Positions 1-16,064 of a stretch of 16,064 bases of DNA are shown piece after piece (position 1 is the first letter of the stretch; each line of letters begins with the position of its first letter). The notes beneath the pieces are model-generated. The model was not told the origin of the DNA. It did no database searches and was given only the letters and a program-made list of their open reading frames with translations. The DNA is from Vulcanimicrobiales bacterium. Its GTDB lineage: Bacteria; Vulcanimicrobiota; Vulcanimicrobiia; Vulcanimicrobiales; Vulcanimicrobiaceae. The stretch is taken from contig JBBRLI010000039.1 of NCBI GenBank assembly GCA_038231455.1, positions 1 to 16,064 of the forward strand, given 5' to 3'. Both the position numbers and the translations under genes were made by a program.

Positions 1-1
1 C

Positions 2-181
2 GCTTTGCTAACGCCCGAAGACGTTCACCGCGGACGCGTCAAAGAGCGCACAGACGCCCGCCGTGAGGTGCTTCATGCAGCGTACGCACGCAACCCCGAG
101 CGCTTCGTGCATGGCACGCCGGAACCGCCGGCCCTCAAACCTATCGTGTTCATCAATCCGCCCGAGCCCATCGCGGCATAG
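2..181 (+). CDS. IS3/IS481-type DDE transposase, C-terminal fragment (5' part outside window)
   Basis: Not in the ORF track. Frame 2 reads ALLTPEDVHRGRVKERTDARREVLHAAYARNPERFVHGTPEPPALKPIVFINPPEPIAA* (TAG 179-181). The 'TPxxVHxG...AYxxxPERF...PxPP...INPP' tail is one I recognise from a widespread group of transposases annotated as IS3 family. Confidence 0.85.
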   Translation, partial: ALLTPEDVHRGRVKERTDARREVLHAAYARNPERFVHGTPEPPALKPIVFINPPEPIAA

Positions 182-198
182 AATTTCTTCCGAAAAAT

Positions 199-224
199 GG
201 TCTCAAATAGATTGACACATTCCG
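199..224 (+). mobile_element. Putative right terminal inverted repeat of the IS element
   Basis: GGTCTCAAATAGATTGACACATTCCG lies 17 nt after the transposase stop and resembles the ends I recall for this IS group (..GTCTCAAA..TTGACA..TTCCG). The toxin-like reading frame on the opposite strand loses plausibility at the same point. The partner repeat is outside the window. Confidence 0.65.
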
Positions 225-581
225 GCCTTGCTTGTTGCTATTCTTAACGAAAGCACCAATAACGGTGAGCTTTCCACTTCCCCACGCGAACACAATCCTA
301 AGAGAGCCCCGAGCAGCACTACCTTCCCATTGGCAAACTTTAGGCTCTGTCCGCGGATCGAGCAAAGAGACCTATTCTTGATGTGTTTTTCCATCTAATT
401 TCGCCACCTGGGCAAAAATGACAGACTTCACCTCAAATTCGAGATCTTTCTGGATTTCTGCTAGAGCCTTTGCGTGGTAGGAAATCGGGATCGGCCGTTT
501 TTCGTTCTTCGGAACGGGCTGGGACACTCCACCGGGATATCCGGGTCCTCCCTTGTTCCCACGCTTACCCTTGGAAGCCAC
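225..581 (-). pseudogene. RelE/HigB (Gp49-like) type II toxin pseudogene: in-frame TAG plus IS truncation
   Basis: ORFs 372..581 and 153..365 are in the same frame, separated by one TAG (372-374): MASKGKRG...ISYHAKALAEIQKDL...KTHQE*VSLLDPRTEPKVCQWEGSAARGSLRIVFAWGSGKLTVIGAFVKNSNKQG|IS end. 'RIVF....LTVIGAFVK' fits the RelE/Gp49 C-terminal beta-sheet pattern. The region is visibly AT-richer than the core genes. Confidence 0.6.
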
Positions 582-820
582 TAACCTGCTGCATTTTATA
601 CCCTATATGTTATCGGGAGGTTTCCCTACAAACCTTTGCGTTGAGTTTTAAGCTCGGCTGGGTAGGTTTAAGGAACGACCGTCTAGTGACTATATTCGGC
701 TCCCGAAGTTGGGTTTTGCGCTATGTGCGGCCTCCAAGATTTTTCGGCGCCGGTGAGACTTTATGCGAATGTAATTTTTAGGCGGCTATTTCTGCCGGCC
801 GGTCCGCTGCAAGCTCCACG

Positions 821-2509
821 CTAGAAAACCGGCGTCTCGCGGTAGGTTCCCCAGACGCCTTTGAGTGTCTCGATGAAGTCGCCCATCGTTGCGCCGGCGC
901 GAACGAGTTCGATTGAGATCGGCATGATGTTTTGCGTTGGGTCTTTGGCGACGTCCACGAGTTGCTTAAGAAGAGCATCAAACTTTACCGCATCGCGTTC
1001 GCGGCGCACGCGATGTGTGCGCGAGATTTGGCGCTCGGCTGTCGATTGGTCGTAGGGATGGGTTTCGATTTTCGGATCGGGGGTGCCGTCGACGAAGCGG
1101 TTGACGCCGATGACCGGCTTTTCGCCGGACTGTTTTCGGAGCGCCGTCTCGTAGGCGAAGTCCGCGATGTGACGTTGGAACCAGCCCTCTTGAATGAGCT
1201 TGAGCGTGCCGCCGTTGTCTTCGACTTCTTTCAGTATTTCGAAGATGCGCTTTTCGTAGTCGGTCGTGAGGGCTTCGACGAAGTACGAGCCGCCCAGCGG
1301 ATCGACGACTTGCGTCACGCCGCTCTCTTCCGCGATCACCTGCTGCGTGCGCAGCGCAATGCGCATTGCATCCTCGGTCGGAATCGCGAAGGCTTCGTCG
1401 TATCCATTTGTGTGCAGGGACTGGCATCCGCCGAGCACGGCCGAGAGCGCTTGCAGCGTCGTGCGCATCACGTTGACCATGTATTGCGGCTTCGTGAGCG
1501 ATGCGGCGGCCGTCTGACAGTGGAAGCGCAAGCGCATCGATTCTGGATTTTTCGCACCGAAGCGCTCCTTCATGATCTTCGCGTAGCAGCGGCGTAACGC
1601 GCGGAACTTTGCGACCTCCTCAAAAAAGTCGGCTTGGCAGACGAAGAAGAACGCAAGTCGCGGCGCGAACTCGTCGATGTCCATCCCCGTCTTGAGGACT
1701 TCTTCGACGTAGACGATGAGGTTGGCTAGCGTGAACGCGGCTTCGTGGAGCGGCGAGGAGCCGGCTTCGGAGATGTGATAGCCCGAAATATTGATCGGGT
1801 TGTAGCGCTTCATGTTTTTCGCGCAGTACGTGATGCAGTCGCGCACGATGCGCACCGAGGGTTCGACCGGGAAGATGTACTCTTTCTGGGCCATGTACTC
1901 TTTAAGGATGTCCGCCTGAATCGTACCGGAGAGTTTATTCAAGTCGTAGCCACGCTTTTCGGCGAGCACGACGTACATTGCGAGAAGAATCCACGCCGAC
2001 GGGTTGATCGTCATCGAGACGGAGATCTTCTCGAGATCGATTCCATCGAAGAGCGCTTCCATATCCGCAAGCGTATCGATTGCGACGCCTTCGCGGCCGA
2101 CTTCGCCTTCGCTCATCGCGTGGTCGGAATCGTAGCCCATGAGTGTCGGCATGTCGAAGTCGGTCGAAATGCCGGTCTGACCTTGTGCGATGAGATACTT
2201 GAAGCGAACGTTCGTGTCTTCGCCCGTGCCGAAACCGGCGATCTGGCGCATCGTCCAATTGCGGGAACGGTACATCGTCGGATACGGCCCGCGCGTAAAC
2301 GGATACTGACCGGGAAGTCCGATGTCTTCGGGCGGTGTTTCGCTTAGATCCGCCGGCGTGTAGGTGCGCTTTACCGGCACGTCGCCGAGGGTAAGAAACG
2401 TGTCTTTGCGTTCGCCCGCTTTCTTGAGAAACGTTGCAACCTCGGTCGCTTCCCACTTCTTTTCATCCTCGCGGATTTTATCGATGGCGTTCGGATCGAA
2501 GATGCTCAT
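821..2509 (-). CDS. hcmA: 2-hydroxyisobutyryl-CoA mutase large (substrate-binding) subunit, 562 aa
   Basis: Acyl-CoA mutase motifs YPFTRG, GTIQADILKEY, NISGYH, SLHTNGYDEA, DPLGGSY. Start reassigned to ATG 2509 (AAAGGA upstream, 1 nt after the meaH stop). From this start RQ-I-AGF gives Ile90 and GIST-D-FD gives Asp117, the HCM determinants (methylmalonyl-CoA mutase has Tyr, isobutyryl-CoA mutase Phe). Confidence 0.93.
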   Translation of the reverse strand: MSIFDPNAIDKIREDEKKWEATEVATFLKKAGERKDTFLTLGDVPVKRTYTPADLSETPPEDIGLPGQYPFTRGPYPTMYRSRNWTMRQIAGFGTGEDTNVRFKYLIAQGQTGISTDFDMPTLMGYDSDHAMSEGEVGREGVAIDTLADMEALFDGIDLEKISVSMTINPSAWILLAMYVVLAEKRGYDLNKLSGTIQADILKEYMAQKEYIFPVEPSVRIVRDCITYCAKNMKRYNPINISGYHISEAGSSPLHEAAFTLANLIVYVEEVLKTGMDIDEFAPRLAFFFVCQADFFEEVAKFRALRRCYAKIMKERFGAKNPESMRLRFHCQTAAASLTKPQYMVNVMRTTLQALSAVLGGCQSLHTNGYDEAFAIPTEDAMRIALRTQQVIAEESGVTQVVDPLGGSYFVEALTTDYEKRIFEILKEVEDNGGTLKLIQEGWFQRHIADFAYETALRKQSGEKPVIGVNRFVDGTPDPKIETHPYDQSTAERQISRTHRVRRERDAVKFDALLKQLVDVAKDPTQNIMPISIELVRAGATMGDFIETLKGVWGTYRETPVF

Positions 2510-2510
2510 G

Positions 2511-3476
2511 TTATTCCTTTCCAAAGGAGGCGGCGACGAGTTCGCTTGCCAGAGAGTACGGATCGCCTTCGTGGCGCTGAAGTCGTTCGGCAAGGTTGGG
2601 CGTTAACGCAGCCGATGCGCGTGCGAAGCGTTCCATCAGCAAATTCTCGGCGGTCTTTTCGAGGCGGAATCCAGCGATCTTCACGCGGCGTTTGCGGCCA
2701 GTCTCGGAATTCAGCGCGACCTCTCGGTGCTGCCCGAGCGCATCGAGCAACTCATCAAATCCGTTGCCGGTGTACGAGCTGATTCCGATCACCGGCACGG
2801 TCCACTCCGGTTTCGCCGTCGTCATCGCCCCGAGCGTCATCATCCCTTTGAGATCGGTTATCGTCCGGTTGGCATCGCTGCGATCGCTCTTTGAAACGAG
2901 ATGAATGTCCGCAATCTCGAGCATACCGGCTTTGATCGCTTGAATCTCATCACCGAGACCCGGCGCGGAAACGACGACCGTGGTATCCGAAGCGCGGGCG
3001 ATCTCGACTTCGTCTTGACCGACGCCAACCGTCTCGATGATCACCGTATCGAATCCGCCGACGTCGAGGATGTCAACGGCGTCCATCGTCGCGCGCGCCA
3101 TGCCGCCCATCGAGCCCCGCGTTGCCATACTGCGAATGTAGACACCCGGGTCGCTCACAAGATCCGTCATGCGGATGCGATCGCCGAGAATCGAGCCGCC
3201 CGAATACGGGCTTGATGGATCGATCGCGATAATCCCGACTTTCTTGCCGCTCGCGCGCAAGCGTTCGGTCAGTGTCGAGACAAGCGTCGATTTGCCGCTT
3301 CCGGGAACGCCCGTTACGCCGATGACGTGTGCGCGGCCGGCGCGCTGGTAAATCTCCGCAAGCGCCGCGCGCGCTTCGGGAAATCCGGCTTCCGCACGCG
3401 AGATCATCCGCGCGATCGCCGGGATTTCGCCGTTTGCGACGCGGCTGACGAATTCAGCCGAAGGGACGTAGGTCAT
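2511..3476 (-). CDS. meaH: MeaB/MeaH-family G-protein chaperone of the B12 mutase
   Basis: P-loop GVPGSGKS, AIDPSS, GDRIRM, RSMATRG, ETVGVGQ. Lies between hcl and hcmA, with an ATGA overlap with the hcl stop. Confidence 0.92.
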   Translation of the reverse strand: MTYVPSAEFVSRVANGEIPAIARMISRAEAGFPEARAALAEIYQRAGRAHVIGVTGVPGSGKSTLVSTLTERLRASGKKVGIIAIDPSSPYSGGSILGDRIRMTDLVSDPGVYIRSMATRGSMGGMARATMDAVDILDVGGFDTVIIETVGVGQDEVEIARASDTTVVVSAPGLGDEIQAIKAGMLEIADIHLVSKSDRSDANRTITDLKGMMTLGAMTTAKPEWTVPVIGISSYTGNGFDELLDALGQHREVALNSETGRKRRVKIAGFRLEKTAENLLMERFARASAALTPNLAERLQRHEGDPYSLASELVAASFGKE

Positions 3477-4897
3477 GCGCGCGTCTCCGCGTCGAGTTGC
3501 GCATTCATCTCGCGGAACACTGCGCGGTCGTCGACCACGCGGCGGGCTTTGAAATCCGTGCGCGGTAGTGAACCTCGCGCGACGATCTCCGCTTTGGTTC
3601 GCAGTCCGAGCAGTGTATGGATGCGTCGTGCCGCATCCAGTCGGAACTGCTCGGTCGCCGCGGCATCATCGAGACTGCTCTCGATGCGCAGCAGTAGCTC
3701 ATCCATCGCCGCATCGCGGGTAATGACGATCTGGTGTTCGCCGCCGTAGCCGGGTGTTTCATTAAGCGCAGCGTCGATCTCACTTGGGTACACGTTCTCG
3801 CCGCGAATCGTGAACATGTCATCGATGCGTCCGAAGATGCCCTGCGGGAGCCGCGGATAGGTTCGCCCACACGGATTCGCTTCATTCACCCACAGCGTCA
3901 AATCGCCGGATGCAAGCCGGATCATCGGCTGTGAGGTTCGTTCCAGGTGCGTGTAGACCGGGGTCCCGCGCTGACCGTACGGGACGCGCCGCATCGTTTT
4001 CGGATCGCACACTTCGGTGTAGACGACGTCTTGCCAGCAGAGCATCCCATCCGTCTCGGCGGAACCGGCGACGTTCATCCAAGGCGACATCTCGGCCATC
4101 GAACCCGAATCGAAAACTTTCGCACCGTAGAGTTCTTCGATCCGATCGCGCACGCCGGGGATCGACGCACCGGGTTCGCCCGAGAAGAACATGATTCGTA
4201 AGCCGAAGTCGCGCGGGTTCAGACCTTCGGCAAGCGCCGTCTCGGCGAGGTGAATCGCGAACGTCGGTGTGCCGTAAAAGGCGGTGGGTTTCAGCGCGTG
4301 TAGCCACTGCGCACAGCGCGCCGTCATCCCCGGCGCACCCGCGCCGAACGGAAAGGCTTGCGCGCCGAGGCGTTCCGCCCCGGCGAGCGCACCCCAACTA
4401 CCCATGTACAGGCTCAAAATCGCCGCGATGCAGATCATGTCGCCGGGACGCATCCCCATCGCGTACATGATTCGCGCGTGGGCGTTTGCAATCGCGTTCC
4501 AGTCATTTCGGCCGATCGCAAACGCCGTCGGCCGGCCCGTCGTCCCGCTCGTGCCGTGAATGTGATGGATTTCGCGTACGGGGACGCAGAGGTAATCACC
4601 GAACGGCGGAGTCGTTGCTTGCGATTCGCGCAGATCTTTTTTGCTGAGGACCGGGACCTTATTCTCGAAGTCTTCGAGCGTGTGCAGATGATCCGGATGA
4701 AAGCCGGCCTCATCCCATTTGCGTCGATAGAATCCCGACTCGGCATACGCATAACGACACACGGCTTGCAGGCGTGCGAGGATCGCGCGCTCGCGCAACT
4801 CCGGATCCATCGTCTCGCGATCCGGAAACCAATAGCGGCTGCCGTCGGGCGGAAAATACGCGTCGTCGTACGCGGACGGGTACGACCAGTATTCCAT
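3473..4897 (-). CDS. hcl: 2-hydroxyisobutyrate-CoA ligase (phenylacetate-CoA ligase-like ANL enzyme), 474 aa
   Basis: GTSGTTGRP loop, SGEP, GD, GRIDDM..IRGENVYP, FKARRVVD. Numbered from ATG 4897 (MEYWSYP), SL-Y-MG is Tyr164 and FF-S-GEP is Ser239, matching the HCL specificity residues as I recall them. Sits between hcmB and meaH. Alternative start GTG 4921. Confidence 0.87.
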   Translation of the reverse strand: MEYWSYPSAYDDAYFPPDGSRYWFPDRETMDPELRERAILARLQAVCRYAYAESGFYRRKWDEAGFHPDHLHTLEDFENKVPVLSKKDLRESQATTPPFGDYLCVPVREIHHIHGTSGTTGRPTAFAIGRNDWNAIANAHARIMYAMGMRPGDMICIAAILSLYMGSWGALAGAERLGAQAFPFGAGAPGMTARCAQWLHALKPTAFYGTPTFAIHLAETALAEGLNPRDFGLRIMFFSGEPGASIPGVRDRIEELYGAKVFDSGSMAEMSPWMNVAGSAETDGMLCWQDVVYTEVCDPKTMRRVPYGQRGTPVYTHLERTSQPMIRLASGDLTLWVNEANPCGRTYPRLPQGIFGRIDDMFTIRGENVYPSEIDAALNETPGYGGEHQIVITRDAAMDELLLRIESSLDDAAATEQFRLDAARRIHTLLGLRTKAEIVARGSLPRTDFKARRVVDDRAVFREMNAQLDAETRA

Positions 4898-4907
4898 CTC
4901 GTCCGCC

Positions 4908-5315
4908 TTAGCGCGCTCCACGTTCGTTCACCAGCCGCGTCAGCGTGGCAACGATGGCATCGGGCGGCGTATCTTGCAGCATCACCTCAGCGACGCCCAT
5001 TGCTTTGAGTGCGACGACGTCTTCATCCGGCATCACGCCGCCCGCGACGACGATCATATCGCGCACGCCTTTTTCATCGAGCAGTTTGAAGATTTTCGGG
5101 AAGACGGTGAGCTGAACGCCGGAGAGGAGACTCACACCGAGAATGTCGACATCCTCTTGCACGGCCGCGTTGACGACTTCTTCGGGCGTTCGGTGAAGTC
5201 CGGAGTAAATGACATCCATCCCGGCATCGCGCAGCGTGCGTGCGACGACCCGCACGCCGCGATCATGGCCGTCGAGACCGACTTTCGCCATCAGAACGCG
5301 AATGGGTTGGCTCAT
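4908..5315 (-). CDS. hcmB: 2-hydroxyisobutyryl-CoA mutase small (B12-binding) subunit, 135 aa
   Basis: KVGLDGHDRG (DxHxxG base-off/His-on motif), GVSLLSG, VAGG. Start reassigned to ATG 5315 with GGAGG upstream. Confidence 0.92.
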   Translation of the reverse strand: MSQPIRVLMAKVGLDGHDRGVRVVARTLRDAGMDVIYSGLHRTPEEVVNAAVQEDVDILGVSLLSGVQLTVFPKIFKLLDEKGVRDMIVVAGGVMPDEDVVALKAMGVAEVMLQDTPPDAIVATLTRLVNERGAR

Positions 5316-5382
5316 AACTACCTCCAGCGTCGTCGAACGACGTTGCCTGTACTTGGGCGTTAAAATCGGAGAATCTTTCGCA

Positions 5383-5604
5383 TTGAACGCCCCGCTCTCA
5401 CCGTGCGTCGGTATTTGTGAATTGGAGACGGACCAGGATCGGTGCCGCGGCTGCTTGCGAACCCTCGCCGAAGTCGCTGCTTGGTCGACGCTCTCTAATG
5501 CGGCAAAAATCACCATCTTGGCCGACCTCAAGCGACGGCCTCGAGGGCAAGCTGGCGCCGACGCGAATCTGTCGGCATCTTACTCCCCTCCGGAGGAATC
5601 ATGA
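5383..5604 (+). CDS. DUF1289 (YdhL-like, predicted Fe-S) small protein
   Basis: SPCVGIC...CRGCLRT..E...W signature. Probable TTG start at 5383 after GGAGA; ATGA overlap with the next gene. Confidence 0.82.
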   Translation: MNAPLSPCVGICELETDQDRCRGCLRTLAEVAAWSTLSNAAKITILADLKRRPRGQAGADANLSASYSPPEES

Positions 5605-5798
5605 AGCGCTTACTTTCGCTCGTCATGGCCGCGGCGTTCGCCGCCTCGCTTGGAACCGTCGCACTCGCCGGCACGATGAATAGCGATTCCACGACATCGT
5701 CCGCATCGATGCGGATGGCTTGCCCCAAAGGCAAAACGTACGTCAAAGGTTATAAGAAAAAAGACGGGACCAAAGTCAAAGGCTACTGCAAGAGCTAA
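5601..5798 (+). CDS. Small secreted Lys-rich protein (65 aa) with a C-terminal Cys-bracketed VKGY repeat
   Basis: Strong RBS GGAGGA. Sec signal peptide MKRLLSLVMAAAFAASLGTVALA. Mature part ends CPKGKTYVKGYKKKDGTKVKGYCKS. Confidence 0.85.
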   Translation: MKRLLSLVMAAAFAASLGTVALAGTMNSDSTTSSASMRMACPKGKTYVKGYKKKDGTKVKGYCKS

Positions 5799-5818
5799 GG
5801 GACGTCCACGTGACAATT

Positions 5819-5849
5819 GAAACGGCGCTGTTGCTGACGGCGCCGTTTC
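5819..5849 (+). terminator. Stem-loop, probable terminator or stabiliser after the small secreted protein gene
   Basis: GAAACGGCGCTGT-TGCTG-ACGGCGCCGTTTC: 13-bp stem with one G-U pair, short U tract. Confidence 0.55.
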
Positions 5850-5883
5850 TGCATGTACGACCTCGTAGAGAAGACGGCTAATT

Positions 5884-6684
5884 TTGCGCGGGATCGATTT
5901 GTACGAAGGCGCGGGCGACGTCGATTGGACGGCGCTTGCGGATGTTGGATTCGCAATCATCAAGGCGACGGAAGGCGCGACGATTCGCGATGCCCGGTTT
6001 GCCAGACACTGGCCGGCAATGCGAAAAGCCGGTATCATCCGGGGCGCGTATCACTTTTTTTATGCTGCGTCATCGACGCCGCAACTACAAGCGGAGTCGT
6101 TTCTTGCTACGGTTGGGCCGCTGGTCGAGCGCGATCTTCCCCCGGTGCTTGATATCGAAGAAGCTTCGCTGCAAGGCGTTGCGCCCGCGTCGGTCATCGC
6201 GAGCGCGCAGACGTGGCTGGATCTGATCGAACGTCGCCTTCGCACACCGCAAGGCAAACCGCTGCGCCCGATCCTCTATACGAATGCCGATACCTGGGAT
6301 CGATTGGGAAACCCAAGCGACTTTACGGATTACCCGCTGTGGATCGCAAGCCCGGGTGAGGGCGATCCGGATGTCCCGGTTCCCTTTGGCCGCAGCGACT
6401 GGCTCATCCGACAAACGGCGTTCGATCAAACGCATGTGGGCGTACCCGGACGCGTTGATTTGGACATTGCCAATGCATTCGCGCGCGGCTCCAACGGAGC
6501 GCGCGTGCGCGATATCCAGCAGCGCCTCAAATCGTTGCTCGCCGAATCGACTGATCCCGGTACGATCGACGGCGCGTTCGGTCCGAAAACCGAGTCCGCC
6601 GTTCGCGCCTTCCAACGAACTCGTCGGTTGACGATCGATGGGATCGTGGGATTGAAGACTTGGGTCGAACTAATCTGGTCGTAG
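5884..6684 (+). CDS. GH25 muramidase (lysozyme M1-like) with C-terminal peptidoglycan-binding domain
   Basis: GID..., FAIIKATEG, GAYHFF, catalytic VLDIEE (DxE), ILYT, YPLWIA, GRVDLD. C-terminal 'RGSNGARVRDIQQRL...IDGAFGPKTESAVRAFQ...IDGIVGLKTW' is PG_binding_1. Confidence 0.92.
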   Translation: MRGIDLYEGAGDVDWTALADVGFAIIKATEGATIRDARFARHWPAMRKAGIIRGAYHFFYAASSTPQLQAESFLATVGPLVERDLPPVLDIEEASLQGVAPASVIASAQTWLDLIERRLRTPQGKPLRPILYTNADTWDRLGNPSDFTDYPLWIASPGEGDPDVPVPFGRSDWLIRQTAFDQTHVGVPGRVDLDIANAFARGSNGARVRDIQQRLKSLLAESTDPGTIDGAFGPKTESAVRAFQRTRRLTIDGIVGLKTWVELIWS

Positions 6685-6689
6685 AGAAC

Positions 6690-6725
6690 AAAAAAAGCCG
6701 CACATTGACGTGCGGCTTTTTTTTT
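6690..6725. terminator. Bidirectional intrinsic terminator between the GH25 gene and typA
   Basis: A7-GCCGCAC-ATTGAC-GTGCGGC-T9 between convergent genes. Confidence 0.92.
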
Positions 6726-6737
6726 GTCGCTATCGAG

Positions 6738-8570
6738 TTAGGCGAGAACTTTATCGCCGCGTTTACGCTGCCGTAGACGATCGGTTTCGTTGAGCATGCG
6801 CTTGCGAATGCGAATCGACTTCGGCGTGATCTCGACGAGTTCGTCGTCTTCGATGAATTCGATCGCGCGTTCGAGCGACATCTCTTCGGGCGGCGAAACT
6901 TTGGTCGAGTCATCCGAGCCCGAGGCGCGCATGTTCGTGAGTTTCTTTGCCTTGACGACGTTGATCGCGATGTCTTTATCGTCGTTGGTGCGGCCGACGA
7001 CCATGCCTTCATAGACGTCGATCTGCGGGCCGACGAAGAAGCGACCGCGCGATTCGAGGCCGACCATGGCGTACTCGGTCGTGACGCCGGTTTCGCTTGC
7101 GACAAGAGCGCCGACGCTGCGGCCGGGGATGTCGCCGGCGAGCGGCTGGTGATCGTGATACGTATGCGACATGACGGCCGTACCGCGCGAGAGCGTGAGC
7201 AACTCGCCGCGCAGACCGAAGATGGCGCGGGTGGGCATCGTGTATTCCAGGCGGCGCGTTTCACCGACTTGGAACATGTTGGACATCATCGCGCGGCGAC
7301 GGCCGAGCGACTCGATCACCGCGCCCGAATATTCTTCTTGCACGTCGATGACGACGTACTCGACCGGTTCCATCTTCACGCCTTCGCGTTCGGTGATGAT
7401 GACCTGCGGTTTGGAAACGCCGATTTCGAAGCCTTCGCGACGCATCGTTTCGATCAGGATCGAGAGATGCAGTTCGCCGCGGCCGCGTACTTCGAAGGTG
7501 TCGGCGGATTCGGTATCTTCGACACGCAGCGCGACGTTCGATTCGAGTTCGCGCATGAGGCGATCGCGGATCTGACGCGAGGTGAGGAACTTGCCTTCTT
7601 TACCGGCGAACGGCGAGTTATTGACCATGAAGAACATGGCGACGGTCGGTTCGTCGACAGCGACGGCGGTGATGCCCTCGGGAATGTCGGCCGAGGCGAT
7701 CGTATCGCCGATGTTGAGCCCTTCGATGCCCGAGACGCAGATGATGTCGCCCGCGGAGGCTTCCTCGATCTCGATGCGTTCCAGACCCGCGAATGCGAGA
7801 ATCTTCGTCAGGCGCAGACCCGTTTCGATCGCACCGCCGTCGTGAGCGATCTTGGCGATCGCCGAGTTCACTTTCATCGAACCCCGGAAAACGCGGCCGA
7901 TGCCGATGCGGCCCACATATTTATTGTGGTCGATCGCGGAGACGAGCATCTGGAAACCGCCATCCTCGGCGGGTGCCTCGGGGACATGTTTGACAATCGT
8001 CTCGAAAAGCGGTTCGAGATTTTCGCCGGCATCCTCGAGCTTATACTGCGCGATTCCCGCGCGGCCGTTCGTATACACGACCGGGAAATCGGCTTGTTCG
8101 TCGGAGGCACCGAGTTCGATGAAGAGGTCGAAGACTTCGTTGACGACTTCTTCGGCGCGTGCATCTTTGCGATCGATCTTATTGACGACCACAATCGAGT
8201 GGAGATCGAGCTCGAGCGCTTTACGGAGTACGAAGCGCGTCTGCGGCATGACACCTTCGGCGGCATCGACCAGCAGCACCACGCCCTGCACCATCTGCAG
8301 AACGCGTTCGACCTCGCCGCCAAAGTCGGCGTGGCCCGGCGTATCGACGATATTAAATTTCACGTCGCCATGCTTCACCGCGGTATTTTTTGCCAAGATC
8401 GTAATTCCGCGCTCTTTTTCGAGGGGATTACTATCCATCATGCGGGTCTCGGTGGCCGCGCCTTCGCGGAAAACACCGGATTGCTTGAGCATCGCGTCGA
8501 CGAGGGTTGTCTTGCCGTGGTCAACGTGCGCGATGATAGCAACGTTACGGATATCGCTTCGAGTTCTCAC
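6738..8570 (-). CDS. typA: Translational GTPase TypA/BipA
   Basis: [76 protein letters not shown]. Confidence 0.98.
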
Positions 8571-8578
8571 AAGGCTTC

Positions 8579-8587
8579 AGTATATCA
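8579..8587 (-). promoter_or_regulatory. Extended -10 promoter (TGATATACT) for typA, near-leaderless
   Basis: Minus strand reads TG-A-TATACT-GAAGCCTT-GTG: -10 hexamer 8 nt before the start codon, no Shine-Dalgarno. Confidence 0.6.
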
Positions 8588-8595
8588 CGAAAAGC

Positions 8596-9327
8596 CTATT
8601 TGCCGAAACGCCTCTGTCGGTGTGAGTAGGCGACGAGGGCTTCCTCGAAGATCGAGCGACTGAAATCGGGCCAAGGTGTCGGGGTTGCCCACAGTTCGGC
8701 GTAGGCCGATTGATAGAGAAGAAAGTTCGATAGGCGCAGTTCTCCCCCGGTCCGGATGATCAGATCGGGGTCGGGCAGGCCGCCGGTCGTGAGGCGGGCG
8801 GCGATCGCGGCTTCGTCGATTGCCGCTGGCTCGAGAACTCCGGAGGCGACATCGCGGGCAAGCGAGCGGACGGCGTCGGCCATCTCGCGGCGCGCGCTAT
8901 AGTCAATTGCGATGTTCAAAACCAGGCCGGGCGCCGCGGCCGTCGCCGTTTCCAGGTGGGCGAGCGCCAGGCGTGTTCCCTCGGGCAGACGGTCGAGTCG
9001 GCCGATGATCCGAACGCGGATCCCGGCTTCCTTGAGGGACGTTTCCTCACGGCGAGCCATGCGGGCGACCAAGGCCAGGAGCGGTCCGACTTCCGATTGG
9101 CCGCGCCCCCAGTTCTCCTCGGAAAACGCGAAGATCGTGAGCACGTCGATGCCATGCGCGATGGCGGCTGCGATCGTTTGCTGCAGTGCGCGAACGCCGC
9201 GCCGGTGACCCTCGAGTGCGTCCAGACCCTGCGCGTATGCCCAGCGCCGGTTCCCATCCATGATAATCGCGACGTGTTTTGGGATCGTGAGTTGCGCCGC
9301 GGCCGGGCGTGGTGAACGGACGATCAT
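8596..9327 (-). CDS. uppS: cis-prenyltransferase (undecaprenyl/polyprenyl diphosphate synthase), probably an accessory paralog
   Basis: HVAIIMDGNRRWA, GH, FAFSEENWGR, PDPDLIIRTGGELRLSNFLLYQSAYAE, RRFG. Start reassigned to ATG 9327 (ATGA overlap with the regulator stop). Confidence 0.92.
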   Translation of the reverse strand: MIVRSPRPAAAQLTIPKHVAIIMDGNRRWAYAQGLDALEGHRRGVRALQQTIAAAIAHGIDVLTIFAFSEENWGRGQSEVGPLLALVARMARREETSLKEAGIRVRIIGRLDRLPEGTRLALAHLETATAAAPGLVLNIAIDYSARREMADAVRSLARDVASGVLEPAAIDEAAIAARLTTGGLPDPDLIIRTGGELRLSNFLLYQSAYAELWATPTPWPDFSRSIFEEALVAYSHRQRRFGK

Positions 9328-9683
9328 GATTGGGTCGCCAAGCGTGCGCCGCTGGGTGCCGCGGCCTGCGTCTGCACGGCGCGCACGACGGATTCGAGCT
9401 CGTCGATATAGGCAAGAAAGCGCGTTCGGCCGTCCTCCGTAATACGCACGATCGTCGTCGGGCGGCCGTTGCCGCGCACGCGTTCGAGCGTGACGATCCC
9501 AACCTCGGCGAGTGCGTGCAAGTGACGGTTCAAATTGCCGTCGGTGAGCGCGCATGCGTCCTGAAGTTCGGTGAAGCGCATGCCCTCGGTGTTGGCGATC
9601 AGACAGGTGCACACCGCAAGGCGTCCGCGTTCGTGAAAGATTCGTTCCAGGCCGGCGTACGCAAAGTCACCGTTTTTATTCAT
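9324..9683 (-). CDS. Winged-helix transcriptional regulator (HTH_34 / MarR-ArsR-like)
   Basis: LERIFHERGRL..., FTELQDACALTDGNLNRHLHALAEVG, T.VRITEDGRTRFLAY..ELE. ATG 9683 with RBS GAGGAG. Confidence 0.88.
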   Translation of the reverse strand: MNKNGDFAYAGLERIFHERGRLAVCTCLIANTEGMRFTELQDACALTDGNLNRHLHALAEVGIVTLERVRGNGRPTTIVRITEDGRTRFLAYIDELESVVRAVQTQAAAPSGARLATQS

Positions 9684-10284
9684 GATTCTCCTCGCGGTCG
9701 CGCAACACAAGCGCACCGATTGCAATTTGTCCCGCACCGAAAACGAATGACATCACGTACCATGCGAGGGGGTCCACGACGTCGGAAATAAAGAGCAAGG
9801 CGCTCGCGCAACCGAATCCAAACGCGATCCAGACCGCACCGCGCGGCAGCTTCGCTCGCGACGCGAACAAGCCAATGGCGTATGCGCCGCACCAAAGTCC
9901 CGGTAAAAGCGCAAATTCGCTGTGCTGAACGAGCGCAAGCGTCGCGACACCGCCAAGGAGAATCGCCGGCAGAATCGTCATGCCGACGCTGCGAATCTCA
10001 CTCCGGCTCTTCGAGCTCCAGTTACGCGCAAGCCACACGCCAATCGCACCGTAGTTGATGAGAAGCGCAAACACAAGACACGAAATCCAGATCGCAAGAT
10101 AACGCCGATCCTCGAGCGTTCCGTGTGGCGTCGGCAGCATGACGGCTTGGTAGGCGCCGCTTCCGAAGGCGACGATGCCGCTTGCGATGGCTGCGACGCC
10201 GGAAATCCCGCGAAAACGCTGCGCCGCGGCCAGACGCGTGCGCACTTCGGCAAGGTCCGCCATCGCGCGATTGACTTCCATCAT
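9676..10284 (-). CDS. Multi-pass membrane protein of unknown function
   Basis: About six hydrophobic segments after an amphipathic N-terminus (A..DL.EVR..L). Overlaps the regulator start by 8 nt. Confidence 0.82.
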   Translation of the reverse strand: MMEVNRAMADLAEVRTRLAAAQRFRGISGVAAIASGIVAFGSGAYQAVMLPTPHGTLEDRRYLAIWISCLVFALLINYGAIGVWLARNWSSKSRSEIRSVGMTILPAILLGGVATLALVQHSEFALLPGLWCGAYAIGLFASRAKLPRGAVWIAFGFGCASALLFISDVVDPLAWYVMSFVFGAGQIAIGALVLRDREENHE

Positions 10285-10292
10285 GCTGATCT

Positions 10293-10323
10293 ACTTTGTA
10301 ACACAGAGTTAGGGCGTACGCAA
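10293..10323 (-). promoter_or_regulatory. Sigma70-like promoter with overlapping palindromic operator
   Basis: Minus strand TTGCGT(10323-10318)-17 nt-TACAAA(10300-10295) with TG extension. The imperfect palindrome ACTTTG-N5-CAGAGT (10293-10309) overlaps the -10 and spacer. Confidence 0.6.
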
Positions 10324-10382
10324 GGACGATCCGCCACTTTCCTTCGAGGCGTGCCTCCCGGCTCGTCCGAACAACGGCCGTC

Positions 10383-12005
10383 GTGTTCGAGCGCCTTCCC
10401 GAGTGGACGTTCCCCTTGCGCGCATGGCAGCGCGAAGCGAGTACGGACTGGCTCGACCGGCGACCGGACGATGCCTTGATTGTTGCCACGCCCGGTGCCG
10501 GCAAAACAAAATTTGCCGCGCGCATCGTGCACGCGCTGCTGCGCGATCGCTCGATCGAGCGCGCGATCGTCGTCGTTCCACGCGAGCATCTCAAATCGCA
10601 GGTCGCAATCGCCCTGGCTGAATGCGGCGTTCGCGTCGATCACAAATTCGCAAACGCGACGGGCACGCTGGCAAATGACGTTCACGGAGCAGTGGTCAGC
10701 TACCAACAAGTTGCATTTGCCCCGCACGTGTATCGTTCGATGAGCCGTAAGCCGACGCTCGTCGTGCTCGATGAGATTCATCACGCGGCCGATGCCGCAA
10801 CGTGGGGCAACGCGCTCCGCACGGCATTTGGTAGCGCGCAGCATCGGATCGCGCTCTCGGGGACGCCGTTCCGCTCCGATGGTTTGCCGATTCCGTTCGT
10901 GCAGTACGAAGCGGGCGTCTCGCTTGCCGATTATGGATACGACTATGCCGAGGCACTGCGCGACGGCGTTTGTCGGCCGCTCGTTTTTCCGCTGCACGGC
11001 GGCGTCGCCGAATGGATTAGTCGCGATGGGCGCACGATGCTTGCCTCGTTCGAGACGGCGCTCGAGTCGCGCGCAATCGAAGGCGAGCGGTTGCGCACCG
11101 CGCTCACGCAGGAGTCGTGGATCGGCGATGTTTTGATGAAAGCCCATACGCGACTCCTCGAACTCCGGGCCGAAGGCGATCGCGATTGCGCGGGTCTGGT
11201 CGTCGCGATGAATCAAGAGCACGCGCGTTTCATCGCCTCGCTCATGAAGCGGCGCCTCGGCATCGAACCGACGCTCGTCGTCTCAGAAGACGAACGCGCC
11301 TCGCTCAAAATCAAGACGTTCGGTCGCAGCCGCGACCCGTGGATCGTGGCCGTGCACATGGTGTCCGAAGGCGTTGATATCCCGCGTTTGCGCGTCGGGG
11401 TCTACGCGAGCAACGTCAACACCGAGATGTATTTCCGCCAGTTTTGCGGGCGTTTCGTGCGCACGCAGAAAGCGGTCGCGGGCGAGTCGGCCTACGTTTA
11501 TCTGCCCGACGATCCGGCTCTGGGGGCACTCGCGAGCCGCATCGCCGTCGACGTTCGTACGGCGCTGCGCTTCAAACGCGAGTTCGACGAGCTGGGCGCT
11601 GCGCAGCGCACGCTAACCGAGCCAAGCGACGCGCTTGGTGAGTACGCTTCGATTTCCGCATCGGCGACCGAGTCGCGCACGCTCGATTTTGGGCCACTAT
11701 TCGACCGCGAACGCTGGTTACGCGCGGAGCCACCGATCGGCGAGTCGACCAAAGTCGCCGTGCCATTCGAAAACAGGTCGCATCATGAAACCATTGGAGA
11801 TACCAAGGACTCGCTGCGCAAAACCGTAGCCGTTCTCGTTTCGCGCGTAAGCGACAAATTCAACGTCGACTATAAGAAGGTGCACGCGACATTGAACACA
11901 CGCTTTGGCGGACCGATCGGTACGGCGACGGTGGACGGACTCGCTGCGCGTGCCAAGACCGCGCAGCGCTGGCTTGCAAATAATGTGTATGACGGCTTGC
12001 GTTAG
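10383..12005 (+). CDS. SF2 DEAD/DEAH-box helicase (ResIII-like N-terminal domain plus helicase C domain)
   Basis: LRAWQ (Q motif), TPGAGKT (Walker A), LDEIHH (Walker B), LSGTPFRSD (motif III), MVSEGVDIPRL (motif V), QFCGRFVR (motif VI). Confidence 0.92.
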   Translation: MFERLPEWTFPLRAWQREASTDWLDRRPDDALIVATPGAGKTKFAARIVHALLRDRSIERAIVVVPREHLKSQVAIALAECGVRVDHKFANATGTLANDVHGAVVSYQQVAFAPHVYRSMSRKPTLVVLDEIHHAADAATWGNALRTAFGSAQHRIALSGTPFRSDGLPIPFVQYEAGVSLADYGYDYAEALRDGVCRPLVFPLHGGVAEWISRDGRTMLASFETALESRAIEGERLRTALTQESWIGDVLMKAHTRLLELRAEGDRDCAGLVVAMNQEHARFIASLMKRRLGIEPTLVVSEDERASLKIKTFGRSRDPWIVAVHMVSEGVDIPRLRVGVYASNVNTEMYFRQFCGRFVRTQKAVAGESAYVYLPDDPALGALASRIAVDVRTALRFKREFDELGAAQRTLTEPSDALGEYASISASATESRTLDFGPLFDRERWLRAEPPIGESTKVAVPFENRSHHETIGDTKDSLRKTVAVLVSRVSDKFNVDYKKVHATLNTRFGGPIGTATVDGLAARAKTAQRWLANNVYDGLR

Positions 12006-12007
12006 GC

Positions 12008-12036
12008 TTGACGAACGTTAATACAAACCTTAAACT
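12008..12036 (+). promoter_or_regulatory. Sigma70-like promoter of the Rrf2 gene, near-leaderless
   Basis: TTGACG(12008-12013)-17 nt-TAAACT(12031-12036), 8 nt before GTG 12045, no Shine-Dalgarno. Confidence 0.7.
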
Positions 12037-12044
12037 TTCTAATC

Positions 12045-12464
12045 GTGGCTAACAGTCGTTTCGCGCTAGCGGTTCATGCGCTCGCGTATCTTGCTCATCA
12101 TGACCCCAAACCGACAACCTCGGAGGCGGTCGCAAAGTCGATCAACACGAATCCCGTCGTGGTACGCCGACTTTTCGCTCAGCTGAACACCGCTGGTCTC
12201 ATTGCGACGCAGCCCGGTGTCGGCGGCGGCGCGACGCTCACGCGCTCGCCGAAGAAGATTTCGCTCGGCAGCGTTTACGCGGCGGTGTCGGAAACGCCGG
12301 CGATCGCTTTGCATCGTAACCGTACCAACCAGCGTTGCCCCGTCGGCAAGAACATGACGGGCATTCTCGGTGGTGTCTCGGAGACGGTCGACTCGGCAAT
12401 CGAAAAGAGTCTTGCGCGCACGTCGGTCGCCGACGTGTTGACGAAGACCCTTTCAAAGAACTAG
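12045..12464 (+). CDS. Rrf2-family transcriptional regulator (YwnA-like, single Cys)
   Basis: SRFALAVHAL, TSE.VA.SINTNPVVVRR, G.GGG..L.RSP..ISL..VY, CPVG. Lacks the three-Cys IscR/NsrR Fe-S ligand set. Confidence 0.92.
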   Translation: MANSRFALAVHALAYLAHHDPKPTTSEAVAKSINTNPVVVRRLFAQLNTAGLIATQPGVGGGATLTRSPKKISLGSVYAAVSETPAIALHRNRTNQRCPVGKNMTGILGGVSETVDSAIEKSLARTSVADVLTKTLSKN

Positions 12465-12769
12465 GTCGCGTTTCGGTCCGGCACCTCGAGTGTGCCGGTG
12501 AGAACCTGATAGACCATAACGAAATCGGCAGCAAACGAGAGAACCGGCTGTTCGAACGTCTTGGGCTGATTTTTCTCGAACACCCAGTGCGAGACAAATG
12601 CCGGAAGATACCCGAGCGCGAGTCCGATGAGGACGCGTTTGGGTTTTCGCATTGCAATACCCGTGACCCCGACAGAGAGCCCGCTTAGCAGCCCAACGGT
12701 ATGGATCAGTCGGCTGCGCGGGTCGATGTGCGCTTGTAAGTACTCCGGGTAGAACGCGGCAAACGTCAC
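12461..12769 (-). CDS. DUF962 / Mpo1-like membrane protein
   Basis: F..FYP.YL..H.....R..H..G and GY..A..SHWVFEKNQP.TF..P..S...DF.M. Start reassigned to GTG 12769 (GGAG upstream). Confidence 0.87.
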   Translation of the reverse strand: MTFAAFYPEYLQAHIDPRSRLIHTVGLLSGLSVGVTGIAMRKPKRVLIGLALGYLPAFVSHWVFEKNQPKTFEQPVLSFAADFVMVYQVLTGTLEVPDRNAT

Positions 12770-12831
12770 GGCTATTGCTCCAGCTCGAGGGCTTGAGATG
12801 AGCTTAAGCACGGGCAAGCGAATTCCGTGCT

Positions 12832-14259
12832 ATGGGGTCTGGTAATCGACTCGCTGGGTTGATCGTGCGCTTTACGATCACCCTGGTTTTCTTTGCTGCC
12901 ACTACGGTCGAACTGATTCATATGGCCGGGCTGCCGCTTGGCTACGGATTCATTCCTACGAGCTCGCCGCGCGGCTTTGTGCTTCTGCTGGCCACGCTCT
13001 GGTGGTTTTTCGCCGCGTTTCTCGGCGGCGCTCTCACCCAGATCGCGGCTGTGCTGGCCGTTCGTTTGGTTGCCGGTCACCGCCGCGCAGCGTTTTCGTT
13101 TTTCGCCGACACCCTCTCGCTTGTGTTCTTCGTGGTCGCAACGGTCGCGACGGCATCGTACGTGTTCGAACTCCCCGTTTCGACCGTCTTTGCGACCTCG
13201 AGCATCGTTGCGGTCGTTCTCGGCTTCGCGCTACAGAGTACGCTCGGCGATGTATTCGGCGGCATCGCGCTTGCAGTCGAACGTCCGTTTCAAATTGGCG
13301 ACTGGATTACGATCGATGAGAAGTTTACCGGACGGGTCGTCGAGATCACGTGGCGCACGACGCGACTGAGTACCAAGACGAAGGATACGATCGTCTTTCC
13401 GAACTCTGCCGTCGGACGCTCGCGATTGATCAATCACTATCTTCCCTCTCCGCTGCACCGCGTTGCAATTCTGGTTAGCGTTTCGAATCTCGAATCGCCG
13501 GTGCGTGTGACGGAAGTCCTCACCGCCGCAGTTCTGAGCGCCGAGGGCGTCGTCGATATACCGCCGCCCTCGGTCGACGTGCGCGACATGACCGAAAAGT
13601 CTCTCGTGTATAAAGTAAAATTTCACGTTGCGGCATTCGAAGATCGCAACGGCGTAATGAGCGATGTCTACAAGCAGATCTGGCTCCATCTCTCCTGGGC
13701 CGGGCTGGCAAAACCCCTCACGCGCCAGATCATCGAACACATGCCGGTCGCGCCCGAGGTCACCGAGGTCGAACGCATCGCATCGCTGCTTGCGCGCGTC
13801 CCCGTTTTCGCACCCCTCGGCGACGAAGAACGGAAGCAACTCGCGCAAGCACTCAAGCCGCGTCGGATCGGCGCGCAGGAAACGCTCCTCGCGCAATTCG
13901 ACGAAGGGCGCTCGCTCTTCATCGTGCGCGAGGGAATACTCGATGTGAGTGTACGCACCGAAGACGGTGTTAAGAGCGTAGCGCGGCTCTATCCAGGCGA
14001 CTATGTCGGCGAGAATTCGCTCCTGACCGGAGCGCCGCGCAACGCGACGATTACGGCGCTCACGCCTTCCTCCGTGTACGAACTCGACAAAGACGATGTC
14101 AGTATGCTGCTCGAGGAGCGGCCTGAGATCGCCGAGGAATTCGGTCGCGTCCTCGCCTCGCGCGAGCAGTCACGCCTCGCGCTGCCAAATGGAGTCGCGG
14201 TCCCGGAGAGCGTTCTGGCACACTTCACGAACCAGATCGCAGCGTTCTTCCATCGCTAA
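12832..14259 (+). CDS. MscS-family channel fused to a C-terminal cyclic-nucleotide-binding domain (bCNG-like)
   Basis: N-terminal TM helices, GFALQSTLGDVFGGI...RPFQIGDWI..G.V.EITWRTTRL...PNS (MscS). C-terminal LFIVREG...GDYVGENSLLTGAPRNAT (phosphate-binding cassette). Confidence 0.93.
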   Translation: MGSGNRLAGLIVRFTITLVFFAATTVELIHMAGLPLGYGFIPTSSPRGFVLLLATLWWFFAAFLGGALTQIAAVLAVRLVAGHRRAAFSFFADTLSLVFFVVATVATASYVFELPVSTVFATSSIVAVVLGFALQSTLGDVFGGIALAVERPFQIGDWITIDEKFTGRVVEITWRTTRLSTKTKDTIVFPNSAVGRSRLINHYLPSPLHRVAILVSVSNLESPVRVTEVLTAAVLSAEGVVDIPPPSVDVRDMTEKSLVYKVKFHVAAFEDRNGVMSDVYKQIWLHLSWAGLAKPLTRQIIEHMPVAPEVTEVERIASLLARVPVFAPLGDEERKQLAQALKPRRIGAQETLLAQFDEGRSLFIVREGILDVSVRTEDGVKSVARLYPGDYVGENSLLTGAPRNATITALTPSSVYELDKDDVSMLLEERPEIAEEFGRVLASREQSRLALPNGVAVPESVLAHFTNQIAAFFHR

Positions 14260-14302
14260 TTGCCGAGGACGCGCGAACGGGTTCGACAAACCACACGCAG
14301 AT

Positions 14303-14340
14303 GGGAGAGTACGGATCTGGTGGTCCGCACGGTCTTCAAA
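14303..14340 (+). pseudogene. selC: tRNA-Sec (selC) 5' half, truncated right after the anticodon loop
   Basis: GGGAGAG-TA-CGGATC-TGGT-GGTCCG-C-ACGGT-CTTCAAA: Sec-specific 6-bp D stem with 4-nt YGGT loop, and anticodon TCA (14336-14338) in the loop CTTCAAA. I found no variable arm, T arm or CTCTCCC acceptor strand downstream in the window. Confidence 0.85.
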
Positions 14341-14364
14341 TGCGTTTCAACCGTAAATCGCACG

Positions 14365-14479
14365 TGTTCGCAGAAGTTCGCAGACGCCCGCAGGATCAAT
14401 ATCCGCGGGCGTTTCCTTGTCGATTCGATGTTCGCGGTTGTTCGCCAGTGCGCGCAGAAGACGTGACCAAGAAGTGACC
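14365..14479 (+). repeat. Helically phased direct repeats (candidate att-arm sites)
   Basis: GTTCGCAGA at 14366 and 14376; TGTTCGC at 14429 and 14439 (degenerate third copy at 14449); GTGACC at 14463 and 14474. Confidence 0.7.
14384..14418 (+). terminator. Terminator-like hairpin downstream of the selC fragment
   Basis: ACGCCCGC-A-GGAT-CAAT-ATCC-GCGGGCGT followed by TTCCTT. Confidence 0.55.
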
Positions 14480-14558
14480 TGGAGACGGCCTCAGCCAAAT
14501 GGGCTCCGGCTGAGCAGCGAGGGCGGGAGCTTTCTGCGAGCTGCGTAAGACCTCGAAA

Positions 14559-14990
14559 ATGCGGACCCTTGCTCGGCTTCGGTTAGCAATCGTCGTCGTA
14601 GCTGCCGGGGCGACGATCTATTGGGCATGGAGTGATCTCGGACGCCTTCCCTCGCATGCAGTTTACAGCACAATGACCGGCTTAGCGCGAGCCACAGCGG
14701 ACCGAAACGTATGGGGATGTGTTAACGCTGATCCGTTTGATCCGCTCGACCCGTGCAATCGTCGCTTGGCGAACGCGTCCCCTGAGGCAGATTCGGCGGC
14801 CTACGCTCTGCACCGCGCCGCCTACGATTCGCAAGCAGCGGCCGAGAACGAACGCCGGCGATCTGTAGCTGTGTCTTCGTCGTTGAGAGACCTCGGCAGG
14901 ATCGCACGCAAACTCGTTCTCATCGGCGCGATCGCCGGCGCACTTTGCGTCTTGGCGCCGCTTGCCGCACGCGGGATCACGAACACGTGA
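14559..14990 (+). CDS. Hypothetical two-TM membrane protein
   Basis: Hydrophobic segments near both termini; internal CVNADPFDPLDPC; GTGA overlap with the next ORF. Confidence 0.6.
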   Translation: MRTLARLRLAIVVVAAGATIYWAWSDLGRLPSHAVYSTMTGLARATADRNVWGCVNADPFDPLDPCNRRLANASPEADSAAYALHRAAYDSQAAAENERRRSVAVSSSLRDLGRIARKLVLIGAIAGALCVLAPLAARGITNT

Positions 14991-15292
14991 GAAGCTTTCG
15001 ATCGTCGATCGCACTCGTTTTGGTATTAACGGCAACCGGAGTCGGCTGCGCGCGCGCTTCGCAGAAACCGCAGTCCTGGTTTGTTGAACGGACGGTGAGT
15101 TACACGACAACCGGAACCTCCGGGATGCAAGAACCGCAGCAAGACGTCACAACGATCGCCGGTCCGTTCTCGCGTGAGAGCGAGTGCATCGCATCGCTCG
15201 AAGATCCGATCAGCGGTAAGCAGACCAGCGATGAGCTTTCGTGCGCTGAGAAAGACGTCGACTCGAAAGTCTATCCGCCGCGACCGCAATAG
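14987..15292 (+). CDS. Hypothetical exported protein (signal peptide or lipoprotein)
   Basis: Start reassigned to GTG 14987: MRSFRSSIALVLVLTATGVGC-ARA. Two further Cys. Stop directly precedes a terminator. Confidence 0.65.
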   Translation: MRSFRSSIALVLVLTATGVGCARASQKPQSWFVERTVSYTTTGTSGMQEPQQDVTTIAGPFSRESECIASLEDPISGKQTSDELSCAEKDVDSKVYPPRPQ

Positions 15293-15323
15293 AAAAAGCC
15301 CGCGACCACCGCGGGCTTGGTTT
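15293..15323. terminator. Intrinsic terminator between convergent island genes (stronger on minus strand)
   Basis: AAAAAGCCCGCG-ACCAC-CGCGGGCTTGGTTT. Confidence 0.8.
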
Positions 15324-15337
15324 GATCGGCGTTGCGA

Positions 15338-15460
15338 TCAGGATTTACCGCGCTTCTTGGGTTTGCGTTTGGCCGATGGCGCTGTCGACGTTCTAACGAC
15401 GAACAACTCGTAAGCGAGATCCAAGAACCGACGCGCAGCGGGACTGTCGGGGACGATCAT
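15338..15460 (-). CDS. Hypothetical 40-aa protein with a basic tail
   Basis: ATG 15460 with AAAGG upstream, 10 nt after the stop of the preceding gene: MIVPDSPAARRFLDLAYELFVVRTSTAPSAKRKPKKRGKS. Ends just before the terminator. Confidence 0.5.
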   Translation of the reverse strand: MIVPDSPAARRFLDLAYELFVVRTSTAPSAKRKPKKRGKS

Positions 15461-15470
15461 GCGGTGCCTT

Positions 15471-15812
15471 TCACGGTGTCGACGAGAAGCCGGCAAGCCA
15501 CGCGCGAGTACGCGCGACCTCGGCATTGATCGAGCTTGCGACGTCGCCGAGCGGATTACTCGCGATCGCGACCGCGATCCGCACGCCTAGCTCGAAGCCC
15601 GATCCGAACGCCGTATGCGCATCGAAGCGCTGCTCGCCATGGCTAGCGATGCCAACGATGCGCGCCGCCGCGTTTCCCGGAGCATCTTCGCACCACGCGG
15701 CGGGTTGCTCTTCGCCGTACTTGCGTGCGAGGTAAAGCGAGCAGAGCAGTTCAAGCGCCGCGACATCGATCGAGGTCGGCTGCGTGGTGGTCGTCGAAGG
15801 TGAGTTAGTCAT
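15471..15812 (-). CDS. Hypothetical protein, 113 aa
   Basis: Start reassigned to ATG 15812 (MTNSPSTTTT), with GAAAGGG upstream and a promoter and leader hairpin further upstream. Confidence 0.6.
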   Translation of the reverse strand: MTNSPSTTTTQPTSIDVAALELLCSLYLARKYGEEQPAAWCEDAPGNAAARIVGIASHGEQRFDAHTAFGSGFELGVRIAVAIASNPLGDVASSINAEVARTRAWLAGFSSTP

Positions 15813-15836
15813 CGATTGTAGCCCTTTCGGTGGCCG

Positions 15837-15912
15837 GGCTCGGGGTGTTAGTAGCACCGCCGAGCCGCTGTGTATGCGACGCATCTTAGCGCGACGATCG
15901 GCGCGTTGTAAA
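15837..15912 (-). promoter_or_regulatory. Promoter plus structured 5' leader of the island's leftward operon
   Basis: TTTACA(15912-15907)-18 nt-TAAGAT(15888-15883), then the hairpin GGCTCGG-C-GGTG-CTACTAA-CACC-CCGAGCC (15866-15837). Confidence 0.55.
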
Positions 15913-16064
15913 GCGTTTCGCGAAAGATTGCGAGCGATGCAAAAACGTAAACAAATCAGCTCTTTACGCCATTCGGCAAGCCAGTAGCCTACGCATCGCC
16001 GCGACCGCTGATCTGATCCGGACGCATGCACTCCGACTCGGCATGACCGCGGTCACGGGACACG

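Follow-up and report, generated by a model that had tools for sequence, protein, structure and literature searches.

A displaced 5' half of selC as the very probable left border of an integrative element that regenerates tRNA-Sec at its far end

The window analysed here, a stretch of 16,064 nt that is the whole of contig C39 in a MAG of 106 contigs (G000; 3.71 Mb, estimated 93.7% complete), contains the 5' half of a tRNA-Sec gene (selC). This fragment is very probably the left attachment site (attL) of a site-specific integrative element of approximately 12.8 kb, which lies in the anticodon loop of selC in reversed orientation, brings its own copy of the selC 5' half and regenerates a complete selC at its far end. 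The original prediction had described the split tRNA gene as 'not repaired', which is true of the junction in the window only, since an intact selC stands at the far junction on contig C33. What had been suspected to be a switch of the selenoproteome becomes an ordinary, if uncommon, island border.

The fragment (GGGAGAG...GGTCTTCAAA; in full, GGGAGAGTACGGATCTGGTGGTCCGCACGGTCTTCAAA) matches the start of the intact tRNA-Sec gene at C33:338-431 exactly, and with the AT that precedes it the block of identity reaches 40 nt (window 14301-14340, 40/40 against the C33 copy). An exact identity over 38 nt cannot be chance. Right after CTTCAAA the copies part, the window reading TGCGTTTCAA and the intact gene ACCGCTGAGG; these seven bases are assigned to the anticodon loop because ARAGORN places the anticodon at tRNA positions 34-36. 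A selC 5' half ending at CTTCAAA with non-tRNA sequence beyond it had been predicted and is borne out by the exact copy and by the divergence after 14340, as is a crossover within the anticodon loop, where identity between the copies stops; within the span first proposed (14303..14354), positions 14303-14340 are tRNA and 14341-14354 are not. The expectation that tRNA scanners would miss such a fragment was also correct. ARAGORN reports no tRNA gene in the window, Rfam has no match there at gathering thresholds, and in a permissive Rfam scan tRNA-Sec scores just 17.6 bits against a cut-off of 47. A match to ctRNA_pGA1 at 14529-14628 (15.4 bits, cut-off 45) was taken as chance. For annotation, this means that a 5' tRNA half missed by scanners may mark an element's left end, with the integrase and the regenerated tRNA situated kilobases off, often on another contig of the MAG. 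The features of the window are collected in Table 1.

Table 1. Features at the selC junction and its flanks (positions in the window)
Feature	Position	Strand	Evidence
Native left-flank gene, MscS-type channel with cyclic-nucleotide-binding domain, 475 aa	12832..14259	+	Pfam MS_channel_2nd 3.8e-16, cNMP_binding 1.3e-19
Native selC upstream region, presumed orphaned native promoter	14242..14302	+	Resembles the sequence before selC in G001
Displaced selC 5' half, very probable attL (acceptor 5' strand, D arm, anticodon 5' stem and loop)	14303..14340	+	38/38 nt identical to C33:338-375
Anticodon loop CTTCAAA, end of identity block, putative 7-bp strand-exchange region	14334..14340	+	Identity with attR stops here in G000
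Element P' arm, with conserved blocks and repeated sites	14341..14480	+	Blocks shared with the G041 element, which has different cargo
Left end of element variant A	14341..16064		Reaches the contig end; variant B is the C42 reverse complement
Two GTTCGC-N4-GTTCGC pairs, candidate protein-binding sites	14366..14381 and 14430..14445	+	The only 2 matches in the window
GTGACC-N5-GTGACC, candidate arm-type integrase site	14463..14479	+	Single match in the window
ORF of 143 aa in the variant A-specific segment, co-directional with the presumed orphaned selC promoter; no family	14559..14990	+	Pfam, NCBIfam, PADLOC

The intact gene was identified by ARAGORN as tRNA-SeC with anticodon TCA, and by the Rfam tRNA-Sec model at C33:338-427 with 71.6 bits (cut-off 47), the sole match above the cut-off in the genome, with 10 others below it. 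The window fragment lies upstream of it on the same strand, and the two form an exact direct repeat of 40 nt. Just before the intact gene, and again on the same strand, C33:2-220 encodes the C-terminus of a tyrosine recombinase (stop at 218-220), in which the catalytic motifs HSLRHT...LGHSTVSITMDLYSH can be read directly (HSLRHT...GH...Y). The N-terminal 386 residues are encoded on contig C42 and match Pfam Phage_integrase (1.9e-27), an N-terminal SAM-like domain and a PHROG integrase (4.7e-65). Read through the overlap of the two contigs, the integrase has an open frame of 442 codons, counted from stop to stop; it is co-directional with selC and terminates 118 nt short of it. A nearby integrase had been anticipated, together with a complementary 3' half that might be preceded by a 5' half; the tyrosine integrase adjoins selC on C33, and the gene that follows it is complete.

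Contigs C39, C42 and C33 are joined by exact k-mer overlaps alone, in a MAG. The reverse complement of C42 (12,926 nt) begins with 131 nt identical to window 14237-14367, which take in the last part of the native flank gene, the region upstream of selC, the 5' half itself and the next 27 nt, and it ends with 141 nt identical to C33:1-141. These overlaps point to the order native flank, displaced 5' half (attL), element of approximately 12.8 kb, integrase, regenerated selC (attR) and native flank.

An uninterrupted site is present in G001, a genome of the same genus, as the original prediction had proposed to look for among relatives. On a single G001 contig, sequence colinear with window 3608-12637 is followed by an intact selC and then by sequence corresponding to C33 1061-7517, so that the gene stands between both flanks. 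The sequence that leads into the G001 gene shares 86.9% identity over 99 nt with window 14242-14340, and the 60 nt or so before that gene match the window side and not the integrase side; the sequence upstream of the intact C33 selC is unrelated to that upstream of the fragment. The window therefore retains the native upstream region, and the intact gene of G000 has a 5' half and upstream sequence derived from the element. Within the 475-aa flank gene, window 13561-13791 alone matches G001, where a mere piece of the MscS/cNMP gene remains before selC (L040 9393-9623). G001 also has approximately 2.7 kb after selC (L040 9841-12554) without a counterpart in C33 435-1061, and no integrase-sized frame was seen in it.

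The sequences beside the crossover have the character of attachment-site arms. At least two matches to GTTCGC-N4-GTTCGC occur in none of 200 shuffles, and one copy of this motif is found in the attL arm of G041, a genome with a related element. GTGACC-N5-GTGACC, likewise matched in 0 of 200 shuffles of the window, recurs on the integrase-proximal arm (C33:243-259) and on both G041 arms, and starts 123 nt past the crossover in G000 and G041 alike. Alignments of the two genomes reveal further shared blocks in both arms, despite different cargo. The pattern is that of a lambda-type integrase with arm sites, and the motifs would be bound by protein.

Two variants of the element occupy the site in this sample, and for this reason the contigs break here. 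The window (variant A) and the C42 reverse complement (variant B) are identical over 14237-14367 and diverge thereafter; the variants are 96.7% identical over their first 243 nt, and window 15064-15869 is 90.5% identical to C42rc 397-1202. The roughly 580 nt at window 14480-15063, which hold the ORF at 14559-14990, are absent from variant B, with about 150 nt in their place. This ORF has a weak, sub-cut-off match to TPR_5 in Pfam and none in NCBIfam or PADLOC. Compared over window 14368-16064 and L009 (C42) 11725-12795, these are two variants of 90-97% identity at the same site in one sample. Since both join the same native flank, they are alternatives present in different cells, and a tandem array of A and B was rejected on the same ground. 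The right end of variant A is absent from the G000 assembly. Logan contigs of the single run containing the stretch include both variants and stop inside the 38-40-nt repeat; their depths (flank about 12, variant A 3-4, variant B 5) are unusable as shares of cells.

Most frames of the element remain unnamed by PADLOC, NCBIfam, Pfam and PHROGs. One encodes a Toprim/AAA_25 primase-helicase-like protein (Pfam AAA_25, 2e-28; PHROG primase/helicase, 1.5e-27), which is present in the G041 element at 27% identity. No capsid, terminase, relaxase or transfer genes were recognised in the element, and it is therefore called a small integrative element with a replication module. Base composition offers no contrast (GC 0.62 in the element, 0.61 in the genome). 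On the minus strand of C42 (L009 10126-11496), a DUF4326 protein has as its neighbour a homologue (2.2e-50) of PDC-M19B, a candidate defence protein in PADLOC.

These observations are very probably explained by a mechanism in which a tyrosine integrase inserted the element into the selC anticodon loop in reversed orientation, with an attP carrying a copy of the selC 5' half in place of the usual 3' half. By analogy with characterised anticodon-loop integrases, strand exchange would take place in the 7-nt loop. The native 5' half and the native upstream region are left stranded at the left border, in the window, and at the right border the 5' half of the element and the native 3' half make up a complete selC, 118 nt downstream of int. 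The native upstream region then lies approximately 12.8 kb from the regenerated gene, and transcription of selC would therefore have to begin in element DNA, with int transcripts that run on into selC or at a promoter within the P arm of 118 nt. No promoter of sigma-70-like consensus and no terminator was found in C33:1-600, between int and selC, and no consensus promoter or terminator before the window fragment. Hence the suggestion that the element supplies a new 5' half and promoter and so takes control of selC stands for the 5' half and the upstream sequences, given the junctions and G001, and not for the promoter, of which no sigma-70-like example was found. The spacing in a more distant genome, G030, where 22 nt separate int from selC, favours co-transcription.

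All the machinery for which the original prediction proposed a search is present, selA and selB on contig C28 and selD at G000:C7:149899-150819; the latter has one in-frame TGA and is probably itself a selenoprotein. With selA, selB and a TGA-containing selD, the cell needs tRNA-Sec, and the tRNA would remain functional in the carrier. In carriers, the RNA required by their selD would be transcribed from element DNA.

The same architecture is found in other genomes. In G041 an integrase 78% identical to that of G000 is co-directional with selC and lies 117 nt before it, an exact 38-nt 5' half stands 9.3 kb upstream on the same 386-kb contig, and the upstream junction likewise departs right after CTTCAAA. 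G030, from another family of the class, has exact 39-nt copies 64.2 kb apart on one contig and an integrase of 36% identity directly before the intact gene. The 38-mer was searched as a pattern, with at most 3 mismatches, in 301 genomes of the class, unpublished genomes included in all tallies; it matched 112, every one in the family of the window, with at least 2 matches in 13. In eight of the 112 the 5' half is repeated on one contig and strand, at a distance of 1.7-25.5 kb (one of these, G203, is unpublished). In all seven of G041, G048, G073, G104, G119, G159 and G193, the upstream copy is a fragment and the downstream copy an intact tRNA-SeC. Identity between the copies extends to the final loop base in G000 and G041, and stops 0-4 nt further on in the seven others examined, G030 among them. 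An integrase-like frame lies directly 5' of the intact gene in G041, G104 (a 197-aa piece), G119 and G073 (in two pieces), and near the left end instead in G159; none was found between the copies in G048 or G193. The unpublished G042 (L076) contributes a further int-selC pair, with an integrase of 49% identity.

Several of these loci have features of their own. In the unpublished G203, contig C57 carries the 5' half three times on one strand, at spacings of 6.3 and 7.1 kb, and looks like two tandem elements. The 30 nt before the displaced fragment of G073 (L143/L144) resemble the 30 nt before its intact gene, which suggests either a further element upstream, in a tandem array, or a repeat that exceeds the tRNA half. 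G119 (L146) and G048 (L142) have an additional integrase-like frame that points towards selC from its 3' side, and selC may be used from both sides in this family. The arms of G159 (L147) and G193 (L148) are alike and differ from those of G000 and G041, with no integrase adjoining selC, suggesting a second att type, and perhaps a second type of recombinase, at the same selC loop.

Three other accounts of the half-gene deserve consideration. The same architecture could be a fossil border, the element being no longer able to excise and the half-gene an inert scar, and this is the decayed relic among the options first raised. Several sister elements do show signs of decay: the copies of G048 are just 1.7 kb apart with no integrase in between, the integrase of G073 is in two pieces, G104 has the 197-aa open piece alone, and the best open integrase frame in the unpublished G042 is 158 aa long. 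For G000 itself we consider this quite unlikely, because its integrase is open over the whole frame with its C-terminal catalytic motifs, the repeat is exact at 40 of 40 positions, both arms retain motifs shared with an element of different cargo, and two variants of 90-97% identity at one site in one sample suggest recent activity.

A selenoprotein switch controlled by excision, with selC inactive while the element is integrated and restored when it leaves, agrees with the failure to reconstitute a tRNA at the window junction, and there are known tRNA targets that go unreconstructed, namely those of tRNA-dependent lysogeny in mycobacteriophages (PMC10865867). It is nevertheless refuted. A full tRNA-Sec, recognised by both ARAGORN and Rfam, is present at attR, and such a copy at the far junction had been named in advance as what would refute the switch; a complete selC occurs at the other junction in G000 and likewise in each of the 8 further genomes examined, and selD, given its in-frame TGA, needs Sec decoding. 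Finally, the half-gene might be an artefact of assembly or binning, a chimeric join or the DNA of another organism. The genome is a MAG of many contigs in which this site forms a bubble with two variants, and selC contigs of other organisms also fall on the 5' half (loose ends, agreement 0.64-0.65). That explanation is scarcely credible given that the junction of flank, 5' half and element arm is found in two contigs of the MAG and in the Logan contigs of the run, and that the identical architecture lies elsewhere on single contigs of 386 kb, 597 kb and 3.9 Mb.

The relatives of the integrase were compared by gene order. Forty-six loci were submitted together with G000; five had no match at E 1e-10, and 42 were scored. 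A tRNA lies just downstream and co-directional (5'-type order) at 7 of the 42, convergent (the usual 3'-type order) at 10 and just upstream at 6, and no adjacent tRNA was scored at 19. In a quick maximum-likelihood tree, for which 12 loci were set aside and the 30 with 300 or more aligned residues kept, the integrase of the window element falls in a clade of 11 rows (SH-aLRT 100) with five co-directional, four convergent and two unassigned. A displaced fragment confirms the gene-order label of only four loci: G000, G041 and G030 for the 5' type and the tRNA-Val locus of G034 for the 3' type. This last locus, in the same clade, has a displaced 3' fragment that starts at the anticodon loop and is the exact mirror case. 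No displaced 5' fragment was found for the co-directional tRNA-Lys of G034 in a genome-wide pattern search, or for the co-directional tRNA-Thr of G032 in the stretch around the locus; both pairs belong to this clade. Both orientations thus occur in one integrase clade, which fits a symmetric anticodon stem-loop that is usable either way.

A broader proposition for the family is possible but rather doubtful. The selC anticodon loop would be a recurrent site for several att types, each bringing a selC 5' half; carriers would obtain tRNA-Sec from mobile-element sequences alone, either co-transcribed with int or driven by an arm promoter, so tying selenoprotein synthesis to transcription of the integrase region; and the orphaned native promoter would be captured to drive co-directional genes at the left end. 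What recurs within one bacterial family is, in any case, a 5'-side mode of integration that is rarely reported.

In the selC islands of Enterobacteria, integration occurs at the 3' end of the gene and the island follows downstream. There too selC is the target of integrase-bearing islands, but the element described here is not of that 3'-end type: it leaves a 5' half as the fragment and sits on the upstream side of the intact gene. Zhao and Williams reportedly described, in 2002, a bacterial integrative element with reversed orientation of the target gene, in which the 5' part of a tRNA gene was replaced and not the 3' part. By that description the present element likewise replaces the 5' part of a tRNA gene, and differs in phylum, in the tRNA concerned (selC), in its boundary at the anticodon loop and in its recurrence within a family.

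The pTN3-like integrases of Thermococcales (Cossu et al. 2017, as cited in PMC8371274) use the 5' half of a tRNA gene as attB and restore an uninterrupted tRNA; according to PMC8371274, the integrase adjoins the recombinant tRNA, which is expressed from the integrase promoter, and the arrangement is 'seldomly encountered in bacteria'. Those are archaeal plasmids and viruses with another type of integrase, whereas the present element is bacterial and has lambda-like arm repeats, and expression from its integrase promoter is a conjecture. The anticodon-loop class of tRNA-targeting tyrosine integrases (Williams 2002, as summarised in PMC8371274) is defined by a 7-nt loop, a symmetric stem and a regenerated tRNA. 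The element described here resembles that class in its tyrosine integrase, in an identity block bounded by the 7-nt loop and in the regeneration of the tRNA, and is the mirror image of its classical members: its block extends from the gene's 5' end as far as the loop, the 5' half is what is displaced and lies upstream, and the original promoter would be unusable. In tRNA-dependent lysogeny of mycobacteriophages (Guerrero-Bustamante & Hatfull 2024, PMC10865867) the tRNA target is not reconstructed and the phage brings a separate, complete tRNA gene. A tyrosine integrase splits a tRNA gene and leaves one junction with no functional tRNA in both systems, but the far junction regenerates selC here and, by that account, neither junction does so there. 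The Islander filter accepts 5' fragments upstream of a tDNA, the configuration found here; the tycheposon preprint has no passage on 5' halves, and no paper on 5'-side integration at selC was among the matches listed in the literature search, which is not proof of absence. Integration on the 5' side of tRNA genes is rare but already published, and what is new here is the target, selC, the phylum (nearest relatives Vulcanimicrobiota) and the recurrence within a family.
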